NCBI GenBank assembly: GCA_035607055.1
Contig: DATNDC010000129.1
Span: 8,999 to 72,998 of the forward strand
Direction: 5' to 3'
Source: Polyangia bacterium
GTDB taxonomy: Bacteria; Myxococcota_A; Polyangia; Fen-1088
Length of the DNA stretch: 64,000 bases
Below the pieces are notes generated by a model. That model was not told the origin of the DNA. It did not search any database and worked only from the letters and a program-made list of their open reading frames with translations. The position numbers and the translations under genes were made by a program. This document shows, piece after piece, positions 1-64,000 of this stretch (positions are counted from its first letter, which is position 1; the number at the start of each line of letters is the position of its first letter).

Positions 1-352
1 TCTGGACGAGGCGGGGGATGGTCCCGAACGGCTGGCCGATCTTGTCGCTGGGGCCCGATTCGATGAAGGGATCGCCGACCGCCGAGACGGAGCGCATCAG
101 CTCTTGCAGCTTCTCCTCGGGGTCGATGCGCGAGCCGCCGAGCTCGTAGCCGACGATGGGGATGCGCGCCGCGGGCATCGGCTCGGGCGCGGCGGGCTCG
201 GGCGCGGGGGGCGCGGCCGGACGTGGCGGTTTCTCGGCGGCCGGGGATACCGGTGGCGCCGGCGGTCCGGCGTCGGGCTCGCTCTGGCCGCGGGCATTCG
301 GTGCCGACAGAGCCAGCGCGAGCGCGACCGCGAGCGAGAGGGAGGCTTTCAC
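1..352 (-). CDS. Outer-membrane protein, BamA/TamA-like N-terminus (partial, continues past window start)
   Basis: Minus-strand frame is open from GTG at 352 to the window edge. It is absent from the ORF track because it has no stop in the window. It translates to VKASLSLAVALALALSAPNARGQ (signal peptide), a Pro/Ala linker, then IPIVGYELGGSRIDPEEKLQELMRSV (POTRA-like beginning). It starts 24 nt downstream of the TamB-like gene. Confidence 0.4.
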   Translation of the reverse strand, partial: MKASLSLAVALALALSAPNARGQSEPDAGPPAPPVSPAAEKPPRPAAPPAPEPAAPEPMPAARIPIVGYELGGSRIDPEEKLQELMRSVSAVGDPFIESGPSDKIGQPFGTIPRLVQ

Positions 353-376
353 GGGACGTGGGGCGTCCGGTTCACC

Positions 377-3300
377 TTACCTTCTTATCGCGTAGTCCAG
401 CCGCAATTCGAAGTTGTAATTGAGCGGCAGCGTCTCGGGCACCCCCTCCTCCGAGGAGAGCCGGATCTGTTCGATCCCCCCGCCGAGGCTGAAATAGTCG
501 AGCAGCCAGAGGTTCCCCGAGCCGTTCCAGTGGCTCTGGTTCTGGAATCCCTGCAGGTAGTCGAACTGCAGGTCGCCGTAGCGGCTCACGCGCTTGCGGA
601 TCCGCCCCTCGAACCCGTCGGAGCCGACGGTGAGTCGCAGGTTGAGACCCGTCAGGCGCTGGAACGTGTCGTCGATGTACGGCTCCATCAGGTTGGCCAC
701 CGTGTCGCGCGTCGCCTGGCCCGCGATGTCGGCGCTGGTCGACAGGTTCGCGCCCACGGTGGCGTTCTGCGTGCCGAACGGGCTGGCGTTCGAGGCGGAG
801 GTCCTGCCGGTCAGGAGCAGGAAGGCGGTCTGGTTGCGGTCGAGGCCGTCCTCGCTGGAGAGATCGATCTGCGCCTCGCGCAGCGGGCCGCTGATGCGCA
901 TGTGGACGTTGTGATCCTGGCCGTTGGCGTCGGTGACCAGGTTGGTCGCCTCGATCTCGATGTCGGGTGTGTCGCCGTCGGCGATCGACTTGGTGGCGAT
1001 GAAGGTCACGTGGTTGGCGTAGGGGACCAGGTCGAAGTCGCCGCGCATGAACGGGATGTTGAACCGCCCGTCGGTGGGCCGGATGTCGCCCGCCAGTTGG
1101 GGCACGGCCAGCGTGCCGCCCACGTGCAGGATGATGTCGGCGTGGATCTCGGGGGCGATGTTGTTCTGCACGACGAAGCCGTCGCCCACGGTGCGCACGG
1201 AGAGATCGAGGCGCAGCTGCTCGAGCAGCGGTTTGCCGTCGTAGAACGGACGCACCGTCGACTCGTCGACGCGGGGGCGCAGCGCCAGGTTCGAGACCTG
1301 AAACGCCTGTAGGTAGCGCCCGGAGACGAGGCGCACCTCGCCGCCCAGGCCGAACCCGTCGTCGACGCTCCCCTTGAGATCGAGGTCGAAGGCCAGGTCG
1401 TCGACCTCGAACACGCCCGGGCTGCGGTAGGTGAGTCGCTCGCCGTGCAGCGGCAGGTCGAAGTAGCCGGGCTGGAACGGGAACAGGTTGGTGAACTGGA
1501 CACGGCCGGCGCGCACGCCCGAGGCGCCGATGACCAGCATCCCCTGGTCGTCGAACAGCACCTTCACGTTGTGCAGGATGATCCCTTCGTTGCTGATCTC
1601 GACGATCCCGCTCTCCACCTGGACCTCGCTGCCGAGATCGCGCAGCCGAAAGGCGATGTTGTCGAGATCGAGCCGCCCGCGCACGTCGGGGTGAAGCAGC
1701 GTCCCGCGCAGGTGGGCCCGCACGTGCGCCTTCCCCTGCGCGTCCGAGACCGCGTCGGGCGCGGCGTAGGCCAGGAGGCGCGCGCTCACGTCGCCGTCGA
1801 CGTCGGCCTGCAGGTTCTCGGGGACGAACCCGGGGCCCAGCGTGGCGTGGCCGGAGAGCTTCATCGTCGAGCCGTCGACGGTGATGGCCAGGTTCTCGAT
1901 GCTCACGCCGCCGCCGCTGGTCATCGCGAAGCGCCCCGAGTCGACCACCACGTCGCGATAGAGGTCGCGCGGCCGGAGGTGGATCGGGTTGGCGACCACC
2001 ACCTCACCGCGCAGGTCGGGTCGATCGAGCGTGCCGCCCGCGGTGAGCTCGGCGCGCAGATCGCCCCCCAGGCGCTCGATGGCGCCGCCGCCGAGAAAGG
2101 GCTGGAGGAGCTCGAGATCGAGGTGCCCGGCCAGGGTGCCCGAGAGGGCCCGGCCGTCGAGCCGCCCTTCGACGCGCAGGTCGCCGCCGTCGGTGGAGAA
2201 GTGCGCCTCGTCGAGCGCGATGTGATCGCCGGCGACGTGGACGTGGACCGGGCGGGCCGCCTCGATGCGGACCCGCTGCATGGTGGTCTCGCCGTTGGGA
2301 CCGTCGACGGCGCGGGCGATCGAGAGCCAGAGCTCGGGGAGCAGCACGTCGAGCGCCAGCGGCTGGCCGGGATCGAGATCGATGGCCACGCGCCCGCTGG
2401 CCACGCTGCGCCCGTCGCCGAGCGCGACCAGCTCGGGGGCCAGCGTGTGCAGCTCGAGGCGGCGGAAGGCGACGCGCCCGTGCACGCTGGGCCCTTTGGG
2501 GAGCAGGGCGGCGTCGACGTCGACGTCGAAGCGATCGAAGAGCTGGCCGTGAATGGCGACGCCGGGCGCGCGCTGGGGCCCCACGACGGCCGGCGCCAGC
2601 GCCAGGTGCCCCTTGCCGAGCTGGACGCCGCGCACGACGATGTCGGCCAGATCGACGTCGCCGTGCAGCTCGGGCCGGTCGGGCCGGCCGCCCAGGTGCA
2701 GCTTCGCGCTGACGAAGCCGCTCATCGGCACGCCCGCGTCGGCCGCGCCGGGGATGGCCGCGATCGGGATCTTCGTCAGGTCGACGTCGAGGTCGAGATC
2801 CTGGTGGGCGAGGCCGATCCGGCCGTGCGCCTCCACCGCGCCGCCGCCCCGGCGCGCCACCCGAAAGCCCTCGACGAACAGTGATTTTCCGTCAGTCTCG
2901 AGAGCCACGGGCCCGAGCGAGAGCTTGTCGCCCAGCGCCTCGATGGGCGTGCCGGCCGGGATGGCCACGCGCGCCTTGACCGCGTCGAGCGGCCCGTGCG
3001 CGTCGGCGCTGACGGTCAGCCGCCCGCCCACGCCCGCCTCGGGCGCCAGCGTCGCGAGATCGATGTCGCGCGCGCTGAGCTTGAGGTCGACGATCGGCGA
3101 CTTGAGCGGTCGATGGGCGCTCTTTTCCCAGAGGCGCAGCGAGCCGTGCGCGTCGATCTCGCCGCCGAAGGCGGGCCCCGACAGCCGCTCGAGCCGCGCC
3201 AGGCCGTGCTCGAGCCCGAACTTGGCCGACAGCTCTCGCATCTTTCGCCCGCCGGCGCCGAGGTCGTGGACGGTCGCCTGGCCGGTGGCGCCCGGATCGT

Positions 3301-4897
3301 CGAGGCGACCACTGGCGCGCAGGTCGAGGCGGGCGTCCTTGGCCAGCGGCGGCAGCCCGAGCTCGCCGCAGAGGCGCGCCAGGTCCGAGGCCACCACCCC
3401 CAGCGCCAGATCGACCAGCTGGTGGTCGAGATCGAAAGTGCCGCGCGCCGTGGCGTCGGCGCCGGCCACCGAGACGGTCAATCCCTCGGTCTTCACCTGG
3501 CCGCCCGTCAGCTCGGCCCCGCCGCGGACGCGCACCTCGCGCGGCAGGCCGCGGGGGCCGCTGCGCGCGAACCGCAGATCGATCTTCTTGATCCGGGCCG
3601 CCTTCTTGCCGAGGTCGGCGTGGGCGTCGACCTTGCCGTCGAGCCGACCGCCGGCGAGCGGCCGCAACGCGCGCGGCAGGTAGCTCTCGGTGTGAAACCC
3701 GGTCAGCGCCAGCCCGGCGTCGAGCGCCAGCCGGTTGACGTCGAGATGCGCCTCGAGCGCCAGCTTGCCGCCCCCGGGCGCGCCGAGGCCGAAGTGGGTC
3801 ACGTCGACCTTGCCGGCGCCGCCGTCGAACGCGAGGTCGAGCCCGAGGCCGAGCGCCCGGTCGTCGCCGTAGCGGACGTCGAGGCCGCGGATGGCGGCCG
3901 CAACCTTGATCGTCTCGAACGGGCGGGTCAGCTCCGCCGTCACCGTGGCGTCGTCGCCGGTCACCGCGATGCCCGCGAGCCCCTTGCCCGCCGCGACGGC
4001 CGTGAGCGCGTCGCCGGCCTTGGCGAACGCCACGCGCAGATCGATCCCGGGCTTGTCGTCGGGGCCGGCGAGGCCGTAGATGCCGGTGAACGATCCCTTG
4101 CCCGAGAGCTGGCTTTTTCCGGTGTCGGCCTCGGCCAGGTCGAGCTGGATGTCGTCGGGGTGGTCCTGGCTGGTGGCGATCCGGTTGATGACCACCCGAT
4201 CGAACGGCAGGTCGTTGTCCAGGACGCGCAGCCAGCCGCCCCCCTCGGCGACGACCTGTCGCCCGTCGAAACCGAAGATCGGGTGCCGGGGATCGAGCGT
4301 CGACTGGATCAGCGACGCCGTGCCGTGCATGTCGCGCAGCTCGAGGCCCCAGACGCCGGGAAAGTCGAAGTCGGCGGTGAAGTCACCCAGCTCGGCGTCG
4401 GTGATCTCGAACTTCGAGCCCGGCCCCGGCGGCGCGCCGGGGGGCGGCGGGGGCGGCGGCGTCTTCGGCGCCAGCGCGGCCAGAAAGCCGATCGAATCGC
4501 CGTGCTTGAGCTGGGCGAAGCGCCAGAGCGCCTTGGGGACCCGCAGCTCGTGGATGGAGAAGCTGCCGCCGATCAGCGTGCGCAGCTGGACCTTCGCCTC
4601 CAGGTACGGGACGTCGAGCACGACCGTCCCCTCGGGGTCGACGATCTTCAGCCCCTCGACGGCGATCGGGCTGGGGGCGTCCGTGACGAGGTCGCAGAGC
4701 GCGCGCAGATGCCAGGTGACGCCGCCGATGTACATCTTGCCCGCGTTGGGCGGCAGGGCTCCCTCGATGAGGTGCCCGAGACGCGGGCCCTGGAGCACCA
4801 CCGAGGCGGCCAGCACGGCGAGGGTGACGAGCGCGGCCAGGCCCACCCCGGCGATGCGAGCCCAGCGGAAAAGACGTGCGAGGCCACCACTCGGCAA
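377..4897 (-). CDS. TamB/AsmA-like translocation-and-assembly-module protein (1506 aa)
   Basis: N-terminal membrane anchor (IAGVGLAALVTLAVLAASVVL). Very long beta-rich repetitive body with recurring G-x-L-D/DL..L.G motifs. Conserved DUF490-type C-terminus (LNYNFELRLDYAIRR). G/C-rich third codon positions throughout. Confidence 0.8.
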   Translation of the reverse strand: MPSGGLARLFRWARIAGVGLAALVTLAVLAASVVLQGPRLGHLIEGALPPNAGKMYIGGVTWHLRALCDLVTDAPSPIAVEGLKIVDPEGTVVLDVPYLEAKVQLRTLIGGSFSIHELRVPKALWRFAQLKHGDSIGFLAALAPKTPPPPPPPGAPPGPGSKFEITDAELGDFTADFDFPGVWGLELRDMHGTASLIQSTLDPRHPIFGFDGRQVVAEGGGWLRVLDNDLPFDRVVINRIATSQDHPDDIQLDLAEADTGKSQLSGKGSFTGIYGLAGPDDKPGIDLRVAFAKAGDALTAVAAGKGLAGIAVTGDDATVTAELTRPFETIKVAAAIRGLDVRYGDDRALGLGLDLAFDGGAGKVDVTHFGLGAPGGGKLALEAHLDVNRLALDAGLALTGFHTESYLPRALRPLAGGRLDGKVDAHADLGKKAARIKKIDLRFARSGPRGLPREVRVRGGAELTGGQVKTEGLTVSVAGADATARGTFDLDHQLVDLALGVVASDLARLCGELGLPPLAKDARLDLRASGRLDDPGATGQATVHDLGAGGRKMRELSAKFGLEHGLARLERLSGPAFGGEIDAHGSLRLWEKSAHRPLKSPIVDLKLSARDIDLATLAPEAGVGGRLTVSADAHGPLDAVKARVAIPAGTPIEALGDKLSLGPVALETDGKSLFVEGFRVARRGGGAVEAHGRIGLAHQDLDLDVDLTKIPIAAIPGAADAGVPMSGFVSAKLHLGGRPDRPELHGDVDLADIVVRGVQLGKGHLALAPAVVGPQRAPGVAIHGQLFDRFDVDVDAALLPKGPSVHGRVAFRRLELHTLAPELVALGDGRSVASGRVAIDLDPGQPLALDVLLPELWLSIARAVDGPNGETTMQRVRIEAARPVHVHVAGDHIALDEAHFSTDGGDLRVEGRLDGRALSGTLAGHLDLELLQPFLGGGAIERLGGDLRAELTAGGTLDRPDLRGEVVVANPIHLRPRDLYRDVVVDSGRFAMTSGGGVSIENLAITVDGSTMKLSGHATLGPGFVPENLQADVDGDVSARLLAYAAPDAVSDAQGKAHVRAHLRGTLLHPDVRGRLDLDNIAFRLRDLGSEVQVESGIVEISNEGIILHNVKVLFDDQGMLVIGASGVRAGRVQFTNLFPFQPGYFDLPLHGERLTYRSPGVFEVDDLAFDLDLKGSVDDGFGLGGEVRLVSGRYLQAFQVSNLALRPRVDESTVRPFYDGKPLLEQLRLDLSVRTVGDGFVVQNNIAPEIHADIILHVGGTLAVPQLAGDIRPTDGRFNIPFMRGDFDLVPYANHVTFIATKSIADGDTPDIEIEATNLVTDANGQDHNVHMRISGPLREAQIDLSSEDGLDRNQTAFLLLTGRTSASNASPFGTQNATVGANLSTSADIAGQATRDTVANLMEPYIDDTFQRLTGLNLRLTVGSDGFEGRIRKRVSRYGDLQFDYLQGFQNQSHWNGSGNLWLLDYFSLGGGIEQIRLSSEEGVPETLPLNYNFELRLDYAIRR

Positions 4898-4930
4898 TGG
4901 AGGACCATTGTGTCATAAACGCCCCGGGCC

Positions 4931-7705
4931 GTGCCTATGTCGCAAGCCACATCCAGCGGAAAGCCCAGCCTCTTCATCGTCGACGCGTTGAACTTTTTGT
5001 TCCGCGCGTTTCACGCCCTGCCACCTCTGACTACCACCAAGGGGCTGCAGACCGGGGCCATCTACGGTCTCTCCCAGATGATCTTGAAGATCGAGCGGGA
5101 AGAACGTCCCACCCATCTCTGCGTCGTGTACGACGCCCCGGGCGACAACTTCCGCCACGAGATCTTCGCCGACTACAAGGCGCACCGCCCGCCGATGCCG
5201 CCCGAGCTCGGCGCCCAGCTCGGGATGGTGCGCCGGGTGGTGGAGGCGTTCGGCCTGGCCCAGCTCGAGGTGCCGGGCTTCGAGGCGGACGACATCATCG
5301 CCACCCTGGCGCGCGTGGGCACGGCCGCCGGGATGGAGGTGGTGATCTGCTCGTCGGACAAGGACCTGATGCAGCTCTGCGGCGGCGACGTGTCGGTGCT
5401 CGACACGATGAAGAACCGCCGCTTCGGCGTCGCCGAGGTGAAGGAGAAGTTCGGGGTTCCCCCGGAGCTGGTGGGCGACGTGCTGGCGCTGATGGGCGAC
5501 AGCATCGACAACGTGCCGGGCGTGGCCGGCATCGGGCCCAAGACGGCGGCCGAGCTCGTCAACAAGTTCGGCTCGCTGGAGGCGCTGCTGGCCGGGGCAG
5601 GGGAGATCAAGGGGAAGCGCGGCGCTTCGATCGTCGAGGCGCAGGCGTCGATCCGGCTCTCGCGCGAGCTGGTCCGGCTCCGCGAGGACGTGCCGTTGCC
5701 GAAGACCCTGGCCGAGCTGCATCGGCTCGAACCCGATCGGGAGCGCCTCGGAGGTCTCTTCCGCGAGCTCGAGTTCTCGCGCCTCGCCGAGCAGCTGGGG
5801 GCGTTCGACCGGGAGAACGCCACCAAGGCCGGCGGCGGCCCCGGCGTCGTGGCCTCGGCGCCGCTGCCGGTGGCGCCGGCGCCGGTCCCGGCGCCGCTGC
5901 TGGCCGTCGACACCATCGTCGACCGCGCCGCGCTGGCGGAGCTGGCCCGGCAGATCGAGGCGGCCGGCGCGGTCGGGATCGCCGCGCTCTACGACGGCGG
6001 GTCGGCGGTGCGGGGCGATCTGGTCGGTCTCGCCTTCGCGCTGCCGGCCGGCCGGCGCGCCTACCTTCCGTTTCACCACCGCTACCTCGGCGCGCCCGCC
6101 TGCTTGCCCGAGGCGGCGCTCGCCGATCTCGGCCCCGTCCTGGCGGCCCCGGAGGTCGCCAAGCACGCCCACGACGTCAAGACGCTCGAGGTGCTGCTCG
6201 GCCAGCGCGGGCTGGCGCTGCACGGCGTGGCGTCCGATCCGATGCTGGCCGCCTACCTGCTCGACGCCGCGCGGACGCACTATGACCTCGACGTCGTCGC
6301 CGCCTCGGAGGGGGTGCCGCCGCCGGCGGCGCGCGGGAGCTGGATGGGGACCGGCGCCTCGGCCCGCCCGGGCTCGGACATCTCGGTCGAGGAGGTCGGC
6401 CCGCGGCTCTGCGCCGAGGCGGCGGCCACGCTGGCGCTGGCGGAGGTGCAGGCGCCGCAGATCATCCGGGGCGGGTTCCAGGCGCTCTACCGGGAGATGG
6501 AGCTGCCGCTGGCCGACGTGCTGGCCGAGGTCGAGTGCCGCGGCATCACGCTCGACGTGGGCAAGCTGCGCCAGATCGGCCAGGAGGTCGGCGCCGCGCT
6601 GGTCAGGTTGGAGGCGGAGATCCACGCGGCGGCGGGCGGTCCGTTCAACATCGCCTCGAACAAGCAGCTCGCCGACGTGCTGTTCGGCAAGCTCTCGCTG
6701 CCGGTCGGCCGGCGGACCAAGACCGGCCCGTCAACCGACGCGGATACGCTGGAGGAGCTGGCCGCGCTCCACCCGGTGCCCGCCAAGATCGTCGAATACC
6801 GGGCGCTGGCCAAGCTGCGCGGGACCTACATCGACGCGCTGCCGGCGCTGGTCAACCCGGCGACCGGGCGCCTGCACACCTCGTTCAATCAGGCGGTCGC
6901 CGCCACCGGGCGCCTCTCGTCCAGCAACCCAAATTTGCAGAACATCCCCATCCGCACCGAGATCGGCCGCCGCATCCGCGAGGCGTTCGTGGCCAAGCCG
7001 GATCACCTGCTGGTGTCGGCCGACTACTCGCAGATCGAGCTGCGCATCCTGGCGCATTTCTCCCAGGATCCGGCCTTTCTGGAGGCGTTTCGCTCGGGGC
7101 AAGACATCCACCAGCGAACGGCCGCCGAGGTGTTCGGCGTCCCCGTCGAGGGCGTCACCGCCGAGCAGCGGCGCATCGCCAAGGCGATCAACTTCGGGCT
7201 GGTGTTCGGGCAGAGCGACTTCGGGCTGGCCCAGGTGCTGCGCATCCCGCGCGCGCAGGCCCGCGCCTACATCGACAGCTACTTCGCCCGCTACGCCGGC
7301 GTGCGGGCCTACATGGAGCGGGCCATCGCCGACGCCCGCGCCTCGGCCGCCGTCTCGACGTTGCTGGGGCGCCGCCGCCCGCTCCCCGAGATCCGGGCCA
7401 CGCGGGCGCAGGACCGCGCCTACGCCGAGCGGATCGCCCGCAACACGCCCATCCAGGGCTCGGCCGCCGACCTGCTCAAGATGGCGATGATCCGGGTCGA
7501 GCGGGCGATCGCGGCGGGGACGGCCCCGGTGCCCGCGGCTGCGCTGCTGCTCACGGTCCACGACGAGCTGGTGTTCGAGGTCCCCGAGGGCTCGGTGCCG
7601 GAATTCAAGCAATGGATTAAGAACGAGATGGAAACAGTCTATTTGCTGGAGGTTCCCCTGGTCGTGGATGTGGGCGCCGGGCCGACCTGGGGCGCTGCGC
7701 ACTAG
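4931..7705 (+). CDS. polA: DNA polymerase I
   Basis: 5'-nuclease N-terminus (LFIVDALNFLFRAFHAL, GFEADDIIATLA). Family A polymerase motifs DYSQIELRILAH, RRIAKAINFGLVFG and LLTVHDELVFEV. Confidence 0.97.
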   Translation: MPMSQATSSGKPSLFIVDALNFLFRAFHALPPLTTTKGLQTGAIYGLSQMILKIEREERPTHLCVVYDAPGDNFRHEIFADYKAHRPPMPPELGAQLGMVRRVVEAFGLAQLEVPGFEADDIIATLARVGTAAGMEVVICSSDKDLMQLCGGDVSVLDTMKNRRFGVAEVKEKFGVPPELVGDVLALMGDSIDNVPGVAGIGPKTAAELVNKFGSLEALLAGAGEIKGKRGASIVEAQASIRLSRELVRLREDVPLPKTLAELHRLEPDRERLGGLFRELEFSRLAEQLGAFDRENATKAGGGPGVVASAPLPVAPAPVPAPLLAVDTIVDRAALAELARQIEAAGAVGIAALYDGGSAVRGDLVGLAFALPAGRRAYLPFHHRYLGAPACLPEAALADLGPVLAAPEVAKHAHDVKTLEVLLGQRGLALHGVASDPMLAAYLLDAARTHYDLDVVAASEGVPPPAARGSWMGTGASARPGSDISVEEVGPRLCAEAAATLALAEVQAPQIIRGGFQALYREMELPLADVLAEVECRGITLDVGKLRQIGQEVGAALVRLEAEIHAAAGGPFNIASNKQLADVLFGKLSLPVGRRTKTGPSTDADTLEELAALHPVPAKIVEYRALAKLRGTYIDALPALVNPATGRLHTSFNQAVAATGRLSSSNPNLQNIPIRTEIGRRIREAFVAKPDHLLVSADYSQIELRILAHFSQDPAFLEAFRSGQDIHQRTAAEVFGVPVEGVTAEQRRIAKAINFGLVFGQSDFGLAQVLRIPRAQARAYIDSYFARYAGVRAYMERAIADARASAAVSTLLGRRRPLPEIRATRAQDRAYAERIARNTPIQGSAADLLKMAMIRVERAIAAGTAPVPAAALLLTVHDELVFEVPEGSVPEFKQWIKNEMETVYLLEVPLVVDVGAGPTWGAAH

Positions 7706-7711
7706 CGCCAT

Positions 7712-7745
7712 GCAGCGAGCGCAGCCTGGCTTCGCCAGGCGGAGA
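7712..7745 (+). repeat. Partial copy (hairpin-1 module) of the intergenic repeat family
   Basis: gcagcgagcgcaGCCTGGCttcGCCAGGCgg forms a 7-bp stem with a 3-nt loop. Flanks (gagcgcag..) resemble those at 9116-9146 and 61309-61337. It lies just after the polA stop. Confidence 0.35.
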
Positions 7746-7775
7746 ACGACGGACGCGAAGCGCGGTCAGTCAGGT

Positions 7776-9107
7776 ATGATGGATGAACCGATGACGCGGG
7801 CGATCTCTTGGGGCGGTCTCGCCACCGGTTTGCTTGCGGGGGGGCTCGCGTTCGGCGGCTGCCACCGGGCGGCGCCGGCGGCGAGGGTCTGTCCGCCCGC
7901 GCCTCCGCCGGTCGCGGCGACGGTCGCCGCGCCGGACAAGGACCCGGCCGAGCCGCCGCCCCGGCCGCTCCGCCGCTGCTTCCCTGACCAACCCGCCTGG
8001 ATCGACGCGCCGGTGGCTGACCTGCTCGACAAGGCGGCGGCGCTGTTCGACAAGGGCGATTACGCCGGGACGCTGGCCTGCGCCGAGGAGGCCGCGCGGG
8101 CGGCGCCCCGTTCGGTCGAGGCGCACCACAACCGGGCGATCGCGCTCATGCGGCTCGACCGCCTCGACGAGGCGCGCGACGCGCTCGAGCTGGCTCTGGC
8201 GCTCTCCCCCGACGATCCGGAGACCCTGGAGGCGGCCGCCGACCTCCAGATCAACCAGCTCCCACCGTCGAACGATCGGTCGGCGCTCGGCCTCGAGTAC
8301 GCCCGCCGTGGCAGCCGGCACGTCTCGCGCCGCGACAGCGAGGAGGTCGCGCGGCTGGCGCTGCTCGAGGGGCAGGCGCTCATCGACATCGGGCGCGCCG
8401 GCGAAGCGCTGCGCCGGATCGACGCGGCGCTGGCGGCCCAGCCGCATTTTTCGGCGGCGGTCTACGAACGAGGCGTGGCGCTGTTCGAGCTCTGTCGCTT
8501 CGACGAGGCGCGCGCGACATTCACCCGCGTGCTCGCCGAGACGCCGGACCACGCGCACGCGCTCTACCACCTCGGCCTCATCGAGGAGCGCACCGGCGAC
8601 GAGCGGGCGGCCGCGCGCCACCTGGCCGCGGCCACGGCCGCCGATCCCAAGTCGTTCCCGCCGGCCCCGCAGATCTCGCAGCCGGAGTTCGAGGCGCGGG
8701 TGAAGCGCGCGGTGGGCGCGCTGCCCCCCGACTTCCAGCGCGATCTCTCGGGCGTGCAGGTCGAGGCGGCCGATCTGCCGGACCTGGAGGACCTGACCGC
8801 GGAGAAGCCGCCGCTGTCGCCGACCATCCTGGGGCTGTTCCGGGGCCTGCCGCTCGATTACGACGAGCAGGCGGCGGCGCCGACGCCGGCGGGGCGGTCG
8901 CGCAAGGGGCACGCGGCGCCGTCGGAGAGCGCGCCCGTGCAGTGCGAGGCCGGGGACCGCGCCATCGTCCTTTATCGTCGAAATCTCCTGCGCACCGTCA
9001 AGGACGGCGCCGAGCTCGACCAGGCGATCACCAAGACCCTGTTGCACGAGGTGGGGCACCTGCGCGGCGAAGACGACGGATCGCTGCGCGATCGCGGCCT
9101 CGAGTAA
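7776..9107 (+). CDS. TPR-repeat lipoprotein with C-terminal zincin-like metallopeptidase (DUF1025-type) domain
   Basis: Start moved to ATG 7776 so the product begins MMDEPMTRAISWGGLATGLLAGGLAFGGC (lipobox). TPR-like helices occupy the middle. The C-terminus carries LLHEVGHLRGEDDGSL (HExxH-like). Confidence 0.7.
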   Translation: MMDEPMTRAISWGGLATGLLAGGLAFGGCHRAAPAARVCPPAPPPVAATVAAPDKDPAEPPPRPLRRCFPDQPAWIDAPVADLLDKAAALFDKGDYAGTLACAEEAARAAPRSVEAHHNRAIALMRLDRLDEARDALELALALSPDDPETLEAAADLQINQLPPSNDRSALGLEYARRGSRHVSRRDSEEVARLALLEGQALIDIGRAGEALRRIDAALAAQPHFSAAVYERGVALFELCRFDEARATFTRVLAETPDHAHALYHLGLIEERTGDERAAARHLAAATAADPKSFPPAPQISQPEFEARVKRAVGALPPDFQRDLSGVQVEAADLPDLEDLTAEKPPLSPTILGLFRGLPLDYDEQAAAPTPAGRSRKGHAAPSESAPVQCEAGDRAIVLYRRNLLRTVKDGAELDQAITKTLLHEVGHLRGEDDGSLRDRGLE

Positions 9108-9115
9108 TACGTTTT

Positions 9116-9225
9116 GCGTCGAGCGCAGGCCGGCTTCGCTGGCGCCAGGGTCCCGAGGCGGGTCCGCCCGACTGGGGTGGCGTGGAGCTCATCGCGGGAG
9201 GGTTTGGGAACCCTTCCAGGGTTCC
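9116..9225 (+). repeat. Intergenic repeat family, copy A (hairpin-1 module and hairpin-2/3 module split by about 37 nt)
   Basis: 9184-9225 ggagctcatcgcgggagggtttgggaacccttccagggttcc matches 61335-61376 with 2 mismatches. 9116-9146 resembles the hairpin-1 module. Confidence 0.7.
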
Positions 9226-9242
9226 TGCTTTAAATTAGACGC

Positions 9243-10199
9243 GTGATTCGCGTCCTAGGGCTGGCGAAGACTTACGGGCGGGCCGACGTCCCGGCGCTCG
9301 ACGGCGTGTCGTTCGAGATCGGGCGGGGCGAGGTGGTCGGCCTGCTCGGCCCCAACGGCGCGGGCAAGACCACCATGATGCGGATCCTCACCTGCTTCCT
9401 GGCGCCGACGCGCGGCCAGGCGGTGCTGGCGGGCGCCTCGATCGCCGACGACCCGCGCGGCGTGCGGCGCGCGGTCGGCTACCTGCCGGAGGCGGTGCCG
9501 CTGCCGCCCGAGATGCGGGTCGACGAGTACCTCGACTTTCGCGCGGCGCTCAAGGGCGTCGCCGCGCGCGCGCGCCGGACGGCGGTCGGCGAGGCGGCCG
9601 AGCTGGTCGGGCTCGCGGCGCGGCGGCGCCAGATCGTGGGGACGCTGTCGCGCGGCTACCGGCAGCGGGTGGGGCTGGCCGACGCGCTTTTGGGGCGGCC
9701 ACCCATTCTGATCCTCGACGAGCCGACGGTCGGGCTCGACCCCAACCAGATCCGCGAGACGCGGGCGCTCATCCGGGAGCTCGGGCGCGAGCGGACGATC
9801 CTGCTCTCCACGCACATTCTGTCGGAGGTGGAGGCGATCGCGGCGCGGGTGATCATCCTGCGCGCGGGGCGCATCGTGGCGGCGGAGACCCAGGCCGCGC
9901 TGGCGGCGCGGGTGGCGGGCGCGCGCCGGGTGGTCGTCGAGCTCGCCCCGGGCGACCTGCCGCGCGCGGTGGAGGCGCTCCGCGGCGTGGCCGGCGTGGG
10001 CGCGCTCGTCCCCGTCGACGAGACGCACCTCGGGCTCGCGCTCGCCGGTGGCGCCGCGGACGACGGCCCGGTCCGCGAGGCCATCTTTCGCGCCGCGGCG
10101 GCCGCTGGTCTCGCGCTGCGCGAGCTGCGGCTCGAGGCCCCGTCCCTGGAGGAGATCTTCGCGCGCGCCACGTCCGAGAACGGAGAACGGCCCGCGTGA
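9243..10199 (+). CDS. ABC transporter ATP-binding protein (GldA-like, ABC-2 type)
   Basis: GTG start. Walker A GPNGAGKTT, signature LSRGYRQRV, Walker B ILILDEPTVGLD. 4-nt overlap with the downstream permease. Confidence 0.9.
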   Translation: MIRVLGLAKTYGRADVPALDGVSFEIGRGEVVGLLGPNGAGKTTMMRILTCFLAPTRGQAVLAGASIADDPRGVRRAVGYLPEAVPLPPEMRVDEYLDFRAALKGVAARARRTAVGEAAELVGLAARRRQIVGTLSRGYRQRVGLADALLGRPPILILDEPTVGLDPNQIRETRALIRELGRERTILLSTHILSEVEAIAARVIILRAGRIVAAETQAALAARVAGARRVVVELAPGDLPRAVEALRGVAGVGALVPVDETHLGLALAGGAADDGPVREAIFRAAAAAGLALRELRLEAPSLEEIFARATSENGERPA

Positions 10200-12439
10200 T
10201 CCGCCTGCTCGCGATCGCCCGCCGCGAGTGGGCCGCTTATTTGCGCACCCCGGCGGGCTGGGCGGTGCTGGCGCTATTTCTCTTCTTGCAGGGGATCGTG
10301 TTCTGGATGTTCGTCCAGTTCTTGGGGCGGCCCGACGCCCCGCCGGGCGGGGTGATGGAGTTCTTCTTCGGGGGCACCATCCTCTACTGGCTCGCGCTCG
10401 GCCTTCTGGCGACGGTGTTGCCGATGCGGCTCGTCGCCGAGGAGCTGCGCACGGGCACCATCGAGCCGCTGCTCACGGCGCCGGTCTCGCCGGGCGAGGT
10501 GGTGCTGGGCAAGTGGCTGGGGGCCTTCGGCTTCTACCTGGCGGCCTGGACGCCGACGCTGCTCTATCTGCTCTACCTCGACCGGGTGGGCGCCGGCCTC
10601 GATCCCGGGCCGATCGCCGCCGGCTACCTGGGGACCGTCCTGCTCGGCGCGGCGGCGCTGGCGGTCGGCCTCCTCGCCTCGTCGCTGACGCGCAACCAGC
10701 TCGTCGCCGCGACGCTGTCGTTCGTGGCGTTTCTGGCCGCGCTCCTGGCTGGGGCGCTCGAGGCCGAGGTGCGCGCGCCTGCCACCGCGGCGGCGCTCCG
10801 CCGCTACAGCCTGTTCCGGGTGATGGAGGACTTCGGCCACGGGATCGTCGACACGCGGCCGGTGATCTTGCTCCTCACGGTGGTCGCGCTGGCGCTCGCC
10901 GCCGCGACGGCGCGGATCGGCGCGCTGCGCGGTCCTGCGCCCGAGGACGCGCCGCCGGTGAGCCGCTGGTCGGGGCGGATCGCGGGCGCGCTGGTGGTCG
11001 TCATCGCGTTGCTGGTCAACCTGATCGCCGCCCGCCACTACGCCCGCGGCGACTGGACGCGGGGGTCGCTCTACGCGCTCTCCGACGAGACGGTCGCCGT
11101 CCTGCGCGAGCTGCCGCGCCCGGTCGAGGCGACCGTCTTCCTCTACCCCAAGCGGGACTCCGAGCGCGCGCGGACGGTGGCCGGTTTCGTGCGCGAGCTG
11201 ACCGAGAGGTTCTCGCGCGCGTCGCATGGTCTGTTCCACGCCGAGCTCGTCGATCCCGACCGCGCGCCGGAACGGGCCGAGGCGGCCGCCAAGCGGTACG
11301 GCATCGGCGCCTACGAGATGGGGCAGGGGGCGATCGTGTTCACCTCGGGCGGACGTTCGAAGGTGGTGACCGAGGACGATCTCGTCGAGCCGGAGGTCGA
11401 CGCCGACGGCGAGCCGGGGCCGGCCATTGCCGCCTGGCGGGGCGAGGCGGCGTTCGTCTCGGCGGTCCTGGCGGTCACCGACGACCACCCGCCGCTGGTC
11501 TGCTTCAGCAAGGGGCACGGCGAGCCCGACATCGCGTCGACGGCAGACGGCGGCTACGCGACCTTCGCCGAGAGCCTGCACGGCGCCGGCTACGAAACGC
11601 GCGCCGTCGAGAAGCTGGGCGATCTCGGCGGTGCAGGTTGCCGGGTCGTCGTGGTGGCCGAGCCGACGCAGGCCTTCTCGCCGCCGGAGCTGGCGGCCCT
11701 CGCGGCGTACCTCGACGGCGGCGGGCGTCTGCTGGCCATGGTGGGGCCCGTGTTCGCGCCCGGCGGCGCCGCCTTCGCGCACCTCGGGCTCGGGGCGCTG
11801 GCCGCGCGCTACGGCGTGCGGCTGGGCGACAACCTGGTCGTCGATCCGTCGCGGGCCAGCGACGTCGAGGGGCCCTCGGTCTGGGCGGCCGGCCCGGACA
11901 GCTACGCGCCCCACGCGATCACGGCGCGGCTGGGCGGGCGGCTCACCTTCTGGCCGCGGACGCGCGAGGTCTCGCCCCTGGAGCCGCCCGCGGGGACGAC
12001 CGTCGCGCCGCTCGTGCACACCAGCGCCGAAGGGTGGGGGGAGACTGATCTGGCCACCATCCGGGGAGACGCCGATTTGACCTTCGACGCCGGCCGCGAT
12101 CGGAAGGGCCCGGTCCCGGTGGCGGTGGCCGTCGAGCGGGCGGCCACGAGCGCGACGCCGGCGACACGGCTCGTCTTCCTCGGCACCGGCCGGCTGGTGA
12201 TGAACTACCGCCTCTCGGGCGTCACGCTGCGCGACTACGACGCCGACTTCGTGCTCTCGGCCGTCGGGTGGTTGGCCGGGCGCGAGGCCCGGATCGGCGT
12301 CGGCCCGAAGGTCACCCACCGCGTCGCGCTCACGCTCACCGCCGCCCAGGTGAGCTGGGCGTTTCGGCTGTTCGCGATGGGGCTGCCGTTCCTGGCGCTG
12401 GCGGCGGGGGCCTGGGTCTGGACGCGGCGGCGGGTCTGA
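10196..12439 (+). CDS. Fused ABC-2 permease (GldF-like) and GldG-like auxiliary domain
   Basis: The N-terminal ~240 aa hold six hydrophobic helices typical of ABC-2 permeases. A large soluble GldG-type domain follows, and the C-terminus has a TM helix (FRLFAMGLPFLALAAGAWVW). Confidence 0.8.
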   Translation: MIRLLAIARREWAAYLRTPAGWAVLALFLFLQGIVFWMFVQFLGRPDAPPGGVMEFFFGGTILYWLALGLLATVLPMRLVAEELRTGTIEPLLTAPVSPGEVVLGKWLGAFGFYLAAWTPTLLYLLYLDRVGAGLDPGPIAAGYLGTVLLGAAALAVGLLASSLTRNQLVAATLSFVAFLAALLAGALEAEVRAPATAAALRRYSLFRVMEDFGHGIVDTRPVILLLTVVALALAAATARIGALRGPAPEDAPPVSRWSGRIAGALVVVIALLVNLIAARHYARGDWTRGSLYALSDETVAVLRELPRPVEATVFLYPKRDSERARTVAGFVRELTERFSRASHGLFHAELVDPDRAPERAEAAAKRYGIGAYEMGQGAIVFTSGGRSKVVTEDDLVEPEVDADGEPGPAIAAWRGEAAFVSAVLAVTDDHPPLVCFSKGHGEPDIASTADGGYATFAESLHGAGYETRAVEKLGDLGGAGCRVVVVAEPTQAFSPPELAALAAYLDGGGRLLAMVGPVFAPGGAAFAHLGLGALAARYGVRLGDNLVVDPSRASDVEGPSVWAAGPDSYAPHAITARLGGRLTFWPRTREVSPLEPPAGTTVAPLVHTSAEGWGETDLATIRGDADLTFDAGRDRKGPVPVAVAVERAATSATPATRLVFLGTGRLVMNYRLSGVTLRDYDADFVLSAVGWLAGREARIGVGPKVTHRVALTLTAAQVSWAFRLFAMGLPFLALAAGAWVWTRRRV

Positions 12440-14040
12440 TGCGCAAGGTGGCCCTCCTGGCCGCGATCGCGGCGCTGCTCGCCGCGTATCTTTTGTTCGT
12501 GGATCGCCGGCCGTCAGGCGGCGGCCCCGGCGCGGCGAGCAGTCTCCTGCCGGCTTTCGATCCGTCGGCCGTTCGGCGGATCACGATTGCCCGCGCCGGA
12601 TCGGCGCCGTTCTCGCTCGAGCGCCAGGCGGCCGGGCAGACGCCCGCCTGGAAGGAGACGCCGGGAGACCGGCCGGCCGACGCCGCCGCCGTCGAGGATC
12701 TGCTGGGCGCGCTGGACGTCGCCGAGACGACCCGCTCGGCCGATCTGACGGACGCGGCGGCGGGGCTCTCGCCTCCGAAAGTCACGATCGCGCTCGACAG
12801 CTCGGGCGGCTCGACCACCGTCGCGCTGGGCCGGCCCGACGCCGGTCAGGGGGTCTTCGCGCGCGTGACCGGCTCGCCGGCGGTGCGGGTGGCGCCACGC
12901 CGGCTGCTCGAGCTCGCCGACCGGGACGCGGAGGCGTTTCGCGACCACCACCTCGTTCCGTTCGCTGCCGGCGAGATCGCGCGCATCGCCTGGCGGCGCG
13001 CCGCCGGCGGCGAGCGTGCTCTCGTTCGAGATGGCGCGCGCTGGAAGGACGAGACGTCGAGCTGGCTCGCCAACGCGCGGGTCGAGGAGGCGCTGCGCCG
13101 TCTCGCTGCTCTGCGCGCCGCGCGCGTGCTACCGCCGGCCTCGTCGGAGGCGCCCGAGCGAATCGAGATCGACGCCGTGAACGGCCGGAAGGTGACGCTC
13201 GCCGCCGGGGCGAACGGATGCGGCGCGGCCGAGACGTTCGTCGAGCGCGACGCCGCCGAGGGGACCTGCCTGCCGTCGGACGCGTGGGAGGGGTTCCTGC
13301 GCTCGCTGGCCGCGGCGCTGGCGCCCGATCGCCGGCTGGTGTCGTCGCCGCCCGACGCGATCGCGCGGGTGGAGATCACCGAGGGGACCACGCGGCTCGC
13401 GCTGGCGCGCGCGTCGGCCACGAGCTGGCGGCTCGAAGCGCCGAAGGAGAGCTACCTCGTCGATCCGCGCGCGGTCGACGACTGGCTCGCGGCGCTCGGG
13501 CACGTCGACGTACGACCGCCGGGCGCCGCCCGCCGACCCCATGTTCGTCACCTGGTGATCGAGGCGCGCTATCGCGAGACGGCCGACCTGGCGCCGGGAG
13601 ACCCCGGCTACGCGCTGCTCGATCCCGATCCGCTCCGTTTTCGCGACCGGGCCGTGCTCGACTTCGCGCATTTCGACGCCCGCACGCTGCGGCGGACCTC
13701 CGGCGGCCGCACCCTCGAGCTCGCCAGCGCCGACGGCGAGTCCTGGCGGGCGGTGGCGCCGGCCGGCGCGGTCGTCGAGGGGACGAACGTGGCGCGCGTC
13801 GTGGGCACGCTCGGCAACCTGCACGCGGAGAGCTTCCTGACGAAGCCTCCCGGCGGCACGCCGGACCTGACCCTGGAGGTGGCGGTGCAGCCGCCGGGCG
13901 AGGCGCAGCCGGCCCGCCACACGATCGAGCTCGCCAAAACGAAAGAGGCGCCCGGGTGCGCCGGACGCCTCGATCGCCAGACCTGGTTTTTACTCGCGCA
14001 GGCAGCCTGCGACGAGCTCCGCCTGCCGCTCACCAAGTAG
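12439..14040 (+). CDS. DUF4340-like protein (usual partner of GldG systems)
   Basis: Start set at ATG 12439, which overlaps the upstream stop (TGATG) and gives MRKVALLAAIAALLAAYLLFV (signal anchor). The track ORF start at 12268 lies inside the upstream gene. Confidence 0.6.
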   Translation: MRKVALLAAIAALLAAYLLFVDRRPSGGGPGAASSLLPAFDPSAVRRITIARAGSAPFSLERQAAGQTPAWKETPGDRPADAAAVEDLLGALDVAETTRSADLTDAAAGLSPPKVTIALDSSGGSTTVALGRPDAGQGVFARVTGSPAVRVAPRRLLELADRDAEAFRDHHLVPFAAGEIARIAWRRAAGGERALVRDGARWKDETSSWLANARVEEALRRLAALRAARVLPPASSEAPERIEIDAVNGRKVTLAAGANGCGAAETFVERDAAEGTCLPSDAWEGFLRSLAAALAPDRRLVSSPPDAIARVEITEGTTRLALARASATSWRLEAPKESYLVDPRAVDDWLAALGHVDVRPPGAARRPHVRHLVIEARYRETADLAPGDPGYALLDPDPLRFRDRAVLDFAHFDARTLRRTSGGRTLELASADGESWRAVAPAGAVVEGTNVARVVGTLGNLHAESFLTKPPGGTPDLTLEVAVQPPGEAQPARHTIELAKTKEAPGCAGRLDRQTWFLLAQAACDELRLPLTK

Positions 14041-14062
14041 CGGCGGGCGCGCTACTTCTCGG

Positions 14063-14833
14063 CTACTTTTTGCCTTTGGCCGCCTTCTCGGCGTCGATGC
14101 GGGCGCCGCCGACCTTCTCGGCCGGCTTCCCCTCGAGGTTGATCGTCTGGGCGTCGGGCGGCAGGATGGCGTTCCCCTCGGCGATCACGTTGCCCTGCGC
14201 GTCCTGGAACTTCTTGTGGATGATGAGCCCGTCGGACGCCGCGAACCCGCCGATCGAGTTGATCGAGAAGGTCCCCGTCACCACGTACTGCTCGCCCACC
14301 TTGGCCACCAGCGGCTTCGGCTTGCCGGTGTTCCAATCCTTGACCGGATAGTCGGCGACCAGCAGGCCGTGATCGAGCTTGGTCGTCGGCGTGTCGCCCA
14401 CCACGAAGTACGGCTGATCGCACGGCCGGCAACCGCCGGCCAGGGCCTTCGGATCGGGGGCCGCCGGACCCTTGCCCGGAACGCCGCCCGACTTCATCTC
14501 TTTGATCTTGGCCTTTTTCGTCTTGGCCGCGAGCTCGTCGTTGCACTTCCGTTGCTCGGCCGGGCACTCGTAGATGGTGAGCAGGTAGGCGCGCACCTGG
14601 ACGTCCTTGTCCATGTACTGGTTCATGTGCTTGCGCAGCCCGTAGATCGACATCTCGCCCGTCGGGTACTTCTCCGGCGCCTGCTGCACGTTGAAGTTCG
14701 GCGGCGGCGGAAGATCGACTTTGATCGGTGGCAGCTCCTGCCCCTGCCCGTAAGCTAGCCGAACGCTGCTCGGCGCGAGCAGCATTACTGCCAAAGGAAT
14801 AGTCCGGTGATATACGGTCGGCAGTCGCTTCAT
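14063..14833 (-). CDS. Secreted hypothetical protein (257 aa)
   Basis: Start set at ATG 14833, giving MKRLPTVYHRTIPLAVMLLAPSSVRLAYGQ (signal peptide). Lys-rich with paired Cys (YECPAEQRKC, GGCRPCDQ). The upstream part of track ORF 14063..15526 is antisense to the SBP gene. Confidence 0.6.
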   Translation of the reverse strand: MKRLPTVYHRTIPLAVMLLAPSSVRLAYGQGQELPPIKVDLPPPPNFNVQQAPEKYPTGEMSIYGLRKHMNQYMDKDVQVRAYLLTIYECPAEQRKCNDELAAKTKKAKIKEMKSGGVPGKGPAAPDPKALAGGCRPCDQPYFVVGDTPTTKLDHGLLVADYPVKDWNTGKPKPLVAKVGEQYVVTGTFSINSIGGFAASDGLIIHKKFQDAQGNVIAEGNAILPPDAQTINLEGKPAEKVGGARIDAEKAAKGKK

Positions 14834-14879
14834 GGGACGAGCCCTCCACCGCGCGATGCGGGTGACCCTGAATAACACG

Positions 14880-16547
14880 ATGAAATTTGGCGGGCAAGCG
14901 TCGGCGACACGGTTTGCGGCAGTGCTGGCCGTGGCCGCCGTCGTCGGAGGTGGCTGCCGATCCAAGAAGACGACCTCGGCCGCGGCGCGGGGCAAGGACG
15001 TGCCTGAGCTGGCGCCCCTCCGTCCACCGCCGCCTCCGGCCGAGCTGGTCCCCGAGCCGGCCGCCGTCGCCACGCCGGTTCGCCGGGGCGGCTCGCTGCG
15101 GGTGCACCTCGACGCCGAGCCGCAGAGCTTGCTGCCGCTCTCCGAGAGCGACGCCGCCGAGGCCCAGGTGACGAGCGGCCTGGTGTACGAGACGCTGCTT
15201 GATTGCCGCGACGGAACGTACAAGCCCGGGCTGGCCGAGAGCTGGGACGTCTCGAACGACGGCATGCGTCTGGCCGTCCGCGTCCGCGGCGGCGTCCGCT
15301 GGCACGACCACCGCGCCTTCGGCGTCCTCGACGTGCAGGGGACGGTCGAGCCGCTGCTGCGGACCGGCACCGACGCGCCGGTCCTGCGCGCCGAGCTGGC
15401 CGACGTCGCGTCGGTCGAGCTGGTCACCGAGCGGACCATCCGCTTCGTCCTCAAGCGCCCCTCGGACCTCGCGCTGCGCGCGCTCTGCGACGTGCCGATG
15501 CTCCCCGACCACCTGGTGCACGGCATCCGCCCCGAGGCCTCGCCGATCGCGCGCCAGCCGGTCGGGACGGGGCCCTATCGCTTCGCCGGCTGGGAGCACG
15601 GCAAGCGGATCCGGCTCGAACGGGCGCCCGAGTACTGGGGCGAGCCGCCCGGCGTCGACGAGATCGTCTTCGACCTCGATCCCGACGCCGTCCGCGCCCT
15701 CAACCGCACGCGCCGCGGCGACATCGACCTGCTCTCGCGGGTCATCGACGCGCACTATCCTGATCAGGTCGAGCCGACGACGCTGCACGGCGCGACGCGG
15801 CTGCTCCGGCTGCGCACGCGCCGGTACTCGTTCCTCTCCGTCAACCACCTGCACTACCCGCTGGCCGATCCGCGCTTCCGGAAGGCGCTGGCGATGCTCT
15901 GGGACCGCGCCCGGTTCGCGGGCGAGCTGCACAACGACCTGGCGCAGCCGATCGGTGGCCCGCCGTTCGAGGACGACATCCCGGCCCCGGCGCTCGACCG
16001 GCCGCGCGCGGCGGCGGCGCTCGACGACGCCGGCTACCGCGACAGCGACGCCGACGGCGTGCGCGATCACCTCGGTCACCCGATCCGTCTCACGCTGCTC
16101 GAGCCGGCCGGCAACAAGCAATTTCACATCGAGGCGCACGCCTTCGCGCTGGAGGCGCGCAAGGCCGGCATCCTGATCGATCTGCTGCCCGCCGACTCGG
16201 CGACGATCTTCAATCGCCTCAAGCGCGGCGAGTACGATCTGGCGCCGCTCATCTGGGAGGGGGCGCCCGACGAGAATCCCGAGCCGCTCTACGGCGCGGC
16301 CGGGCCTTTCAACTACGGCGGCTACCGGTCGAGCGCGCTGGACGCGCTGCTCGACGAGGCGCGCGGCGCCGCCGGGCCGGTCGCGCGCGCGCCGATTCTC
16401 TCCCGCATCGGGCGCCTGCTGGCCGACGATCAGCCGGTGATCTTCCTTTACCGTTACGACGTCCCGGCGCTGGCGTCGACGCGGGTTCACGGCCTGGCAG
16501 CGATCGGCGACCGGTTCGATCTGCGGCGCGTGTGGCTCGACCAATGA
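14880..16547 (+). CDS. ABC transporter substrate-binding lipoprotein, family 5 (peptide/nickel type)
   Basis: MKFGGQASATRFAAVLAVAAVVGGGC lipobox. Family-5 SBP motifs: YKPGLAESWDVSNDG, GTGPYRFAGWEHGKRIRLERAPEYWG. Confidence 0.85.
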   Translation: MKFGGQASATRFAAVLAVAAVVGGGCRSKKTTSAAARGKDVPELAPLRPPPPPAELVPEPAAVATPVRRGGSLRVHLDAEPQSLLPLSESDAAEAQVTSGLVYETLLDCRDGTYKPGLAESWDVSNDGMRLAVRVRGGVRWHDHRAFGVLDVQGTVEPLLRTGTDAPVLRAELADVASVELVTERTIRFVLKRPSDLALRALCDVPMLPDHLVHGIRPEASPIARQPVGTGPYRFAGWEHGKRIRLERAPEYWGEPPGVDEIVFDLDPDAVRALNRTRRGDIDLLSRVIDAHYPDQVEPTTLHGATRLLRLRTRRYSFLSVNHLHYPLADPRFRKALAMLWDRARFAGELHNDLAQPIGGPPFEDDIPAPALDRPRAAAALDDAGYRDSDADGVRDHLGHPIRLTLLEPAGNKQFHIEAHAFALEARKAGILIDLLPADSATIFNRLKRGEYDLAPLIWEGAPDENPEPLYGAAGPFNYGGYRSSALDALLDEARGAAGPVARAPILSRIGRLLADDQPVIFLYRYDVPALASTRVHGLAAIGDRFDLRRVWLDQ

Positions 16548-17653
16548 CGACGGCGGCGGCGCTCGCGCTGGCGGGCCTTTGGGCCGTCGAGTCGAGCGCC
16601 GCGGGCCAGTCCTGCTTGCCGCCCGCACCGCTCGGCGGCCCCGGCGTCGCCGATCCGTTCAAGGCGCCCGATCCGAAGGCGACCGCGCTGAACGAAGCGG
16701 GGAAGGTCCTCTATCGCCAGGAGAAGTGGGAGGAGGCGCGCGCGCAGTACCGCGCGGCGGAGGCCGCCGATCCGAGCTTCCTGGCGCCCCGCCTCAACGT
16801 CGCCTGCTCGTTCGTGCGCCAGGAGCGGTTCGCCGAGGCGGTGGTCGAGGTGCGCGCGCTCATCGAGCGGGCGTACTTGCCCTGGTCGCGGGAGGTGCTG
16901 GAGGCGGCGGATCTGGGCGCGCTCAAGGTCCAGCCCCAGATGGCGGAGGTCAAGCAGGCGCTCTCCCAGGCGGCGCTGGCCTGGGGGGCCGGGCTCGACG
17001 AGAGCGTCATCTTCGTGGGCCGGCAGCGCGAGCCGCTGCATGTCCCGGCGGCTGGCGCGGGCGAGTTCATCTTGAACCCGCACCAGGAGGTCTTCGCCTT
17101 TCTCCCGGCCACGGGCCGGTTCCGCCAGCTCACCGCGGACGACGGGCACGTGGTGGCCATGGCGTCGTCCCTCGACCGGCGCCGGATCGCCGTCGTCACC
17201 GCGGAGAAGCTTTTGCGCGGCGCGAAGCCGGGCGACGTGATGCTCGACGGCGTCGCGCTCTCCGAGCTGACGCTGGCCACGATGACCCGCGATCCGCCGA
17301 TTCCCATCCCGGGCGGCGTGCGGCGGCTCGAGATCGGCGGGACGCCCCACGGATTCATTTTCCGCCTCGAGGGCGCGCGGCTCTCGGGACGGTTCGTCGT
17401 GGGGGCCGGGGGAAGGCTGGTTCCGCTCGGGGGGACCGAGCCGCGATCGGCCGGTTCGGTGCTGGCCGTGCTCACGCCGGGCGGGGCGCTCGAGGCGCCC
17501 CCGCTCCCGATCGCGGGTAGCTGCCCGGTGGTCGCGCGTGACATCTCCACGCCGGGCGGCGGGCGGGCGATCGGGCTCCGCGCCCGCGGGCATTCAGCAA
17601 GGACGATCGGCGCGCGGTTCGGTGCAGGGCTGGCCGGACTTCCGCTCCCGTGA
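16544..17653 (+). CDS. Secreted TPR-like hypothetical protein
   Basis: ATG 16544 overlaps the upstream stop (ATGA). Signal peptide MTTAAALALAGLWAVESSAA. One or two TPR-like helices (KVLYRQEKWEEARAQYRAAEAADPSF). Confidence 0.6.
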   Translation: MTTAAALALAGLWAVESSAAGQSCLPPAPLGGPGVADPFKAPDPKATALNEAGKVLYRQEKWEEARAQYRAAEAADPSFLAPRLNVACSFVRQERFAEAVVEVRALIERAYLPWSREVLEAADLGALKVQPQMAEVKQALSQAALAWGAGLDESVIFVGRQREPLHVPAAGAGEFILNPHQEVFAFLPATGRFRQLTADDGHVVAMASSLDRRRIAVVTAEKLLRGAKPGDVMLDGVALSELTLATMTRDPPIPIPGGVRRLEIGGTPHGFIFRLEGARLSGRFVVGAGGRLVPLGGTEPRSAGSVLAVLTPGGALEAPPLPIAGSCPVVARDISTPGGGRAIGLRARGHSARTIGARFGAGLAGLPLP

Positions 17654-17736
17654 CGGGGTCGCATCTTGGAAGTGAGTGGAAACTGAAAAAGGAGCAGAAA
17701 AATTGCGCTGCACCGCAGGTGGGATAGTGTACGACT

Positions 17737-17949
17737 ATGTCGGCAAAACACCGCACCCTCTGGATCGTTCCGGCGTTCGTGGTCGCCTCCTGGCTGGCGG
17801 TCCGCTCGCTGGCCGCGCTGCCTGCCTACGAGATGGACGACCCGCCCCTGGCGATGTCCACGCCGCAGATCGCGGATCCCGTGCTGGACGAGATGATCGC
17901 GCGCTTCGCCCACGAAGCAACCCACGGCGCGCGCCACGTGCGCAGATAA
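17737..17949 (+). CDS. Small membrane-anchored hypothetical protein (70 aa)
   Basis: G/C-rich third positions and an N-terminal hydrophobic helix (LWIVPAFVVASWLAVRSLAAL). It sits in an otherwise AT-richer spacer upstream of the epimerase gene. Confidence 0.4.
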   Translation: MSAKHRTLWIVPAFVVASWLAVRSLAALPAYEMDDPPLAMSTPQIADPVLDEMIARFAHEATHGARHVRR

Positions 17950-17968
17950 CCCCCGCCGGAGATCGTCC

Positions 17969-18919
17969 ATGACCCTCTGCCTGGTCACGGGTGGGGCGGG
18001 GTTCATCGGCTCGTCGCTCTGCCGCGCGCTCGTCGGGCGCGGCGACCGCGTGCGCGTCATCGACAACTTCTCGTCGGGCAAGCGCGAGAACCTGGCCGAC
18101 CTCTTGGATCGGGCCGACCCGATCGAGCTCATCGAGGGCGACATCCTCGACGATCGGGCGCTCGGCAAGGCGATCGAGGGGGTCGAGCTGGTGTTTCACC
18201 TGGCGGCCATTCCGTCGGTGCCGAAGTCGATGGCCGAGCCGATCGAGAACCACGCCGCCAACGCCACCGGCACGCTGCGCGTCCTCGAGCGCGGGCGGCG
18301 GGCGGGGATCCGGCGCCTGGTCTACTCCGCCTCGTCGGCCGCCTACGGCGACGATCCCGCGCTCCCCAAGGTCGAAACGATGCCGCCGGCGCCCATCTCG
18401 CCGTACGGCGGGTCGAAGCTGGCCGGCGAGCAGTACGCGCAGATCTACGCGCGCGGCTACGGCCTGGAGACGGTCTGCCTCCGCTACTTCAACGTGTTCG
18501 GACCGCGCCAGGATCCGGCCTCCGAGTACGCGGCGGTGATCCCCAAGTTCATCACCGCGGCGCTGGCGGGGAAGCAGCCGCGCATCTTCGGCGACGGCTC
18601 GCAGTCGCGCGACTTCTGCTACATCGACAACGTCGTCGAGGCGAACTTCAAGGCGGCGGCCGCCGCCGCCAGCGCCGTCTCGGGCGGCATGTTCAACATC
18701 GCCTGCGGCCAGGCGACGGATCTGAACCGCGTGGTGGCGCTGATCGGCGACCACCTGGGCAAGAAGCTGGCGGCGATCTACGAGGACGAGCGGGCGGGGG
18801 ACATCAAGCACTCCTGGGCCGACATCTCGGCCGCGCGCGCGCGCCTCGGCTACACGGCGGCCGTGTCGTTCGCCGAAGGGCTGGGACGGACGATCGACTG
18901 GTATAAGTCGAAGGGGTGA
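17969..18919 (+). CDS. NAD-dependent epimerase/dehydratase (UDP-sugar 4-epimerase family)
   Basis: Rossmann motif VTGGAGFIGSSL. Catalytic YGGSKLAGE (YxxxK). Extended-SDR length of 316 aa. Confidence 0.9.
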   Translation: MTLCLVTGGAGFIGSSLCRALVGRGDRVRVIDNFSSGKRENLADLLDRADPIELIEGDILDDRALGKAIEGVELVFHLAAIPSVPKSMAEPIENHAANATGTLRVLERGRRAGIRRLVYSASSAAYGDDPALPKVETMPPAPISPYGGSKLAGEQYAQIYARGYGLETVCLRYFNVFGPRQDPASEYAAVIPKFITAALAGKQPRIFGDGSQSRDFCYIDNVVEANFKAAAAAASAVSGGMFNIACGQATDLNRVVALIGDHLGKKLAAIYEDERAGDIKHSWADISAARARLGYTAAVSFAEGLGRTIDWYKSKG

Positions 18920-19854
18920 GCCTGCTTTCGATGACCGGGTTCGGGCGCGGGTCGGCGGACGCCGGCGAGCGCCGCCTGCGCGTGGAGATCCGCTCGGTGA
19001 ACCACCGGGGCCTCGACCTCAAGATCCGCAGCAGCGAGCCCGACGCCTACTGCGACGCCGAGATCGCGCGCGCCGTGCGGGCGGCCGTCGAGCGCGGCGC
19101 CATCACGGTGCAGATCCGCGACGAGTCGGCGGCGGGCTCGGCGGGGCTCGACGAGGCGCGCGTCAAAGCCCTGCACGAGGTATTGGAGCGGCTGCGGCAG
19201 GAGCTGGAGATCGAAGAGCCGGTGACGCTGGCCACGGTGGGCGCCTTCTGGGAGGCGAGCTCCAGCGCCGGCCTCTCGGGCGAGGCGCTCTGGGAGGCGC
19301 TGCGTCCGGCGGTGGCGGCGGCGCTCGAGGAGCTGGGGGCGATGCGGGCCCGCGAAGGGGCGGCGCTGGCGGCCGACCTGGGGGCGCGGCGGGCGCGTCT
19401 GGTCGAGCTCGCCGCCAGCTTGCGGGCGCGGGCGGCGGTGCTCCCCGCGCGGTTCGCCCAGCGCCTCCAGGAACGCTTGGCCAGCCAGGTCGGGATCGCG
19501 TGGACGGAGCTCGGCTCCACCGAGCGGAGTCCCGCGCGGGAGGGGGCGGGAACCCTCCCAGGGGTCCCGCGGTTGATCGACCCGGCGCGGCTGGCGCAAG
19601 AGGTGGCTCTGATGGCCGAGCGACTCGATGTCGCCGAAGAGCTGGTCCGGCTGGAGACGCACCTCGGACACCTGGCGGAGATCTTGAAGGCCGGTGGCGC
19701 GGTCGGCCGCAAGCTCGACTTCGTCATCCAGGAGGTCGGCCGCGAGCTCAACACCATCGCCTCCAAGGCCCAGGACGCCGAGATGGCGGCGCTGGTGATC
19801 GACGCCAAAGCCGAGCTCGAGAAGCTGCGCGAGCAGGCGCAGAACGTCGAGTGA
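18916..19854 (+). CDS. yicC: YicC family stress-induced protein / endoribonuclease
   Basis: N-terminal SMTGFGRG and C-terminal KLDFVIQEVGRELNTIASKA. GTG start overlaps the upstream stop (GTGA). Confidence 0.85.
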   Translation: MSLLSMTGFGRGSADAGERRLRVEIRSVNHRGLDLKIRSSEPDAYCDAEIARAVRAAVERGAITVQIRDESAAGSAGLDEARVKALHEVLERLRQELEIEEPVTLATVGAFWEASSSAGLSGEALWEALRPAVAAALEELGAMRAREGAALAADLGARRARLVELAASLRARAAVLPARFAQRLQERLASQVGIAWTELGSTERSPAREGAGTLPGVPRLIDPARLAQEVALMAERLDVAEELVRLETHLGHLAEILKAGGAVGRKLDFVIQEVGRELNTIASKAQDAEMAALVIDAKAELEKLREQAQNVE

Positions 19855-19900
19855 AGCGGCAAGCTCGGCCGTCGCCACCGGTCTGGTACAATCGCCGACG

Positions 19901-20548
19901 ATGACAGACGAGGCACGGCGCGGGATCCTGCTGGTCATTTCGTCCCCTTCGGGGGCGGGCAAGACGACGCTGGCGCACCTCTTGGCGGAGCAGGAGAGGT
20001 TGGAGTTCTCGGTTTCCTACACCACCCGCGCGGCGCGGCCCGGCGAGCGCGACGGCGTCGACTACAAGTTCATTACCGAAGACGAGTTTTCCCGGATGGT
20101 CGACAACAACGAGTTCGCCGAGTGGGCGGTGGTCCACGGCGCCCGCTACGGCACGGCCATCCACACCGTCAACCGCGCGCTGGAGGACGGCAAGGATTAC
20201 CTGTTCGACGTCGACTGGCAGGGCGGGGCGCAGATCCGGCGGCAGTGGCCCGAGGAGAGCGTGCTGGTCTTCATCCTGCCGCCCTCGATGGCCGAGCTCG
20301 AGCGCCGGCTGCGGCGCCGGGCCACGGACGCTCCCGCCGCCATCGACCGCCGGCTCTTGACCGCGACGCGCGAGCTCGAGCACTTCTCCGAGTACGACTA
20401 CCTGGTCGTCAACGACAACCTGGAAACCGCGCTCAAAGAGCTGTCATCCATATATGTAGCGGCTCGCTGCGCGCGCACGCGGCGGGGACACTACGGGCAT
20501 GCGCTGCTCGGCGAGGCGCGGACCAGGGGGCAGCCGCCCAGCCAATGA
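19901..20548 (+). CDS. gmk: Guanylate kinase
   Basis: P-loop SSPSGAGKTTL. YTTRAARPGERDGVDYKF motif. Confidence 0.95.
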   Translation: MTDEARRGILLVISSPSGAGKTTLAHLLAEQERLEFSVSYTTRAARPGERDGVDYKFITEDEFSRMVDNNEFAEWAVVHGARYGTAIHTVNRALEDGKDYLFDVDWQGGAQIRRQWPEESVLVFILPPSMAELERRLRRRATDAPAAIDRRLLTATRELEHFSEYDYLVVNDNLETALKELSSIYVAARCARTRRGHYGHALLGEARTRGQPPSQ

Positions 20549-22698
20549 CGGAAGTTCAAGAGATCTGCGCGCAAGTTCGGGGCTACGACGCCGCCGCGGA
20601 CACCAGCCTCATCGAGCGCAGCTTCGCCTTCGCCGCCGAGCGCCACGCCGGCCAGAAGCGCCGCTCGGGTGAGCCGTACGTGGTCCACCCGGTCGGCGTG
20701 GCCCGCATCATCTCCGAGCTGCGTCTCGACGTCCCCTCGGTCTGCGCGGGGCTGCTGCACGATTGCGTGGAGGACACCAGCGCCACGGCCGAGGACATCG
20801 GGCGGCTGTTCGGCACCGAGATCCAGTTCCTGGTCGAGGGGGTCACCAAGCTGGGGCAGATCCCCTGGACCACGCGCGAAGAGCGCCAGGCGGAGAACTT
20901 CCGCAAGATGCTGCTGGCGATGGCGCGCGACATCCGCGTCATCCTCATCAAGCTCGCCGACCGCGTCGACAACATGCGGACGCTCGAGCACATGCCGCGC
21001 GACAAGCAGGAGCGGATCGCGCGCGAGACGATGGAGATCTACGCGCCGCTCGCCAACCGGCTCGGTATCCAGTGGATGAAAGTCGAGCTCGAGGACCTGG
21101 CCTTTCGCTACCTCGATCCGACCGAGCACGGGAACCTGGTGGCGCGGCTGGCCGAGACGGCCGGCTCGCGCGACTCGTACATCGCCGAGGTCGTCGAGCG
21201 GCTCAAGACGGTGCTCGCCGAGTCGGACGTCAAGGCGCAGGTCTACGGCCGCGCCAAACACCTCTGGTCGATCTTCCAGAAGATGAAGAAGACCGGTCGC
21301 GACGTGGAGCAGATCTACGACGTGCTGGCCTTCCGGGTGATCACCGAGTCGGTGCGCGACTGCTACGCCGTGCTGGGCGTCGTCCACTCCAACTGGACGC
21401 CGGTCCCGGGGCGCTTCAAGGACTTCATCGCGCTGCCGAAGCCGAACCTCTATCAGTCGCTGCACACCACGGTGATCGGGCCGCGCGCCGAGCGGATGGA
21501 GGTGCAGATCCGGACCCAGGAGATGCACCGCATCGCCGAGCAGGGGATCGCCGCCCACTGGAAATACAAAGAGCAGAAGACGCCGGGCGCCGACGACGGC
21601 AAGGCGTTCGCCTGGCTGCGCCAGCTGATGGAGTGGCAGCGCGATCTGAAAGATCCGACCGAGTTCATCGAGACGGTCAAGATCGACCTCTTCCAGGACG
21701 AGGTCTTCGTCTTCACGCCCAAGGGGGACGTCAAGGCGCTCCCCAAGGGCTCGACGCCCATCGACCTCGCCTACGCCATTCACTCGCAGGTCGGCGAGCA
21801 CTGCTCGGGCGCGCGCGTGAACGGGCTCATCGTCCCCTTGCGCTACGCGCTCCGCAACGGCGACACCGTCGAGATCCTCGCCTCGGCCAACCAGAAGCCG
21901 TCGAAGGACTGGCTCAAGTTCGTCGTCACCAGCCGCGCCCGCACCAAGATCCGCCACTTCATCCGGATGGAGCAGCGCGAGCGCAGCCGCCAGATGGGGC
22001 GCGATCTGCTGGGCCGCGAGCTGCGCAAGCAGGACGCCGCGCTCGCCTCGGCGGAACGCGAGGGGCTGCTCGACTCGGCGGCGCAGCGCTTGCGCCTCGG
22101 CACCGCCGACGATCTGCTGGTCGCCGTCGGGTACGGCAAGGTCAGCCCCAGCCACGCCGCCGACGCCGTGCTGGTCGACCGGGTGGCGAGCGGCGCCGCC
22201 GCGCCCGTCGCCCACGCCACGGAGATCCCCGCCGCCGCCCGCCGGCCGGTCCCCAAGCGGTCGATCGGCGGCATCAAGGTCCAGGGGGAGGCGGACATCC
22301 TGGTCAAGTTCGCCAAGTGCTGCTCGCCGGTGCCCGGCGACTCGATCGTCGGCTTCATCAGCCGCGGCCACGGCGTCGTCATCCACACCCGCGACTGCCC
22401 GAAGGCGCTCGACCTCGATCCTGCCCGCCGCGTCGACGTCGCCTGGGACGACGAGGCCAAGACGCTCCGCCCGGTCGCGGTCCAGGTCACCTGCTCGGAC
22501 CGCCCGGGGCTGCTGGCCGCGATGTCCAAGCTCTTCACGGAGCACGGGGTCAACATCTCGCAGGCCAAGTGCCGGACGACCGAGGATGGCCGGGCGGTGA
22601 ACACCTTCCAGGTCACGGTCGGCCACCTCGACCAGCTCAAGACCGTGCTCCGCAACCTGGAGACGATCCAGGGAGTGGTCTCGGCGACCCGGCTGTGA
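20545..22698 (+). CDS. relA: Bifunctional (p)ppGpp synthetase/hydrolase (RelA/SpoT homolog)
   Basis: Start set at ATG 20545 (ATGA overlap with gmk). HD domain (HAGQKRRSGEPYVVHPVGVA, HDCVEDT), RelA/SpoT synthetase region (YRSLHTTV-like YQSLHTTVIG), TGS domain and C-terminal ACT domain. Confidence 0.95.
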   Translation: MTEVQEICAQVRGYDAAADTSLIERSFAFAAERHAGQKRRSGEPYVVHPVGVARIISELRLDVPSVCAGLLHDCVEDTSATAEDIGRLFGTEIQFLVEGVTKLGQIPWTTREERQAENFRKMLLAMARDIRVILIKLADRVDNMRTLEHMPRDKQERIARETMEIYAPLANRLGIQWMKVELEDLAFRYLDPTEHGNLVARLAETAGSRDSYIAEVVERLKTVLAESDVKAQVYGRAKHLWSIFQKMKKTGRDVEQIYDVLAFRVITESVRDCYAVLGVVHSNWTPVPGRFKDFIALPKPNLYQSLHTTVIGPRAERMEVQIRTQEMHRIAEQGIAAHWKYKEQKTPGADDGKAFAWLRQLMEWQRDLKDPTEFIETVKIDLFQDEVFVFTPKGDVKALPKGSTPIDLAYAIHSQVGEHCSGARVNGLIVPLRYALRNGDTVEILASANQKPSKDWLKFVVTSRARTKIRHFIRMEQRERSRQMGRDLLGRELRKQDAALASAEREGLLDSAAQRLRLGTADDLLVAVGYGKVSPSHAADAVLVDRVASGAAAPVAHATEIPAAARRPVPKRSIGGIKVQGEADILVKFAKCCSPVPGDSIVGFISRGHGVVIHTRDCPKALDLDPARRVDVAWDDEAKTLRPVAVQVTCSDRPGLLAAMSKLFTEHGVNISQAKCRTTEDGRAVNTFQVTVGHLDQLKTVLRNLETIQGVVSATRL

Positions 22699-22713
22699 TA
22701 GAAGGCCGCCGTC

Positions 22714-22860
22714 ATGGCTTCGAACACACGAAAGACTTGGAAGCGCCGGGTGCGCAAGCACTCCAACATGGGAAACAAGCGCAAGGCCGTCGAGTCCAAG
22801 CGCTCGACCCCTTCGGCCGAGAAGCTCTTCGCCGACCTCGGCGAGCCCGGCAAGGCCTAG
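22714..22860 (+). CDS. Candidate small basic protein (48 aa), below the ORF-track cutoff
   Basis: ATG 22714 follows gaagg by 8-9 nt. Product is MASNTRKTWKRRVRKHSNMGNKRKAVESKRSTPSAEKLFADLGEPGKA, with mostly G/C third positions. Confidence 0.35.
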   Translation: MASNTRKTWKRRVRKHSNMGNKRKAVESKRSTPSAEKLFADLGEPGKA

Positions 22861-23031
22861 GCCTGGCCCGAGGTGCCAGCCCAGGCAGGCGCGGCGCCCC
22901 TCCTTCCCCGTTGGGGGTGGGGGCAATTATTGATCTTGTCGCCGAAGTGTGTGTTAACTAGGGTTTGACGTCGCGCGACGATCGGCGACCTCGCTGCTTG
23001 CTCGTCATCAGGTCGTGAGGCCAGGAGCCGG

Positions 23032-25053
23032 ATGAAAGTCTGCCCGAACTGCCAGACCAAGTATCCCGACGACGCCAACTTCTGCCCGCAAGAGACCTGC
23101 GCCACGCCCACGGGGCCGCGCCGGTTGGAGGTCATCTCCGCGCCGCCCGCCGCGCGCTACGAGCCCGCCGCGCGCTACGAGATGGAAGGGCAGATCGGCG
23201 GCACGCGCAGCGGCGAGGTCTTCCGCGCCCGCGACACGCAGACGAGCGCCAACGTCGTCTACAAGCGGGTCACGCGCGCGGTCCTGACCTCGCCCGCGGT
23301 GGTCGAACGTTCGCAGCGCGAGCTCAAACAGCTCCAGCGCGCACAGAGCGTCCGGGTGGCTCGGGTCCTCGACTTCGGCAAGGAGCCGGACGGCCAGCTG
23401 TTCGTGGTCACGGAGCTCTGCGAGGGGAAGACGCTCACCGAGGTGGTCGCGGCGTCGGGAGCGTTCCCGCTGGAGCGGGCCAAGAAGATCGCCGCGCAGA
23501 TCGGGGAGGCGCTCCTCGAAGGTCAGAAGGTCGGCGTCGTCCACCACGATCTCGCCCCCAAGAACGTGCTCGTCACCGCCGACGACCAGGTCAAGCTGAT
23601 CAACTTCGTGGCTCCGGTGCCCGTCACCGAGACCGTCTTCGGCGTCCCCGAGTACCTCTCGCCCGAGCAGGCCGAAGGGAAGCTCGTCGACCAGCGGTCG
23701 AACACCTATAGCCTGGCCGGCATCATGCTCTTCATGCTGACCGGGCAGCCGCCGGTCGAGGGGGCCAATCCGGGCGCGGTGCTGGCCGAGGTCCTCAAGG
23801 GGACGGTCGTTCCGCCCAGCCTGCGCGTGCAGGGCCTCAACGCCGAGGTCGACCGGGTGATCATGAAGGCGATGGACAAGAGCCCCAACCGCCGCCCGCT
23901 CACGCTGCGGCAGTTCCTGACCGACGTGGCGGGGATGATGGCGGCGGCCTCGACCAGCGACTCGGCCAAGGGGGTCGGCTTCGCCAAGACGATGATGTTC
24001 GCCGGCGGCTCGGCCGAGGCGCAGAACCTGGTCAAGCAGGCGCTGGCGGCGCGGGCCGAGGCCAACGGTGCGGCGCCCCCCGCCACCGGGCCGAACGTCA
24101 CGCAGCCGATCGCGCTGGTCGCCTCCGAGCAGCCGCGTGATCCCAACGCCACGCCGCCACCGGTCGCGCCGCTGCCCGGCGCCGAGCCGCCGGGGCCACG
24201 CCGGACGCACGGCGCCGCCATCGCGGCGACGATGGTCGCGCTGCCAGCGGCCGGCAAGCTCTCGAGCTCGATTCCGGGCGCCTTGGGCCGGCCCGCCGAC
24301 GTGGGCGACAGCGGCTCGATGCAGGTGACGCCGCCGCCCGTGGCTGCCGCGCCGCCGCCGGCCGCCGGGGCCGGGCCGGCCAGGGCGACGGGCGCCGCGG
24401 CATTTCGTGAAACGCTCTGGTTCAAGCAGGGGGACGTCGACCAGATGGTGGCCGACGCCCGCGCCAAGCTCGAAACGGCGCGCGCCAAAGGGGTGCCGGC
24501 GCCGGGGCCGGAGCCCGAGGTGCCGCCGGTCGACGCGAAGCCACTCGATGAGCGCTACCGCGACGACGGGTCACTGTCCGTGGATGACCGCAAGAAGTAC
24601 TCGCTGCGATCGGGGGCGACCAGCGCCGCGCTCCCCACGGTGGGCGGCGTCGTCCCCGGCGACCGGATGAGCGCGGAAGAAATGATGGGCGAGATCGGCG
24701 GTGGCAAGCGGACTGCCATCATCGTCGCCGCCCTGGCGGTGGTGGTCGCCGTCGTGATCGGCCTCTACCTCACGTTCCGCGGAAAGCACGTCGCGCAGAG
24801 CGCGGCCGCGCTGACGCCGGTTCAGGTCCCCACCGCGGCGCCGCCCGCGCCTCCGCCTCCGCCTCCCGCGGCCGTTCCCGCGGCGCCGGCGGCCGTTGCA
24901 CCGGCCAAGGCGGCCGCAGCGCCGGCCAAGGCCGCCGCTGCGCCGGCCAAGGCCGCCGACGACGAGGAAGAAGATCAGCCTGCGGCGAAGGGGCATCCTG
25001 CGGCGGCCAAGAAGCACTCCGCCAAGAAGTCGAAGGGCAAGAAGCACCACTAG
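23032..25053 (+). CDS. Zinc-ribbon / Ser-Thr-kinase-like (probable pseudokinase) membrane protein with Ala/Pro/Lys-rich tail
   Basis: N-terminal CPNC..x..CPQETC zinc ribbon. Kinase fold retains VVYK and SPE motifs, but HRDLKPxN reads HHDLAPKN and DFG reads NFV. TM helix TAIIVAALAVVVAVVIGLYLTF. Tail contains (AAPAKAA)x3 and KKHSAKKSKGKKHH. Confidence 0.85.
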   Translation: MKVCPNCQTKYPDDANFCPQETCATPTGPRRLEVISAPPAARYEPAARYEMEGQIGGTRSGEVFRARDTQTSANVVYKRVTRAVLTSPAVVERSQRELKQLQRAQSVRVARVLDFGKEPDGQLFVVTELCEGKTLTEVVAASGAFPLERAKKIAAQIGEALLEGQKVGVVHHDLAPKNVLVTADDQVKLINFVAPVPVTETVFGVPEYLSPEQAEGKLVDQRSNTYSLAGIMLFMLTGQPPVEGANPGAVLAEVLKGTVVPPSLRVQGLNAEVDRVIMKAMDKSPNRRPLTLRQFLTDVAGMMAAASTSDSAKGVGFAKTMMFAGGSAEAQNLVKQALAARAEANGAAPPATGPNVTQPIALVASEQPRDPNATPPPVAPLPGAEPPGPRRTHGAAIAATMVALPAAGKLSSSIPGALGRPADVGDSGSMQVTPPPVAAAPPPAAGAGPARATGAAAFRETLWFKQGDVDQMVADARAKLETARAKGVPAPGPEPEVPPVDAKPLDERYRDDGSLSVDDRKKYSLRSGATSAALPTVGGVVPGDRMSAEEMMGEIGGGKRTAIIVAALAVVVAVVIGLYLTFRGKHVAQSAAALTPVQVPTAAPPAPPPPPPAAVPAAPAAVAPAKAAAAPAKAAAAPAKAADDEEEDQPAAKGHPAAAKKHSAKKSKGKKHH

Positions 25054-25068
25054 GGCGCTTCCGCCCGC

Positions 25069-25680
25069 TCAGAGCAGGCGGTCGACCGCACCGGCGACGG
25101 CGGCCGCGACCCCCGCGATTGACCCGCTGGCGTCGAGGATGAGGGCGCGCGGGTCGGCGGCGCAGAGCTCGCGGTAGCGGGCGGCGACGCGCGCCTGGAC
25201 CTCGTCGGCGTCGTAGCGCTCGTCGGGGCGGCCGGCGGCGCGCCGGCGGGCGGCGGCGACGGCGACGGGAACGTCGAGGAGCAGGGTGAGGTCGGGCTGG
25301 CGCAGCTCGCGCGCGAGGCCGGCGACCCAGGCGCGATCGGCCTCCTGCGCCTGATAGGCGAGCGACGACATCAGGTAGCGGTCCGAGACGACGTCGGCCC
25401 CGGCGCCGAGCGCGGGATCGATCTCGCGCGTCAGGTGATCGCGTCGATCCGCGGCGAACAGCAGCGCCATGGCCGGACCATCGGCGGGCCGGCCGTCGGG
25501 CAGCTTGTGTCCGCCGAGCAGGATCTCCCGCAGCAGCCGGCCGACGGGGCCCTGGCTCGGCTCGCGGGTGGTGTGCACGCGCCGCCCGCGCCCCTCGAGG
25601 TGGCGCTCGAGCAGCGGGAGCTGAGTGGTGGTGCCCGAGCCGTCGATCCCTTCGAGCACGATGAACAGGGGAGGGGTCAT
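25069..25680 (-). CDS. tmk: Thymidylate kinase
   Basis: Start set at ATG 25680, giving MTPPLFIVLEGIDGSGTTTQ (P-loop). The upstream part of the track ORF runs through the repeat element. Confidence 0.9.
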   Translation of the reverse strand: MTPPLFIVLEGIDGSGTTTQLPLLERHLEGRGRRVHTTREPSQGPVGRLLREILLGGHKLPDGRPADGPAMALLFAADRRDHLTREIDPALGAGADVVSDRYLMSSLAYQAQEADRAWVAGLARELRQPDLTLLLDVPVAVAAARRRAAGRPDERYDADEVQARVAARYRELCAADPRALILDASGSIAGVAAAVAGAVDRLL

Positions 25681-25753
25681 GTCGCCCTTGAGTAAAACGC
25701 CTCTCCGATCTACACGACAGAGCGCGGTGGCGAGAAGACGAATCCTCCTTTTC

Positions 25754-25825
25754 GGGAACCCTGGGAGGGTTCCCGAACCCTCCCGCGACGAGCTCCGGCG
25801 AGCCAAGCTCGCCTTCGCTCACGCG
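25754..25825 (-). repeat. Intergenic repeat family, copy B (72 nt, inverted orientation)
   Basis: The reverse complement cgcgtgagcgaaggcgagcttggctcgccggagctcgtcgcgggagggttcgggaaccctcccagggttccc matches 61305-61376 with 3 mismatches. None of them disrupts a stem: one is 5' of hairpin 1, one is in the hairpin-1 loop and one is in the hairpin-2 loop. Confidence 0.85.
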
Positions 25826-25831
25826 TCGCTC

Positions 25832-27271
25832 TTGGTGGCGCTCGCGGCGGCGCTGGTGGCGCCTGCGGAGGGCTGCCGCCGTTCGCGCGGCCGTTCGGCG
25901 GCCCCCAACACCTCGTCGTCGTTCATCGACGCGCGCGACGTTCGCTGCGTCGAGCGACCGGAGGGGTGCGTCTGGTGCGAAGGCCGCGGGCCGACGCCGC
26001 CGCTCGTCGAGCCCGACGCCGTCCCGCCCTCGCTCTGCGATCCCAAGGATCCGGGAAACTGCGTCGACTTCTGTTCGCACCTGGCCCCCGAGTGCGCCGT
26101 CCCCTGGCGGACGGTGCCGAGCTGCCTGCTTCCGACGGAGCAGGAGTTCCGCCGCGAGGTCTTCCGGCGCGACACCGCCGACCGCCCGGAGGCGATCGTG
26201 CAAGGGCGCGTCACCGACGAGTCGGGGCGGCGGATCGAAGGGGCCAAGGTGCGGGTCTGGTTCCAGGGGACTGACATCCTGGACGACACCTCGGGCAAGG
26301 ACGGCAGCTATCATCTCCGGCTGCGCGCCGGCCCCTGGAGCTACACCTTGCGCGTGAGCCACGCCGGCCTGGCCACCGAGATCGCCGACCTGAAAATCGA
26401 CCGCGCGGGGAACACGCTGCGGAACTTCCGCCTCGCGCCCGAGTCGACCATCCGCGGGCGCGTCACCAGCAGCACCGGCGACCCGATCGGCGGCGTCGCC
26501 ATCCACGCCGTGCGCAGCCCCGACGACCTGGTCGACGCCGGCGAGGCGCAGAGCGCGGACGACGGCACGTACGTCATCGCGGGGCTGGACGTCAAACGTT
26601 ACTTCCTGCGCGCCTCGAAGTTCGGGTGGCTGCCGCAGATGCTCAAGTGGGGCGTGATGGCGCCGGCGACGCGGGTGGGGTTCAAGATGGTCCGCGCCGG
26701 CGTCATCGAGGGACGCGTGCTGGACGCCGACGGCGAAGGGCAGGCCAACGCGACCGTGGTGGCGCTCCCCTCGGCCAGCGGCGGCAACGCCGCCTCACCG
26801 ATCATCTGGGCGGTCGACAGCGAGGGGAAGTTCGCCCAGGATCGCTTCGAGCCGGGGACCTATTACCTCTGGGCGCGGCGCGGGGAGATGCTGGTCTTCC
26901 CGCCCGAGAAGATCGAGATCAGCGACACCAACCTCGACGCGCAGATCGAGCTCAAGCTGACGCAGAAGGGGGCGCGCGTGCGCGGGCGCATCGTCACCCG
27001 CGGCGGCTCGACCCTCGATCCGGACACGCGCGCGGTCCTGTTCGGACAGTCGCCGCTGGCGCTGCCGCGCAAGGCCGTCGGCGAGGTCGACCACGACGGG
27101 GCATTCACCGTGGGGGCGCTCTTGCCGGGACGCTACGAGATCTCGGTCCGGGTCGGCGCGCGGACGCTCCCCATCATCAGCGGCCCGCGCGAGGTGGAGA
27201 TCCCGATCGAACCAGGCGCCACGGTCGATCTGCCGGACACGATCGTCGTTCGCCCGCAGGCGGAGGAGTAG
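25832..27271 (+). CDS. Secreted protein with repeated carboxypeptidase-regulatory-like (CarboxypepD_reg) domains
   Basis: Four repeats of the (I/V)xGRVxDxxGxPIxGAxV type (VQGRVTDESGRRIEGAKVRV, IRGRVTSSTGDPIGGVAIHA, IEGRVLDADGEGQANATVVA, VRGRIVTRGGSTL). The start is uncertain: in-frame TTG 25832 or GTG 25835 precedes LVALAAALVAPAEGC. Track start 25625 would read through tmk and the repeat. Confidence 0.7.
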   Translation: MVALAAALVAPAEGCRRSRGRSAAPNTSSSFIDARDVRCVERPEGCVWCEGRGPTPPLVEPDAVPPSLCDPKDPGNCVDFCSHLAPECAVPWRTVPSCLLPTEQEFRREVFRRDTADRPEAIVQGRVTDESGRRIEGAKVRVWFQGTDILDDTSGKDGSYHLRLRAGPWSYTLRVSHAGLATEIADLKIDRAGNTLRNFRLAPESTIRGRVTSSTGDPIGGVAIHAVRSPDDLVDAGEAQSADDGTYVIAGLDVKRYFLRASKFGWLPQMLKWGVMAPATRVGFKMVRAGVIEGRVLDADGEGQANATVVALPSASGGNAASPIIWAVDSEGKFAQDRFEPGTYYLWARRGEMLVFPPEKIEISDTNLDAQIELKLTQKGARVRGRIVTRGGSTLDPDTRAVLFGQSPLALPRKAVGEVDHDGAFTVGALLPGRYEISVRVGARTLPIISGPREVEIPIEPGATVDLPDTIVVRPQAEE

Positions 27272-27286
27272 CGCGCCCGCGCGCGA

Positions 27287-27712
27287 TCAGTGCAGGACGC
27301 GCATGCGCGACAGACAGTCCGCGAGCACGCGGTGGCTCTCGTTCTCGAACGAGGTGAAGCGGACCGCCATCCCGGAGACGGCGCGGCTCGTGCCGGCTTG
27401 GGTGAAGTTGATGAAGTAGTGGTTCTTGACCTCGCCGGTCGCCACCACCTCGCCGATGCCGTCGGGCGCGAGGAAACAGACGCGCACCGAGGCGCCGAGC
27501 GGGAGAGGGTCGGGCAGCTCGAGGAAGATCCCGCCCGCGGAGACATTGCGGGCGATGCAATAAGTCTCGCCGAACAGCAGCGACTCGACGCGAACCGTGA
27601 ACATCTTGTCGAACCGGAGATGTGCCCGCTGGTCCCGGAGGGCGTCGTCGGGGGCGGCGGGGGAGGTCTCTCCGGAAGGGGAATCGAAGTTCGACATGCA
27701 GCCATCGTACAT
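27287..27712 (-). CDS. PilZ domain protein (c-di-GMP binding type)
   Basis: RAHLR (RxxxR) followed by NVSAGGIF (D/NxSxxG). An alternative start lies at ATG 27696. Confidence 0.8.
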   Translation of the reverse strand: MYDGCMSNFDSPSGETSPAAPDDALRDQRAHLRFDKMFTVRVESLLFGETYCIARNVSAGGIFLELPDPLPLGASVRVCFLAPDGIGEVVATGEVKNHYFINFTQAGTSRAVSGMAVRFTSFENESHRVLADCLSRMRVLH

Positions 27713-27735
27713 TGTCGTGAGATGAAGTCAAAAAA

Positions 27736-27747
27736 CCTACATGTAGG
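27736..27747. promoter_or_regulatory. Perfect 12-bp palindrome CCTACATGTAGG in the pilZ/vanZ divergent spacer
   Basis: Seen directly. It sits centrally in the 59-bp AT-richer spacer between divergent starts 27712 and 27772. A role as an operator is speculative. Confidence 0.2.
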
Positions 27748-27771
27748 ATAACTGGGGATAGTCGACGCGCC

Positions 27772-28176
27772 ATGACAGATCGGGTCTCGCCGGCGGTCTT
27801 CTGGGCGTGGGTTCCAGTCCCGCTCTGGACGGTGGTCATCTTCCTGGCGTCGTCGGTGCCGGGGAGCGAGCTGCCGGTCCTGCCGGGCCAGTCGGACAAG
27901 CTCGTGCACGCTGCCGTCTACGCCATTCTGGGCGCGCTCGTGGTGCGCGCGGCGCGCCTGACCTGGCCGCACTGGACGCGCGCCCGGCTCGTGGCGGCGG
28001 CGACGATCTTTTGCCTGCTCTACGGGGCGAGCGACGAATTTCACCAGTCGTTCACCCCCAAGCGTACACCGGATTGGCACGACCTCCTGGCCGACACGAT
28101 CGGCGGCGCAATCGGGGGCCTGCTCGGCGCCGCGATCCTGACGCTGATCTTTGCGCGACCTGTGCGGAGGCGATAG
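27772..28176 (+). CDS. VanZ family membrane protein
   Basis: Four TM helices. Motifs SDKLVHAAVYAILGAL and SDEFHQSFTPKRTPDWHDLLADTIGGAIG. Confidence 0.75.
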   Translation: MTDRVSPAVFWAWVPVPLWTVVIFLASSVPGSELPVLPGQSDKLVHAAVYAILGALVVRAARLTWPHWTRARLVAAATIFCLLYGASDEFHQSFTPKRTPDWHDLLADTIGGAIGGLLGAAILTLIFARPVRRR

Positions 28177-28200
28177 CTCAAAACCGCACGGTGCTCTATC

Positions 28201-29439
28201 ATGGGCGCGGGCTCTGCCGAGATGCTCCCCGACGAGAGGACCACCCACCGCAACGAGCTCCCGCTCCCCAGCGACGCTGAAGGTCTGGTCGTCGCGCCGG
28301 ACCGGGCGATCGCCCGACCGCTGATCTCGTTCCTGCGCGGGCAGGGGCTGTCGGTGCGGACGGCGGACGACGCCGATTCGGCGTTCGAGGAGGCGCTGCT
28401 GCACCCGCCCGACGTCGTGCTCGTCGACGATCGCGTGCCGCCGACCGGCGGCGTCGACCTGTGCGGGCGCCTCAAGGACAACGTCCGCACGCACTTCGTG
28501 CCGGTGATCATCTGCGGGCTCAACGACCTGCGCAGCTTCCGGCTGCGGGCGCTGACCGTGGGCGCCGACGCCGTGTTCGCCCCCTCGACCGACGCGCAGG
28601 AGCGGCGGGCGCGGCTGTGGGCGCTCCTGCGCACGCGGGCGCTGCACCGGCGGGCGGAGCGGAGCCACCGGACGCAGCAGACCGAGATCGTCGAGCGGCG
28701 GCACTGGCTGTCGCACTTCCTGCACGATCTGACCGGGCAGGTGGCGGCGTTGGCGGCGAACGTCGATTACCTGTCGAGGTTCGCGCCTCCTGACGGCGAT
28801 CCGCGCCGGCGCGACTTCGACGAGAGCGTCTCGGACGCGCAGGGGGTGTTCGATCGGCTCAAGGGGACCATGCGCACCGTGGTCGACTACGACCGCTACG
28901 AGACCGGGCAGCTCGTCCCGCGCGAGACCCGGATGTTCCTAGGCGAGACGGCGGCCGAGGTGGTCGAGGAGCTGCGACGGCACGCCAGCATCGCCGACAA
29001 GGGGCTGGCGCTCAAACGGCCCGAGAACGAGCGGGCGCTCTACGGCGATCGCGATCTGCTGGCCGCGGCCATGCTGAACCTGGGCATGGGGGCGCTGCGC
29101 CGGATCCCCTCGCGGGGGACGCTCTCCATCGAGGTGGGCGCGACCGACAGCGGCGTCCGCTTCCGGGCGGTGGCGCCCGGGCCGGCGCTGGCCGTCGCGG
29201 AGCGGATGCGAATCTTCGAGCCCTACGGCCGCCGCGGCCACGGGTCGGCCACCTACGGGCTCGGGCTGGCGCTGGCCCACGCGGTGATCGATCTCCACGA
29301 CGGGCGGATCTGGGCCGAGGACTACGAGGGGGGCAAGGGGTGTGCGTTCGTGTTCGAGCTCGGGTGGCAGCGGAGCGGCCCGCGTCCCAAGCGGGGCGGG
29401 GCCCATGGGCGCTCGGGCGCGCCCGTGGAGCCGAGATGA
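28201..29439 (+). CDS. Hybrid receiver-histidine kinase (cytoplasmic)
   Basis: N-terminal receiver-like domain (VVLVDDRVPPTGGVDLCGRLK). H-box SHFLHDLTGQ. HATPase G-boxes (YGLGLALAHAVIDLHDGRIWAE). No TM segments. Confidence 0.85.
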   Translation: MGAGSAEMLPDERTTHRNELPLPSDAEGLVVAPDRAIARPLISFLRGQGLSVRTADDADSAFEEALLHPPDVVLVDDRVPPTGGVDLCGRLKDNVRTHFVPVIICGLNDLRSFRLRALTVGADAVFAPSTDAQERRARLWALLRTRALHRRAERSHRTQQTEIVERRHWLSHFLHDLTGQVAALAANVDYLSRFAPPDGDPRRRDFDESVSDAQGVFDRLKGTMRTVVDYDRYETGQLVPRETRMFLGETAAEVVEELRRHASIADKGLALKRPENERALYGDRDLLAAAMLNLGMGALRRIPSRGTLSIEVGATDSGVRFRAVAPGPALAVAERMRIFEPYGRRGHGSATYGLGLALAHAVIDLHDGRIWAEDYEGGKGCAFVFELGWQRSGPRPKRGGAHGRSGAPVEPR

Positions 29440-30248
29440 AGCTGCCGCGCGCGGCCCGCGCCCTGGGGAGCGCCGCCACCTTGGCCCTGCTGGTCTTCGT
29501 GGCCGGACACGCCCGGGCAGGGGTCAGCGTCGAGGACCTCTGCCGTGCGGTGGTCGAGGATCCGAGCTACAAGGTGCGGGTGAGCGCCGCGCTGACGCTG
29601 GGGAAGGTGGGCGGACCGGCGGCGGTGCCGGCGCTCATCAAGGCGCTCGGCGATCAGAACAACTCGGTGCGCGGCATCGCGGCCCAGTCGCTGGGCAAGA
29701 TCGGCGACAGCTCGGCGAGCGACGCACTTCGCAGCCTGCTGCATCACGAGAGCGACGGGTTCGTGAAGTCGCAGGCCACCGCGGCGCTGGCGCTGCTGTC
29801 GGGCGGCGGCGGCAAGCGGGCCAAGATCTATCTCGCGTTCGGTCCCTTCACCGGGGGCGTCAAGTCGGCCGGGCCCGAGGCCTCGCGCATGATCGCGGAC
29901 GCCCTGGCGCAGGAGCTGGGAAAGCTCCCCTCGGTGACATTGTCGCTGACCGCCGCCGATCAGCACAACTTCGCCAAGAGCGGGATGCTGGGGTTCTTCA
30001 TCGACGGCAACATCACCAAGCTCGAGGACGTGATGGGTGGGGGCGCCTCGGAGACGAACTGCGACGTCAAGGTGATGGTGGCGCGCTGGCCGACCAAGAG
30101 CATCATCAGCTGGACCAACGCGGGCGCCAGCGTGCAGTCGGGCTCACGGCCGCGCGACAAGGACAGCGCGCGCCACGATTGTCTCGAGGCGTCAGCCGGG
30201 CAGCTGGCCGACGATCTGGGGCATTTCTTCAAGTCGCAAGGCGGATAG
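29436..30248 (+). CDS. Secreted HEAT-repeat protein
   Basis: ATG 29436 overlaps the kinase stop (ATGA). Signal peptide MKLPRAARALGSAATLALLVFVAGHARA. HEAT/PBS repeats YKVRVSAALTLGKVGGPAAVPALIKALGDQNNSVRGIAAQSLGKIGD. Confidence 0.7.
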   Translation: MKLPRAARALGSAATLALLVFVAGHARAGVSVEDLCRAVVEDPSYKVRVSAALTLGKVGGPAAVPALIKALGDQNNSVRGIAAQSLGKIGDSSASDALRSLLHHESDGFVKSQATAALALLSGGGGKRAKIYLAFGPFTGGVKSAGPEASRMIADALAQELGKLPSVTLSLTAADQHNFAKSGMLGFFIDGNITKLEDVMGGGASETNCDVKVMVARWPTKSIISWTNAGASVQSGSRPRDKDSARHDCLEASAGQLADDLGHFFKSQGG

Positions 30249-30288
30249 ATAAAATGGATCCACACGACATGCGCAGCGGGAGGGTGTC

Positions 30289-30936
30289 ATGACCACGAGC
30301 GAAGCAGCCGCAGCGCGGCCGGCTTACAAGCGCAAGATGCGCAACTACCTGCTCGACGTCGGGCTGCAGCTTCGCTACACGGCAACGATCGTCGTGGTGG
30401 CGATTTTCCTGACGGCCGGCCTCGGCTTCAAGATGTACCAGGCGACGCGCGAGATCTCGCGCATCATCCTCTTCACCGGCCTGGCCGATCCGGCGACCGC
30501 GCAGGAGCTTCAAACCCAGTTCGCCAACTCCGATCGCATCGTCCTCTGGGGGATCATCGGCTTCGGGATCGTGCTGGTGCTGTCGATCAGCGCGGTGGGC
30601 ATCCTCATCACGCACAAGGTGGTGGGGCCGCTCTACAAGATCTCCAGCCTGTTCGCCCGGGTGCGCGACAACCGGATGATGCCGGCGCCGTCGGGGCTGC
30701 GGAAAGGGGACGAGCTGCAGGAGTTCTACTCGTCGTTCCGCGAGATGCACGAGGCGGTGCGCGAGCGGGTGATCGCGGACGTGAAGGCGGTGGGCAGCGC
30801 CGTCGCCGCCATCGAAGGGAGCGGGGCGGCCGGCACACCGGCCGTCCAGCGCGCCCTGGACGAGCTCCGCCAGCTCAAGGAGCGCAAAGAGGAGAGCCTG
30901 GAAGCCCCGGGAACCGGTGAACCTCGCCCAGGCTAG
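30289..30936 (+). CDS. Two-TM membrane protein with stand-alone HAMP-like domain
   Basis: Two TM helices flank a ~60-aa loop. A HAMP-like segment follows: THKVVGPLYKISSLFARVRDNRM..GDELQEFYSSFREMHEAV. No output domain. Confidence 0.6.
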   Translation: MTTSEAAAARPAYKRKMRNYLLDVGLQLRYTATIVVVAIFLTAGLGFKMYQATREISRIILFTGLADPATAQELQTQFANSDRIVLWGIIGFGIVLVLSISAVGILITHKVVGPLYKISSLFARVRDNRMMPAPSGLRKGDELQEFYSSFREMHEAVRERVIADVKAVGSAVAAIEGSGAAGTPAVQRALDELRQLKERKEESLEAPGTGEPRPG

Positions 30937-30953
30937 TTGAAGCCGGGTTGAAC

Positions 30954-31442
30954 CTAGCTGCCGCGGCGCGTCTGCGCGGCGCTCACCAGGCAGAGGCCGT
31001 GCAGGAAGAGGCCGGGCAAAAAGCAGCAGGCGTAGCCCATGAGCGTCGTGGCCATCCAGGCGACGCCGGCGCCGGCGCGCCCGGCGTAGATGTGGCCGGC
31101 GCCCGGGATCAGCATGGAGAGCATCACCGCAGTGACCGGGCTCGTGCGCGGCCGCACCGTCAGAAAGAATGAATCGCCGGTCGAGATCGGCGGCGGTCCC
31201 AGCGCGGTCTCGGCCACCCCGGCGTGCGCCGCGATCGGCTTGCGGCCCGGGTAGATGTACTCGACCACGCCAGCGGTGTTGGTGCGCACGTTGAGCGTTC
31301 CGTGCTCGACCATGCGCGCCAGGTGCTTCTCTGCGGTGCGTACGGAGGTCCGACCGAGGTAGGCGACGTGCGCGGCCGTGACCGGCACGTCGGTCTCGAA
31401 CAGCACCTTCAAGACCAGCTGTTCGAACTCGTCGAAGTCCAT
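30954..31442 (-). CDS. Hypothetical protein: N-terminal winged-helix-like region, C-terminal TM2-like membrane domain
   Basis: MDFDEFEQLVLKVLFETDVPVTAAHVAYLGRTSVRTAEKHLARMVEHG, then two hydrophobic helices with a GAGHIYAGRAG motif. G/C-rich third positions. Confidence 0.55.
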   Translation of the reverse strand: MDFDEFEQLVLKVLFETDVPVTAAHVAYLGRTSVRTAEKHLARMVEHGTLNVRTNTAGVVEYIYPGRKPIAAHAGVAETALGPPPISTGDSFFLTVRPRTSPVTAVMLSMLIPGAGHIYAGRAGAGVAWMATTLMGYACCFLPGLFLHGLCLVSAAQTRRGS

Positions 31443-31778
31443 CCGGCTCCGACTCTAGGGTAGCACAGGCCTCCGGCGAGACGCACGCCCGTCTTTCTTC
31501 GAAATTTCATGGGCCGCTCTCCTCCCACAACCCACACCCGGAGAGAAGAAAACAACGTGGGATCGGGCCGGTCTTCTCGCCCCTCGGCAACGTCTCGACG
31601 ATCATCTTGTACACGGGCGACAACTCCGGCGAGCCGGGCACGATGGCATCGATCGAGTGGGTGCACACGAGAGGCCCTCGGGGGCGAGGGCGCCCGGGAT
31701 CTCTCCCGGGGCGCCCATCGCGCTGGGGCGTTTAGTTAACGGAATACTTCTTATCGGACATCGTGATGCAGCAGCCAC

Positions 31779-32160
31779 ATGAAAATGTCCGGTTTGTGCC
31801 AAGTAGAAATGTCCGGTTCTGGCGGCTGGAAGCGGCACGGTGGCCCGACCAATGGCAACCGAGCTGGTCAGCATGAGCCGCAAGGAGACCAACGGGACCA
31901 GGCCCGCCTGGCCTCGAGGAAGCTGACGCTCCGGCAGAAGGACCGGATCAGAGCTGCTGCTGAGGCCGGCCGAGCGCCAGGTTTCGCCACGAGCGACGCC
32001 GGCGGGGGTGCTGTCGCTGCCTTTCTTGCCCAGTTCGAGGAAGACCAGAAGGAGCGCACGAGGGCTCAGAATCTCCGCGCGGCCCAGCGTCGCAAGGAGC
32101 GAGCTCAGGCCCTGTCGGACCGGACATTTCTACTTGGCAGAAACCCGGACATTTCTACTT
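31779..32160. mobile_element. MITE-like / defective IS element with ~40-bp composite terminal inverted repeats
   Basis: The left end 31779-31816 (atGAAAATGTCCGGTTTGTGCCAAGTAGAAATGTCCGG) is the inverted complement of the right end 32120-32160 (CCGGACATTTCTACTTGGCAGAAACCCGGACATTTCTACTT). Each arm carries two copies of the TAGAAATGTCCGG-type submotif. The region is lower in GC. Confidence 0.45.
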
Positions 32161-32232
32161 AGCGTTGACACGTGACCACGGCGGCCGGCAGGGCCTTGCC
32201 GCGGGCCCCGCCGGGCCCCGCCGGGCCACGCG

Positions 32233-32261
32233 GAGCGGGCGGAGAGCTACCCCGCCCGCTC
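32233..32261 (-). terminator. Strong stem-loop directly after the lectin gene stop
   Basis: GAGCGGGCGG-agagctacc-CCGCCCGCTC is a 10-bp perfect stem that ends 8 nt from the stop codon at 32270-32272. There is no clear U-tract on the minus-strand transcript. Confidence 0.35.
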
Positions 32262-32269
32262 TTCGTTCA

Positions 32270-34408
32270 TCAGCGCAGGATCGGGTCGGTGGCGCAGGTG
32301 AGCAGGTTCTGGCTCGGAGAAACGCCAGACATGGCCTCGTTCAAGAACGACGTATCACAGACGTGCATCGGATAGTCGTCCTCCGTGCCGTAATCGATGC
32401 GTTCGCTGCTGATCGGGTTGCCGGGGATTTGTTGGCAGGCGAGCTGGTCCAAGTCTTGGTGGTAGCCGACCATGACAGATCCGAGCGGGCACGTATGCAT
32501 GCCGTTACGTTGCGTCCCGACGTCCAGGCTGATCGCGCCCGTCCCATCTCGCAGCCAGGCGCACTTGAAGACGTTCTGATCGAGCCTCGCCCCTACCATC
32601 GCGCTGCCCGTCGGGCAGCAGTGCATCGACGTTCCGCCGACGGTGCACCCGGTGGACCCATCGTAGAACGGCACCGGTCCATCCGCGTACCACTGCTGGG
32701 AGGGCCCATCGTTCTCGTCCCAGAGCCAGACCGTGGTGCCGGCTTGCTCGTTGTTCCACTTCACGTCGAGGACGGTACCGAGCCCGTTGCGAATGATGCC
32801 CTTCTCCGGATCGTAGGTCCAGAGCTGGCGGGCGGGCGGAGGGTTCGTGCCTCCGCCGAGGCACTCGGAAATCTCGACCGGGTTGCCAGGGTAGAAGTCT
32901 CCGAAATCGAATCCGTTACTATCCGGCCGGGCCTGCAGGCACATGCCGGACGCGGTGTTGGTGATGGTCTGCGCCGTGCGATCGTAATGCCACTGTTGGG
33001 CTGCGCCGCCATTGCAGTACCAAAGCTGTACCGCCGTGCCCGGCGTCGAGCTTGCGTTCGGCACGTCGAGGCATAGCCCTGTGTTCGCCGAGAGGGCGAT
33101 CCGTCCGGCCGTTTGGGTGAGATCGGGCTGCGGATGCGTGATGCGGTAGAGACCGTCGATCGCCGAGTGCACCTCGAAGCCGGGCAGCTCCAGCAGGACC
33201 TCACGCCGGAGCGTGTCTTCCATCGGAGGCACCGAGCTTTGGCCCGGCAGGTTCGCCGTGCAAGTCGAATCAACCGTGTAATGGTCTGAAAGCGGATGAT
33301 TCTGGCCGCCAAAGCATTCGACACCACCGGGAGTCGTTTGGCCGTTGGTACAGTGGTTTGTTATGCATGAATTGTAGTTGGGAATGACGTAAGTGGTCTC
33401 TTGCGAGAGGCCGCTGTTGACATCGGCGCAAGCGACGTCGGTGTGGTCGTAATAATAGTAGTCGTAACCTTCGCTGTTGTTGTTGTAGTGCGGCAAAATA
33501 CGATCCTTCGTGTCACAACGTACGCCTGGAAGCATCCAGTTGTTGAGCCAGTTCTGGAGGGTGGGTCGATAGCCGTCGGTTCCGTCGATCTCCAAGGAGC
33601 GCAATCTGTCGGCCTGGAACGTGGGGTCCAGATAGCCGATGATCGCCAAACGCTGCGGGATCAGCGCCATGAAGCGCGTAAAGCCGGCCTGCCAGTCGAA
33701 CGAGATGGCTTTCCCCGCGGCGTCGGTGCCCATCGACTCTGGGGCGGAGTTGGTGATGGTCTTCTTCCAGTTTCCGTCGCCGTCCGTGGCCGATTGGACG
33801 AAGAGCCGCGAGAACGTGAGGGGTAGACCGGCATTCTGCGTCGCGACCGCGGAGTCGTGGTCATCGGCGGAGCCCGTCGTGAACCCGCTCGGCATGTCCT
33901 TCAGTGCCTGATTTACCTCGCCCCAATCGGACTCCCAGGTGCTCTCTCGGATCTCCCAGTCGAGCCCCTGCGCGACGCACGCGACCTCGTAGCTCAGACA
34001 CGTCAGGTCGCCCTCTATGTTGGGCGAGCTCGGGCTGAAGAAGAAATCCTGGAGCAAGGAAATTATATCCGTTCCATCTTTTGCGTAATTCGGGTCCGCG
34101 GCAAAGACGTCTCCCACCTCGTTGACTATATCTTTGGTGTAAGTGAGGAGTTGTTTCGCTTGAGCGGCTCCCGAGGATACGGCCTGGGAGCCAGAGATGT
34201 TGCAGCTGTTAGGATCCTCGGGGCACTCGGCGAGCAAGGCCGAGCGCGTCTGCTCGATGTTGCTGGTTCCGGTGGTGCTCGAGCCGGCACTGGATCCGCT
34301 GTCCGGCGGTGCGCCGCAACTGGCAGCAACGAGGCACAGGCCGAGGGCGGTCCAACCGTGCGCAGATCGCCAGCCTTGTAAGTTCCTGGAACCGTGATCA
34401 GGTCTCAT
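32270..34408 (-). CDS. Secreted lipoprotein with unknown N-terminal domain, ricin-type beta-trefoil lectin domain and C-terminal Cys-bounded triple repeat
   Basis: Start set at ATG 34408 (GGAGGG 7 nt upstream), giving MRPDHGSRNLQGWRSAHGWTALGLCLVAASCG (lipobox). (QxW)3-type trefoil: AVQLWYCNGGAAQQWHYD, ARQLWTYD, TVWLWDENDGPSQQWYADG. GC is clearly lower and codon use atypical versus neighbours. Confidence 0.8.
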   Translation of the reverse strand: MRPDHGSRNLQGWRSAHGWTALGLCLVAASCGAPPDSGSSAGSSTTGTSNIEQTRSALLAECPEDPNSCNISGSQAVSSGAAQAKQLLTYTKDIVNEVGDVFAADPNYAKDGTDIISLLQDFFFSPSSPNIEGDLTCLSYEVACVAQGLDWEIRESTWESDWGEVNQALKDMPSGFTTGSADDHDSAVATQNAGLPLTFSRLFVQSATDGDGNWKKTITNSAPESMGTDAAGKAISFDWQAGFTRFMALIPQRLAIIGYLDPTFQADRLRSLEIDGTDGYRPTLQNWLNNWMLPGVRCDTKDRILPHYNNNSEGYDYYYYDHTDVACADVNSGLSQETTYVIPNYNSCITNHCTNGQTTPGGVECFGGQNHPLSDHYTVDSTCTANLPGQSSVPPMEDTLRREVLLELPGFEVHSAIDGLYRITHPQPDLTQTAGRIALSANTGLCLDVPNASSTPGTAVQLWYCNGGAAQQWHYDRTAQTITNTASGMCLQARPDSNGFDFGDFYPGNPVEISECLGGGTNPPPARQLWTYDPEKGIIRNGLGTVLDVKWNNEQAGTTVWLWDENDGPSQQWYADGPVPFYDGSTGCTVGGTSMHCCPTGSAMVGARLDQNVFKCAWLRDGTGAISLDVGTQRNGMHTCPLGSVMVGYHQDLDQLACQQIPGNPISSERIDYGTEDDYPMHVCDTSFLNEAMSGVSPSQNLLTCATDPILR

Positions 34409-34762
34409 GTGTCGTCCCTCCATTCTTCTTCGAGGTCTTTGCGCTCTTGTGGTTGTCGAACGCATCGATGACTCGTGCCTTGGGATGACTTCACCGTTCA
34501 TCGAATGACGAGCACGACTGTCCTATTTCGGCAGCACCGTGAGTGGTGGAGTTGGTCGCTTCGAACTGCTCCGTGGTAACCCCGATGCCGTGTGGCATTG
34601 GGGCTCCGCCCGCGATATGACCCGACAGACCCGCAGAGCTCGGGAAAGGCGGGCGGAGGGGCCGCAGAGCGTGTCCTCACGAAGCACCCGGCGGCGGCGA
34701 AACCCCTGGAAAAGCCCGTGGCATTTGAATATTCGGGCCCCTTGAACGAAACTCTGCGCCCC

Positions 34763-35797
34763 ATGAGGCTTTTGGTTACCGGCGGCGCCGGGTTCATCGG
34801 ATCGGCGTACGTCCGGCTGGTCCGCCGCAAGAGACCGGACGCGCTGGTCGTCAACGTGGACGTGCTCTCGTACGCGGGGAACCTGGAGAACCTCAGGGAG
34901 CTCGAGGGCGATTCGAAGCACGTGTTCGTGCGCGCCGACATCCGGGACCGGGCCAAGATGGAGTCGCTGCTGCGCGAACACGCGATCGAGGCGGTGGTGA
35001 ACTTCGCGGCCGAGAGCCACGTCGATCGGAGCATCGTGTCAGCGGTCCCGTTTCTGGACGCCAACGTCGGGGGGTGCGTCAGCCTGCTGGAGGCAGCGCG
35101 GGCGGCGGGCGTACGCCGCTTCCTGCAGATGTCGACCGACGAGGTGTACGGGTCGCTGGGGCCGACCGGGAAGTTCAACGAGCTGACGCCCCTGGCGCCG
35201 CGCAGCCCGTACTCGGCCAGCAAGGCCGCTGCCGATCATTTTGCGCTGGCGTTTCACCACACGCACGGGCTGGACGTGGTCGTCGCGCGCTGCTCGAACA
35301 ACTACGGGCCCTACCAGTTCCCCGAGAAGCTGATCCCGCTGATGATTTTGAATGCGTTCGAAGGCTTGCCGTTGCCGGTCTATGGCGACGGCGGCCAGGT
35401 GCGGGACTGGATCCACGTCGAGGACAGCTGCGAGGCGATTGATTCGATCCTCGAGCGCGGTCGCTCGGGCGAGGTCTACAACATCGGGGCCGACGACGAG
35501 CGGGCCAACCTGGACGTCGTCCGGGCCATCATCCGCCACTGCGGCCGGGACGAATCGCTGATCCGCCGGGTGGCCGATCGCCCGGGGCACGACCGGCGGT
35601 ACGCCACCGACGCCGGCAAGATTCGCGGAGAGCTCGCTTGGCGCCCCCGCCGGCGGTTCGACGAAGGTCTGGCCGAGACCGTGGCCTGGTACCGGGCCAA
35701 TGACGGGTGGGCCTCGCGGGTCCGCAGCGGCGCGTACCGCAGCTACTACGAGCAGCAATACGCGCAGCGCCTGGCGCCGGGCCGGGAGCGATCGTGA
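34763..35797 (+). CDS. rfbB: dTDP-glucose 4,6-dehydratase
   Basis: Start set at ATG 34763, giving MRLLVTGGAGFIGSAYV. Motifs STDEVYG and YSASKAAADH (YxxxK). Confidence 0.93.
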   Translation: MRLLVTGGAGFIGSAYVRLVRRKRPDALVVNVDVLSYAGNLENLRELEGDSKHVFVRADIRDRAKMESLLREHAIEAVVNFAAESHVDRSIVSAVPFLDANVGGCVSLLEAARAAGVRRFLQMSTDEVYGSLGPTGKFNELTPLAPRSPYSASKAAADHFALAFHHTHGLDVVVARCSNNYGPYQFPEKLIPLMILNAFEGLPLPVYGDGGQVRDWIHVEDSCEAIDSILERGRSGEVYNIGADDERANLDVVRAIIRHCGRDESLIRRVADRPGHDRRYATDAGKIRGELAWRPRRRFDEGLAETVAWYRANDGWASRVRSGAYRSYYEQQYAQRLAPGRERS

Positions 35798-36522
35798 GCG
35801 ATCTGCGCGGCGTGGTGCTGGCGGGCGGAACGGGCTCGCGGCTGTTTCCGCTGACCAAGGTCACGAACAAGCACCTCCTGCCGGTCGGGCGGGAGCCGAT
35901 GATCTTCCACCCGCTCAAGAAGCTGGTGGAGGCCGGGATCTCGGAGATCCTGGTGGTGACCGGGGTTCATCACATGGGGGACGTCGTGGGGCTGCTCGGG
36001 AGCGGCCGGGAATTCGGCTGTGAGCTCACCTATCGCGTGCAAGACGAGGCCGGCGGGATCGCGCAGGCGCTGGGGCTGGCGCGCCGCTTCGGGCGCAGCG
36101 GCCGGCTGGCGGTCATCCTCGGCGACAACATTTTCCAAAGTCCCCTCACCCCGTTCGCCGAGGCGTTCCGGCGGCAACGGAGCGGCGCCAAGATCCTCGT
36201 CCAGGAGGTGAGCGACCCCGGTCGCTACGGGGTCGCCGTGACGGCGGGAGACCGGGTGACCAAGATCATCGAGAAGCCCGCCAATCCCCCGAGCAACCTG
36301 GCGGTGACCGGGATCTATTTCTACGACGAGACGGTGTTCGAGATCGTCGACGGGCTGGCCCCCTCGGGCCGCGGCGAGCTGGAGATCACCGACGTGAACA
36401 ACGCCTACATCGCCCGCGGCGACCTGACGTTCGACGTCCTGCCCGGCTGGTGGACGGACGCGGGGACGTTCGAGTCCTTGCGGCACGCGAGCGCGCTGGT
36501 CGAATGCGCGGACCAGAGGTAG
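35794..36522 (+). CDS. Sugar-phosphate nucleotidyltransferase (short glucose-1-phosphate thymidylyltransferase-like)
   Basis: GTG 35794 overlaps the rfbB stop (GTGA). VVLAGGTGSRLFPLTKVTNKHLLPVGREPMIFHPL matches the RmlA-type G-rich loop. At 242 aa it is shorter than classical RmlA. Confidence 0.8.
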   Translation: MSDLRGVVLAGGTGSRLFPLTKVTNKHLLPVGREPMIFHPLKKLVEAGISEILVVTGVHHMGDVVGLLGSGREFGCELTYRVQDEAGGIAQALGLARRFGRSGRLAVILGDNIFQSPLTPFAEAFRRQRSGAKILVQEVSDPGRYGVAVTAGDRVTKIIEKPANPPSNLAVTGIYFYDETVFEIVDGLAPSGRGELEITDVNNAYIARGDLTFDVLPGWWTDAGTFESLRHASALVECADQR

Positions 36523-36547
36523 CTCCGCGCGGGTGCGCCGCGCCGGC

Positions 36548-37438
36548 TCAGGTCGGGGCGTCGGCGAGCGCGTCCGCGAGGTAGGCGGCGAGCCCGTCTT
36601 CCCACGACGCCAGCGAATCGAGGCCGCGCTCGCGCAGGGCGCGGTTGTCGAGGATGGCGCGTACGGGACGCGCCGCGCGCAGCGCCAGCGCCGCGGTCGG
36701 GAGGGCCTCCACGCGCTCTTCCGGCAGACCGAGCCGCGCGGCGATGCGGCGGGCGAACTCGGCCCAGCTCGTCTCCCCCGCCGCCGTGCAGTGGTAGAGG
36801 CCGTAGAAGGTGGTCCCCGCCAGCGCCGCCGACACGCGCGCCGGCTCGTCCACCCAGGTCGGCGAGGCGCGGCGGTCGCGATCGACCCGCAGGGTCTCGC
36901 CGCCGCGCAGGCGGCGCACGAGCGTCGAGGGGAAGTTGCGGCCGCCGCGGCCGTAGAGGCAGCCGACGCGCAGGATGAAATGGCGCGGCGTCGCGGCCGC
37001 CACGCGCGCGTCACCGGCGACCTTGCTGCGGGCGTAGCTCCCCTGAGGTGACGGCGGATCTCGCTCGTCGTAGAGTCGCTCGAGCGTGCCGTCGAAGACG
37101 AAGTCGGTCGAGTAATGCACGATCGCGGCGCCCGCGGCGGCGGCCGCGCGGGCCACGTTCTCGGCGCCGGCGGCGTTCACCGCCTCGGCCAGCGCGGGCT
37201 CGTCCTCGGCGGCGTCGACGTTCGTGTACGCCGCCGCGTTGAACACGGCGGCGGGGCGCGTCCGCGCGCACAGCGCCTGCACGGCGGCGGCGTCCCTGAT
37301 GTCACAGTCGGCGTGCGCCGCCGCCACCAGGCGCCACCCCGCAGCGGGCAGCGTCCGGCAGAGCGCGCTGCCCAGCAAGCCCTGCGCGCCCAGCACCAGC
37401 GCGACCGGCCGCCCTCCCCCTCCTCGCCCGTCACCCAT
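36548..37438 (-). CDS. rfbD: dTDP-4-dehydrorhamnose reductase
   Basis: LVLGAQGLLGSAL Rossmann motif. STDFVFDG and YARSKVAGD motifs typical of RmlD. Confidence 0.85.
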   Translation of the reverse strand: MGDGRGGGGRPVALVLGAQGLLGSALCRTLPAAGWRLVAAAHADCDIRDAAAVQALCARTRPAAVFNAAAYTNVDAAEDEPALAEAVNAAGAENVARAAAAAGAAIVHYSTDFVFDGTLERLYDERDPPSPQGSYARSKVAGDARVAAATPRHFILRVGCLYGRGGRNFPSTLVRRLRGGETLRVDRDRRASPTWVDEPARVSAALAGTTFYGLYHCTAAGETSWAEFARRIAARLGLPEERVEALPTAALALRAARPVRAILDNRALRERGLDSLASWEDGLAAYLADALADAPT

Positions 37439-37454
37439 GGCCTGGGGATGGACG

Positions 37455-38461
<1,007 letters not shown>

Positions 38462-38465
<4 letters not shown>

Positions 38466-39415
38466 CGGTCCTCTATCTCCTTTTGGTGCTGTTCGTAGTA
38501 GGCGACGGTGGCCGCGATCCCCGCGTCGAACGGCGTCCGGGCCACGAAGCCGAAGCGCTCGCGGGCGCGCGTGACGTCCAGCCGGCGGCGGGGCTGGCCG
38601 TTCGGCTTGCTGGTGTCCCAGACGAAGCGCCCCTGGTAGCGCGCCGCGCGGGCGATCTTGGTGGCCAGGTCCCGGATGGCGATCTCCTCGCCGTTGCCGA
38701 GGTTGACCGGGTCGCTCGAGTCGTAGCGCTCGGCCGCCAGCAGGATCCCGTCGGCGGCGTCCTCGACGTAGAGGAACTCGCGCGTGGCAGAGCCGTCACC
38801 CCAGAGCGTCACCTCGGGCTCGCCGCGCGTGCGCGCGCCGACGAACTTCCGGATCATCGCCGGGATGACGTGCGACGACTCGAGATCGAAGTTGTCGCGG
38901 GGCCCGTAGAGGTTGACCGGGAACAGCACGACGCTGTTCATGCCGTACTGCTGCCGGTACCCCTCGGACTGGACCAGCATCATCTTCTTGGCGATGCCGT
39001 AGGGGGCGTTGGTCTCTTCGGGGTAGCCGTTCCAGAGGTCGTCCTCTTTGAACGGAATGGGCGCGAACTTGGGGTAGGCGCAGATGGTGCCGAGCGCCAC
39101 CAGCTTGGGGATCTGGGCGAGGCGGCACTCCTCGAACAGCTGCAGCCCCATCATGGCGTTCTCGAACAGGAACCGGCCGGGGTTGGCCCGGTTGGCGCCG
39201 ATCCCCCCCACCCTCGCCGCCAGGTGGATCACCATCTCGGGCTTGGTGTCCGCCAGCAGGCGCCGGCAGGCGGCGCGATCGACGAGGTCGTACTCCGCGG
39301 ACCGCGGCACGGTCACCGCGGCTCCCGCGGCGCGCAGGCGCTCGACGACGAAGCCGCCGAGAAACCCGGCGCCGCCGGTGACGACCACCCGCCGGCCGTT
39401 CCAAAAGCTGCTCAT
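38462..39415 (-). CDS. fcl: GDP-L-fucose synthase
   Basis: [40 protein letters not shown]. 4-nt overlap with gmd. Confidence 0.92.
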
Positions 39416-39450
39416 GGAGCGCGGAATCTATCCGCAACCGCTGGCGGGCG

Positions 39451-40650
39451 CTACTGCGGAGCGGCCGCGGCCTGCAGCGCGGACCGCGTCGACAATTTGC
39501 CCGCCGCCACCTCCGCCGCCAGGGCCGTCAGCTCCGGCAGCGCGGTGCCCGGGTCGGCGGTCGGCGGGCGCACCCCGCCCGGCTTGACGCTGGCGCCGTA
39601 GGTGGTGATGACGAAGATCCGGATGACGTCGGCGCGCTCGGCCGGCAGCGCCCGCGCGTACGCCTCGACGAGATCGCCGATGTCCCTCGGCGGGCGCCCC
39701 TCGAGGACGGCGCGCCCCCAGGCCGAGAGCAGCTTGGCCTGGAAGTTTCGGAAGGGCCCGAGCACGGCGGCCGGGCTGACGCCCTCGGGGATCCGGTCGG
39801 TGACGAACGGCGCGTAGACCTCGGCCGGCGCCACCTTGCGGCCGACCGCCTTCGACTGCGCCAGCCGGTAGAGGACGGTCGCCGCCACGCCGGGATCCTC
39901 CAGCAGGTCCGCGGCGGCCCGCGGCGCGCCATCGGCGCCGAGGACGTACTTGTTCTCGCGGACGCCGGCGAACAGCTCGCGCTGCGTGCTGGTGCCCGCG
40001 CTGGCCGGCAGCGTGCCGGCCGGCCCCTCCCCCATCCGCCATTCGCGGGCGATCACCTCCAGCGCCTCGGCGTAGCCCTCCAGCAAGGGGCGCGGGGGCG
40101 GCGTCGCGGCGCCGGCGGCCACGCGCGCGGCGGCGGCGTACCCGATGAGCCCGGCGAGGGTCTGCGGCAGCGCCCGATCCTGGTCGGGGTAGGCCGGGAG
40201 CGCCAGCCAACCGACCTCGGGATGCTCGTCGACCCCACCGAAGGTCCCCTTGAGCGCCAGCCCCCGGCCCATCTTGGCGCCCACGGGGCCTCCCACCACG
40301 AACGCGGTCGGCTGGGCGGCGGCGGCGCGGGCGTCGTCGGGATAGCGCTTCCCGCCGACGTTCGCCTCACGCACCAGCTGCTTGGCGAGGTAGTCGGTCC
40401 GCAGCACCTCGCTGGCGAACCCGAGGTTGAGCTGGCGGTAGAGCGGCTCGGCGCGCGGATCGTCGGCGGCCACCGAAGCCACCAGCGGCAGCCCGGCCGG
40501 GCTCCGGGGCGCCCCCTCGACCGGCGCGTAGACGACGAACGAATCCGGCAGGCCGAGCGCGTGATCGCGATGGCAACCGCCGGACCCCAGCACCAGCAGC
40601 GTCAGACCGAGCGCCCCCAGGCGCGGGGCGCCCGTCGATCGCACTGTCAT
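39451..40650 (-). CDS. Hypothetical lipoprotein (399 aa)
   Basis: MTVRSTGAPRLGALGLTLLVLGSGGC lipobox. No recognisable catalytic motif. The start overlaps the response-regulator stop (ATGA). Confidence 0.6.
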   Translation of the reverse strand: MTVRSTGAPRLGALGLTLLVLGSGGCHRDHALGLPDSFVVYAPVEGAPRSPAGLPLVASVAADDPRAEPLYRQLNLGFASEVLRTDYLAKQLVREANVGGKRYPDDARAAAAQPTAFVVGGPVGAKMGRGLALKGTFGGVDEHPEVGWLALPAYPDQDRALPQTLAGLIGYAAAARVAAGAATPPPRPLLEGYAEALEVIAREWRMGEGPAGTLPASAGTSTQRELFAGVRENKYVLGADGAPRAAADLLEDPGVAATVLYRLAQSKAVGRKVAPAEVYAPFVTDRIPEGVSPAAVLGPFRNFQAKLLSAWGRAVLEGRPPRDIGDLVEAYARALPAERADVIRIFVITTYGASVKPGGVRPPTADPGTALPELTALAAEVAAGKLSTRSALQAAAAPQ

Positions 40651-41081
40651 TGGAACCGGGCCGACTCGGCCGGTTCACAGTAGCGTTGCAGGAGCCGCGT
40701 CAGCGCGTCGAAGTCGACCGGCTTGTAGAGCACGGTGACCTCCTCGCGCACGCCGATCATCTGGTCGTTGGCCGCCGTCATGATCACCCGCGGGATCGAG
40801 GCGAGCTTCGGCGACTTCTTGATGACCTTCAAGAGCTCGACCCCGTTCATCTCGGGCATGAACAGGTCGATGAGCATGAGCGCCGGAACCTCGACCTCCA
40901 GCAGCGAGAGCGCTTCTCGGCCGTTCGACGCGCAGAGCGCCCGGTAGCCGCTGTCCTCGACCACGTCGTTGATCGTCAGCGCCACGTCGCGGTCGTCTTC
41001 GACGATCAGCACCGCGGGACGGCGCGGCGGCAGGGTCGAGCCGGGTCCGGCTGACGACGTTTTGGTGGGCATCGGGTTCAC
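40647..41081 (-). CDS. Single-domain response regulator (CheY-like receiver)
   Basis: GTG start. VLIVEDDRDV, phospho-acceptor context LMLIDLFMPEMNG, and conserved T/K region (VIMTAAND..YKP). Confidence 0.88.
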   Translation of the reverse strand: MNPMPTKTSSAGPGSTLPPRRPAVLIVEDDRDVALTINDVVEDSGYRALCASNGREALSLLEVEVPALMLIDLFMPEMNGVELLKVIKKSPKLASIPRVIMTAANDQMIGVREEVTVLYKPVDFDALTRLLQRYCEPAESARFQ

Positions 41082-41153
41082 GTGGTCGCTTCGTGGTCTC
41101 TATAGATCCGAGATCGACATGGATCAATCCTCCCGATCGCAAAAGCTGAAGCG

Positions 41154-41227
<74 letters not shown>

Positions 41228-41416
41228 GTCCCGCTGGCTGCGGGCCTTTCTTTAGCACGAAGGCGACCCGGATCCTCATTCAAGTCCCGTTCCCAGGCCG
41301 ACGATGGGTAACCAGGAAGGGGCGAACGTCGTTCTCCGCCAAAATTATGCCAGCGGCAAAAGCCACGATAAGATATCGACAATCCGCGAAAACGCGCCCG
41401 GCCATCGACACCAGAT

Positions 41417-42016
41417 ATGTCTAGGGGAGACAAACGGTGGATCGTCGCCGGCTCGCTCGCCGCACTGGCGGGGGGGGGCTGGCTCGCGATCCACGAGCGG
41501 CCCGGTGCCAGGCGGCACACCGCCACGGCTGATCGCGTCCCCGGGGACGGTTTTCAGGGGTTCTCGTCACGTCCGTTCTCGGGGGTCGGCGCCGCCCCGG
41601 CGGCGCCGGAGACCCCGGAGATGATTGCCCACGAGGTCGACGGCGTGATGGGGCGCTGGCGGACCGCCATCCTGGTCAAGGATGCTCCGACGGTCGTGGC
41701 GCTCGACCTGACCTTCCGGCAGCAGCCCGAGCGGTTCACGGCGGCGCTCGAGAAGAGCGCCGAGGCCGAGGAGAACGAACGGGTGCGGGCGTTCTCGACC
41801 CGGGTCCTCGGGAAGCTGAAGAACGCGGCCCTTGCCCCGCTCTACCGGCGCCTGCTGTCGGACAAGAGCCCCTATGTGCGCCAGAACGCCGCCTGGGCGC
41901 TGGGCGAGCTGGGCGCGGCCGCGGCGCCTGCGCTCGCCGAGCTGCAGACGGCGAGCACGAAAGATCCGGCCAACGACGTCCGCGCCGCCGCGCGCGACGC
42001 GCTCGGAAAGCTTTGA
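41417..42016 (+). CDS. HEAT-repeat protein with N-terminal membrane anchor
   Basis: WIVAGSLAALAGGGWLAI anchor. HEAT/PBS repeats: ENERVRAFSTRVLGKL, SPYVRQNAAWALGELG, ANDVRAAARDALGKL. Confidence 0.65.
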   Translation: MSRGDKRWIVAGSLAALAGGGWLAIHERPGARRHTATADRVPGDGFQGFSSRPFSGVGAAPAAPETPEMIAHEVDGVMGRWRTAILVKDAPTVVALDLTFRQQPERFTAALEKSAEAEENERVRAFSTRVLGKLKNAALAPLYRRLLSDKSPYVRQNAAWALGELGAAAAPALAELQTASTKDPANDVRAAARDALGKL

Positions 42017-42037
42017 GCAGAGAGAACGGAAGGAATC

Positions 42038-42196
42038 GTGGCTGACAAATCCAAACGAAAGTCGGCTCGGCCCGCCAAGAAGGCGTGGCAGAAGCCGCGC
42101 ATCAAGAGCGGACGGCTGTTCGAATCGAACAGCCTCGCCTGTGGGAAGAACGGCCCGGGCATGGACTCCTGCGAGCAGTTCCCGAAGATGTCATGA
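42038..42196 (+). CDS. Candidate RiPP precursor peptide (52 aa), unannotated in ORF track
   Basis: GTG 42038 lies 3-4 nt after GGAAGGA. Product is (M)ADKSKRKSARPAKKAWQKPRIKSGRLFESNSLACGKNGPGMDSCEQFPKMS. The stop overlaps the next gene's ATG (ATGA). G/C-rich third positions. Confidence 0.5.
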   Translation: MADKSKRKSARPAKKAWQKPRIKSGRLFESNSLACGKNGPGMDSCEQFPKMS

Positions 42197-43512
42197 GTGA
42201 TGTCATGAGCGCGCGCCCTCCCTCCTCTTCCTCTTCCGAGAAGCTGACCCTCTCGATCGGCGGCCTGGTGGGCGAGCTCGCGCTCGTCGGCGCCCCGCCG
42301 GTCTTCCTCGAGCAGGTGCGAGCTCGGTACGGCGCCTTCGCGCTGCCGGCGGTCGGCCACGCGGCGCCCGACTTCGTGCTCCGGTTGAAGCTGGATCCCC
42401 TCCCCCCGCCGGGCGGCTCGCCGGGCAAGCGCCTGGCCGAGACGGAGGCGCGCCCGCTCGAGGTCACGGTCCGCGGGAACGCCGTGTCGGTCCAGCGGTG
42501 GGATCTGGGGGTGCGCTTGCGCGGCCGCGGCGCGGGCTACCGCGGCGAAGGCCACTGCGAGGCGAGCCCGTTTGCGCTGGACTGCGTCCTGCGGGTGCTG
42601 TTCGCGACCCTGCTCCCCCGCGTGGGCGGGATGCTGATTCATGGCTGTGGGCTGCGGCACGCGGCCGTGGGCGTGATCTTCCCCGGCGTGAGCGGCTCCG
42701 GCAAGACGACGCTGGCCCGCAAGGCCCCCGACGCGGACGACGTCCTGTCGGACGAGATCGTGGCGGTCCGACGGCTCGACGACGGCTGGCGCGTGTTCGG
42801 AACGCCCTTCTGGGGGGACTTCGCGCGCGGCGGGATCTCGATGCGCAGCTGGCCGCTGCGCGCGGTGGGCTTCCTGCACCAGGCGCGCGAGGTGGCGATG
42901 ACGCCGATCACCTCGTCGGACGCGACGCTGCGGCTGCTCGGTTGCTTCCTGGCCTTCGCCACCGACCGCGCGTCGGTCGAGCGCAACCTGGCGGTGGCGG
43001 TCCAGCTCTGCGCCGAGGTCCGCTCGGTGGAGGCGAGCCTGACGCGGGCCGCGCCGACGGCGGCGGTGTTCCGCAAGCTCGGGCCGCACCTCGGTCCCGA
43101 GGTGACGCGCAAGGTGCCGCCGGCCAACGCCCGCGAGCTCATCTCGGAGTTCCGCGCGCTCCTGCGCAAGCAGCAGTCGTACACCTTCCGCCCGCGCGCG
43201 GGCGGCGCCGAGGGCTGGCTCAAGAGCGGCGAGGCGCTGGCCGTGGAGCCGCCCGGCGTGGGGGCGCCGCTTTCGCCCGGTGACATCATCCTGGCCTGGA
43301 TCCCCGGGGCCTCGCCCGACGAGGACGCCCTCGCCTGCCGGCGCCTCACGGCGGCGACCGCCCGGGCCGCGGGCGGCGGCGAGCTCCTCGGCCGCGTGAC
43401 GCTGGTCTGCCGCGACGGCAAGCGGCAGCCGCTGCCCGGCCGGGTCGGCGATCTGGCCCGCAGCTTCGGCCCGCTGGTGGCCCTCCCCATGCTCAAGATG
43501 GCCGGACGATGA
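42193..43512 (+). CDS. HPr kinase/phosphorylase-like protein (HprK-related, RiPP-associated)
   Basis: Start set at ATG 42193. The central segment MLIHGCGLRHAAVGVIFPGVSGSGKTTLARK..DDVLSDEIVAV matches the HprK catalytic core (HG..VGVLI.G.SG.GKS...DD). It carries extra N-terminal (~170 aa) and C-terminal (~110 aa) regions. Confidence 0.75.
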   Translation: MSDVMSARPPSSSSSEKLTLSIGGLVGELALVGAPPVFLEQVRARYGAFALPAVGHAAPDFVLRLKLDPLPPPGGSPGKRLAETEARPLEVTVRGNAVSVQRWDLGVRLRGRGAGYRGEGHCEASPFALDCVLRVLFATLLPRVGGMLIHGCGLRHAAVGVIFPGVSGSGKTTLARKAPDADDVLSDEIVAVRRLDDGWRVFGTPFWGDFARGGISMRSWPLRAVGFLHQAREVAMTPITSSDATLRLLGCFLAFATDRASVERNLAVAVQLCAEVRSVEASLTRAAPTAAVFRKLGPHLGPEVTRKVPPANARELISEFRALLRKQQSYTFRPRAGGAEGWLKSGEALAVEPPGVGAPLSPGDIILAWIPGASPDEDALACRRLTAATARAAGGGELLGRVTLVCRDGKRQPLPGRVGDLARSFGPLVALPMLKMAGR

Positions 43513-43778
43513 CCTGGAAGCGCGATCCCGGGCTGCCGTTTCAGACGCTGGAAGAGGAGACCATCGTCGTCGACCCGCGCACGCGCGAGGTCCACCTGCT
43601 GAACGACACCGCGGCCCGAGTCTGGGAGTTGCTCGCGTCGGCCCAGTCGGTCGACGCGCTCACCGCGGCGCTCGGCGAAGAGTACGACGCGCCCGCCGAC
43701 GAGCTGCGCGCCGGCGTCGAAGAGCTGCTCGCGGGGCTCTCTGAAAAGGGCCTGCTGCTCGGCGCCGAGGGGCGCTAG
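43509..43778 (+). CDS. PqqD-family protein (RiPP recognition element type)
   Basis: 89 aa. EETIVVDPRTREVHLLNDTAARVWELLASAQSVDALTAALGEEYDAPADELRAGVEELLAGLSEKGLL is the classic PqqD pattern. ATGA overlap with the upstream gene. Confidence 0.8.
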   Translation: MTWKRDPGLPFQTLEEETIVVDPRTREVHLLNDTAARVWELLASAQSVDALTAALGEEYDAPADELRAGVEELLAGLSEKGLLLGAEGR

Positions 43779-43779
43779 C

Positions 43780-44943
43780 GTGGCGTCGGGACCGCGCTGC
43801 GACGACGACGCGCTCGTCGGCGTGGGCCAGCACGAGGTGGTGAGCCGCGTCCAGAGCCTGGCCTACGAGCGGATGATCCCGCTCAACGTCTCGTTCGAGC
43901 TGACCCTCAAGTGCAACATCCGCTGCCTCCACTGCTACAACTTCGACCGCGACAGCGACGGCCCCGCCAGCTGCGCGGGCGACGCCAGCCTGACGCCCGA
44001 GCTGTCGCTGGACGAGATCCTGCGCGTCCTCGGCGAGCTGCGCGAGGCCGGGACGCTGTTCCTCTCGCTGACCGGCGGCGAGGTGCTGAGCTCGCCCCAC
44101 CTCTTCCCGGTGCTCGACCGCGCGCGCGAGCTGAACCTGGCGGTGCAGCTCCTCAGCAACGGGACGCTGCTGCGGCCGGGGACGGCGGCGCGGCTCGGCA
44201 GCTACCGGAACCTCCTCGGCGTCAGCATCAGCCTCTACGGCGCGACGCCCGAGGTCCACGACGCGGTCACGCAGATCCGCGGCTCCTGGCGGCGGACGCT
44301 GGACGGCGCGGCCCGCCTGCGCGCGCTCGGCGTGGCGGTCCGCCTCAAGCTGATCGTGATGCGGCCCAACGTGCACGAGGTCGGCGCGATGCGCGCTCTG
44401 GCGGACGCGCGGGGCCTCCCCTACCTGCTCGACCTCACGGTCACGGCGCGCCACGACGGGACGCGCGGGAGCCTGGCCATGCGCATCACCGAGGACGAGC
44501 TCGGGGCGCTCTACCGCGGGCCGCTGCGCGATCTCCTCCCCCGGGGGGACCGCTCGGTCGACGAGGCGGCCTTTCCCTGCAACTGCGCGCGCGGCAACTG
44601 CGCCATCTCGGCGCGCGGTGAGGTCTTCCCCTGCGTCTCGGTCCCCTGGGCCGCCGGCAACGTGCGGGAGCGGCCGTTCGGCGAGATCTGGCGCCGCTCG
44701 CCGGTGTTCGAGCGGATCCGGGGGCTCAAGATCGCCGACTACCCCGCCTGCGCCCCCTGCCCCGACAAAGCCTTCTGCTCGCGCGATCGGGGCGCCGCGT
44801 ACAACGCGTCGGGGAGCTACACCGGGACCGACCCGTTCGTCTGCGCCGCCGCCGGCGTGGCGCGCGCCGTCGCCGGAGCGCACGACGATGGGCGCGCCGA
44901 CCTGGACGTCCGCCTGCCGCTGGCCGTTGCGGGGGCGCGCTGA
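43780..44943 (+). CDS. Radical SAM enzyme with SPASM-type C-terminal domain
   Basis: GTG start 1 nt after the PqqD stop. CNIRCLHC (CxxxCxxC). The C-terminus holds 8 further Cys, including CNCARGNCAISARGEVFPC and CAPCPDKAFC (Cx2Cx5C). Confidence 0.88.
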   Translation: MASGPRCDDDALVGVGQHEVVSRVQSLAYERMIPLNVSFELTLKCNIRCLHCYNFDRDSDGPASCAGDASLTPELSLDEILRVLGELREAGTLFLSLTGGEVLSSPHLFPVLDRARELNLAVQLLSNGTLLRPGTAARLGSYRNLLGVSISLYGATPEVHDAVTQIRGSWRRTLDGAARLRALGVAVRLKLIVMRPNVHEVGAMRALADARGLPYLLDLTVTARHDGTRGSLAMRITEDELGALYRGPLRDLLPRGDRSVDEAAFPCNCARGNCAISARGEVFPCVSVPWAAGNVRERPFGEIWRRSPVFERIRGLKIADYPACAPCPDKAFCSRDRGAAYNASGSYTGTDPFVCAAAGVARAVAGAHDDGRADLDVRLPLAVAGAR

Positions 44944-44990
44944 CCTACCTTGTCGGCCGAGCGTCGCCAGATTTATCGTCGGCCGCGAAG

Positions 44991-45494
44991 ATGCCCGCCC
45001 TGACCCCGGTCGTCGAGATCAAACGCACGCTCGCCGGCGGCGAGAAGCGGTTCGAGTGCCTGCGCCTGGCGGGGAACGCGACGCACGCGGTGCTGCTCTG
45101 GATCGCGCGCGCGCCGATGCACGTGCACGGCGTCGACCTCCCCACGGGGACGGTCAGCTTCGGCCACTTCTGGACCGACCGGTTCTTCAACGTGTACCAC
45201 TGGCTCGACGCCGAGCGCCGGACGATGGGCTACTACTTCAACATCGCCGACCGGACGCGGATCGCGACGGCTGAGCTCGAGTGGCGCGATCTGGTGGTCG
45301 ACGTGCTGGCGACGCCGGCCGGCCGGCTGGACGTCCTCGACGAGGACGAGCTCCCCGAGGTGGTCGAGCCCGAGGCGGCGGCCCACATCGCCGCCGGAAA
45401 GGCCGCGGTGCTGGGCGCGCTGCCGGCCATCAGCGCCGAAGTCGAGGCCGCCTCGCGGGCGCTCTTCCCGCTGGTCTTTCCGACGCCTGGCTAG
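44991..45494 (+). CDS. DUF402-like protein (FomD / nucleoside di-/tri-phosphatase-related fold)
   Basis: FGHFWTDRFFNVYHWLDAERRTMGYYFNIADRTRIATAELEWRDLVVDVLATPAGRLDVLDEDEL resembles the DUF402 core. It lies 48 nt after the rSAM gene on the same strand. Confidence 0.6.
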   Translation: MPALTPVVEIKRTLAGGEKRFECLRLAGNATHAVLLWIARAPMHVHGVDLPTGTVSFGHFWTDRFFNVYHWLDAERRTMGYYFNIADRTRIATAELEWRDLVVDVLATPAGRLDVLDEDELPEVVEPEAAAHIAAGKAAVLGALPAISAEVEAASRALFPLVFPTPG

Positions 45495-46438
45495 GAGGTC
45501 GGCAGCTCGACGGTGACCGGCTGGCGGGCGATCGCCCGCAGCGAGAACGCCGCTACGAGCGCGGCGGCCGACGCGGGGCGTCCGGCCGGGAGCAGGCCCG
45601 CCGAGGCGGCCAGCTCGCCCAGCACGGCCTCCGGCGCGACGCCGCCGGCCCGGAGCGCGGCCAGCGTCGCCGGCCGGGTCCGCTTGGCCAGCCGCTCGCC
45701 CCCCGGCGCCAGCACCAGCGGCACGTGGGCGAAGACCGGCGGCGTCAGGTCGAGCGCCCGGTAGAGGGCGATCTGGCGGGGCGTCGAGCGCAGAAGATCG
45801 TCGCCGCGCACGACGCGCGTGACCGCCATCGCCGCGTCGTCGACGACCACCGCGAGCTGGTAGGCCGCCGTCCCGTCGGCGCGGCGGAGGACGAAGTCGT
45901 CGACGCCGCCCGCCTCGGCGGCGAGCGCGCCGTGGACCTCGTCGACGAAGTCGATCCGCTCGCCCCGCCCGGCGAACCGGACCGCGGGCGCCCTCCCCTG
46001 CGCCGCCGCGCGGGCCGCGACGGCCGCCGGGTCGGTGTCGCGGCAGGTCCCCGGATAGCGCGGCTCCTGCTCGTCGTGAGGCGCACTGGCGGCGCGGGCG
46101 ACGTCGGCCCGCGAGCAGGCGCAGAGGAACGCCCGCCCGGCTGCCAGCAGGCGCTCGATCGCGGCGTCGTAGGCGGCGGTTCGCTCGCTCTGCCGGTACG
46201 GGGCGTGAGGGCCGCCTCGGTCGGGACCTTCGTCCCAATCGAGCCCCAGCCAGTGGAGCTCGTCGAGTTGCTGGGCTTCCGCGCCCGGTTGCACACGCGC
46301 GCGGTCGAGGTCTTCGATCCGCATCAGGAAGGCGCCGCCGGCCGCTCGGGCGTCGAGCCAGGCGAAAAGCGCGGTCCGCGCGTTTCCGAGGTGGAGCTGG
46401 CCGGTGGGGCTGGGGGCGAAGCGGCCGCGAACGACCAT
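45491..46438 (-). CDS. gluQ: Glutamyl-Q tRNA(Asp) synthetase
   Basis: RFAPSPTGQLHLGNARTALFAWL (HIGH-type), IEDLD, and a KLAKR-type loop. At 315 aa it lacks an anticodon-binding domain, as expected for GluQRS. Confidence 0.88.
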   Translation of the reverse strand: MVVRGRFAPSPTGQLHLGNARTALFAWLDARAAGGAFLMRIEDLDRARVQPGAEAQQLDELHWLGLDWDEGPDRGGPHAPYRQSERTAAYDAAIERLLAAGRAFLCACSRADVARAASAPHDEQEPRYPGTCRDTDPAAVAARAAAQGRAPAVRFAGRGERIDFVDEVHGALAAEAGGVDDFVLRRADGTAAYQLAVVVDDAAMAVTRVVRGDDLLRSTPRQIALYRALDLTPPVFAHVPLVLAPGGERLAKRTRPATLAALRAGGVAPEAVLGELAASAGLLPAGRPASAAALVAAFSLRAIARQPVTVELPTS

Positions 46439-46454
46439 CAGCCGGCCTCCGCCA

Positions 46455-46991
46455 TCAGTAAACGATCAAGGACTCGACCTGCGCACCGGCCAGCCGCGCC
46501 CGTCCCTGGAGCAACGCCAGCTCGACCACGAACCCGGCGACGGCTACCTCGGCGCCGAGCTCCCGGGCCAGCTCGACCGTGGCCTGGGCCGTGCCGCCGG
46601 TGGCCAGGAGGTCATCGACGATCGCCACCCGGGCGCCGGCGACGACGGCGTCGGCGTGCATCTCCAGCGTGTCGGTGCCGTACTCGAGCGCGTAGCTCCG
46701 CCGCGCGATGCGAAACGGCAGCTTCCCCGGTTTGCGCACGGGCACGAACCCGATCCCCAGCGCCGCCGCCACCGGCGCGCCGAAGATGAAGCCGCGCGAC
46801 TCGACGGCCAGGATCACCTCCGGCCGGTGCGGCCCGAGCCGCTCGGCCAGCAGCTCCACGGTCTGGCGCAGCGCCGCGCCGTCGCCCATCAGCGGCGTCA
46901 GATCGCGGAACAGGATCCCCGGCTTGGGAAAGTCGGGGATGTCGCGAACGCGCGCGCGCAAGGGCGCGAGGCGCGGATCGTCGGAGCTCAT
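46455..46991 (-). CDS. apt: Adenine phosphoribosyltransferase
   Basis: Start set at ATG 46991. IPDFPKPGILFRDLTPL and the PRPP motif VAIVDDLLATGGTA. Confidence 0.93.
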   Translation of the reverse strand: MSSDDPRLAPLRARVRDIPDFPKPGILFRDLTPLMGDGAALRQTVELLAERLGPHRPEVILAVESRGFIFGAPVAAALGIGFVPVRKPGKLPFRIARRSYALEYGTDTLEMHADAVVAGARVAIVDDLLATGGTAQATVELARELGAEVAVAGFVVELALLQGRARLAGAQVESLIVY

Positions 46992-47707
46992 GGGCGGGCC
47001 GCCAGCGGGGGGAGGTAACTCATGGGGTCTTGTGGAATTTGGCCGCTTCGGACCTCGAAGTGCAAGTGGGGGCCGGTGGCGTGCCCGCTCTGCCCGACGA
47101 GCGCGATCCGCTCCCCCGCCCGCACGGGCTGCCCCTCGGAGACGAGCAGCAGCGAGTTGTGCGCGTAGGCGGTCAACAGGTCGCCCGCGTGCTTGATGAC
47201 GATCAGGTTGCCGTAGCCGCGGATCCCGTTCCCCGCGTAGACCACCTTGCCGTCGGCGGCGGCGAAAACGGGCGTCCCCACCGGCGCCGGCAGGTCGATC
47301 CCCTCGTGGGGCTTTCCCCAGCGGCCGCCGAACGGCGAGCCGATCACCACCTTGACCGTGGTGAGCGGCCATTGCAGCGCCGGGCGCGGCGCGTTCGGAT
47401 CCCACGCCGCCGCCGCGGACGAGGCCGGCGCCGGCCCGGGAGGCGCCAGGACGAAGATGAGCGCGCCCGGCTTCACCTGCTCGTCGCGTTCGATCCCGTT
47501 CAGCTCGCGCAGGTCCTCGACGGGGACGCCGGCGGCCTTGGCAACCCCCTCGAGCGTCTCGCCGGGCGCGACCACGGTCCAGTGCCCGGGTGGCGTCTCC
47601 GGATGCATGGGCGGCCGCCCGCCGTGGCAAGCGCCCGCCGTGGCCGCGGCGGCCGCGGCGGCGAGCGCGAGCGCCGCCCGGAAGCTAGGCGGCCGGCGCG
47701 CCCCCAC
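46988..47707 (-). CDS. LysM-domain M23 family metallopeptidase lipoprotein (NlpD-like)
   Basis: Lipobox ATAGAC. LysM segment WTVVAPGETLEGVAKAAGVPVEDLRELNG. M23 motifs HEGIDLPAPVGTPV and GHATGPHLHFEV. Confidence 0.88.
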   Translation of the reverse strand: MGARRPPSFRAALALAAAAAAATAGACHGGRPPMHPETPPGHWTVVAPGETLEGVAKAAGVPVEDLRELNGIERDEQVKPGALIFVLAPPGPAPASSAAAAWDPNAPRPALQWPLTTVKVVIGSPFGGRWGKPHEGIDLPAPVGTPVFAAADGKVVYAGNGIRGYGNLIVIKHAGDLLTAYAHNSLLLVSEGQPVRAGERIALVGQSGHATGPHLHFEVRSGQIPQDPMSYLPPLAARP

Positions 47708-48386
47708 CGACTCCGAACCGGCCGAGGAGATCGACGTACCGGCAGCGCGTGTCGTACGAGGTCGAAAATTCGTCGCCGTTCCGGCGGACCAGCGCCAGCG
47801 TCTGCTCCTCGGGCGGGCCGAGCGGGATCACCAGCCGGCCACCGTCGGCCAGCTCCTCGGCGAGCAGCGGCGGGACACGCGGCGCCCCCGCCGAGACGAT
47901 GATGACGTCATAGGGGGCGTGCGCGGGCCAGCCACCGCTGCCGTCGAACGACTCGAGCGTCACGTTGGCGGCGCCGATGTCGGCCAGGACCTGGCGCGCA
48001 TGCCCGGCCAGCGCGGGCACGATCTCGACGGCGAACACCGCGGCGCAGAGCCGCGCCAGCACCGCCGCCTGATAGCCGGACCCTGCGCCGACCTCGAGCG
48101 CCCGGTCGGCCGGCTGCACCTCGGCGAGCTCCGTGGCACGCGCCACCATGTACGGCTGGGAGATGGTCTGCCCGTGGCCGATCGACAGCGGCCGGTCGTC
48201 GTACGCCATCTCCGCCAGACTGGGTTCCACGAACCGGTGGCGCGGGACCAGCCCCATCGCCCCCAGGACGCGCGGATCGCGGATCCCCCGGTGGACGAGC
48301 TGGTCGATCACCATCGCGCGCCGCGCTTCGGCGAACGCCTCGTCCTCCTCGTCGTCGCGGTCCGATCCCCCCCGCCTCTCATCCAT
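47685..48386 (-). CDS. pcm: Protein-L-isoaspartate O-methyltransferase
   Basis: GQTISQPYMVA and the SAM motif ALEVGAGSGYQAAVLA. Confidence 0.93.
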   Translation of the reverse strand: MDERRGGSDRDDEEDEAFAEARRAMVIDQLVHRGIRDPRVLGAMGLVPRHRFVEPSLAEMAYDDRPLSIGHGQTISQPYMVARATELAEVQPADRALEVGAGSGYQAAVLARLCAAVFAVEIVPALAGHARQVLADIGAANVTLESFDGSGGWPAHAPYDVIIVSAGAPRVPPLLAEELADGGRLVIPLGPPEEQTLALVRRNGDEFSTSYDTRCRYVDLLGRFGVGGGAPAA

Positions 48387-48392
48387 CGCCCG

Positions 48393-49190
48393 CTAACCTT
48401 TAGCGCGTTCGATCGCCGCTTGCACGAATTTCCCCACCTCCCAGGACCCGAGCTCGCCGATGAGCCCGGCGTGCGTGAGGTCGAGCCCGAGCGGCGTCAC
48501 CGAGGCGAGCCCGTCGCGCACGGCGCTGAGGTCCGACCCCGGTAGATCCGTAGCGTTCTCCTCGGGCCCGCCGATCCAGTAATACGCGCGCCCCCGCAGG
48601 TCCTGCCGCACCTCGACCTGGTCGCGATACACGCGGCGGCCGAGGAAGGTCACCCGGTAGCCGTCGATGGACCCCGACGGCATGTTCACGCTGAGGAGCG
48701 TCGCGTCCGGCAGCGCTTTGTCTCCGCGGCGGACGATCTCCGCCGCCAGCGCCGCGCCGAACCGGGCCGCGTGCGAGAAGTCCTGCGGCCGCCGCCGCTC
48801 GAGCGAGAGCGCCAACCCCGGCACGCCGCGCAGGGCACCCTCGACCGCGCCGGCGACTGTCCCCGAGTAGAAGACGTCAGATCCGAGGTTGAACCCGTTG
48901 TTGATCCCCGAGACCACCAGCGCCGGCCGCCGCGGGACGAGGTGCATGAGCGCCAGGTAGACGCAGTCGACCGGCGTCCCATCGATGGAGTAGACGTTCT
49001 TCTCCAGCTCGTCGACCCGCAGCGGGTGGTCGAGCGAGATCGAATGCGAGGCCGCGCTCCGCTCCCGGTCGGGCGCCGCCACCATCACCTCGCCGATCTC
49101 CGAGAGGACCTCGCGCGCCGCCGCGATCCCGGGCGCCCGCACGCCGTCGTCGTTGGTCAGAAGGATCAGCGGTCGAGGAGCTTCGGTCAT
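48393..49190 (-). CDS. surE: 5'/3'-nucleotidase SurE
   Basis: Start set at ATG 49190, giving MTEAPRPLILLTNDDGVRAPGI. GINNGFNLG motif. Confidence 0.92.
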   Translation of the reverse strand: MTEAPRPLILLTNDDGVRAPGIAAAREVLSEIGEVMVAAPDRERSAASHSISLDHPLRVDELEKNVYSIDGTPVDCVYLALMHLVPRRPALVVSGINNGFNLGSDVFYSGTVAGAVEGALRGVPGLALSLERRRPQDFSHAARFGAALAAEIVRRGDKALPDATLLSVNMPSGSIDGYRVTFLGRRVYRDQVEVRQDLRGRAYYWIGGPEENATDLPGSDLSAVRDGLASVTPLGLDLTHAGLIGELGSWEVGKFVQAAIERAKG

Positions 49191-49349
49191 TCGGGCGGAG
49201 CGAGAGTGGAGACTAGTGCGAGGCCTGGTCGCCGTCCAGGGCCTCTCGCCCTTCTCTTTCAGCGGACGAGAAAGAGGACCTCGACCAGGAACCAGAGACC
49301 GCCCCGCGAAATTGACGGGCGCCCTCCCCTCGCTGGACACTGACCGCCC

Positions 49350-49586
49350 ATGGCCAAGAAAAAGGCAGCGCGCCCGTCGACCGGCCGCGAGCTCCAAGGT
49401 CGCAGCACCCTCGTGAAGTTCGAGCGAGAGGAGTACGAGCTCATCGAGCGCGCCATCGCGATCCAGACGGCCGGTGTGATCGGGGGGAAGGCGGTCACGG
49501 TCGCCGCTTTCGCGCGACACGCTTCGCTCGGTGTCGCGCAGCGGATCTTGGACGACGCGGAGGCCGAGCAGCAGGCGAAGAACTAG
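49350..49586 (+). CDS. Small hypothetical protein, possibly ribbon-helix-helix / DUF1778-like (78 aa)
   Basis: Basic N-terminus (MAKKKAARPSTGR). STLVKFEREEYELIERAIAIQ resembles the beta-strand plus helix of RHH antitoxin-like proteins. G/C-rich third positions. No toxin partner is visible. Confidence 0.45.
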   Translation: MAKKKAARPSTGRELQGRSTLVKFEREEYELIERAIAIQTAGVIGGKAVTVAAFARHASLGVAQRILDDAEAEQQAKN

Positions 49587-49654
49587 CGGCTGCGGTCGCC
49601 GGCCACTGCGCCAGGGACGCGCTCGATCTGCCCGCGAATCCCAGGCTTCTTGTA

Positions 49655-49730
<76 letters not shown>

Positions 49731-49748
49731 CGACTCGTGATTCAGTTT

Positions 49749-50141
49749 TTAGTCAGGTTCTTGCGCGCAGATACGTATCAGATCTTGAAGCCCTTGCTTG
49801 ATCTTTCGTAGGGCCTCGGGGGCGATTGTGGCGGCGGCCGCGGGCTGCGCGGGGACGGGGCCCTCGTCATGGCCCTGGTCGCGCAGGCGGGTGCGCGCCC
49901 CCTCGATCGTGTAGCGCTTGTCGTAGAGCAGGTGGCGGATCTTGAGGAGGTGCTCGACGTCGCGCCGCTTGTAGAGACGCTGCTGCGAGCGGGTCTTCTG
50001 GAGCTTCAGCGACTTGAACTCGGTCTCCCAGTAGCGCAGCACGTAGGGTTTCACGCCCACCAGGCGCGCCACCTCGCCGATCTTGAAGTAGGGCTTGTCC
50101 GGGATCCCTGAGCCGTCGGTCTGGGTCGCGCGGCGGGGCAA
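49749..50141 (-). CDS. MerR family transcriptional regulator
   Basis: YFKIGEVARLVGVKPYVLRYWETEF (MerR helix-turn-helix), followed by a coiled-coil region. Confidence 0.85.
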   Translation of the reverse strand: MPRRATQTDGSGIPDKPYFKIGEVARLVGVKPYVLRYWETEFKSLKLQKTRSQQRLYKRRDVEHLLKIRHLLYDKRYTIEGARTRLRDQGHDEGPVPAQPAAAATIAPEALRKIKQGLQDLIRICAQEPD

Positions 50142-50161
50142 GAATGACCTGGGCGGCTGGC

Positions 50162-50440
50162 TCAGTCGTTGAGGACGTTCTTGAGGACCTGGCTCGGCTT
50201 GAAGGTCAGCACGCGGCGCGCGCTGATGGTGATCTCCTGGCCGGTCTGGGGATTGCGCCCGGCGCGCGCGTTCTTGTCGCGCACCACGAAGTTCCCGAAC
50301 CCGGAGATCTTGATCTTCTCCCCGCGCTCGAGCGTCTCCTTGATCGTGTCGAACACCGTCTCGACGATCTCGGCGGCCTCTTTCTTGGAGAAGCCACCCA
50401 CCTTCTCGTAGACGTTCTCAACAATGTCCGCCTTCGTCAT
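50162..50440 (-). CDS. ihfA: Integration host factor alpha subunit (HU/IHF family)
   Basis: GFGNFVVRDKNARAGRNPQTGQEITISARRVLTFKPS is the beta-arm signature. Its position downstream of pheST is typical for ihfA. Confidence 0.88.
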   Translation of the reverse strand: MTKADIVENVYEKVGGFSKKEAAEIVETVFDTIKETLERGEKIKISGFGNFVVRDKNARAGRNPQTGQEITISARRVLTFKPSQVLKNVLND

Positions 50441-50499
50441 GACCTGTCTTCTATATCACTGAACCGGGAGGGCTGAAAGCGGCCCCCCCCGGAGGACGC

Positions 50500-52938
50500 C
50501 TACCGCAGGACGACCGAGGGCGCGGCCTGCAGCGCCGAGACGATCTTGGCGTGGGCCGTGTCGACTTCGGCGTCCGTCAGGGTCCGATCGTCGGCCCGGT
50601 AGACCAACGTCCAGAGCATCCCTTTCTTGCCGGCCGGCGCGTAGCGCGGATCGCGGTAGTCCTCGAGGACCCGCAGCTCGCGCAGGAGCGGCTCGGCCGA
50701 CGCGCCGAGGAGCGCCCGTTGCTCGGCCGCCGTCACCCGCTCATCGATCCAGAAGGAGACGTCGCGCGACGAGGCGGGGAAGCGCGGCGGGGCGACGCTG
50801 CGGACGGCGTGCCGCTCGCCCGCCACCGCCGAAAGCGCGACCTCGAGGTAGAAGGCCGGCGCCTCGAGCCCCAGCGTGTGGCGGAGCCGAGGGTGGATCT
50901 CGCCGATCTGTCCGATGGTGTGGCCGCTCGGATGGCCCTCGCCGCCGCCCGCCCGGATCTCGGCGGAGACGCCCGGGTGCAGGAGCGCCGACGGCTTCGC
51001 GGTCGTCTTCGCCTGGGTCGCCGGAACGTAGACCGGCGCCTCGACGCCCAGCGCACGGAGGAGCTCGCGGGCGATCTCCTTGACGTCGAAGAAGTCGTAC
51101 GGGTCGTCCGGCTTGAGCCAGCCGGCGCGCCGCCCGACCAGAATGGCGGCGGCCGACATCGACTCGTGCGGCGCCTCCTTGGGATCGGCGGCGCGGCGGA
51201 CGATGGGGCCGACCTCGTAGAGGCCGACGTCGGGGACGCTGCGGGCGACGTTGCGGCGGGCGGCGTCGACGAGGCCCGGCAGCAGTGAGGTGCGCATCAC
51301 CTCGTAGTCGGCGGAGATGGGGTTCTTGAGCGCGATCCCGTCGGCGAGCGGCTGGCCCAGCGCCGCCAGCCAGGGGCGCGGGACGAACCCCCAGCTGACG
51401 ATCTCCGAGAGGCCCAGGGCCGCCAGCGCGTCGCGCGCCCGGTCGGCCAGCGCCTCGGGGCTGGGGGCCGGCGTCCCCCCGCCGCGCGGCAGCCGCGCCG
51501 GCGCGCGCTCGTACCCGACGAGGCGCATGACCTCCTCGACCAGATCTTCTTCGATGGTGACGTCCGGACGGAAGGTGGGGACCGTGGCGGCGATCTTGTC
51601 GGCGCCGTCGGGCGTGCTGCGGATGCCGATCGCCGCCAGCTTCTCCGCGGCCTGCGCGAGCGGGATCTCGAAGCCGGCCAGCCGGGTGAGGCCGCTCGCC
51701 GACAGCGTCACCCGGTGGGGGTGCACCTGCTGCGGGTAGCGATCGATCCCCTCGCCCGCCAGCGCCCCGCCGCCGAGCCGCGCCAGCATCGCGGCCGCGC
51801 GCCGGCTGGCGTGCGGGATCCCTTCGGCGTCGACGCCGCGTTCGAACCGGTGCGAGGCCTCGCTGTGCAGGCCGAGGCGCTTGGCGGTGCGGCGCACGGC
51901 GCGCGGATCGAACGTCGCCGCCTCGAGCAGCACCGCGCTCGTTGACGACGACACCTCGCTCTCGGCGCCGCCCATCACCCCCGCGAGCGCGATCGCGCCG
52001 TGTCCGTCGGCGATGACGACGTCCCCCTCCTGCAGCGGGCGCTCGACTCCGTCGAGCGTCTTCATCTTCTCGCCGCGGGTGGCGCGGCGGGCCTGCACGA
52101 TCCCGCCGCGCAGCCGGTCGAGGTCGAAGGCGTGCAGCGGGTGGCCCGTCTCCAGCATCACGTAGTTGGTGACGTCGACCAGGTTGGAGATGGCGCGGAC
52201 GCCGCAGGCGGCCAGGCGCACGCGCATCGGCAGCGGGCTCGGTCCGACCCGCAGGCCGGTCACGATGCGGGCCGCGTAGCGCGGGCAGGCCGCGGGATCG
52301 CGGATCTCCACGTCGACCCCCCGCCCCTGCGGCAGCGGGATCGTCGCCACCTCGTCGGGCGCGGGGAGCCTGAAGGTGGTCTCGAACAGCGCCGCCACCT
52401 CGCGCGCGATCCCCGCGTGCGAGAGCGCGTCGGGGCGATTGGGGGTGACGTTCACCTCCAGGACCTCGTCGAGCAGGCCGATCTGGCGCGCCAGATCGCC
52501 CCCCACCAGCATCGCCGGCGACAGGATCAAGATTCCGTCACCTTCCTCCCCGAGCCCGAGCTCCACCTCGCTGCAGATCATCCCGGGCGACATCACCCCG
52601 CGGATCTCGCGCCGGTCGAGCTTCTTGCCGCCGGGAAGCGTCGCGCCCGGCTGCGCCCAGGCGACCTTGCCGCCCGGCGCCGGCACGTTGGGCGCGCCGC
52701 AGACGATCTCTTCTTCGGCGTCGCCGGCGGCGAGGCGCACGAGGGAGAGCGTGTCGGCGCCCGGGTGGGGCCGCTTCCCCCGCACCTCGGCCACGACCAC
52801 CCCGGTCAGATCGCGGCCGCGCCTTTCGATGGCCTCGACCTCCAGCCCGGCCAGCGACAGCTTCTCGGCCACGCTGTCGCAGGTGACCCCCGGCTTGAGG
52901 TCGCAGAGCTCGCGCAGCCAGTTGAAGGAGATCTTCAC
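50500..52938 (-). CDS. pheT: Phenylalanine--tRNA ligase beta subunit
   Basis: MKISFNWLRE N-terminus with a tRNA-binding domain, B3/4 and B5 regions, and an FDX-ACB C-terminus. Length 812 aa. Confidence 0.96.
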   Translation of the reverse strand: MKISFNWLRELCDLKPGVTCDSVAEKLSLAGLEVEAIERRGRDLTGVVVAEVRGKRPHPGADTLSLVRLAAGDAEEEIVCGAPNVPAPGGKVAWAQPGATLPGGKKLDRREIRGVMSPGMICSEVELGLGEEGDGILILSPAMLVGGDLARQIGLLDEVLEVNVTPNRPDALSHAGIAREVAALFETTFRLPAPDEVATIPLPQGRGVDVEIRDPAACPRYAARIVTGLRVGPSPLPMRVRLAACGVRAISNLVDVTNYVMLETGHPLHAFDLDRLRGGIVQARRATRGEKMKTLDGVERPLQEGDVVIADGHGAIALAGVMGGAESEVSSSTSAVLLEAATFDPRAVRRTAKRLGLHSEASHRFERGVDAEGIPHASRRAAAMLARLGGGALAGEGIDRYPQQVHPHRVTLSASGLTRLAGFEIPLAQAAEKLAAIGIRSTPDGADKIAATVPTFRPDVTIEEDLVEEVMRLVGYERAPARLPRGGGTPAPSPEALADRARDALAALGLSEIVSWGFVPRPWLAALGQPLADGIALKNPISADYEVMRTSLLPGLVDAARRNVARSVPDVGLYEVGPIVRRAADPKEAPHESMSAAAILVGRRAGWLKPDDPYDFFDVKEIARELLRALGVEAPVYVPATQAKTTAKPSALLHPGVSAEIRAGGGEGHPSGHTIGQIGEIHPRLRHTLGLEAPAFYLEVALSAVAGERHAVRSVAPPRFPASSRDVSFWIDERVTAAEQRALLGASAEPLLRELRVLEDYRDPRYAPAGKKGMLWTLVYRADDRTLTDAEVDTAHAKIVSALQAAPSVVLR

Positions 52939-52963
52939 GATTCGTTCCGATCTTCAGGCCGCA

Positions 52964-54013
52964 TCACCGGAATTGCGCCAGGAAACGGACGTCGTGCTCG
53001 TAGAACGAGCGCAGGTCGTCGACGCCGTACTTGAGCATCGCCATGCGCGACAGCCCGACGCCGAAGGCGAAACCCGAGATCTCCTGCGGGTCGTAGCCGA
53101 CGGCGCGGAAGACGTTGGGGTGGACCATCCCGGCGCCCCCGATCTCGATCCAACCGGAGCCCTTGCAGAGACGGCAGGCCTTGGGGCCGACCTTGCGGCC
53201 GCCCTCGCAGAGGTAGCAGGCGGCGTCGACCTCGGCCGACGGCTCGGTGAACGGGAAGTAGCTCGGCCGCAGCCGCACGTCGAGGCCCGGTCCGAAGAAG
53301 CGGTGGACGAAGTGGAGCAGCGTCCCCTTGAGCTCGGCGAACGAGACCCCCTTGTCGACCAGCAGCCCCTCCATCTGGGGGAACATCGGCGTGTGGGTGG
53401 CGTCGTCGTCGCGGCGGAAGACGTTCCCCGGCGCCACGATCCGCACCGGGGGCGGCCCCGCCAGCATGGTCCGGATCTGCACCGGCGAGGTGTGCGAGCG
53501 CAGGATCCGGCCCCCTTCCACGAAGAAGGTATCCTGCATGTCACGCGCGGGGTGGTCGGGCGGCGTGTTGAGCGCGTCGAAGTTGTTCCACTCCGTCTCG
53601 ATCCAGGGGCCGGTGCGGACCTCGAACCCGAGGCCGAGGAAGATCTCCTCGATCTCGCGCCGCACGAGCGTCAGCGGATGCAGCGTCCCGAGCGCGCGCC
53701 CGCGAGCCGGCAACGTCACGTCGACCGCGCGCGCGAGATCGGCCGCCAGGTCGGCCTCGTCGAGCGCCGCCAGGCGTGCCGCCACGGCGTCCTCGATCCC
53801 CGACTTGGCCCGGTTGGCGGCCTCGCCCACCGCCGGCCGCTCCGGAGCCGGCAGCTTGCCGAGGGCCTTCATGAGGCCCGAGACCTTCCCCTGTTTGCCG
53901 AGGTAGCGCGCCTGCGCGAGCCGGATCTCCTGCTCGGTGGCGAGCGCGCCAATCTCGGCGGCGAACTCCGCTGCCAGGCGGTCGAGCTCCGCGATCAGCT
54001 CCGAACCAGACAT
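52964..54013 (-). CDS. pheS: Phenylalanine--tRNA ligase alpha subunit
   Basis: Class II motifs: HPARDMQDTFF, FRRDDDATHTPMFPQMEGL, GAGMVHPNV. Confidence 0.96.
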   Translation of the reverse strand: MSGSELIAELDRLAAEFAAEIGALATEQEIRLAQARYLGKQGKVSGLMKALGKLPAPERPAVGEAANRAKSGIEDAVAARLAALDEADLAADLARAVDVTLPARGRALGTLHPLTLVRREIEEIFLGLGFEVRTGPWIETEWNNFDALNTPPDHPARDMQDTFFVEGGRILRSHTSPVQIRTMLAGPPPVRIVAPGNVFRRDDDATHTPMFPQMEGLLVDKGVSFAELKGTLLHFVHRFFGPGLDVRLRPSYFPFTEPSAEVDAACYLCEGGRKVGPKACRLCKGSGWIEIGGAGMVHPNVFRAVGYDPQEISGFAFGVGLSRMAMLKYGVDDLRSFYEHDVRFLAQFR

Positions 54014-54083
54014 GGCCTCCGCGAGGGTCCTCGGTCTTGGGGTGACCTTGGCGGCGCGGCTTCCGGCTTGGCCGGGCGCGCGG

Positions 54084-54437
54084 CTAGGCCGCGGCCCGCG
54101 CCGTCTCGACGACCTTCTTGAAGGCGGCCGGATCGCTGATCGCCAGGTCCGAGAGGATCTTCCGATCGAGGGCGATGTTGGACTTGTCGAGCGCGGCGAT
54201 CAGCTTGGAGTACGAAACCCCCAGCTCGCGCGCGGCGGCGTTGATGCGAATGATCCAGAGACCGCGGAAGTCCGGCTTGCGCTTGCGCCGGTGGAACCAG
54301 GCGTAGCGCCACTTGCGGTGTACCGCCTCGACGGCGGCCTTCCAGAGCTTGGACCGCCCGCCCCGGAAGCCCTTGGCGGCCTTCCGGATCTTGTTGCGGC
54401 GGTGACGGGACTTGTATCCACCTTTTGCGCGGGGCAT
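54084..54437 (-). CDS. rplT: 50S ribosomal protein L20
   Basis: MPRAKGGYKSRHRRNKIRKAAKGFRGGRSKL. Confidence 0.97.
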   Translation of the reverse strand: MPRAKGGYKSRHRRNKIRKAAKGFRGGRSKLWKAAVEAVHRKWRYAWFHRRKRKPDFRGLWIIRINAAARELGVSYSKLIAALDKSNIALDRKILSDLAISDPAAFKKVVETARAAA

Positions 54438-54449
54438 GGCCGTCGTTCC

Positions 54450-54653
54450 TTATGCGTACGGGAGCATGGCTTTCACCTGATGCTCCTGGGTCTTGCTGAT
54501 GTAACCGCCGCGGCGAAGCCGGCGCTTCACGCTGGAGGTCTTGTGGGAGAGGTTGTGGCGCAAGTAGGCCTTCTTCCGCTTGACGCGCCCATTGGCGGTC
54601 AGCTTGAAGCGCTTCTTCGCGCTGCTATTCGACTTCATCTTGATCTTCGGCAT
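54450..54653 (-). CDS. rpmI: 50S ribosomal protein L35
   Basis: MPKIKMKSNSSAKKRFKLTANGRVKRKKAYLRH. Confidence 0.95.
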   Translation of the reverse strand: MPKIKMKSNSSAKKRFKLTANGRVKRKKAYLRHNLSHKTSSVKRRLRRGGYISKTQEHQVKAMLPYA

Positions 54654-54710
54654 GGCTCGAGAGCGCGGAAGTATATCGATCTCGGCCTTTGGGGCAAGAG
54701 AATTGGCGGG

Positions 54711-55565
54711 TTACGGGGTCCAGCCCACGAAGAGGCTCAACATTCCTTGCGTCGGGTCATTCCCGGCGACCTGGCCCTCGGCCAGGAAAGCCAGCCATAA
54801 GCCGTGGCGGAGCGCGGCGCGCAGGCCGGCGCGGGGCGCGACCGCCACCAGCGCGGCAGCCGGCGCCACCGTGGCGCGGAGGCCGGCGCCGGCGAACAGC
54901 GCGAACGACGGCTTGGGCGAGAACCAGACCTCGCCCAGCACGGCCGGCACGAGGCCGCCGCGCGCCACGCCGCCGGTCACCTCGAGCGGTCCCGCCAGCG
55001 AAAGACCGCCGTCCGCCGCCCAGCGTCGCCCGAGCAACATCCGCGCTGCCCCGCCCAGCTCGAGCCCGGTCTCGATCCCGCTCTGCCGGGCCGTATCGAT
55101 GGGGAGGAGCGCTCGGGCGTAGCCGGCGATGGACGCGCGGCCGGTGACGTGAAGGACGAGGTGGTAGCCGACGGTCGCCGGGCCGAACGACGTTCCGGTG
55201 CCGGCCAGCCCCCCGTCGTTGAAGTAGCGATAGGTGACGAGGTCGGCCGCGATCGAGACCCAGCTGCGCGGGCCGAGCCGCCGGCGCGCCCGTGCCCGGC
55301 CGTTGGCCACGATGTCGCCCGAGAAATCGGGCGCCCCGCTGTGAACGGCCAGCTCGCCCTCGAGACGCAAGGAGAGGTCCGAGCCCGGACAGGCCTCCGG
55401 AACGGCGCCGAAGTCGGCCGGCTGCTCGGCCTGGGTGCCGCCGGCGAGCGGTCCGGCCGCCGCTTCGTAGCGACCCGGGCAAGCGTCGCCCAGCTCGGCG
55501 CGCGCCGCGGGCGCGGCGAGCAGCAGCAGGCAAGCGACGGCGAATGCGGCGCGCCCGCCGATCAC
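54711..55565 (-). CDS. Secreted hypothetical protein, possible small outer-membrane beta-barrel
   Basis: GTG start overlaps the upstream stop (GTGA). Signal peptide AFAVACLLLLAAPAARA. Alternating hydrophobic/Gly-rich strands throughout and an aromatic-rich C-terminus (LSLFVGWTP). Confidence 0.5.
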   Translation of the reverse strand: MIGGRAAFAVACLLLLAAPAARAELGDACPGRYEAAAGPLAGGTQAEQPADFGAVPEACPGSDLSLRLEGELAVHSGAPDFSGDIVANGRARARRRLGPRSWVSIAADLVTYRYFNDGGLAGTGTSFGPATVGYHLVLHVTGRASIAGYARALLPIDTARQSGIETGLELGGAARMLLGRRWAADGGLSLAGPLEVTGGVARGGLVPAVLGEVWFSPKPSFALFAGAGLRATVAPAAALVAVAPRAGLRAALRHGLWLAFLAEGQVAGNDPTQGMLSLFVGWTP

Positions 55566-58500
55566 CGCGGGAGCCCCGGTGCCTGCCAGCCGCCCCCGTC
55601 GAGATCGAGGAGGAACGGGTTGCTGAACGCCACCGGCCAGACCCCGGGGGCGATCGCCTGCAGGTTGAAGCGCGGATCCGATACGTCGGGAGGCCGCGTC
55701 ACCGCCTCGGAGTCGGGCAGATCGGGGAGGCCGTCCCCGTCGGTGTCGGGCGGCGTGTCTTGGTCGAGCCCTGCCTCGACCACGATCCAGGCGTCCCCGT
55801 GCGCCGGGAGGTTGAAGGACGACAGCGGGATGGACGCGCGGACAGTTTGCGGCTCGGTCCCAAACTGATCTTGGTTCTGGAGGACCATCGACAAGGGGCG
55901 GGTGAAGGCCAGCGTGCCGTTCACGAAGACGCGCAGCTGGGTGATGGGGATCCAGGGCGCGGCGGCGATGGAGAAGTCCAGCGAAGCGGTGGGGCCGACC
56001 GCGAACGACGTGGTGAGGTCGGGTCGATGAACGGCGGCGGGCCCTTGGTTGATGCCGTCACCGATGGTGACGTCGAGGACGGGGCCATTGGTCCCCTCGA
56101 GGTGGCCCGCGCGGACGTCGGCGTCGAACGCAGCGACGTCGAATGGCGGCTGGTCGTGATTTCCCCAGATGAGGTTTCGGGGGTAGCCGATGCGCTCGAC
56201 GGAGAGCGTGTGCGAATCGCTGTTGGCGGTACCGGCGCGCAGGAAGCCCTGATTGAGCAGCGAGAACCAGAGCGCCCGGTAGCGCAGCCAATCGGCGCGC
56301 GAGGCGCCGGTCATCACCTCCTCCACGTCGAAGTCGATGTTGCGGTGCTGCCCGGGGCTCCCGGTCGTCGGATCGGGCGGCCGGCGCGCGAGCGCGTTGG
56401 CGGCGAAGGTGTAGCCGTCGGCCGGCGCGTTCGGGATCGGCCTGGTCGGGTCGTAGCCGATGGCCTTGGCGTAGCCCTGATCGCGTCCGAGCTTGGAGGC
56501 CTGATAGGGGTGATTGAGCTGCCGCACGCCGATGGGGTCGGCGCTGGAGAAAACGCCGTCCATCTCGTCCATCAGCTGGCCCGGCTCGAGCAGCTCGGCC
56601 CAGGGGGCGCCGTTGCGGGTGCTGAAGAAGTCGGGGGCCAGCGGCCAGAAGTTGAAGTGCCCGAGCGTCTTGGGGAACGTGTCGCCCGGGACGTAGTACC
56701 AGAGGATGTTCGGCGTTTGCTCGACGCCGGGGATCACCGTGATGGCGCTGTTCATCCCCGGCATCATGGCCAGCGTGCTCTGGTAGTTGGTCACCACGTT
56801 GTGGTCGGTCGCGATGATCACGTCGACGCCGGTGGCCAGGAAGCTGACCACCCGATCGAAGTCGGGGATCGCCGAATCGAAGCTGGCGCCGCCGTGCACG
56901 TGGAAGTCGCCGGAGACGACGCCCTGCGGGAGCAGCTGGGCGGTCAGCGATTCGACGACCAGCGTGAGCGCCACCGACATCCCCGGCTGCAGCGTGACCT
57001 GGGCCTGCCCGAGGCTGGCGAACGGTCCTCGCGTTCCGTAGACGTAGTAGGCCCCGGGCGGGAGCGCGACCTGGAAGTGGCCGGTGGTGGTCAGCGCGCG
57101 GTTGCAGGCGGGCGAGCCGCCGTCCGGCGGCCCGAGCAGCGGCGCGCAGCCGGGAAACAGACTGTACATGCTGGGAACGGCCGCGCCGGAGTTGGCGGGA
57201 TCGTCGACGGGGATGACCACCAGCTCGGCGGCGAAGGCCGGCACGCCCGGCGAGGACTGGATGTCGACGGTCAGCTGCGCCGAGCCGGTGATCGTCAGAT
57301 CGCCGATCGGCGCGTCGGTCGAGCCGACGATGAACGAGCTCGGCGGCGCCGCGGGGACACCGAAGGCGTACGGCTGCACCCGGTAGCTGCGGTTGGGCGG
57401 CAGCGTGGCCGAGAAGCTGCCGTCGCCGGCGGGGACCACCTCGGTCCAGGGGATGACGTGGGCCGGGTCGTCGATGTTGGGCGGCGGCGCGGGCTCGTAG
57501 AAGAGCAACGACGCCGCCAGCCCGGACTGGGGGTCGACCGGCGCGCCGTTCACCACCACGCGGCCGGTCACCGTGACGGCGGGCGGGTCGCCGTGCACGC
57601 GCGCGCGGACGCGGAGCGCCTCGTCCACCGCCGCGGAGAGCCCGGGCCCCGGCGCCGCCAGGATGAACCGTTCGAAGTGAAAGCCGTCGCCCGACTGCGT
57701 GACGCCGAGCGGGACGCCGGAGGCCGTGAGCGTCGAGCTGTTGAACCCGGCCCCCTGCCCCCGATCGCAGGGCACGGCCGCATACGACACATAGGGGGTG
57801 GACTGCGATCGCGCTGCGAGAAAAGGCCACTGCCGCCAGGCCTGGTCGAGGTGCAGCAGGTCGAGCGGGGGTTCGACGAAGCCGAGCCCCTCCCCCGGCA
57901 CGAACGGCAGAAGGCCGTTGTCGCCCCAGAAGAAACCGTCGGTCAGGTACAGCGTGTTCGCGCTCGGGGCCCCGTTGTAGAGATCGGTGCGGACGCGGAC
58001 GCCGGGCTCGCAGGGCCGGACCTCGTAGCGGGTCACCACGGTGACGCGGGCGTCACCTTCGAGGTGGCCGCGAAAGATCACCGCCTCGTAGGCGCCCGGC
58101 GCCGCCGGATCGAGGCCGGGATCGAGGATGGCGGCGGTCTCGTAGTGGACGGCGTCGCGCGGGAGGACGCCCGCCGCGTGGTAGATGGCGTTGGTCTGGT
58201 CGCCGCCCCCCGTCCCGAGCAGGGCCAGATCCAGGATCGCGCCGCCGCTGGGCGCCAGGTAGTGGGGGTGGTCGGGGGCGTCGAGCACGACGCGGACGAG
58301 GTCGTTCTCCAGCAGATAGTCCCCCTCGGCGGCGAGCGACTTCGGACCGGAGACCCGCTCGGAGTCCCCGGAGCTGATGACCTCGGCGCGCAGCGCGGGC
58401 GCCGCGCACGCGGGGTACGCCAGCGCCGGGCAGGCCGGCGGCGGCAGGCAGCTCCCGTCGTCGCCGCCCACGCACCCGTCCCGGTGGCACCCCGCGATGA

Positions 58501-58576
58501 TCGCCCCACCTGCCACGACCAGGGCGAAGACGATCCCGTCAGCGAAGGTGGGCTTGGAAGCCGGCGGGCGCTTCAT
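55562..58576 (-). CDS. Large lipoprotein with PHP (CehA/McbA-like metallohydrolase) domain
   Basis: Lipobox VVAGGAIIAGC. GDFHVHGGASFDSAIPDFDRVVSFLATGVDVIIATDHNVV is the PHP His-rich motif, with later GHFNFWP and QLNHPY. The C-terminal DTDGDGLPD is a Ca-binding-like motif. Confidence 0.7.
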   Translation of the reverse strand: MKRPPASKPTFADGIVFALVVAGGAIIAGCHRDGCVGGDDGSCLPPPACPALAYPACAAPALRAEVISSGDSERVSGPKSLAAEGDYLLENDLVRVVLDAPDHPHYLAPSGGAILDLALLGTGGGDQTNAIYHAAGVLPRDAVHYETAAILDPGLDPAAPGAYEAVIFRGHLEGDARVTVVTRYEVRPCEPGVRVRTDLYNGAPSANTLYLTDGFFWGDNGLLPFVPGEGLGFVEPPLDLLHLDQAWRQWPFLAARSQSTPYVSYAAVPCDRGQGAGFNSSTLTASGVPLGVTQSGDGFHFERFILAAPGPGLSAAVDEALRVRARVHGDPPAVTVTGRVVVNGAPVDPQSGLAASLLFYEPAPPPNIDDPAHVIPWTEVVPAGDGSFSATLPPNRSYRVQPYAFGVPAAPPSSFIVGSTDAPIGDLTITGSAQLTVDIQSSPGVPAFAAELVVIPVDDPANSGAAVPSMYSLFPGCAPLLGPPDGGSPACNRALTTTGHFQVALPPGAYYVYGTRGPFASLGQAQVTLQPGMSVALTLVVESLTAQLLPQGVVSGDFHVHGGASFDSAIPDFDRVVSFLATGVDVIIATDHNVVTNYQSTLAMMPGMNSAITVIPGVEQTPNILWYYVPGDTFPKTLGHFNFWPLAPDFFSTRNGAPWAELLEPGQLMDEMDGVFSSADPIGVRQLNHPYQASKLGRDQGYAKAIGYDPTRPIPNAPADGYTFAANALARRPPDPTTGSPGQHRNIDFDVEEVMTGASRADWLRYRALWFSLLNQGFLRAGTANSDSHTLSVERIGYPRNLIWGNHDQPPFDVAAFDADVRAGHLEGTNGPVLDVTIGDGINQGPAAVHRPDLTTSFAVGPTASLDFSIAAAPWIPITQLRVFVNGTLAFTRPLSMVLQNQDQFGTEPQTVRASIPLSSFNLPAHGDAWIVVEAGLDQDTPPDTDGDGLPDLPDSEAVTRPPDVSDPRFNLQAIAPGVWPVAFSNPFLLDLDGGGWQAPGLPR

Positions 58577-58621
58577 CGCGCCCGCATCCTACTTCCGATT
58601 TCTTCCGATCTCGCGGCTCCC

Positions 58622-59281
58622 TTAGCCTTTGCCTGCCGCGGCGGCGGCCTGGGCCGGCGCCGCGCTGGGGGGCGCGCTGGCCGCCGGGGCGCTGGGAGGC
58701 GCGCTGGCCGGCGGGGCGCTGGGCGGACGGCTCGGCCCCGGCCCCGGACCCGCGGGCGGACCGCTGGAGGGGCTGGGGGCGCGGATGACGCCGCCGCGCG
58801 GACCGATGACCATGACCATGCGGCGCCCTTCCATCATCGGGCGCTGCTCGACCATCGCCACGTCACCGACCGTCTTGACGACCGAGTCGAGCATCGCCTG
58901 CCCGGTCTCGGGGTGGACGATCTCGCGGCCGCGGAAGACGATCACCAGCTTGCACTTGTTCCCCTCGGCGAGGAACCGGCGGATGTGCTTCACCTTGAAG
59001 TCGAAGTCGTGCTCATCCGTCTTGGGGCGGAGCTTGATCTCTTTCAAGACGATCGTCGATTGATGGCGGCGCGAGGCCTTCTCCTTCTTCGACGTCTCGT
59101 ACTTGAACTTGCCGAAGTCCATGATCTTGCAAACCGGCGGCGCTGCGCGCGGGTTCACCTCGACCAGCTCGAGGCCGGCCTCTTCGGCGAGCTTCAGAGC
59201 CTCGTGCGTGGGAATCACGCCGATTTGGGCGCCGTCGGCGCCGATCACGCGAACCTCCGGCACTCGGATGCGGCGGCCCAC
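58622..59281 (-). CDS. infC: Translation initiation factor IF-3 with Pro/Ala/Ser-rich C-terminal extension
   Basis: VRVIGADGAQIGVIPTHEALKLAEEAGLELVEVNPRAAPPVCKIMDFGKFKYE. GTG start. Roughly 55 extra C-terminal residues (PSPSSGPPAGPGPGPSRPPSAPPASAPPSAPAASAPPSAAPAQAAAAAGKG). Confidence 0.93.
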   Translation of the reverse strand: MGRRIRVPEVRVIGADGAQIGVIPTHEALKLAEEAGLELVEVNPRAAPPVCKIMDFGKFKYETSKKEKASRRHQSTIVLKEIKLRPKTDEHDFDFKVKHIRRFLAEGNKCKLVIVFRGREIVHPETGQAMLDSVVKTVGDVAMVEQRPMMEGRRMVMVIGPRGGVIRAPSPSSGPPAGPGPGPSRPPSAPPASAPPSAPAASAPPSAAPAQAAAAAGKG

Positions 59282-59367
59282 TCGGTAGTTGTCCGTCGCG
59301 CTTGGGGGGGCTTGATTGAATGGCCTTGGGATGTTCTTTCTCCTGGTTCGGGGTGGTTAAGCGAAGC

Positions 59368-61227
59368 TCAGCTCATTGTAATGCCGGCGGGCGCCTGGGG
59401 ATCCCCACCGACCTTCGGAATTTTCGCCTCGGCGGCCAGCTGCCGCGCGAAGTCGTCCAGCGGCATGGCGGGCAGCTGCTTCCCCTCGCGGGTGCGTGGA
59501 GAAACCACATGAGCCGCCATGTCCTTTTCGCCGACCACGACCTGGTAGGGGATCTTCTCGAGCGTGGCCCGTCGAATTTTCGCGCCCAGCTTGTCCGCGG
59601 CCAGGTCGGCCTCGACCCGGGCGCCCTCGGCCTGGAGCCGGGCCACCACCTCCCGAGCGTAGGCCTCGGCCTTCTCGCTCACCGTGAGGACCCGGGCCTG
59701 GACCGGCGCCAGCCACAAGGGGAACGCCCCTGCGTAGTGCTCGATGAGCACGGCGATGAAACGCTCGATGGAGCCGAACAGCGCCCGGTGGATCATGACC
59801 GGACGCTGGCGTGAGCCATCGTGCGCCACATACTCGAGCTGAAAGCGCTGGGGCAGCTGGAGATCGAGCTGGAAGGTCCCGCACTGCCACTCCCGCCCGA
59901 GGGCGTCGCGGATCTTGAGGTCGATCTTCGGTCCGTAGAACGCCCCGCCCCCCTCATCCACCTCGAACGGCCGGCCGGTCGCCTCCAGCGACTGGCGAAT
60001 CGCCGTCTCGGCCATGTCCCACAGCGCCGGCTCGCCCATGAAGCTCTCCGGGCGGGTTGAAAGGAAAAGCTTGATGTCCCCGAAGCCGAACAGGTCGAGG
60101 ATGTCGAGCGCGAAGCGCACGCAGCCGCCCATCTCGTCCGGGATCTGGTCCTCGCGAAGGAACAGGTGGCCGTCGTCCTGGGTGAACCCGCGCACGCGCA
60201 AGAGCCCGTGCAGCACCCCGGAGCGCTCGTAGCGGTAGACCGTGCCGAGCTCCGAGTAGCGAATCGGCAGGTCGCGGTAAGAGCGCATCTGCGACCGGTA
60301 GATCGCGATGTGCATCGGGCAGTTCATCGGCTTGACGAGGTAGCGCTGGCCTTCCAGCTCCATCCCGCCGAACAGGTTCTCGTTGTAGTGCGCGAGGTGG
60401 CCCGAGGTCTCGAGCAGCTTCTCCCGCGCGATGTGCGGGCTATAGACCGGCTGGTAGCCGCGCCGGAGCACCTCGCGCCGGATCAGGTCCTCCAGGATCT
60501 GGCGGACCATCGCCCCCTTGGGGTGCCAGAGCGCGACCCCGGGGCCGACCAGCTCGTCGAACGAGAACAGGTCGAGCTCGCGCCCCAGCGTCCGGTGGTC
60601 GCGCTTCTTCGCCTCCTCGATCCGGTGCAGGAACTCGTCGAGCTCGGCCTGCGAGCCGAACGCCGTCCCGTAGACGCGCTGGAGCTGCGGGTTTCGCTCG
60701 TCGCCACGCCAGTAAGCGCCGGCGAACGAGAGCACCTTGAACGCCTTGATGTCACCCGTCCGCTCGACGTGCGGCCCGCGGCAGAGGTCGATGAAGTCGC
60801 CGTGCTGGAAGTACGAGACCTCTTCCCCCTCCGGGATCGATTCGATGATCTCGACCTTGTACTTCTCGCCGCGCGAGCGGAAGCGCTCCAGCGCTTCGGC
60901 GCGCGAGACGACGTTTCGCTCGAACGGCGCGTTCTCGGCGATGATCTTCTTCATCTCCGCTTCGATCCGCGCCGCGTCCTCGGGCGCGAACGGCTCGGTG
61001 TCGAAGTCGTAGTAGAACCCCGTCTCGATCGACGGCCCGATCGCCACCTTGGCGTTCGGACGCAGCCGCCGCACGGCGTCCGCCATCACGTGCGATGCCG
61101 AGTGCCGCATCCTCGACAAGGGATCGTCCGGAACGTCCCCCTTGTCGCGCGGGCGCACGACCTTCTTCTCCCTTTCAGCGCTCACGCGGAAAGCATAGCC
61201 GCAGGCACCCCGCCCGTTCCCAACCAA
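59368..61227 (-). CDS. thrS: Threonine--tRNA ligase (no N-terminal TGS domain)
   Basis: Editing-domain HSASHVMA lies only ~30-45 aa from any possible start. Class II core (RGFTQDDGHLF, FYGPKID) and anticodon-binding domain are present. Start candidates are TTG 61227, GTG 61185 and GTG 61158; the last follows GGGAG by 9 nt. Confidence 0.95.
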   Translation of the reverse strand: MVGNGRGACGYAFRVSAEREKKVVRPRDKGDVPDDPLSRMRHSASHVMADAVRRLRPNAKVAIGPSIETGFYYDFDTEPFAPEDAARIEAEMKKIIAENAPFERNVVSRAEALERFRSRGEKYKVEIIESIPEGEEVSYFQHGDFIDLCRGPHVERTGDIKAFKVLSFAGAYWRGDERNPQLQRVYGTAFGSQAELDEFLHRIEEAKKRDHRTLGRELDLFSFDELVGPGVALWHPKGAMVRQILEDLIRREVLRRGYQPVYSPHIAREKLLETSGHLAHYNENLFGGMELEGQRYLVKPMNCPMHIAIYRSQMRSYRDLPIRYSELGTVYRYERSGVLHGLLRVRGFTQDDGHLFLREDQIPDEMGGCVRFALDILDLFGFGDIKLFLSTRPESFMGEPALWDMAETAIRQSLEATGRPFEVDEGGGAFYGPKIDLKIRDALGREWQCGTFQLDLQLPQRFQLEYVAHDGSRQRPVMIHRALFGSIERFIAVLIEHYAGAFPLWLAPVQARVLTVSEKAEAYAREVVARLQAEGARVEADLAADKLGAKIRRATLEKIPYQVVVGEKDMAAHVVSPRTREGKQLPAMPLDDFARQLAAEAKIPKVGGDPQAPAGITMS

Positions 61228-61288
61228 ACAGCAACGAAATCACCCCGCCCAATCCAAACGCCCCGCCCGCTTCGCCCAATCGAGCGGA

Positions 61289-61421
61289 GAGGGTTCCCAT
61301 CGATCGCGTGAGCGGAGGCGAGCTTTGCTCGCCGGAGCTCGTCGCGGGAGGGTTTGGGAACCCTCCCAGGGTTCCCATCTGTCCGGGAGGGTTTGGGAAC
61401 CCTCCCAGGGTTCCCATCTGT
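61289..61421 (+). repeat. Intergenic repeat family, copy C: full 72-nt unit (61305-61376) plus a 39-nt tandem duplication of its 3' module
   Basis: The unit is cgcgtgagcggaGGCGAGCtttGCTCGCCggagctcgtcgcGGGAGGGTTtGGGAACCCTCCCAGGGTTCCC. The module gggagggtttgggaaccctcccagggttcccatctgt occurs at 61346-61382 and again at 61385-61421. An extra agggttcccatc lies at 61289-61300. Confidence 0.9.
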
Positions 61422-61423
61422 AC

Positions 61424-61498
<75 letters not shown>

Positions 61499-61616
61499 GG
61501 GATGTTCTTGTTCCGAGTCCGACGATTTCGATTCGGCGTACGTTACGGCTCCCGCGCGCACTGTCAAGCGAAAGAAGCCGGCGGTTCTCCGTGAGTTGGG
61601 CCCCGCGCGCGCGATC

Positions 61617-63506
61617 CTAGCCGCTTCTCTGGCGGCGGCGGTCGCGGGTCAGGATCACGGTGAGCGCGAGGAGGGTCGCGGCGAAGAGCAGCAGGCCGGC
61701 GATGAGGCCGGGCGGGCGGTAGGAGAGCTCGACGGTCTCGTCGCCTCCTCGCAGTGGGACGGCGACCAGACCCCGCCAGCTCTCGGCCGAGGTCGCGCCG
61801 GCATGCCAGCCGGGACCGGCGTTCATGTCGTAGACGAGGCGATCGCCCGAGGCGGCGCCCGTCACGCGGACGGTGATCGCGTTCGGTGTCCAGCGCGTCA
61901 CCTCCGCGCGCCCGGCGCCGCTCGCCAGGAAAACCAGCCCCTTGTACTGGGGTTGATCGCTGCCGACGACGGGGCTGTGCGTGGCCTCCGGCGGGATGCC
62001 GTAGCAGGTCACCATCCCCGTGTTGGCGCGCATCGACGGGTAGATGATCTTGGACGGCCACTCGTACCGATCGCGCAGCGCGGGACCGACCGCCGGCTTG
62101 CCGTAGACGTAGTGCTGGGACTTCTCCTGATGGAACTCGGCGCTGCGGGTGACGGGCGGGACCTCGAGGTGGAACGGCGCCACCGTCGCCTGGCGCGACA
62201 CGACGGCCAGATCGATCCCGTAGAGGGTGACCACCGCCAACCCGAGCACCTCGGCCCAGCGGCGCCGGCGGGCGAACCGCGCCCAGGGCTCGTCCGCGGC
62301 CGCGGCCAGCACCAGCGCCAGGAGCAGGACGGCCAGAAAGAGGAGCCGCGCCGGCAGGTGCTGCGAGCTGAACAGCGGCAGCCGGTGGACCAGCGACCAG
62401 ATCGACTGGCCGAGCGAGAGGATCACGCAGCAGATCGCCGCCACCTTGAGCGACACGAGGCGCGGCGTCCAGCCGACCGCCAGCGCCGCGATCAGCGCCA
62501 GCGCGCCGGCGACGCCGACGTAGGCCCCCCACTCCCACCAGACCCAGAAGACCCGCAGCGGCAGGTGCGGGTAGAAGTCGAACCCCTGCTGGTGCGCGGT
62601 CAGCATGATCCAGACCGAGCGCAGCGACACCGGCTCGTTCGATTCGATGATCCGCGGATAGCGCGACATGGTCGACAGCGCGGGCAGCAGCTTGGGCGCC
62701 GCCAGGCCGATGCCGGTGAACATCGACAGCAGAAAGAGCGCCAGCGGCCGCCGGTTGCGCGCGGCGATGGCCCGCCCGAGCGCGTAGAGCCAGAGCACCA
62801 TCAGCGTGTGCGGGTACGGGTAGATGCCGCCCACGTAGATGATGAGCGCCAGCATCGCCCCGGCCGCCGCCGCCAGGTCGCGGCGATCTTCTTCCACCCC
62901 TCGGTCGAGGAAGTAGATGGCGAACGGCGTCCAGGCGTAGGCGAGGTGCCACATGTGTCCGGAGGCGATCTGCAGCGCCCAGCGGCTGCAGAGGATCCAG
63001 GTCGCGGCGACGAACGCGCGCCAGGCCGGGCTGCGGGTGAACCGCCCCGCCAAGAGGTAAGCGCCCAGGACGCCGGCGAAGGTGGCCGCCACCGCCTCGA
63101 GGCGCAGCGCCAACGGGAACGGAGCCAAGAGGTAGAACGGCAGCCAGGGCGAGACGAAGTTGGTCGCCCCCTCGACGTAACCCCAGGCAGGGAAGCCGCC
63201 GCAATACCAGGGGTTCCACCAGGGGGCCTGGCCGTGGCGCAGCGCCAGCACCGTCACGTAGCGGTAGGCGGCCTGTGAGTCCCAGTCCTGAAAGCCCATC
63301 GCCCGGACGTCGGCGAAGAAGGGCGCGAACACCCAGAGCGCGAGCAGCAGGACCGGGATGACGCCGGTCCAGGCGATCAGGCGGTCGCGCGGGCGAGGCG
63401 GTTCGAGCACGGGGCGACTTTCGTATGGCTGGGCGATGCGGGCAAGCGGCGAACGTAGACTTGCTCGCCCCGGTGGACGCTGGCAAGATTTCGCCGCTTT
63501 GATCAT
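61617..63506 (-). CDS. Polytopic membrane protein (about 12 or more TM helices plus C-terminal soluble domain), GT-C-like architecture
   Basis: Many hydrophobic helices (VIPVLLLALWVFAPFF, LLAPFPLALRLEAVAATFAGVLGAYLLA, etc.), a C-terminal ~200-aa soluble region and a final TM. Start is ATG 63506 or GTG 63410. Function is not recognisable from motifs. Confidence 0.6.
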   Translation of the reverse strand: MIKAAKSCQRPPGRASLRSPLARIAQPYESRPVLEPPRPRDRLIAWTGVIPVLLLALWVFAPFFADVRAMGFQDWDSQAAYRYVTVLALRHGQAPWWNPWYCGGFPAWGYVEGATNFVSPWLPFYLLAPFPLALRLEAVAATFAGVLGAYLLAGRFTRSPAWRAFVAATWILCSRWALQIASGHMWHLAYAWTPFAIYFLDRGVEEDRRDLAAAAGAMLALIIYVGGIYPYPHTLMVLWLYALGRAIAARNRRPLALFLLSMFTGIGLAAPKLLPALSTMSRYPRIIESNEPVSLRSVWIMLTAHQQGFDFYPHLPLRVFWVWWEWGAYVGVAGALALIAALAVGWTPRLVSLKVAAICCVILSLGQSIWSLVHRLPLFSSQHLPARLLFLAVLLLALVLAAAADEPWARFARRRRWAEVLGLAVVTLYGIDLAVVSRQATVAPFHLEVPPVTRSAEFHQEKSQHYVYGKPAVGPALRDRYEWPSKIIYPSMRANTGMVTCYGIPPEATHSPVVGSDQPQYKGLVFLASGAGRAEVTRWTPNAITVRVTGAASGDRLVYDMNAGPGWHAGATSAESWRGLVAVPLRGGDETVELSYRPPGLIAGLLLFAATLLALTVILTRDRRRQRSG

Positions 63507-63615
63507 GGGCCGCGGCGCGCACCGACCGGCAGGCGCGGCTGGGAGCGCCTGGCGGCAGGCCCTCGCCAACTGGCGCAAGAACTGGCGCAAGAACTGGCGA
63601 GAGTCCGGCGCGACC

Positions 63616-64000
63616 ATGACCTGGGACGAGCGCGTGGGCGTCGCGTTGGGGTTGCTGGCGGTGTCGATCGCGTTCGCCGTCTCCGCCTGCGGCATCGGGG
63701 GCCCCTTCCCCGACGGGCACTACGCCTCGACGTCGGTGATCGGGACGGCGGCCTACAACAGCTACCGCTGGAACACGCTGTTGCCGATCGAGACCTACCT
63801 CGACCACGCGCCGAACGCGTCGCTCTACTACATGCACCACCCGCTGGGGATGTTCTGGGTCGTCGACGTCCTGGGGAAGGTGTTCGGGCTCCACGACTGG
63901 GTGCTGCGCCTGCCGCCGCTCTTCTATGTCACGGTGACGACGGCGCTCCTCTACAAGCTCGGGCGCGCGCTCTGGGGGGCGCTTCCGGGCGGGCTCTGCG
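63616..64000 (+). CDS. ArnT/PMT-like (GT39/GT83-type) membrane glycosyltransferase, N-terminal fragment (runs off window)
   Basis: The frame is open to the window end and absent from the track because it has no stop. MTWDERVGVALGLLAVSIAFAV ... YYMHHPLGMFWVVDVLGKVFGLHDWVLRLPPLFYVTVTTALLYKLGRALWG matches the HPPL..G.....RLPS.L......L.Y.L pattern of GT-C enzymes. An alternative in-frame ATG lies at 63505. Confidence 0.55.
   Translation, partial: MTWDERVGVALGLLAVSIAFAVSACGIGGPFPDGHYASTSVIGTAAYNSYRWNTLLPIETYLDHAPNASLYYMHHPLGMFWVVDVLGKVFGLHDWVLRLPPLFYVTVTTALLYKLGRALWGALPGGLC

Follow-up and report, generated by a model that had tools for sequence, protein, structure and literature searches.

Cassettes that combine an HprK-related or ScmC protein with a PqqD homologue and a radical SAM (rSAM)/SPASM enzyme are already defined in NCBIfam and Pfam, as SynChlorMet and GeoRSP. 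The SynChlorMet (SCM) models comprise ScmC, ScmD (PqqD-like), and ScmE and ScmF (rSAM/SPASM) (NCBIfam TIGR04248-04251), with Pfam PF27840 for ScmC; to our knowledge, the SCM family descriptions state no known precursor. GeoRSP is represented by models for HprK-related kinase B (TIGR04355), PqqD (TIGR04302), and rSAM/SPASM (TIGR04303), and the HPr-rel-A system by TIGR04352 and TIGR04353. In lasso peptide clusters, HprK homologues add a phosphate to the Ser at the C terminus of the precursor and are largely indifferent to the remaining peptide sequence; among RiPP clusters, this is the one characterised activity of an HprK/PEPCK-superfamily kinase (PMC8498205). A first-pass annotation of a 64,000-nucleotide stretch of Polyangia DNA (hereafter, the window) had proposed a candidate RiPP pathway and had regarded its gene combination as unrecognised. 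Our analysis supported the candidate pathway: the precursor gene is conserved, and the maturation genes encode a PqqD RRE, an rSAM/SPASM maturase, and a kinase whose fold is that of HprK/PEPCK. The combination is not wholly unrecognised, since the kinase-like protein belongs to the ScmC family, which relates the locus to SynChlorMet and GeoRSP, its nearest database matches. The locus itself fell below every SynChlorMet and GeoRSP curated cut-off, and its make-up was different. We concluded that it is a member of a large and widespread cassette family of soil bacteria, partly catalogued in databases and uncharacterised; no publication on this cassette was found in the literature.

The features of the locus, in window positions, are as follows.

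41417..42016, + strand: HEAT-repeat protein, 199 aa (PF13646 HEAT_2, E 6.5e-15)
42038..42196, + strand: precursor peptide gene, 52 aa, sequence MADKSKRKSARPAKKAWQKPRIKSGRLFESNSLACGKNGPGMDSCEQFPKMS
42086..42103, + strand: leader box W17-Q-K-P20-R-I22 ([WY]xxPx[IVM]), proposed PqqD/RRE recognition motif
42140..42193, + strand: predicted 18-aa core C35-G-K-N-G-P-G-M-D-S-C45-E-Q-F-P-K-M-S52, with AXA-like S32-L33-A34 directly before it
42193..43092, + strand: ScmC-family kinase-like domain of PEPCK/HprK fold, residues 1-300 of the 439-aa protein
43126..43509, + strand: degenerate S24/S26 domain (ER/archaeal signal-peptidase-I-like), residues ~312-439, fused to the kinase
43509..43778, + strand: PqqD-family RiPP recognition element, 89 aa (PF05402, E 7.5e-18)
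43780..44943, + strand: radical SAM/SPASM peptide maturase, 387 aa (PF04055 + PF13186)

The precursor ORF runs from a GTG at 42038 to a TGA at 42196 on the + strand (52 codons), with GGAAGGA 6 nt upstream. ATGA overlaps join it to the gene for the 439-aa protein (42193-42196) and the latter to the PqqD gene (43509-43512), and 1 nt separates the PqqD stop (43778) from the GTG start of the rSAM gene (43780). When coordinates and overlaps were re-derived, the translational coupling of these four consecutive + strand genes and every earlier coordinate held, except for the gap between the rSAM stop (44943) and the start of the DUF402 gene (44991), which had been given as 48 nt and was counted here as 47 nt. 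The DUF402 gene (PF04167, E 1.1e-13) is only a lineage-specific neighbour outside the operon. Upstream, the HEAT-repeat gene ends 21 nt before the precursor gene. It lay directly upstream of the peptide gene at 40 of 40 Polyangia genome loci and at Polyangia-type metagenome loci, and the Eubacteriales cassette (L049) also encoded a 120-aa HEAT protein; none was found in the Acidobacteriota or Dormibacterota cassettes examined. The HEAT-repeat gene probably opens the operon, which would begin one gene before the start assigned previously. The preferred layout is a five-gene operon for the HEAT protein, the precursor, an ScmC-type kinase with a dead S24/S26 domain, the PqqD RRE, and the rSAM/SPASM maturase. 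On the minus strand, a 405-aa shadow ORF (41872-43089) exemplifies the spurious ORFs of GC-rich DNA.

The first-pass annotation had set the recurrence of a conserved upstream peptide as a test in advance, and a peptide gene was present in every kinase-PqqD-rSAM trio examined. It adjoined the enzyme genes in all 40 Polyangia species genomes and lay beside them in 80 metagenome loci, in L050 (Ca. Acidoferrum), L052 (Dormibacterota), L049 (Eubacteriales), and in further contigs; a precursor profile search matched 1180 protein clusters. The block LFESNSLACGK was identical at 100 loci and was encoded by 60 different DNA versions, in which 11 of 11 third codon positions varied. With one 11-codon block in 60 synonymous versions, the small ORF is under selection at the protein level, far beyond chance; it is a genuine, strongly constrained gene.

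The peptides ended in Ser without exception (103/103 distinct locus peptides and 120/120 database peptides) and nearly always carried two core Cys (exactly two in 102/103; 120/120 in the database set), with C-G-K invariant. The core was 18 aa long in 78 of the 103 distinct locus peptides. P20, E29, L33, C35, K37, C45, and the C-terminal S52 were invariant across phyla, and a further conserved Ser/Thr was located at E29-S30. Every peptide examined contained the [WY]xxPx[IVM] leader motif, whose [WY]xxPx[IV] form resembles the YxxPxL box of lasso leaders. The precursors of this locus and of the distant cassettes matched no NCBIfam precursor family.

On balance, and with some confidence, we interpret the locus as an operon that directs the synthesis of a peptide made on the ribosome and modified after translation. 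In the proposed pathway, PqqD would bind the Lys/Arg-rich leader via the [WY]xxPx[IV] box, and the rSAM/SPASM enzyme would form one or two cross-links, most likely thioethers, using the invariant C35 and C45; the invariant C-G-K triplet is a candidate cross-link site. The ATP-binding domain of PEPCK/HprK fold would phosphorylate the invariant Ser52, as HprK homologues do to lasso precursors. A soluble Ser-His S24/S26 peptidase may then cut on the C-terminal side of the AXA-like [SA]-L-[AS] junction and so release the leader; we infer cleavage after S32-L33-A34 from the small-residue pattern at -3/-1 and the associated S24/S26 peptidase. The product would be an 18-residue core with Cys first and (phospho)Ser last. 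The type of cross-link, the phosphate on Ser52, and the point at which the leader is removed are presumptive.

The first-pass annotation had seen neither an exporter nor a leader protease. No transporter was found in the flanks; a peptidase-like domain was present within the kinase protein, with its catalytic motifs lost. The C-terminal ~130 residues (~312-439) of this protein were homologous to S24/S26 peptidases: hhalign of window-clade domains against stand-alone peptidases gave a probability of 95.1% (E 3.1e-8), and tblastn with an intact-motif Polyangia domain matched the stand-alone S24 genes of L050 (E 1e-7) and L052 (E 5e-6). Pfam and NCBIfam searches returned no match to the fused domain. 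The stand-alone peptidases share invariant GxSMxP, HR, and GD motifs; at these positions the window domain has AGGAEGW and CRR, and the GD segment is deleted. As judged by these motifs, the fused domain in this lineage lacks the catalytic Ser, the His, and the GD box and is degenerate and dead. An S24/S26 gene was found in or near every non-Polyangia cassette examined, the L050 protein passed TIGR02228 (53.5; cut-off, 51.85), and no transmembrane segment was found in the stand-alone peptidases. Judged by intact motifs, relatives retain an active peptidase, whether as a fusion or encoded separately. Since the catalytic motifs are lost here, cleavage in this genome would depend on an unlinked enzyme or not occur, and the dead domain probably survives as a peptide-binding module.

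The function of the product was considered separately from its biosynthesis. The genes flanking the cassette were housekeeping genes, and its location amid such genes was syntenic in Polyangia and in Acidobacteriota. No transporter or immunity gene was found in the flanks of this locus or beside the Acidobacteriota and Dormibacterota cassettes. The core was nearly invariant inside subfamilies, as in the Acidobacteriota type CGKLPGQGG[ILV]CN[AG][AS]PRRS. The absence of an exporter, the housekeeping flanks, and the unusually conserved core favour a role within the producing cell over that of a secreted antibiotic. A more specific reading, in which the product is not a secreted natural product but serves the cell as an endogenous factor, for example as an intracellular regulator or as the source of a redox or metal cofactor, is more doubtful, and we regard this as possible at best; such a function would be compatible with the proposed biosynthetic route. 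The soluble peptidases and the identity of the nearest solved relative of the rSAM enzyme by sequence, PqqE (6c8v, E 8e-12), agree with it. Against it, the Polyangia cores differ from one another in their C-terminal half, whereas in PqqA and MftA the reacting residues and their surroundings are fixed. Moreover, no partner oxidoreductase is conserved beside the cassette, and RiPP exporters can be unlinked.

The HPr-kinase core assigned earlier was borne out at the level of fold but not of family. The kinase-like protein matched neither HprK_C (PF07475) nor any other model in the Pfam copy searched; its exact sequence (P0001) carries the newer Pfam family PF27840 'ScmC', and the NCBIfam ScmC match (E 4e-8) was below the curated cut-off. 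Its AlphaFold model (pLDDT 88) retrieved in Foldseek ATP-dependent PEP carboxykinase first (E about 1e-6) and then HPr kinase/phosphatase (1knx, E 9e-4; 1jb1, TM 0.52), and the fold score was nearer to PEPCK than to HprK/P. The domain contains a P-loop, G165-V-S-G-S-G-K171-T-T (42685-42711), H150, D187-E188, and G203-TPFWGDF210; the P-loop, H150, and D187-E188 were invariant across phyla. Searches yielded 5244 representative relatives at E<=1e-3. Stand-alone ScmC-like genes occurred in nine Armatimonadota genomes and in L051 and L054, with no PqqD, rSAM, or peptide gene in the surrounding sequence examined; therefore, the domain has uses outside the cassette.

These properties raise a second, rather unlikely alternative, in which the cassette is the same and the kinase-like protein is an ATP-dependent helper instead of a C-terminal Ser kinase. 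Its role might be to phosphorylate or adenylate some other position (such as the conserved leader E-[ST] or a carboxylate) or to hold the peptide in place during the rSAM reaction, in which case the rSAM enzyme or the peptidase would be what requires the invariant terminal Ser. MftC acts on the C-terminal residue of MftA, which provides a precedent, and MftC was among the better matches of the rSAM enzyme (104 bits), although this score is far under the cut-off of 265. The PEPCK-first ranking, the missing HprK_C match, the ScmC-like genes lacking cassette partners, and the second conserved Ser/Thr at E29-S30 also favour a helper. However, no other feature of the precursor is as invariant as the terminal Ser, whose phosphorylation is the sole characterised RiPP-cluster precedent for the superfamily (PMC8498205).

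The assignments of the PqqD-like protein and the rSAM enzyme were confirmed by all three HMMs, PF05402 in the former and PF04055 (E 2.6e-18) and PF13186 (E 1.8e-10) in the latter. The best NCBIfam matches of the window PqqD were the lasso PqqD chaperone NF033530 (E 5.6e-9) and TIGR04353 (HPr-rel-A system PqqD; 35.1 bits, cut-off 35). The rSAM enzyme has the cluster motif C45-x3-C49-x2-C52 (43912-43935) and the SPASM cysteines C267, C285, C324, C327, C333, and C355; the rSAM/SPASM cysteines were invariant across phyla, and the fourth Cys of the canonical CX2CX5CX3C motif was absent from the Polyangia enzymes, which counts against our reading. It fell below every NCBIfam cut-off (AhbD, 127/500; MftC, 104/265; ScmE, 90/400; GeoRSP, 71/400). 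Despite the top scores for AhbD (127 bits) and NirJ2 (116 bits) and the many spurious ORFs of GC-rich DNA, it is very improbable that the enzyme is a non-RiPP AhbD/NirJ-type protein modifying haem or tetrapyrrole beside a chance frame: each score amounts to a quarter of its cut-off (500), the PqqD RRE gene is translationally coupled to the rSAM gene, and the reading is effectively refuted by the linkage of the peptide gene to the enzymes in genomes and metagenomes of four phyla, in varied gene orders, and by its purely synonymous drift.

The cassette family was found in Polyangia, Acidobacteriota, Dormibacterota, and one Eubacteriales MAG, and its gene order differed among phyla. It shares with sactipeptides, ranthipeptides/SCIFF, PqqE, and MftC an rSAM/SPASM maturase with conserved auxiliary-cluster Cys and a PqqD-type RRE, and with sactipeptides and ranthipeptides a Cys-containing core. 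In contrast to these thioether RiPPs, no curated maturase or precursor family was matched, the core has only two Cys, and the cassette includes a kinase and an S24/S26 peptidase in addition. The analogy with paeninodin-type lasso peptides (with HprK-homologue kinases such as PadeK and ThcoK) drawn in the first-pass annotation fits the invariant terminal Ser: both have an HprK/PEPCK-superfamily kinase inside a RiPP cluster, a Ser-terminated precursor, a stand-alone PqqD/B1-type RRE (the best NCBIfam match of the window PqqD being the lasso chaperone), and a leader with a YxxPxL-like box. As had been stated, an Asn-synthetase-like lasso cyclase and a B2 transglutaminase-like protease were absent, both from the cassette and from the genes flanking it; their place is taken by an rSAM/SPASM enzyme and an S24/S26 peptidase, and the core, with its two invariant Cys, shows no pattern of macrolactam acceptors.

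GeoRSP and HPr-rel-A likewise combine an HprK-related P-loop protein with a PqqD chaperone, GeoRSP also with an rSAM/SPASM enzyme. However, the window proteins scored 15.9 against 200 for HprK_rel_B and 70.6 against 400 for the GeoRSP rSAM model, and HprK_rel_A did not match the window protein (32 against 200 for the L050 protein). TIGR04302 did not match the window PqqD (25.9 for the L050 PqqD; cut-off, 100). SynChlorMet resembles the present family in that a single cassette unites a P-loop protein of the ScmC family with a PqqD homologue and an rSAM/SPASM enzyme; for the kinase-like proteins of both this locus and the distant cassettes, ScmC was the best NCBIfam match. The four equivalog cut-offs were widely missed here (33/125, 17/100, 90/400, and 67/400), and SynChlorMet has two rSAM enzymes, compared with one here. 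An S24/S26 peptidase belongs to the present family, and its precursor has been identified. In our reading, the present family and the SynChlorMet cassette of the databases are sisters.

The first-pass annotation proposed, from the sequence alone, an undescribed RiPP pathway formed by four tightly coupled genes on the + strand. The overlaps, the 1-nt gap and the codon counts all matched that description. The gap to the following DUF402 gene was 47 nt rather than the 48 nt given, and the operon probably extends further upstream, to a HEAT-repeat gene that had been omitted. The cassette and its nearest features were as follows.

39451-40650, - strand: 399-aa protein without a Pfam match, upstream of the response-regulator gene
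41153-41227, - strand: tRNA-Arg(CCT), within the 335 nt separating the response-regulator and HEAT-repeat genes
41417-42016, + strand: HEAT-repeat gene (Pfam), ending 21 nt upstream of the precursor gene
42038-42196, + strand: precursor ORF of 52 codons with a GTG start and GGAAGGA 6 bases upstream
42193-43512, + strand: kinase-like gene of 439 codons, starting within an ATGA overlap
43509-43778, + strand: PqqD gene of 89 codons, starting in a second ATGA overlap
43780-44943, + strand: radical SAM (rSAM) gene of 387 codons, after a 1-nt gap
44991 (start): DUF402 gene (Pfam), 47 nt past the rSAM gene

The cassette is flanked by housekeeping genes: on one side those for a GDP-mannose dehydratase (Gmd), a GDP-fucose synthase, the 399-aa protein, the response regulator and tRNA-Arg(CCT), and on the other those for the DUF402 protein, a GluQRS-like synthetase, Apt, a LysM-M23 peptidase, Pcm, SurE and MerR. 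Most Polyangia loci have the 399-aa protein in the syntenic position, with identities of 50-88%. The tRNA was the sole match in an Rfam search; close to it, a hairpin resembling a terminator begins at 41230 on the + strand. Promoter and terminator scanning of this GC-rich DNA was uninformative. Two antisense ORFs, 41872-43089 (-, 405 aa) over the kinase gene and 43660-44883 (-, 407 aa) over the rSAM gene, are shadow ORFs typical for GC-rich DNA and not genes. Neither the window nor the loci from Acidobacteriota and Dormibacterota showed a transporter or immunity gene near the cassette, in agreement with the first-pass annotation, which saw no exporter.

Two neighbours were considered as possible cassette members. 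The DUF402 gene is adjacent only in closer relatives of the window and lies 2-4.5 kb farther off in other Polyangia loci (L020-L022, L026, L027, L029, L037, L039 and similar); no DUF402 match was obtained in the non-Polyangia cassettes of an Eubacteriales MAG (L049), Ca. Acidoferrum (L050) and a Dormibacterota MAG (L052). Its variable distance within Polyangia and its absence from these three cassettes ruled it out. All Polyangia loci carry the HEAT gene and so does L049, but those of Acidobacteriota and Dormibacterota do not, and we regard it as an accessory whose presence depends on the lineage.

The small ORF proved to be a genuine gene under constraint. Using one genome per species, we surveyed 54 loci encoding relatives of the 439-aa protein. 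In all 40 Polyangia/Myxococcota loci, the order HEAT, peptide, kinase-like, PqqD, rSAM was kept and the precursor peptide was identifiable, so that the conserved upstream small ORF suggested at first pass does accompany the enzyme trio; it also does so in other phyla, with differing gene order. In these loci, the N-terminus of the precursor is rich in Lys/Arg; W-x-x-P-x-[IVM] follows, then G-x-L-F-E-S-N-S-L-A-C-G-K, which is almost invariant, then a variable region containing a second Cys, and finally a C-terminal Ser. Across 100 loci with an identical LFESNSLACGK block, 60 different DNA versions were counted, with third positions varying in 11 of 11 codons, first positions in three and a second position in one. 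This mainly third-position variation indicates that selection acts on the protein and not on the DNA.

Outside Polyangia, the precursor gene follows the rSAM gene in Ca. Acidoferrum (MAEDNKNSPPASGGKKPYTKPTVVSEPIYETLALACGKLPGQGGICNGAPRRS), the Dormibacterota MAG and the Eubacteriales MAG, and precedes the gene for an S24 peptidase in a third precursor subfamily from metagenome contigs (L135-L140; ..KKPYQKPAFRSERVFETLALACGKIGATTPQCQFSRKSS), where the order is peptide, S24 peptidase, kinase-like, PqqD, rSAM. In one further locus (L121), the peptide gene is on the opposite strand, with about 4 kb separating it from the rSAM-S24-kinase genes. At E<=0.01, a profile built on eight peptides retrieved 1180 protein clusters, all of them unnamed and without a Pfam domain. 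The 120 best of these 1180 matches all had exactly two Cys and a C-terminal Ser. Among the 103 distinct peptides of all fetched loci, the C-terminal Ser was present in every one, two Cys counted from C-G-K in 102, and a C-terminal part of 18 residues from C-G-K in 78. P20, E29, L33, C35, K37, C45 and S52 are invariant across phyla, and the feature that varies least is the C-terminal Ser (>200 peptides).

The N-terminal domain of the 439-aa protein (residues 1 to ~300) belongs to a family with 5244 representatives at 50% identity (E<=1e-3). H150, G165-x-S-G-x-G-K-T, D187-E188 and G-T-P-F-W-G-D-F are invariant in Polyangia, Armatimonadota, Acidobacteriota and Firmicutes. A Pfam scan at E<=0.01, using a copy predating PF27840, assigned the protein to no family, and the HprK_C match (PF07475) expected at first pass was not obtained. 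A match to PF27840.1 (ScmC) is precomputed for the identical database protein (P0001) and for all listed homologues. The best NCBIfam matches, to ScmC, HprK-related kinase B and ATP-PEPCK, fell far short of the cut-offs, and sequence-profile searches of the PDB (A1, A3) yielded generic P-loop and weak PEPCK matches only. A first AlphaFold run on 13 near-identical Polyangia sequences gave a pLDDT below 50 for the kinase core and was discarded; a 31-sequence alignment including Armatimonadota homologues gave a model with a pLDDT of 88. Foldseek ranked ATP-dependent PEP carboxykinase first (E 6e-7), followed by HPr kinase/phosphatase (1knx, E 9e-4; 1jb1, TM 0.52). The predicted fold, together with the conserved His, P-loop and acidic pair, places the protein in the PEPCK/HprK-fold P-loop superfamily. 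The earlier label "HprK-like" is thus apt for the fold and the P-loop chemistry; the protein itself is a member of the ScmC family and not an HprK orthologue.

Stand-alone ScmC-like genes of about 268 aa were also observed right behind a DprA-like gene in Armatimonadota and unclassified bacterial MAGs (L041-L048, L053; around 6000-6800 in most loci), and no PqqD, rSAM or peptide gene was found within up to 6 kb on either side. The ScmC-like genes of a Planctomycetales MAG (L051) and another unclassified bacterial MAG (L054) are likewise orphans, and a precursor motif search in the Armatimonadota, L051 and L054 loci found none. These orphan genes indicate that the kinase-like domain has a second, non-cassette context.

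The remainder of the protein (residues ~312-439) is homologous to small soluble S24/S26 peptidases, which are encoded by separate genes in the non-Polyangia cassettes (L049, 1006-1479; L050, 8543-9265; L052, ~11208-11687) and also appear annotated as Peptidase_S24. An intact-motif Polyangia domain matched the stand-alone peptidases by tblastn (E 1e-7), and domains of the window clade aligned with them by hhalign (probability 95.1%, E 3.1e-8). G-x-S-M-x-P, H-R and G-D motifs are common to the stand-alone proteins, none of which has a membrane segment; the L050 protein passes the NCBIfam model of archaeal/ER-type signal peptidase I (TIGR02228, 53.5 vs a cut-off of 51.85). In the Dormibacterota-type loci L058 (7385-10162) and L060 (1522-4278), two extra genes separate the peptide gene from the S24 peptidase gene, one encoding a ~760-aa secreted protein (a CBM96 match in L060 and faint PQQ-like beta-propeller matches) and the other a 158-aa protein whose signal sequence is lipoprotein-like; both may be accessory to the cassette or may have been inserted.

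Deep-branching Polyangia retain G-[STGN]-S-M-[RK]-P-W, C-H-R-M and the K-G-D-A segment. The window and the loci more closely related to it (L001-L016, L024, L028, L030) read A-G-G-A-E-G-W and A-C-R-R-L at the motif positions, and their ~25-residue K-G-D segment is gone. Because the catalytic Ser (GxSMxP), the His (HR) and the GD box are all missing, the window domain is almost certainly, judging from these residues, a degenerate and inactive peptidase. Intermediates of decay were observed in six Polyangia loci (L020-L023, L039, L040), in which the His is kept (C-H-R-[VI]), Ser-Met is replaced (G-A-G-L-R-P, G-S-G-L-R-P) and K-G-D is gone. Among the 149 sequences that were retrievable for 150 listed representatives (5244 in total), G-x-S-M-x-P is kept by 17 proteins of 386-479 residues and also occurs in two shorter entries of 310 and 360 residues. 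The intermediates suggest that peptidase activity was lost stepwise within Polyangia.

The HMM matches expected for the remaining two enzymes were all found: PqqD (PF05402, E 7.5e-18), Radical_SAM (PF04055) and SPASM (PF13186). By NCBIfam, the nearest families of the PqqD protein are the lasso-type stand-alone RREs (NF033530) and the HPr-rel-A PqqD. In the rSAM enzyme, C45-x3-C49-x2-C52 and six further Cys of the SPASM region are invariant across phyla, and its nearest solved relative by sequence is PqqE. In the Polyangia enzymes, the canonical SPASM motif CX2CX5CX3C is without its fourth Cys and reads C-A-P-C-P-D-K-A-F-C-S-R-D-R (window 44749-44791, residues 324-337). Extra Cys occur in their C-N-C-A-R-G-N-C; in the homologues from Acidobacteriota, Dormibacterota and Eubacteriales, a fourth Cys lies nearby, arranged as C-x2-C-x5-C-x2-C in L050 and L052. 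NCBIfam scores (bits/cut-off) were 127/500 for AhbD, 103.6/265 for MftC, 90.3/400 for ScmE, 86/650 for WgkB, 81.2/381 for PqqE and 70.6/400 for GeoRSP. An AhbD/NirJ-type enzyme was ruled out, the scores being a quarter of the cut-offs. The features of sacti-/ranthipeptide-type maturases were present, namely CxxxCxxC, SPASM Cys, a coupled PqqD and a core with two invariant Cys.

The gene set and its coupling, the precursor family with its invariants, the folds, and the homology and decay of the peptidase together allow a route to be proposed. PqqD would bind the leader through the [WY]xxPx[IV] box (W17-P20-I22), because this box is spaced like the YxxPxL box carried by lasso leaders and the RRE is lasso-like by score. 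The S24/S26 peptidase is predicted to cleave after [SA]-L-[AS] (S32-L33-A34), since this junction fits the -3/-1 small-residue rule followed by signal-peptidase-type enzymes; the core would then start at the invariant Cys. The rSAM/SPASM enzyme may cross-link the core via C35 and C45, probably as thioether, the commonest chemistry of RRE-dependent SPASM enzymes on Cys-bearing cores. Speculatively, the invariant C-G-K recalls three-residue cross-link motifs. The kinase-like domain is a candidate for phosphorylation of Ser52 by analogy with lasso clusters, in which HprK homologues act on the linear precursor, phosphorylating precisely its C-terminal Ser largely irrespective of the remaining peptide (PMC8498205). 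In the window lineage, the operon encodes no catalytically competent enzyme for leader cleavage.

That the locus is a genuine RiPP-type operon is well supported, and the first-pass interpretation is partly supported. A physiological rather than antibiotic role is plausible, given the housekeeping setting, the lack of an exporter and the unusually conserved core. Tentatively, and with considerable doubt, we propose an unrecognised multi-phylum RiPP class, in which an 18-residue, Cys-first, Cys-cross-linked and phospho-Ser-ended peptide would be made by a fixed kinase/RRE/rSAM-SPASM/S24 toolkit and act as an intracellular cofactor, metal ligand or regulator instead of an antibiotic, providing the first precursor type for ScmC-type cassettes. 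To our knowledge, cassettes of ScmC/HprK-like, PqqD and rSAM-SPASM proteins have stood in curated databases for a decade without a known precursor. The present cassette is a relative of these with a defined, strongly constrained precursor family and a proposed dedicated soluble S24/S26 leader peptidase, so that co-expression and mass spectrometry could test the chemistry directly. Abundant, poorly cultivated soil lineages (such as Polyangia, Acidobacteriota and Dormibacterota) commonly carry the family. The apparently dead peptidase domain fused to the kinase offers a natural experiment in the conversion of a leader peptidase into a non-catalytic module. Another rSAM RiPP cassette will not surprise a specialist; the value lies in how large and conserved the family is, in its precursor and peptidase having been identified, and in the housekeeping context without an exporter together with the decayed fused peptidase.

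As to known systems, a lasso-type pathway was ruled out, since neither a lasso cyclase (Asn-synthetase-like) nor a B2 transglutaminase-like protease was found among the cassette genes and scanned neighbours, each of which had a different assignment or no Pfam match, as had been noted at first pass for the two missing enzymes. The cassette has a precursor ending in Ser, the kinase substrate of paeninodin-type lasso clusters, in 103/103 peptides and 120/120 best matches, and by analogy it shares the kinase, RRE, leader box and C-terminal Ser with phosphorylated lasso peptides and an rSAM/SPASM enzyme apparently acting on Cys with sacti-/ranthipeptides; it belongs to neither. Its rSAM also falls below the mycofactocin and PQQ maturase cut-offs (MftC, TIGR03962, 103.6 vs 265; PqqE, TIGR02109, 81.2 vs 381).

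A kinase paired with an rSAM enzyme had been regarded as an unrecognised combination, which is inaccurate because NCBIfam and Pfam already define such cassettes. The nearest are SynChlorMet (ScmC/D/E/F), GeoRSP and HPr-rel-A, all bioinformatic definitions in NCBIfam/TIGRFAMs and now Pfam. Full-text literature searches returned lasso-kinase papers only, and no paper on SynChlorMet, GeoRSP, PF27840 or a kinase-plus-rSAM RiPP. For HPr-rel-A, the window PqqD is borderline (PqqD_rel_X, TIGR04353, 35.1 vs 35) and the kinase-like protein has no match to HprK-related kinase A (TIGR04352, cut-off 200), so the system as a whole is not matched. For GeoRSP, HprK-related kinase B scored 15.9 vs 200 and the rSAM 70.6 vs 400, and the PqqD had no match to TIGR04302 (cut-off 100). 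For SynChlorMet, the window protein reached 32.9 bits (E 4e-8) and those of distant cassettes 41-43 bits against ScmC (TIGR04249, cut-off 125), and PqqD 17.3 bits against ScmD (TIGR04248, cut-off 100); SynChlorMet has two rSAM/SPASM enzymes, ScmE and ScmF (cut-offs 400), whereas the window has one, scoring 90.3 and 66.6 bits. The cassette lies below every equivalog cut-off of these three systems save the borderline PqqD score, and its family differs from them in having one rSAM enzyme instead of two, an added peptidase and a clear precursor.

Follow-up and report, generated by a model that had tools for sequence, protein, structure and literature searches.

The window, meaning the whole stretch of 64,000 nucleotides of Polyangia DNA analyzed here, contains a small operon that is flanked by a tRNA-Arg gene on one side and by a convergent GluQRS gene on the other. 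The operon encodes only a HEAT-repeat protein, a small peptide, an ScmC-like protein, a PqqD-family protein, a radical SAM (rSAM)/SPASM enzyme and a DUF402 protein (Table 1). The peptide, ScmC-like, PqqD and rSAM genes are all encoded on the same strand, and their stops and starts overlap. Matches of the operon proteins to the family libraries include no exporter and no immunity gene, and in PADLOC only generic similarity to rSAM and HEAT proteins appeared, without a defence-system match.

Table 1. Features of the operon and of the small peptide gene, with positions in the window.
Feature	Position	Strand	Basis and remarks
HEAT-repeat protein, 199 aa	41417..42016	+	PF13646 HEAT_2, 6.5e-15; first gene of the operon
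Shine-Dalgarno-like GGAAGGA	42028..42034	+	Read in the sequence; 3 nt ahead of the GTG
Probable precursor peptide gene	42038..42196	+	52 aa and stop, GTG start, TGA end; translation and homologues
Leader motif W17-Q-K-P20-R-I22	42086..42103	+	Fits [Y/W]xxPx[L/V/I/A/F/Y]
Block F28-E29-S30-N-S32-L33-A34-C35-G36-K37	42119..42148	+	Most conserved part; pN/pS 0.08 over G25-K37
Putative 18-residue core C35...C45...S52 (C-x9-C-x6-S)	42140..42193	+	Family length statistics
ScmC-family P-loop domain (HprK-related, kinase-like), residues 1 to ~295 of 439 aa	42193..43077	+	Precomputed Pfam PF27840 (ScmC)
Fused C-terminal S24/archaeal-type signal-peptidase-I-like domain	43150..43509	+	hhalign to stand-alone S24-like peptidases
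PqqD-family RiPP recognition element, 89 aa	43509..43778	+	PF05402, 7.5e-18; start overlaps the prior stop (ATGA)
Radical SAM/SPASM enzyme, 387 aa	43780..44943	+	PF04055, 2.6e-18; PF13186 SPASM, 1.8e-10
DUF402 protein	44991..45494	+	PF04167, 1.1e-13

The peptide ORF (42038-42196, + strand) translates as V/M-ADKSKRKSARPAKKAWQKPRIKSGRLFESNSLACGKNGPGMDSCEQFPKMS*. The anatomy given to it in the initial annotation agrees with this translation: the GTG at 42038, the TGA ending at 42196 and the length of 52 aa are as described, the GGAAGGA said to lie 3-4 nt ahead of the start is 3 nt away, and the N-terminal half is basic, with 11 Lys/Arg in residues 1-26. The two cysteines and the terminal serine are also in place, with Cys35 encoded by TGT (42140-42142), Cys45 by TGC (42170-42172) and Ser52 by TCA (42191-42193), and the reported fusion of the stop to the kinase gene start is an ATGA in which the TGA (42194-42196) overlaps the ATG (42193-42195) of the ScmC-like gene. 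The label "unannotated" applies to the 60-aa ORF track only; in some NCBI Polyangia MAGs homologues are called "hypothetical protein", for example VKZ18_02230, which stands directly ahead of the kinase-like VKZ18_02235. Several homologous loci carry ATG in place of the GTG, and a purine-rich GGA, GGAG or AAGGA is found ahead of the aligned start.

The GC content of the three codon positions (GC1 0.49, GC2 0.53 and GC3 0.81) is coding-like for this genome, and the ORFs that overlap the peptide ORF on the + and - strands show the GC pattern of non-coding shadow frames. Taken alone, the ORF is not above chance expectation because small ORFs are frequent in DNA of ~70% GC; 95 ORFs of 40 aa or longer overlap the 36-50 kb part of the window. 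One explanation is that the ORF is an untranslated frame that is open by chance in GC-rich DNA ahead of the kinase-like gene, be it intergenic or 5'-UTR, which fits this abundance and the gap of only 3 nt between the Shine-Dalgarno-like element and the GTG. Against this explanation, Rfam shows no RNA family over the peptide ORF, its sole match being the upstream tRNA-Arg.

Among the neighbours, the PqqD protein reaches 35.1 bits against TIGR04353 ("HPr-rel-A system PqqD family peptide chaperone"), for which the cut-off is 35. The rSAM enzyme contains the cluster motif CNIRCLHC (CxxxCxxC) and seven Cys in its SPASM region. Its best full-length NCBIfam match is MftC (103.6 bits, under the cut-off of 265), its score against the PqqE model is 81.2 bits (cut-off 381), and the nearest solved structures are PqqE 6c8v (8e-12) and SkfB. 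The DUF402 gene adjoins the cassette in close relatives; it was rejected as a cassette member, as in distant Polyangia it lies 2-4 kb away with a ~610-aa minus-strand gene intervening.

The ScmC-like protein was compared with NCBIfam models and scored below the cut-off for both ScmC (4e-8; 32.9 bits, cut-off 125) and HprK_rel_B (0.0055), with weak matches to HprK_rel_A/B and PEPCK overall. Across phyla these proteins have invariant H150, GxSGxGK171T, D187-E188 and GTPFWG, and D182-D183 is likewise invariant. Alignment of the P-loop domain to stand-alone ScmC-like proteins in hhalign gave a probability of 99.9. Profile sequence searches of the PDB with the kinase-like protein returned only generic P-loop and PEPCK matches, with HprK/P not significant. 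The AF2 model of the protein (16 sequences) had a pLDDT of 58 and no Foldseek match in the PDB with E <0.01, and the model of residues 1-300 (111 sequences; pLDDT 69, pTM 0.73) gave no significant Foldseek match; the pLDDT of the P-loop region was <50 in both models. The assignment as a kinase is tentative, the matches behind it being weak. Short ScmC-like genes in Armatimonadota (L041-L048, L053) were considered as the same system and rejected, as they have no PqqD, rSAM or peptide gene nearby.

The C-terminal part of the same protein aligns with stand-alone S24-like peptidases (hhalign probability 96.7, E 3.4e-10; control 0.1). In the clade of the window this domain reads GAEGW and has no GD box, whereas divergent Polyangia retain GSSMRPW, CHRM and TKGDA.S. 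By these motifs the peptidase-like domain is degenerate in the lineage of the window, with the catalytic Ser-Met and the GD box lost, and the window is predicted to hold no active leader peptidase. In divergent Polyangia the domain is intact, and in other phyla it is a separate gene.

Conservation of the small gene in Polyangia and beyond

The HEAT, small ORF, ScmC-like, PqqD and rSAM/SPASM genes occur in identical order in 40/40 related Polyangia/Myxococcota loci, and the collinearity holds down to a kinase identity of 42%. The tblastn search suggested with the initial annotation was run and places the ORF directly upstream of the HprK-like/PqqD/rSAM genes in all 40 related myxobacterial loci. 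Peptide homologues fall into 40 clusters, with E-values down to 6e-27. In 41/41 loci the frame is intact, the start is aligned and the product ends in Ser-stop, with the stop mostly overlapping the start of the next gene. Among the 40 Polyangia loci, this is the sole conserved small ORF found with the cassette. The HEAT gene stands upstream of the peptide gene in 40/40 Polyangia loci and also in the non-Polyangia contexts of P0197, P0220 and P0189, and by this distribution it is a conserved accessory gene of the cassette.

A broken frame or a lack of purifying selection had been named beforehand as what would speak against the gene. We found zero frameshifts or stops, and the substitution pattern gives a clear signal of purifying selection: pN/pS is 0.37 for the whole ORF and falls to 0.08 over G25-K37 (pS 0.53, pN 0.044), third codon positions are ~3x more variable than the other two, and no substitution alters Cys45 or Ser52, the latter being encoded by three different codons. 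Both cysteines and the terminal serine are kept, as had been anticipated, and Ser is the last residue in all 41 Polyangia loci and in 195 of the 206 unique family members. It is this conservation that raises the ORF above chance, and on these grounds we regard the 52-codon ORF as a real, strongly conserved small gene. The intact frame, the constrained codon positions, the homologue E-values and the presence of the family in several phyla refute the idea of an untranslated chance frame, to which we assign a negligible probability.

The peptide gene is shorter than common ORF-length cut-offs, and it was by homology that it was found in 40/40 loci. The protein collection contains only 40 peptide clusters, while the neighbouring enzyme is represented there by more than 277. 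Such under-annotation is a caution for genome annotation.

Outside the close relatives, a profile search detected 93 peptide clusters at 50% identity, and the peptide motif was found in more than 573 metagenome stretches. The family pattern can be written as [W/Y]xxPx(h)...FE(S/T)xx(A/S)L(A/S)-CGK-x7-C-x6-S(stop). Beyond Polyangia the peptide gene adjoins ScmC, PqqD, rSAM and often an S24/signal-peptidase-I-like gene in shuffled gene order, and its linkage to the enzymes was seen in at least three extra lineages. In soil and peat loci the order peptide / S24 / ScmC / PqqD / rSAM is found in 46/80; in Eubacteriales, Ca. Acidoferrum and Dormibacterota genomes the peptide gene is downstream of the rSAM gene, and other orders seen are HEAT / peptide / ScmC / S24 / PqqD / rSAM and HEAT / peptide / ScmC / PqqD / rSAM. 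About 34/80 metagenome loci have the peptide gene without the enzymes nearby, and the contigs of distant members L055-L057 are of insufficient length to show the enzyme context. An unannotated secreted protein of ~510-610 aa adjoins orphan peptide genes and full cassettes alike in soil and peat loci. Paralogous peptide copies also exist, in which the residues between the cysteines are variable.

These neighbourhoods show that the peptide gene travels with the ScmC, PqqD and rSAM enzymes across several phyla. In Pfam and NCBIfam as searched there is no precursor family for ScmC/PqqD/rSAM-SPASM cassettes (0 matches), and the open-access literature searched contains no description of this peptide family or of an ScmC-cassette precursor. 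The peptide thus belongs to a widespread family that is undescribed in the curated libraries and open-access literature searched.

Leader, core and a proposed maturation pathway

The motif [Y/W]xxPx[L/V/I/A/F/Y], which W17 to I22 fit, is the leader motif bound by PqqD-type RiPP recognition elements (RREs; PMC13381572). In the peptide alignment W17 is invariant and P20 is present in at least 90% of sequences, and in distant family members the leader Y/W and P are invariant or almost so. The F28-K37 block consists of an FE(S/T) motif, which is common to the leaders of linear polyphosphorylated peptides (LPPs), followed by an (A/S)L(A/S) AxA-like site and then by an invariant CGK. Counted from the first Cys, the family columns are F at -7 (191 sequences), E at -6 (205/205), S/A at -3, L at -2, A/S at -1, G at +1 and K at +2 (202/203). 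Contrary to what had been proposed, the leader does not end at R26: the conserved W17xxP20xI22...F28E29S30 is the recognition part, and therefore the core would start after S30, by analogy with LPPs, or after A34, at the AxA-like site.

The core has a fixed length. Of the 206 unique family sequences, 149 span 18 aa from the first Cys to the end, 162 have a distance of 10 between the cysteines and 163 a distance of 7 from the second Cys to the end, while the last residue is Ser in 195 and Thr in 5. The terminal Ser is kept even where no downstream gene overlaps the peptide stop. In a tail that otherwise varies, two cysteines and a terminal serine that are invariant and constantly spaced are typical of modification sites, which makes Cys35, Cys45 and Ser52 the candidate sites on this peptide. 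N38, D43 and E46, which had been put forward as acceptors, are unconserved across the family, and no conserved thioether acceptor is evident among the 206 sequences. The two core cysteines could form a plain disulfide.

We consider it probable, with good though incomplete confidence, that 42038-42196 is a translated RiPP precursor gene in an operon of the form HEAT / peptide / ScmC-like kinase with peptidase-like domain / PqqD / rSAM-SPASM. The conserved neighbourhood suggests that the peptide is the likely substrate of the adjacent ScmC kinase-like, PqqD and radical SAM enzymes. The PqqD protein would bind the leader and present the peptide to its partner enzymes, and the rSAM/SPASM enzyme would modify the short core C35-G-K-x7-C45-x6-S52. 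The reaction that we favour for this enzyme is a thioether-type cross-link at one or both invariant cysteines, tentatively and at slightly below an even chance. The ScmC-family P-loop protein may phosphorylate the invariant C-terminal Ser52, a proposal that we hold just as tentatively and that also falls a little short of even chances. HprK-like kinases of lasso-peptide pathways, which have a His-Lys-Asp-Asp motif, place their phosphate on the conserved Ser at the C-terminus of the precursor (PMC9266682), and the His/Lys/Asp/Glu set of the ScmC-like protein appears to resemble this motif. In relatives, the S24/signal-peptidase-I-like enzyme would cut the leader after FE(S/T) or after (A/S)L(A/S), ahead of Cys35. 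In the lineage of the window the fused, nucleophile-less domain is probably confined to peptide binding, and any cleavage that takes place would be carried out by another protease.

Another hypothesis is that the product is a small basic protein, itself unmodified, that serves the enzymes as a structural or regulatory partner, while some other molecule is their substrate. The modification of the peptide is indeed inferred only, orphan copies exist without enzymes nearby and the peptidase domain in the window is catalytically dead by its motifs, all of which would fit such a partner. Yet the leader of the peptide has precisely the motif to which PqqD-type RREs bind, the 40 loci offer no second conserved small ORF beside the cassette, the association outlasts gene-order shuffling across phyla, and the invariant Cys, Cys and terminal Ser keep their spacing in a variable tail. 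We therefore regard an unmodified partner as quite improbable.

A further question is what a modified peptide would be used for. It may be matured into a cofactor or prosthetic group of peptide origin (as in PQQ, mycofactocin or the cross-linked subunit QhpC), used intracellularly or by a partner protein and not as a secreted bioactive product. The very high conservation and fixed core length, the single copy in the window with no exporter or immunity gene, and an rSAM enzyme closest to MftC, PqqE and AhbD-type enzymes point in this direction. So does the invariance of the C-terminal residue, as MftA also has an invariant C-terminal residue. Possible partners would be the HEAT protein, which is constant in Polyangia, and the ~510-610-aa secreted protein beside orphan peptide genes and full cassettes in soil and peat loci. 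However, every rSAM family match is far under its curated cut-off, the peptide has neither the PqqA E-x3-Y nor the MftA C-terminal VY signature, and the window shows no candidate for a cofactor-dependent enzyme. A signal-peptidase-like protease together with paralogues that vary between the cysteines is also more like a RiPP product family, and we give the cofactor precursor a low probability.

Within the preferred reading of a modified RiPP precursor, a bolder proposal is an undescribed RiPP class: a ~18-residue Cys-x9-Cys-x6-Ser peptide with an rSAM cross-link and a C-terminal (poly)phospho-serine, which might serve as a cofactor or ligand for dedicated partners and not as an antibiotic, and whose family would be the missing type of substrate for ScmC ("SynChlorMet-like") cassettes. 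In its entirety we hold this to be speculative and rather unlikely. The partners in such a role may be the HEAT protein in Polyangia and the 510-610-aa secreted protein in Acidobacteria-like genomes. With a candidate substrate in hand, the pathway is directly testable.

Comparison with known systems

Sactipeptide and ranthipeptide systems share with this cassette an rSAM/SPASM maturase, an RRE and a Cys-containing core. They differ in that the core here has just two Cys at fixed spacing with no conserved acceptor pattern and in that the RRE is discrete and not fused; the rSAM enzyme has no match above cut-off to the curated sacti- and ranthipeptide maturase models. PQQ and mycofactocin (PqqA/D/E; MftA/B/C) also combine a short conserved peptide, a PqqD-type chaperone and a PqqE/MftC-like rSAM/SPASM enzyme, with a [W/Y]xxP leader motif and an extreme C-terminus that is important as in MftA. 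In contrast, the peptide here is without E-x3-Y and C-terminal Val-Tyr, the rSAM scores are under the family cut-offs, kinase-like and peptidase-like genes are present, and there are no further pqq or mft genes.

SynChlorMet (SCM) resembles the cassette in its combination of ScmC, a PqqD homologue and rSAM/SPASM, the P-loop protein here belonging to Pfam ScmC (PF27840). The scores against NCBIfam TIGR04248-04251 (ScmC/ScmD/ScmE/ScmF) are 32.9, 17.3, 90.3 and 66.6, with cut-offs of 125, 100, 400 and 400, so that all four equivalog scores are far below cut-off and membership is at the Pfam level, for ScmC only. The cassette differs further in having one rSAM gene and not two, and in its S24-like domain, HEAT protein and precursor gene. 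The description of SCM reportedly gives no known precursor. The ORF described here is a concrete, very well conserved candidate substrate for the ScmC/PqqD/rSAM-SPASM cassettes catalogued in Pfam and NCBIfam.

Paeninodin-type lasso systems (PadeK, ThcoK, SyanK, PsmK) likewise have a strictly conserved C-terminal Ser in the precursor. Their HprK-like kinase (His/Lys/Asp/Asp) takes as its substrate the precursor with its leader attached, and they have a WxxP motif in the leader and a PqqD-like B1 RRE (PMC9266682); a WxxP leader motif and a PqqD-type RRE are found here too. The operon proteins have no match to lasso cyclase or B2 cysteine peptidase families; an rSAM/SPASM enzyme stands in place of cyclase and B2, and the kinase-like protein matches HprK-related models weakly.

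LPPs are a Bacillota system in which YxxPxVLxHQxIxFET leaders are cut behind the FET and whose machinery comprises an RRE, an HprK-like kinase and an SpI-like peptidase (PMC13381572, Nat Commun 2026). In LPP leaders and in the leader here, [Y/W]xxPx(h) precedes an (h)FE(T/S), and each precursor is expected to be phosphorylated on a Ser. The LPP precursor motif YxxPxVLxHQxIxFETxxS is shared only partly (WxxPxI...LFES), the equivalent of core position +3 is Leu here, and the spacer from P to FE(S/T) is 7 residues (P20 to F28) and not 9 (P4 to F14 of the LPP consensus). LPPs have a variable C-terminus and phospho-Ser at core position 3, whereas here a short, fixed-length core carries a pair of invariant Cys and ends in an invariant Ser. 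The cassette has an rSAM/SPASM enzyme and a HEAT protein, lacks the NTP-transferase and MsbA-like exporter, and in the window carries its peptidase fused to the P-loop protein and inactive by sequence. If our assignments hold, the cassette would tie an rSAM pathway to LPP logic (RRE, HprK-like kinase and signal-peptidase-like leader protease) and would carry this logic beyond Bacillota, into Myxococcota, Acidobacteriota, Dormibacterota and other groups.

The small ORF and its operon

The 52-codon ORF lies in a compact plus-strand operon between 41.4 and 45.5 kb of the window (see table). The upstream limit is a minus-strand tRNA-Arg(CCT), which also explains the local GC dip, and the downstream boundary is the convergent GluQRS gene, overlapped by 4 nt by the end of the DUF402 gene. 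DUF402 is found directly 3' of the rSAM gene in close relatives, and in distant Polyangia (loci L020, L022, L037 and L039) a ~610-aa minus-strand gene shifts it 2-4 kb away. Two long ORFs run across the peptide and kinase-like genes, one on the minus strand and one on the plus strand in a different frame; by their GC-by-codon-position pattern they are shadow frames of high-GC DNA and not genes.

Features of the operon and its borders (window coordinates)
Feature	Coordinates	Strand	Remark
Response-regulator gene	40647-41081	-	
tRNA-Arg (anticodon CCT)	41153-41227	-	between response-regulator and HEAT genes
HEAT-repeat protein	41417-42016	+	
Long ORF	41832-42200	+	shadow frame
Long ORF	41872-43089	-	shadow frame
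52-codon ORF (peptide)	42038-42196	+	
P-loop protein	42193-43512	+	439 aa
Fused S24/archaeal-type signal-peptidase-I-like domain	43150-43509	+	hhalign homology
PqqD protein	43509-43778	+	
Radical SAM/SPASM enzyme	43780-44943	+	
DUF402 protein	44991-45494	+	
GluQRS gene	45491-46438	-	

The initial annotation read the ORF as a precursor peptide, and its translation was matched exactly, including the basic N-terminal half (11 K/R among the first 26 residues), Cys35, Cys45 and the terminal Ser52; the Shine-Dalgarno-like GGAAGGA 3 nt upstream of the GTG and the ATGA overlap of its stop with the next start were also found as described. The size of the ORF alone is unremarkable because small ORFs are so frequent in this ~70% GC DNA, where 95 ORFs of 40 aa or longer touch a 14-kb stretch. 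Its GC3 of 0.81, versus a GC1 of 0.49 and a GC2 of 0.53, is a coding-like pattern, and Rfam has no RNA family over it. With the 52-aa product as query, a protein search gave 40 clusters of 43-66 aa with 64-98% identity, unnamed or labelled 'hypothetical protein' in Polyangia MAGs. A profile built from the adjacent P-loop protein matched 54 loci in species-representative genomes, and by tblastn the HEAT, peptide, P-loop, PqqD and rSAM genes are collinear in 40/40 Polyangia/Myxococcota loci, an order that persists down to 42% P-loop protein identity.

All 41 loci keep the small frame open. Homologous starts align at (V/M)A(D/E)K with a purine-rich stretch upstream (ATG replaces GTG in several loci), and the product always ends in Ser-stop, with the stop mostly overlapping the next start. 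Variation at third codon positions is ~3x that at the first two. For W17 to S52 (36 codons) the pN/pS is 0.37 (pS 0.54, pN 0.20), falling to 0.08 in G25-K37 (pS 0.53, pN 0.044) and to 0 at both C45 (pS 0.18, pN 0) and S52 (pS 0.56, pN 0), the latter being encoded by three different codons among homologues. The orthologues thus clearly show purifying selection, with neither frameshifts nor stops, the opposite of what the initial annotation named as refuting it; a chance ORF is poorly supported.

The peptide family and its linkage to the enzymes

Searching 1.84 billion representative proteins with a profile of 41 sequences gave 93 clusters at 50% identity, nearly all of 45-76 aa. As seen in the cluster sequences and in 40 aligned distant members, the family architecture is a basic stretch followed by [W/Y]xxPx(h)xxxx(h)(F/H/Y)E(S/T)xx(A/S)L(A/S)-C-G-K-x7-C-x6-S-stop. 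Among 206 unique sequences the last residue is Ser in 195 (Thr in 5), exactly two Cys occur from Cys1 on in 194, Cys1 and Cys2 are 10 residues apart in 162, Cys2 lies 7 residues from the C-terminus in 163, and the stretch from Cys1 to the end is 18 residues long in 149. Lys is found two residues past Cys1 in 202/203 and Glu six residues ahead of it in 205/205. Since the residues between the Cys and past Cys2 vary, N38, D43 and E46, earlier proposed as acceptors, are not conserved. No Pfam or NCBIfam model matches the window peptide, no NCBIfam model matches the 40 distant members, and the motifs were not found in the searchable literature.

In metagenomes, a sub-family alignment had more than 573 matching stretches, from which 80 loci (GC ~0.57; soil and peat) were retained. 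In 46 of these the order is peptide, S24/archaeal-type signal-peptidase-I-like protein (150-170 aa; PF00717 1.5e-6, TIGR02228 1.3e-8), short ScmC-like P-loop protein, PqqD and rSAM/SPASM. Genomes that carry the labels Eubacteriales, Candidatus Acidoferrum or Dormibacterota have the peptide 3' of the rSAM gene, and two more contigs read HEAT / peptide / ScmC / S24 / PqqD / rSAM and HEAT / peptide / ScmC / PqqD / rSAM. Two loci with a Por_Secre_tail neighbour (L140, L141) have the peptide, a short gene (in L141 with a weak Peptidase_S24 match) and another gene. That the linkage survives gene-order shuffling across phyla is strong evidence that peptide and enzymes act together; an unmodified small protein is poorly supported. 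About 34 of the 80 loci have a peptide gene without enzymes nearby. Two paralogous peptide genes, separated by a few kb, occur in some Acidobacteria-like loci (L064:4961 and 8091; L067:743 (-) and 1401 (+)); they are identical in the leader and the CGK/C/S positions and different in the intervening residues.

Soil and peat loci also encode a secreted protein of ~510-610 aa (e.g. L060:8378-10210 (+); also L055, L057, L059-L062, L069, L075-L082, L098, L100, L102, L114, L119, L121, L124, L127), which has no Pfam or PDB sequence match and is not present within the window. A candidate partner or target for the mature peptide, it lies just 3' of 'orphan' peptide genes (RecR / peptide / secreted protein in L055 and L060) and, in full cassettes, 3' of the rSAM gene.

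The enzymes and the fused domain

The PqqD protein (PF05402, 7.5e-18) barely reaches the curated cut-off of the 'HPr-rel-A system PqqD family peptide chaperone' (35.1 vs 35). The rSAM/SPASM enzyme has CxxxCxxC and the full SPASM Cys set; MftC is the family it matches best over its full length, PqqE and SkfB are the closest solved structures, and no family match reaches its cut-off. The P-loop protein belongs to Pfam PF27840, named ScmC, with sub-threshold NCBIfam matches to ScmC, HprK-related kinases A/B and PEPCK. Between Polyangia and Armatimonadota no change is seen in His150, GxSGxGK171T, D187-E188 and GTPFWG, a set that resembles the catalytic His-Lys-Asp-Asp of HprK-like kinases from lasso pathways (PMC9266682). 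Neither Foldseek nor PDB searches turned up anything specific for an HprK-type fold, and the P-loop region was poorly predicted in two AF2 models. In Armatimonadota-type loci (L041-L048, L053) a short (~270 aa) ScmC-like gene lies directly 3' of a 360-aa conserved ORF. Its surroundings lack PqqD, rSAM and the family peptide, and the ScmC fold therefore appears to be used there in another context.

Homology to the stand-alone S24-like peptidase covers the C-terminal ~140 residues of the window P-loop protein (hhalign probability 96.7, E 3.4e-10; control 0.1), and the ScmC-then-S24 order in the HEAT / peptide / ScmC / S24 / PqqD / rSAM contig suggests a fusion of adjacent genes. In divergent Polyangia (L017-L019, L025-L027, L029, L031-L034, L036-L038) the fused domain retains G(S/T)SMRPW, CHRM and TKGDA.S, the complete signature of an active Ser/His signal peptidase. 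In an intermediate clade (L020-L023, L039, L040) only the His is left, and in the window clade the Ser-Met and GD box are lost. With the Ser-Met, His and GD motifs lost, the window-clade domain is a pseudo-peptidase, probably only a binding module in this organism.

As to what the product does, a cofactor-like or partner-bound molecule is a serious alternative. The very high conservation and fixed-length core, the lack of an exporter, the resemblance of the rSAM enzyme to MftC and PqqE and the constant neighbours (the HEAT protein here, the secreted protein in soil loci) favor it, and such a role does not contradict the precursor reading.

Proposed pathway and comparison with known systems

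In the linear polyphosphorylated peptides (LPP) of Bacillota, the leader YxxPxVLxHQxIxFET is presented to the peptidase by an RRE, the position of Tyr at -16 places the cleavage after FET, and the kinase polyphosphorylates a core Ser; in lasso and PQQ leaders the motif generally bound by RREs is [Y/W]xxPx[L/V/I/A/F/Y] (PMC13381572). The window peptide has W17-Q-K-P20-R-I22, then L-F28-E29-S30. In paeninodin-type lasso pathways an HprK-like kinase phosphorylates the hydroxyl of a strictly conserved C-terminal Ser on the leader-bearing precursor (PMC9266682). From these comparisons we propose four steps: W17...I22 would be bound by PqqD; the core would be modified by the rSAM/SPASM enzyme, most plausibly via Cys35 and/or Cys45; Ser52 would be phosphorylated by the ScmC-like protein; and in relatives the S24-like enzyme would remove the leader. 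The cut may follow FE(S/T), the position used in LPP, or the AxA-like (A/S)L(A/S); the latter would give an 18-residue core with an N-terminal Cys.

Neither the precursor family nor the joint occurrence of rSAM/SPASM, ScmC and a signal-peptidase-like protease is described in the resources searched; already known are the RiPP logic, PqqD recognition elements, rSAM/SPASM maturases and RiPP kinases of the HprK-like type, and ScmC cassettes are catalogued.

Follow-up and report, generated by a model that had tools for sequence, protein, structure and literature searches.

A two-hairpin repeat dispersed in uncultured Polyangia, probably a selfish palindromic DNA element, and its array between tRNA-Val and thrS

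In a 64-kb stretch of DNA from a Polyangia bacterium (hereafter the window), a short hairpin-rich repeat is partly duplicated in tandem between a tRNA-Val gene and thrS. The question raised by this locus is whether the repeat is a structured RNA which acts on its neighbors or a DNA element which multiplies on its own account. The window is contig C275 of G000, a Polyangia metagenome-assembled genome (MAG) of 5.28 Mb in 280 contigs, with 70.9% G+C and a completeness of 89.6%. A preliminary description of the sequence had named both readings, that is, a REP/MITE-like element or a structured RNA motif (terminator, processing signal, or switch). The locus can be regarded with good confidence as a 1.5-unit array of a non-autonomous, selfish palindromic DNA element, similar to REP elements and to the Rickettsia palindromic elements (RPEs). 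It is a new sequence family of an already known kind of element and not a new RNA switch.

The array begins with a fragment of an upstream unit, that is, a partial 3′ arm with its tail (AGGGTTCCCATC; 61290–61301, +), which abuts the full unit (61299–61383, +). The latter is one member of a dispersed family, accompanied here by a partial tandem duplication. In detail, the pentamer GATCG (61302–61306, +), which represents the 5′ end of the element or its target, stands before most copies in an alignment of 97 copies, with a conservation of at least 70–90%. The composite hairpin 1 (61305–61346, +) consists, in the minimum free energy (MFE) fold, of an outer CGCG/CGCG tier, a middle GAGC/GCTC tier, a GGA/GGA internal loop, and an inner GGCGAGC-TTT-GCTCGCC. 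It is followed by a G-rich unpaired spacer (61347–61354, +), located within alignment columns of the nearly invariant sequence TCGCGGGRGG, and by hairpin 3, TGGGAACCCT-CCC-AGGGTTCCCA (61355–61377, +), recognized by its pairing and by two-sided changes across copies. The unit ends with a variable 3′ tail, TCTGTC (61378–61383, +), which travels with the element as judged from comparisons of filled and empty sites. Spacer, hairpin 3, and tail are then repeated in tandem (61384–61421, +; 30.6 bits with the covariance model, CM), with the hairpin of the duplicate at 61394–61416. The duplication has a period of 39 nt (61344–61382 and 61383–61421, with tail CATCTGT) and is exact except for the first bases.

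The array stops 2 nt short of the 3′ CCA end of tRNA-Val(GAC) (61424–61498, −; ARAGORN, and Rfam tRNA at 67.9 bits). Downstream of the tRNA gene is thrS, encoding threonyl-tRNA synthetase (59368–61227, −; Pfam tRNA_SAD, tRNA-synt_2b, and HGTP_anticodon), and from the minus-strand position of this gene it follows that the array is bordered by the tRNA-Val 3′ end on one side and by the thrS start on the other, antisense to both genes. The arrangement of a duplicated 3′ module next to the CCA end and thrS, which had been noticed at the outset, is thus borne out by the sequence, ARAGORN, and Pfam.

Two further observations concern the surrounding genes. The thrS product is without a TGS domain by Pfam at this site and at the orthologous loci (L126–L143), and its short N-terminus is older than the insertion of the element. 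Upstream of tRNA-Val, a 775-aa ORF (61564–63894, −) has no Pfam match and overlaps an ORF of the plus strand (63358 to the end).

At the orthologous site, 16 genomes of the same genus are without the element and show a spacer of ~35 nt. This short distance from tRNA-Val to the thrS start suggests that the two genes are co-transcribed in the element-free relatives. The filled sites carry one unit in G018, G017, and G023, two in G004, and at least five in G021; the 1.5-unit form is the same in G000 and G020, and the initial fragment is common to the relatives G018 and G004. The element seems to have entered the ~35-nt spacer in the ancestor of a subclade and to have varied in copy number since, a course which these counts document in part.

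The repeat is found again within the window. A second full copy is inverted (25747–25831, −; CM 91.3 bits), and its segment 25754–25825 differs from 61305–61376 by 3 mismatches in BLAST (95.8% identity over 72 nt, E = 3e-28), in full agreement with the 72-nt unit of the preliminary description. This copy is located beside an ORF (25625–27271, +) which encodes repeated CarboxypepD_reg domains; the longest version of this ORF includes the element in its first ~200 nt, so that translation probably starts beyond the element. The third full copy (19491–19575, +; CM 72.6 bits) is placed in frame in yicC (18916–19854, +). It had escaped the preliminary description.

A rearranged, “split” copy (9116–9233, +; CM 43.9 bits) is composed of a 5′ module (9116–9143), ~40 nt of other repeat-like DNA, and a 3′ module (9184–9233). 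Positions 9184–9225 correspond to the 3′ 42 nt of the unit with 95% identity, and the 5′ module matches the “GTCGAGC” subfamily at 26 of 28 positions. The latter match shows that the split copy, originally placed at 9116–9225, is real, with an interruption of ~40 nt. A module with hairpin 1 alone, proposed for 7712–7745, is plausibly a relic: 24 of 29 positions are identical at 7715–7743 (+) and the stem changes are compensated, but the match is not significant (CM 18 bits, E = 0.11). As a whole, the window contains four occurrences of a 35-nt core pattern of the repeat, where 100 shuffles predict 0.00.

Within G000, iterated nhmmer searches recovered 136 copies (~125 loci after collapsing) and a CM built from 97 full-length copies gave 133 matches; these copy numbers are lower bounds, because the MAG is fragmented and repeats break contigs. 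The dispersal first seen in the window therefore extends to the whole genome, in mixed orientation relative to genes. With the CM, the element was detected in all 24 other genomes of the genus that were searched, with from 29 to at least 110 matches each. In a class-wide sample, 44 of 301 Polyangia genomes, belonging to 14 of 136 genera, contain it. The genera which bear it belong mostly to the window's own family and to three other families, and several genera of the own family are without it. When one genome per prokaryote species was scanned for the exact pattern, the matches listed (80 of 115 stretches) were uncultured MAGs only; among these same matches the labels are Polyangia, Myxococcales, delta proteobacterium, and Proteobacteria, and the sources soil, fen, and permafrost. 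In Rfam, searched at gathering thresholds and with E up to 10, the tRNA alone passes, and the next best match scores 22.6 bits against a threshold of 80 bits. In the literature searched, no description of an element of such kind in Myxococcota was found.

The unit, of ~80 nt, is composed of (GATCG)-CGTG, the three-tier hairpin 1, the spacer TCGCGGGRGG, a hairpin 3 of 9–12 bp, and a variable tail of 5–13 nt. Whichever strand is folded, and whether as RNA or as DNA, the MFE structure of the unit is this pair of hairpins (z of about −4.6 to −5.3). The alignment of 97 copies has a mean column identity of 68% and a mean pairwise identity of 71%. Standard pairs are formed by 86.8% of the stem cells, compared with 35–45% when the 3′ partner is slid by 1–3 columns, and 330 cells are changed on both sides as opposed to 122 ± 10 in shuffles, with none of the 500 shuffles reaching the observed value. 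Outside the stems, conservation is highest in the 5′ (GAT)CGCGTG and in the spacer TCGCGGGRGG.

Hairpins 1 and 3 both show compensation. In hairpin 1, 12 of 18 pairs are changed on both sides across copies, and the compensated types are GGCGAGC/GCTCGCC, GCCGGGC/GCCCGGC, and GCTGGGC/GCCCAGC for the inner stem and GAGC/GCTC, GGGC/GCCC, and GGAC/GTCC for the middle tier. The stem of the 3′ hairpin (GGGAACCCT-CCC-AGGGTTCCC) is maintained by Watson–Crick compensation, with 94.7% of its cells paired and both-side changes in 5 of 10 pairs. These changes include A-T to G-C replacements and a closing pair that appears as U-A, C-G, or G-C; for instance, the type GGGAACCC/GGGTTCCC alternates with GGGGACCC/GGGTCCCC, with a covarying closing pair. 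Since the copies are paralogous, part of the covariation signal may stem from a few master subfamilies and not from ongoing selection. In the 97-copy alignment of G000, the hairpin-1 and hairpin-3 types are also found in mosaic combinations, which indicates recombination between copies.

The middle segment of the unit had been described as able to pair either to the left (hairpin 2, GGGAGGGTT/AACCCTCCC) or to the right (hairpin 3, GGGAACCCT/AGGGTTCCC). Both hairpins can indeed be drawn in the window copy, but it is hairpin 3 alone that is conserved by the family. Hairpin 2 has 5 two-sided cells compared with 5.4 in shuffles, and its pairing of 79.1% equals the shuffled value (78.5% with the partner slid by one column).

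Mismatches in the stems are G·T in 37 cases and A·C in 30. The near equality of G·T and A·C, together with the presence of copies in both orientations and the Watson–Crick nature of the compensation, makes the constraint look like one at the level of DNA, and there is no sign of selection on one transcribed strand alone. The constrained feature would then be the pair of hairpins, acting on DNA or on either strand equally.

Other properties of the sequence were considered as family features. Open reading frames are not “designed” into the element: 64–91 of the 97 copies are open per frame, compared with 70% in shuffled sequence, so there is nothing special in its coding openness. A G-quadruplex was rejected too, as four G3 tracts in the 3′ half are found in just 46 of the 97 copies. 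Past the element, the positions +9 to +15 nt are AT-rich and contain stop-like triplets in every frame of both strands, a pattern which is read as the result of nearness to gene ends and of the tail and not as a coding signal. A promoter and terminator scan gave 0 terminator-like sites and no U-tract.

Comparisons of orthologous loci indicate that the element has inserted at new sites, since these are empty in some genomes and filled in others, three of them being filled in a minority of relatives. Three of 25 genomes carry the carB insert, and the alleles without it form a clean alignment across the site. The insert of yicC is present in 2 of 26 genomes of the genus (G000 and G017). Conversely, out of 134 element loci from other MAGs, 61 could be placed on G000 by their flanks, and many of them are filled there and empty in G000. 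The inserted segments measure mostly 69–90 nt, including 5–13 nt past hairpin 3.

The junctions carry a recurrent pentamer. At the yicC site, one GATCG is found in the empty alleles and GATCG flanks both sides of the insert in the filled allele. Several empty sites already have, at the junction, a GATCG-like pentamer (GAGCG, GACCG, or GATCA) or a stretch which resembles the first 8–11 nt of the element. GATCG also occurs 4–10 nt past hairpin 3 in 22 of 132 copies, about six-fold over expectation, and approximately one third of these cases are the next unit of an array. A target-site duplication is clear at yicC alone, is suggested for these 22 copies, and is absent from most pairs of filled and empty sites. 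Such junctions may have arisen by insertion on the 3′ side of a GATCG-like target or by a 5-bp duplication, or they may be footprints of deletion.

Arrays are arranged head-to-tail, with periods of 75–87 nt and units that are identical or nearly so, an indication that they grow by local duplication. Locus L053 has four units and L061 has three. The largest, L080, has six identical units of 78 nt (26 codons each), located in frame in the ORF of a DEAD/DEAH-type helicase (L080:1539–1985; MAG MFD02416.bin.1.176, CAWAKD010000002.1), between its GSGKS and DEFH motifs. The C-terminal part of this ORF looks frameshifted, which may point to a pseudogene or to an error of assembly. Taken together, the family has colonized one lineage of uncultured Polyangia (Myxococcota) and has multiplied there by insertion at new sites; local head-to-tail duplication is the second route, producing arrays of near-identical units like the one next to tRNA-Val.

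Insertions into genes were confirmed by translation and Pfam in 12 cases, and ~10% of the loci are genic. In CarB, the insert lies between the residues equivalent to 552 and 554 of Escherichia coli, at the junction of the oligomerization domain and the second synthetase half. In the E2 acyltransferase of a 2-oxoacid dehydrogenase, it is placed in the linker preceding the catalytic domain, in DnaE2 and DnaE in or beside the HhH domain, in a histidine kinase inside HATPase_c, and in Lhr between the WH and DEAD_assoc domains. RecD2 has it inside the OB fold, HflX ahead of the N domain, and a radical-SAM protein in the C-terminal region; a multihaem cytochrome and an ABC-F ATPase also contain Pfam-verified in-frame inserts. 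The yicC copy of the window (19491–19575) adds ~24 residues (AWTELGSTERSPAREGAGTLPGVP) to the YicC-like endoribonuclease, between YicC-like_N (4–152) and YicC-like_C (221–312) by Pfam.

Genic copies are read in various frames of the element, and both of its strands are used. The recurring peptide of the six-frame track, first taken for a pseudo-peptide, is more than an artifact, given the real in-frame insertions. The Lhr ORF (2154 aa; C195:5857–7850, equivalent to L149:157–2150) has a further peculiarity: its first ~570 residues, ahead of the helicase domains, correspond to PF10712 “NAD-GH” (E = 6e-174) and may result from a genuine fusion or from extension of the ORF on a high-G+C strand.

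The enzyme which would mobilize the element was searched for in the same genomes. PF01797 (Y1/RAYT/TnpA) has 0 matches in G000; in the genus it matches 11 of 26 genomes, one of them strongly, and it is absent from the other 15, including element-rich, near-complete long-read assemblies. None of the Y1 genes present in the genus is flanked by element copies. Transposases of the IS91 type (Y2) were considered as mobilizers and rejected: they are common in the bacterial family, including element-free genera, and several element-rich genomes have none. The one in G000 (400-aa frame, E = 7e-56; C139:21642–22178, at the contig end) has no end sequence in common with the element and no similarity to the repeat. 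A longer parent element bounded by the 5′ and 3′ modules was not found in G000. Terminal inverted repeats are also absent, the 5′ end GATCGCGTG not being complementary to hairpin 3 and the variable tail. The orientation of the element shows no bias relative to local GC skew (counts of 25/25/25/21), which leaves replication-coupled single-strand transposition without support by a proxy that is weak on short contigs.

It is conceivable, albeit rather unlikely, that the family moves by a mechanism so far undescribed among small bacterial repeats. This idea draws on the absence of RAYT/TnpA, of terminal inverted repeats, and of a regular target duplication, and on the combination of a hairpin pair conserved by Watson–Crick changes, the TCGCGGGRGG spacer, GATCG-like target pentamers, and 3′ tails which travel with the element. 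Such features could mark an HUH-like or other structure-specific enzyme, encoded elsewhere or lost, or a DNA structural signal domesticated by the host. If this mechanism were true, the in-frame colonization of the essential genes carB, dnaE, and hflX in a free-living bacterium would represent a general and overlooked route of protein-linker evolution.

The genomic context of the copies in G000 was examined with rough, GC3-based gene calls, except for the genes checked by Pfam. Intergenic copies are flanked by convergent genes in 36 cases, by tandem genes in 45 (27 sense and 18 antisense), and by divergent genes in 10. Most copies thus lie at gene 3′ ends, and divergent gene pairs are underrepresented. 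Approximately 24 copies are within the last codons of ORFs and 18 inside long ORFs with coding signal on both sides. Five loci are at most 50 nt from one of the 49 tRNA genes, namely those for Val, Ser (twice), and Met, and the Thr-Tyr spacer. In detail, copies are located 9–11 nt upstream of two tRNA-Ser genes and a tRNA-Met gene, and in the tRNA-Thr/tRNA-Tyr spacer (C16:22590–22858, C192:5957–6012, and C238:495–547).

This distribution is what a cis-acting functional RNA might show, that is, a factor-independent terminator, a 3′ mRNA stabilizer, or a tRNA/mRNA processing signal, spread by its benefit to the host. Enrichment at gene 3′ ends and between convergent genes, depletion between divergent ones, and several copies ~10 nt from tRNA genes all agree with such a role, and the hairpins are very stable on either strand; REP elements, moreover, stabilize upstream mRNA. 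The explanation is nevertheless improbable, because in co-directional intergenic regions the element is found in both orientations (27 vs 18), without a U-tract or terminator-like site, and G·T equals A·C in the stems. In addition, ~10% of the loci fall within genes, where several frames and both strands occur, the orthologous sites of close relatives manage without the element, and Rfam gives no match. For the same reasons, and with hairpin 2 unsupported, the structured RNA motif of the preliminary description is not upheld. A role in termination, stabilization, or processing may exist as a side effect of the selfish element, but is unlikely to be the reason for its existence.

Among known systems, the closest parallel in behavior to the selfish element proposed here is that of the RPEs, which are dispersed palindromes without a transposase, located between genes and in frame in unrelated housekeeping genes (Ogata et al. 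2000; reviewed in PMC10969869). Similarly, the Polyangia family is a short palindromic dispersed repeat without its own transposase, found in a single lineage, with intergenic copies and in-frame copies which add a peptide in linkers or loops. It differs in its host, as the Polyangia are free-living soil bacteria with 71% G+C and Rickettsia are AT-rich and obligate intracellular, in the length of the unit (~80 nt vs ~100–150 nt), in its head-to-tail arrays, and in the genic share, which is ~10% of the loci compared with a far larger share for RPE-1. The likeness is one of behavior, and sequence homology is unlikely judging from taxon and base composition.

The IS200/IS605-derived PATEs also have two different subterminal hairpins, no terminal inverted repeats, and mostly no target duplication, and the conserved GATCG-like pentamer just 5′ of the element resembles their insertion 3′ of a fixed target. 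On the other hand, TnpA (Y1) is not consistently present with the Polyangia family, there is no full-length IS with the same ends, and there is no strand bias by GC skew. Miniature elements (MITEs) such as Correia/NEMIS, ERIC, and RUP (PMC10969869, PMC3184786) are likewise small, non-autonomous, structured, and polymorphic in insertion, with possible fusion to ORFs. They are distinguished from the present family, which has no regular target-site duplication and no matching autonomous IS, and which cannot be counted as a MITE because terminal inverted repeats are lacking.

REP/RAYT elements are hairpin repeats conserved in structure and devoid of terminal inverted repeats (PMC2817692). The Polyangia family resembles REP, BIME, and REPIN elements in its more than 100 copies, in its GC-rich hairpins maintained by compensatory change, and in its mainly extragenic, clustered placement at gene 3′ ends and in convergent-gene gaps, so that a canonical REP/REPIN family mobilized by a RAYT (Y1 HUH transposase) had to be weighed, all the more as both lack terminal inverted repeats. 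It is, however, highly improbable. PF01797 is missing from the own genome and sparse in the genus, and its single strong match is not flanked by the element; G001, G017, and G020, which are 73–89% complete, point to many copies without Y1. Furthermore, each unit has two different hairpins and no conserved GTAG-type head, in-frame genic copies are frequent, and the clusters are direct, head-to-tail repeats of a two-hairpin unit rather than alternating inverted REPs or inverted doublets. The missing RAYT and the direct arrays thus place the family outside REP/RAYT. Of the original label “REP/MITE-like”, there remain a dispersed, hairpin-forming, non-coding, presence/absence-polymorphic repeat; membership of either class does not.

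The least credible explanation is a conformational RNA switch, in which AACCCT would pair with the left (hairpin 2) or the right (hairpin 3) and regulate a neighboring gene: both 9-bp helices can be drawn in the window copy and one module in the fold of the 135-nt array takes the left-hand pairing, but hairpin 2 shows no covariation above shuffles, which brings the switch close to refutation, its pairing degenerates in the GGGGGG subfamilies, and neither gene association nor orientation is consistent.

For the selfish palindromic element, a mode of life analogous to these systems can be proposed. A folded single strand or a cruciform would be recognized by a putative trans-acting enzyme, as in REP/RAYT and IS200/IS605. 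Copies would persist where the harm is small, that is, past stop codons (especially of convergent genes) and in tRNA spacers, and, within genes, in linkers or surface loops that tolerate an in-frame insert, as with the RPEs. Any effect on the 3′ processing of tRNA-Val or on the expression of thrS would be a by-product.

The finding reveals no new regulatory RNA, and the missing transposase is turned into a concrete question. In annotation, the family gives rise to spurious or extended ORFs and odd peptides, and in Polyangia MAGs it can be used to type strains and to recognize assembly breaks. Its inserts show where CarB, DnaE, HflX, YicC, and other proteins tolerate an insertion. In conclusion, RPE-like behavior, with a selfish hairpin repeat placed in frame in housekeeping genes, extends beyond Rickettsiales to a free-living, high-G+C soil lineage known from metagenomes alone.
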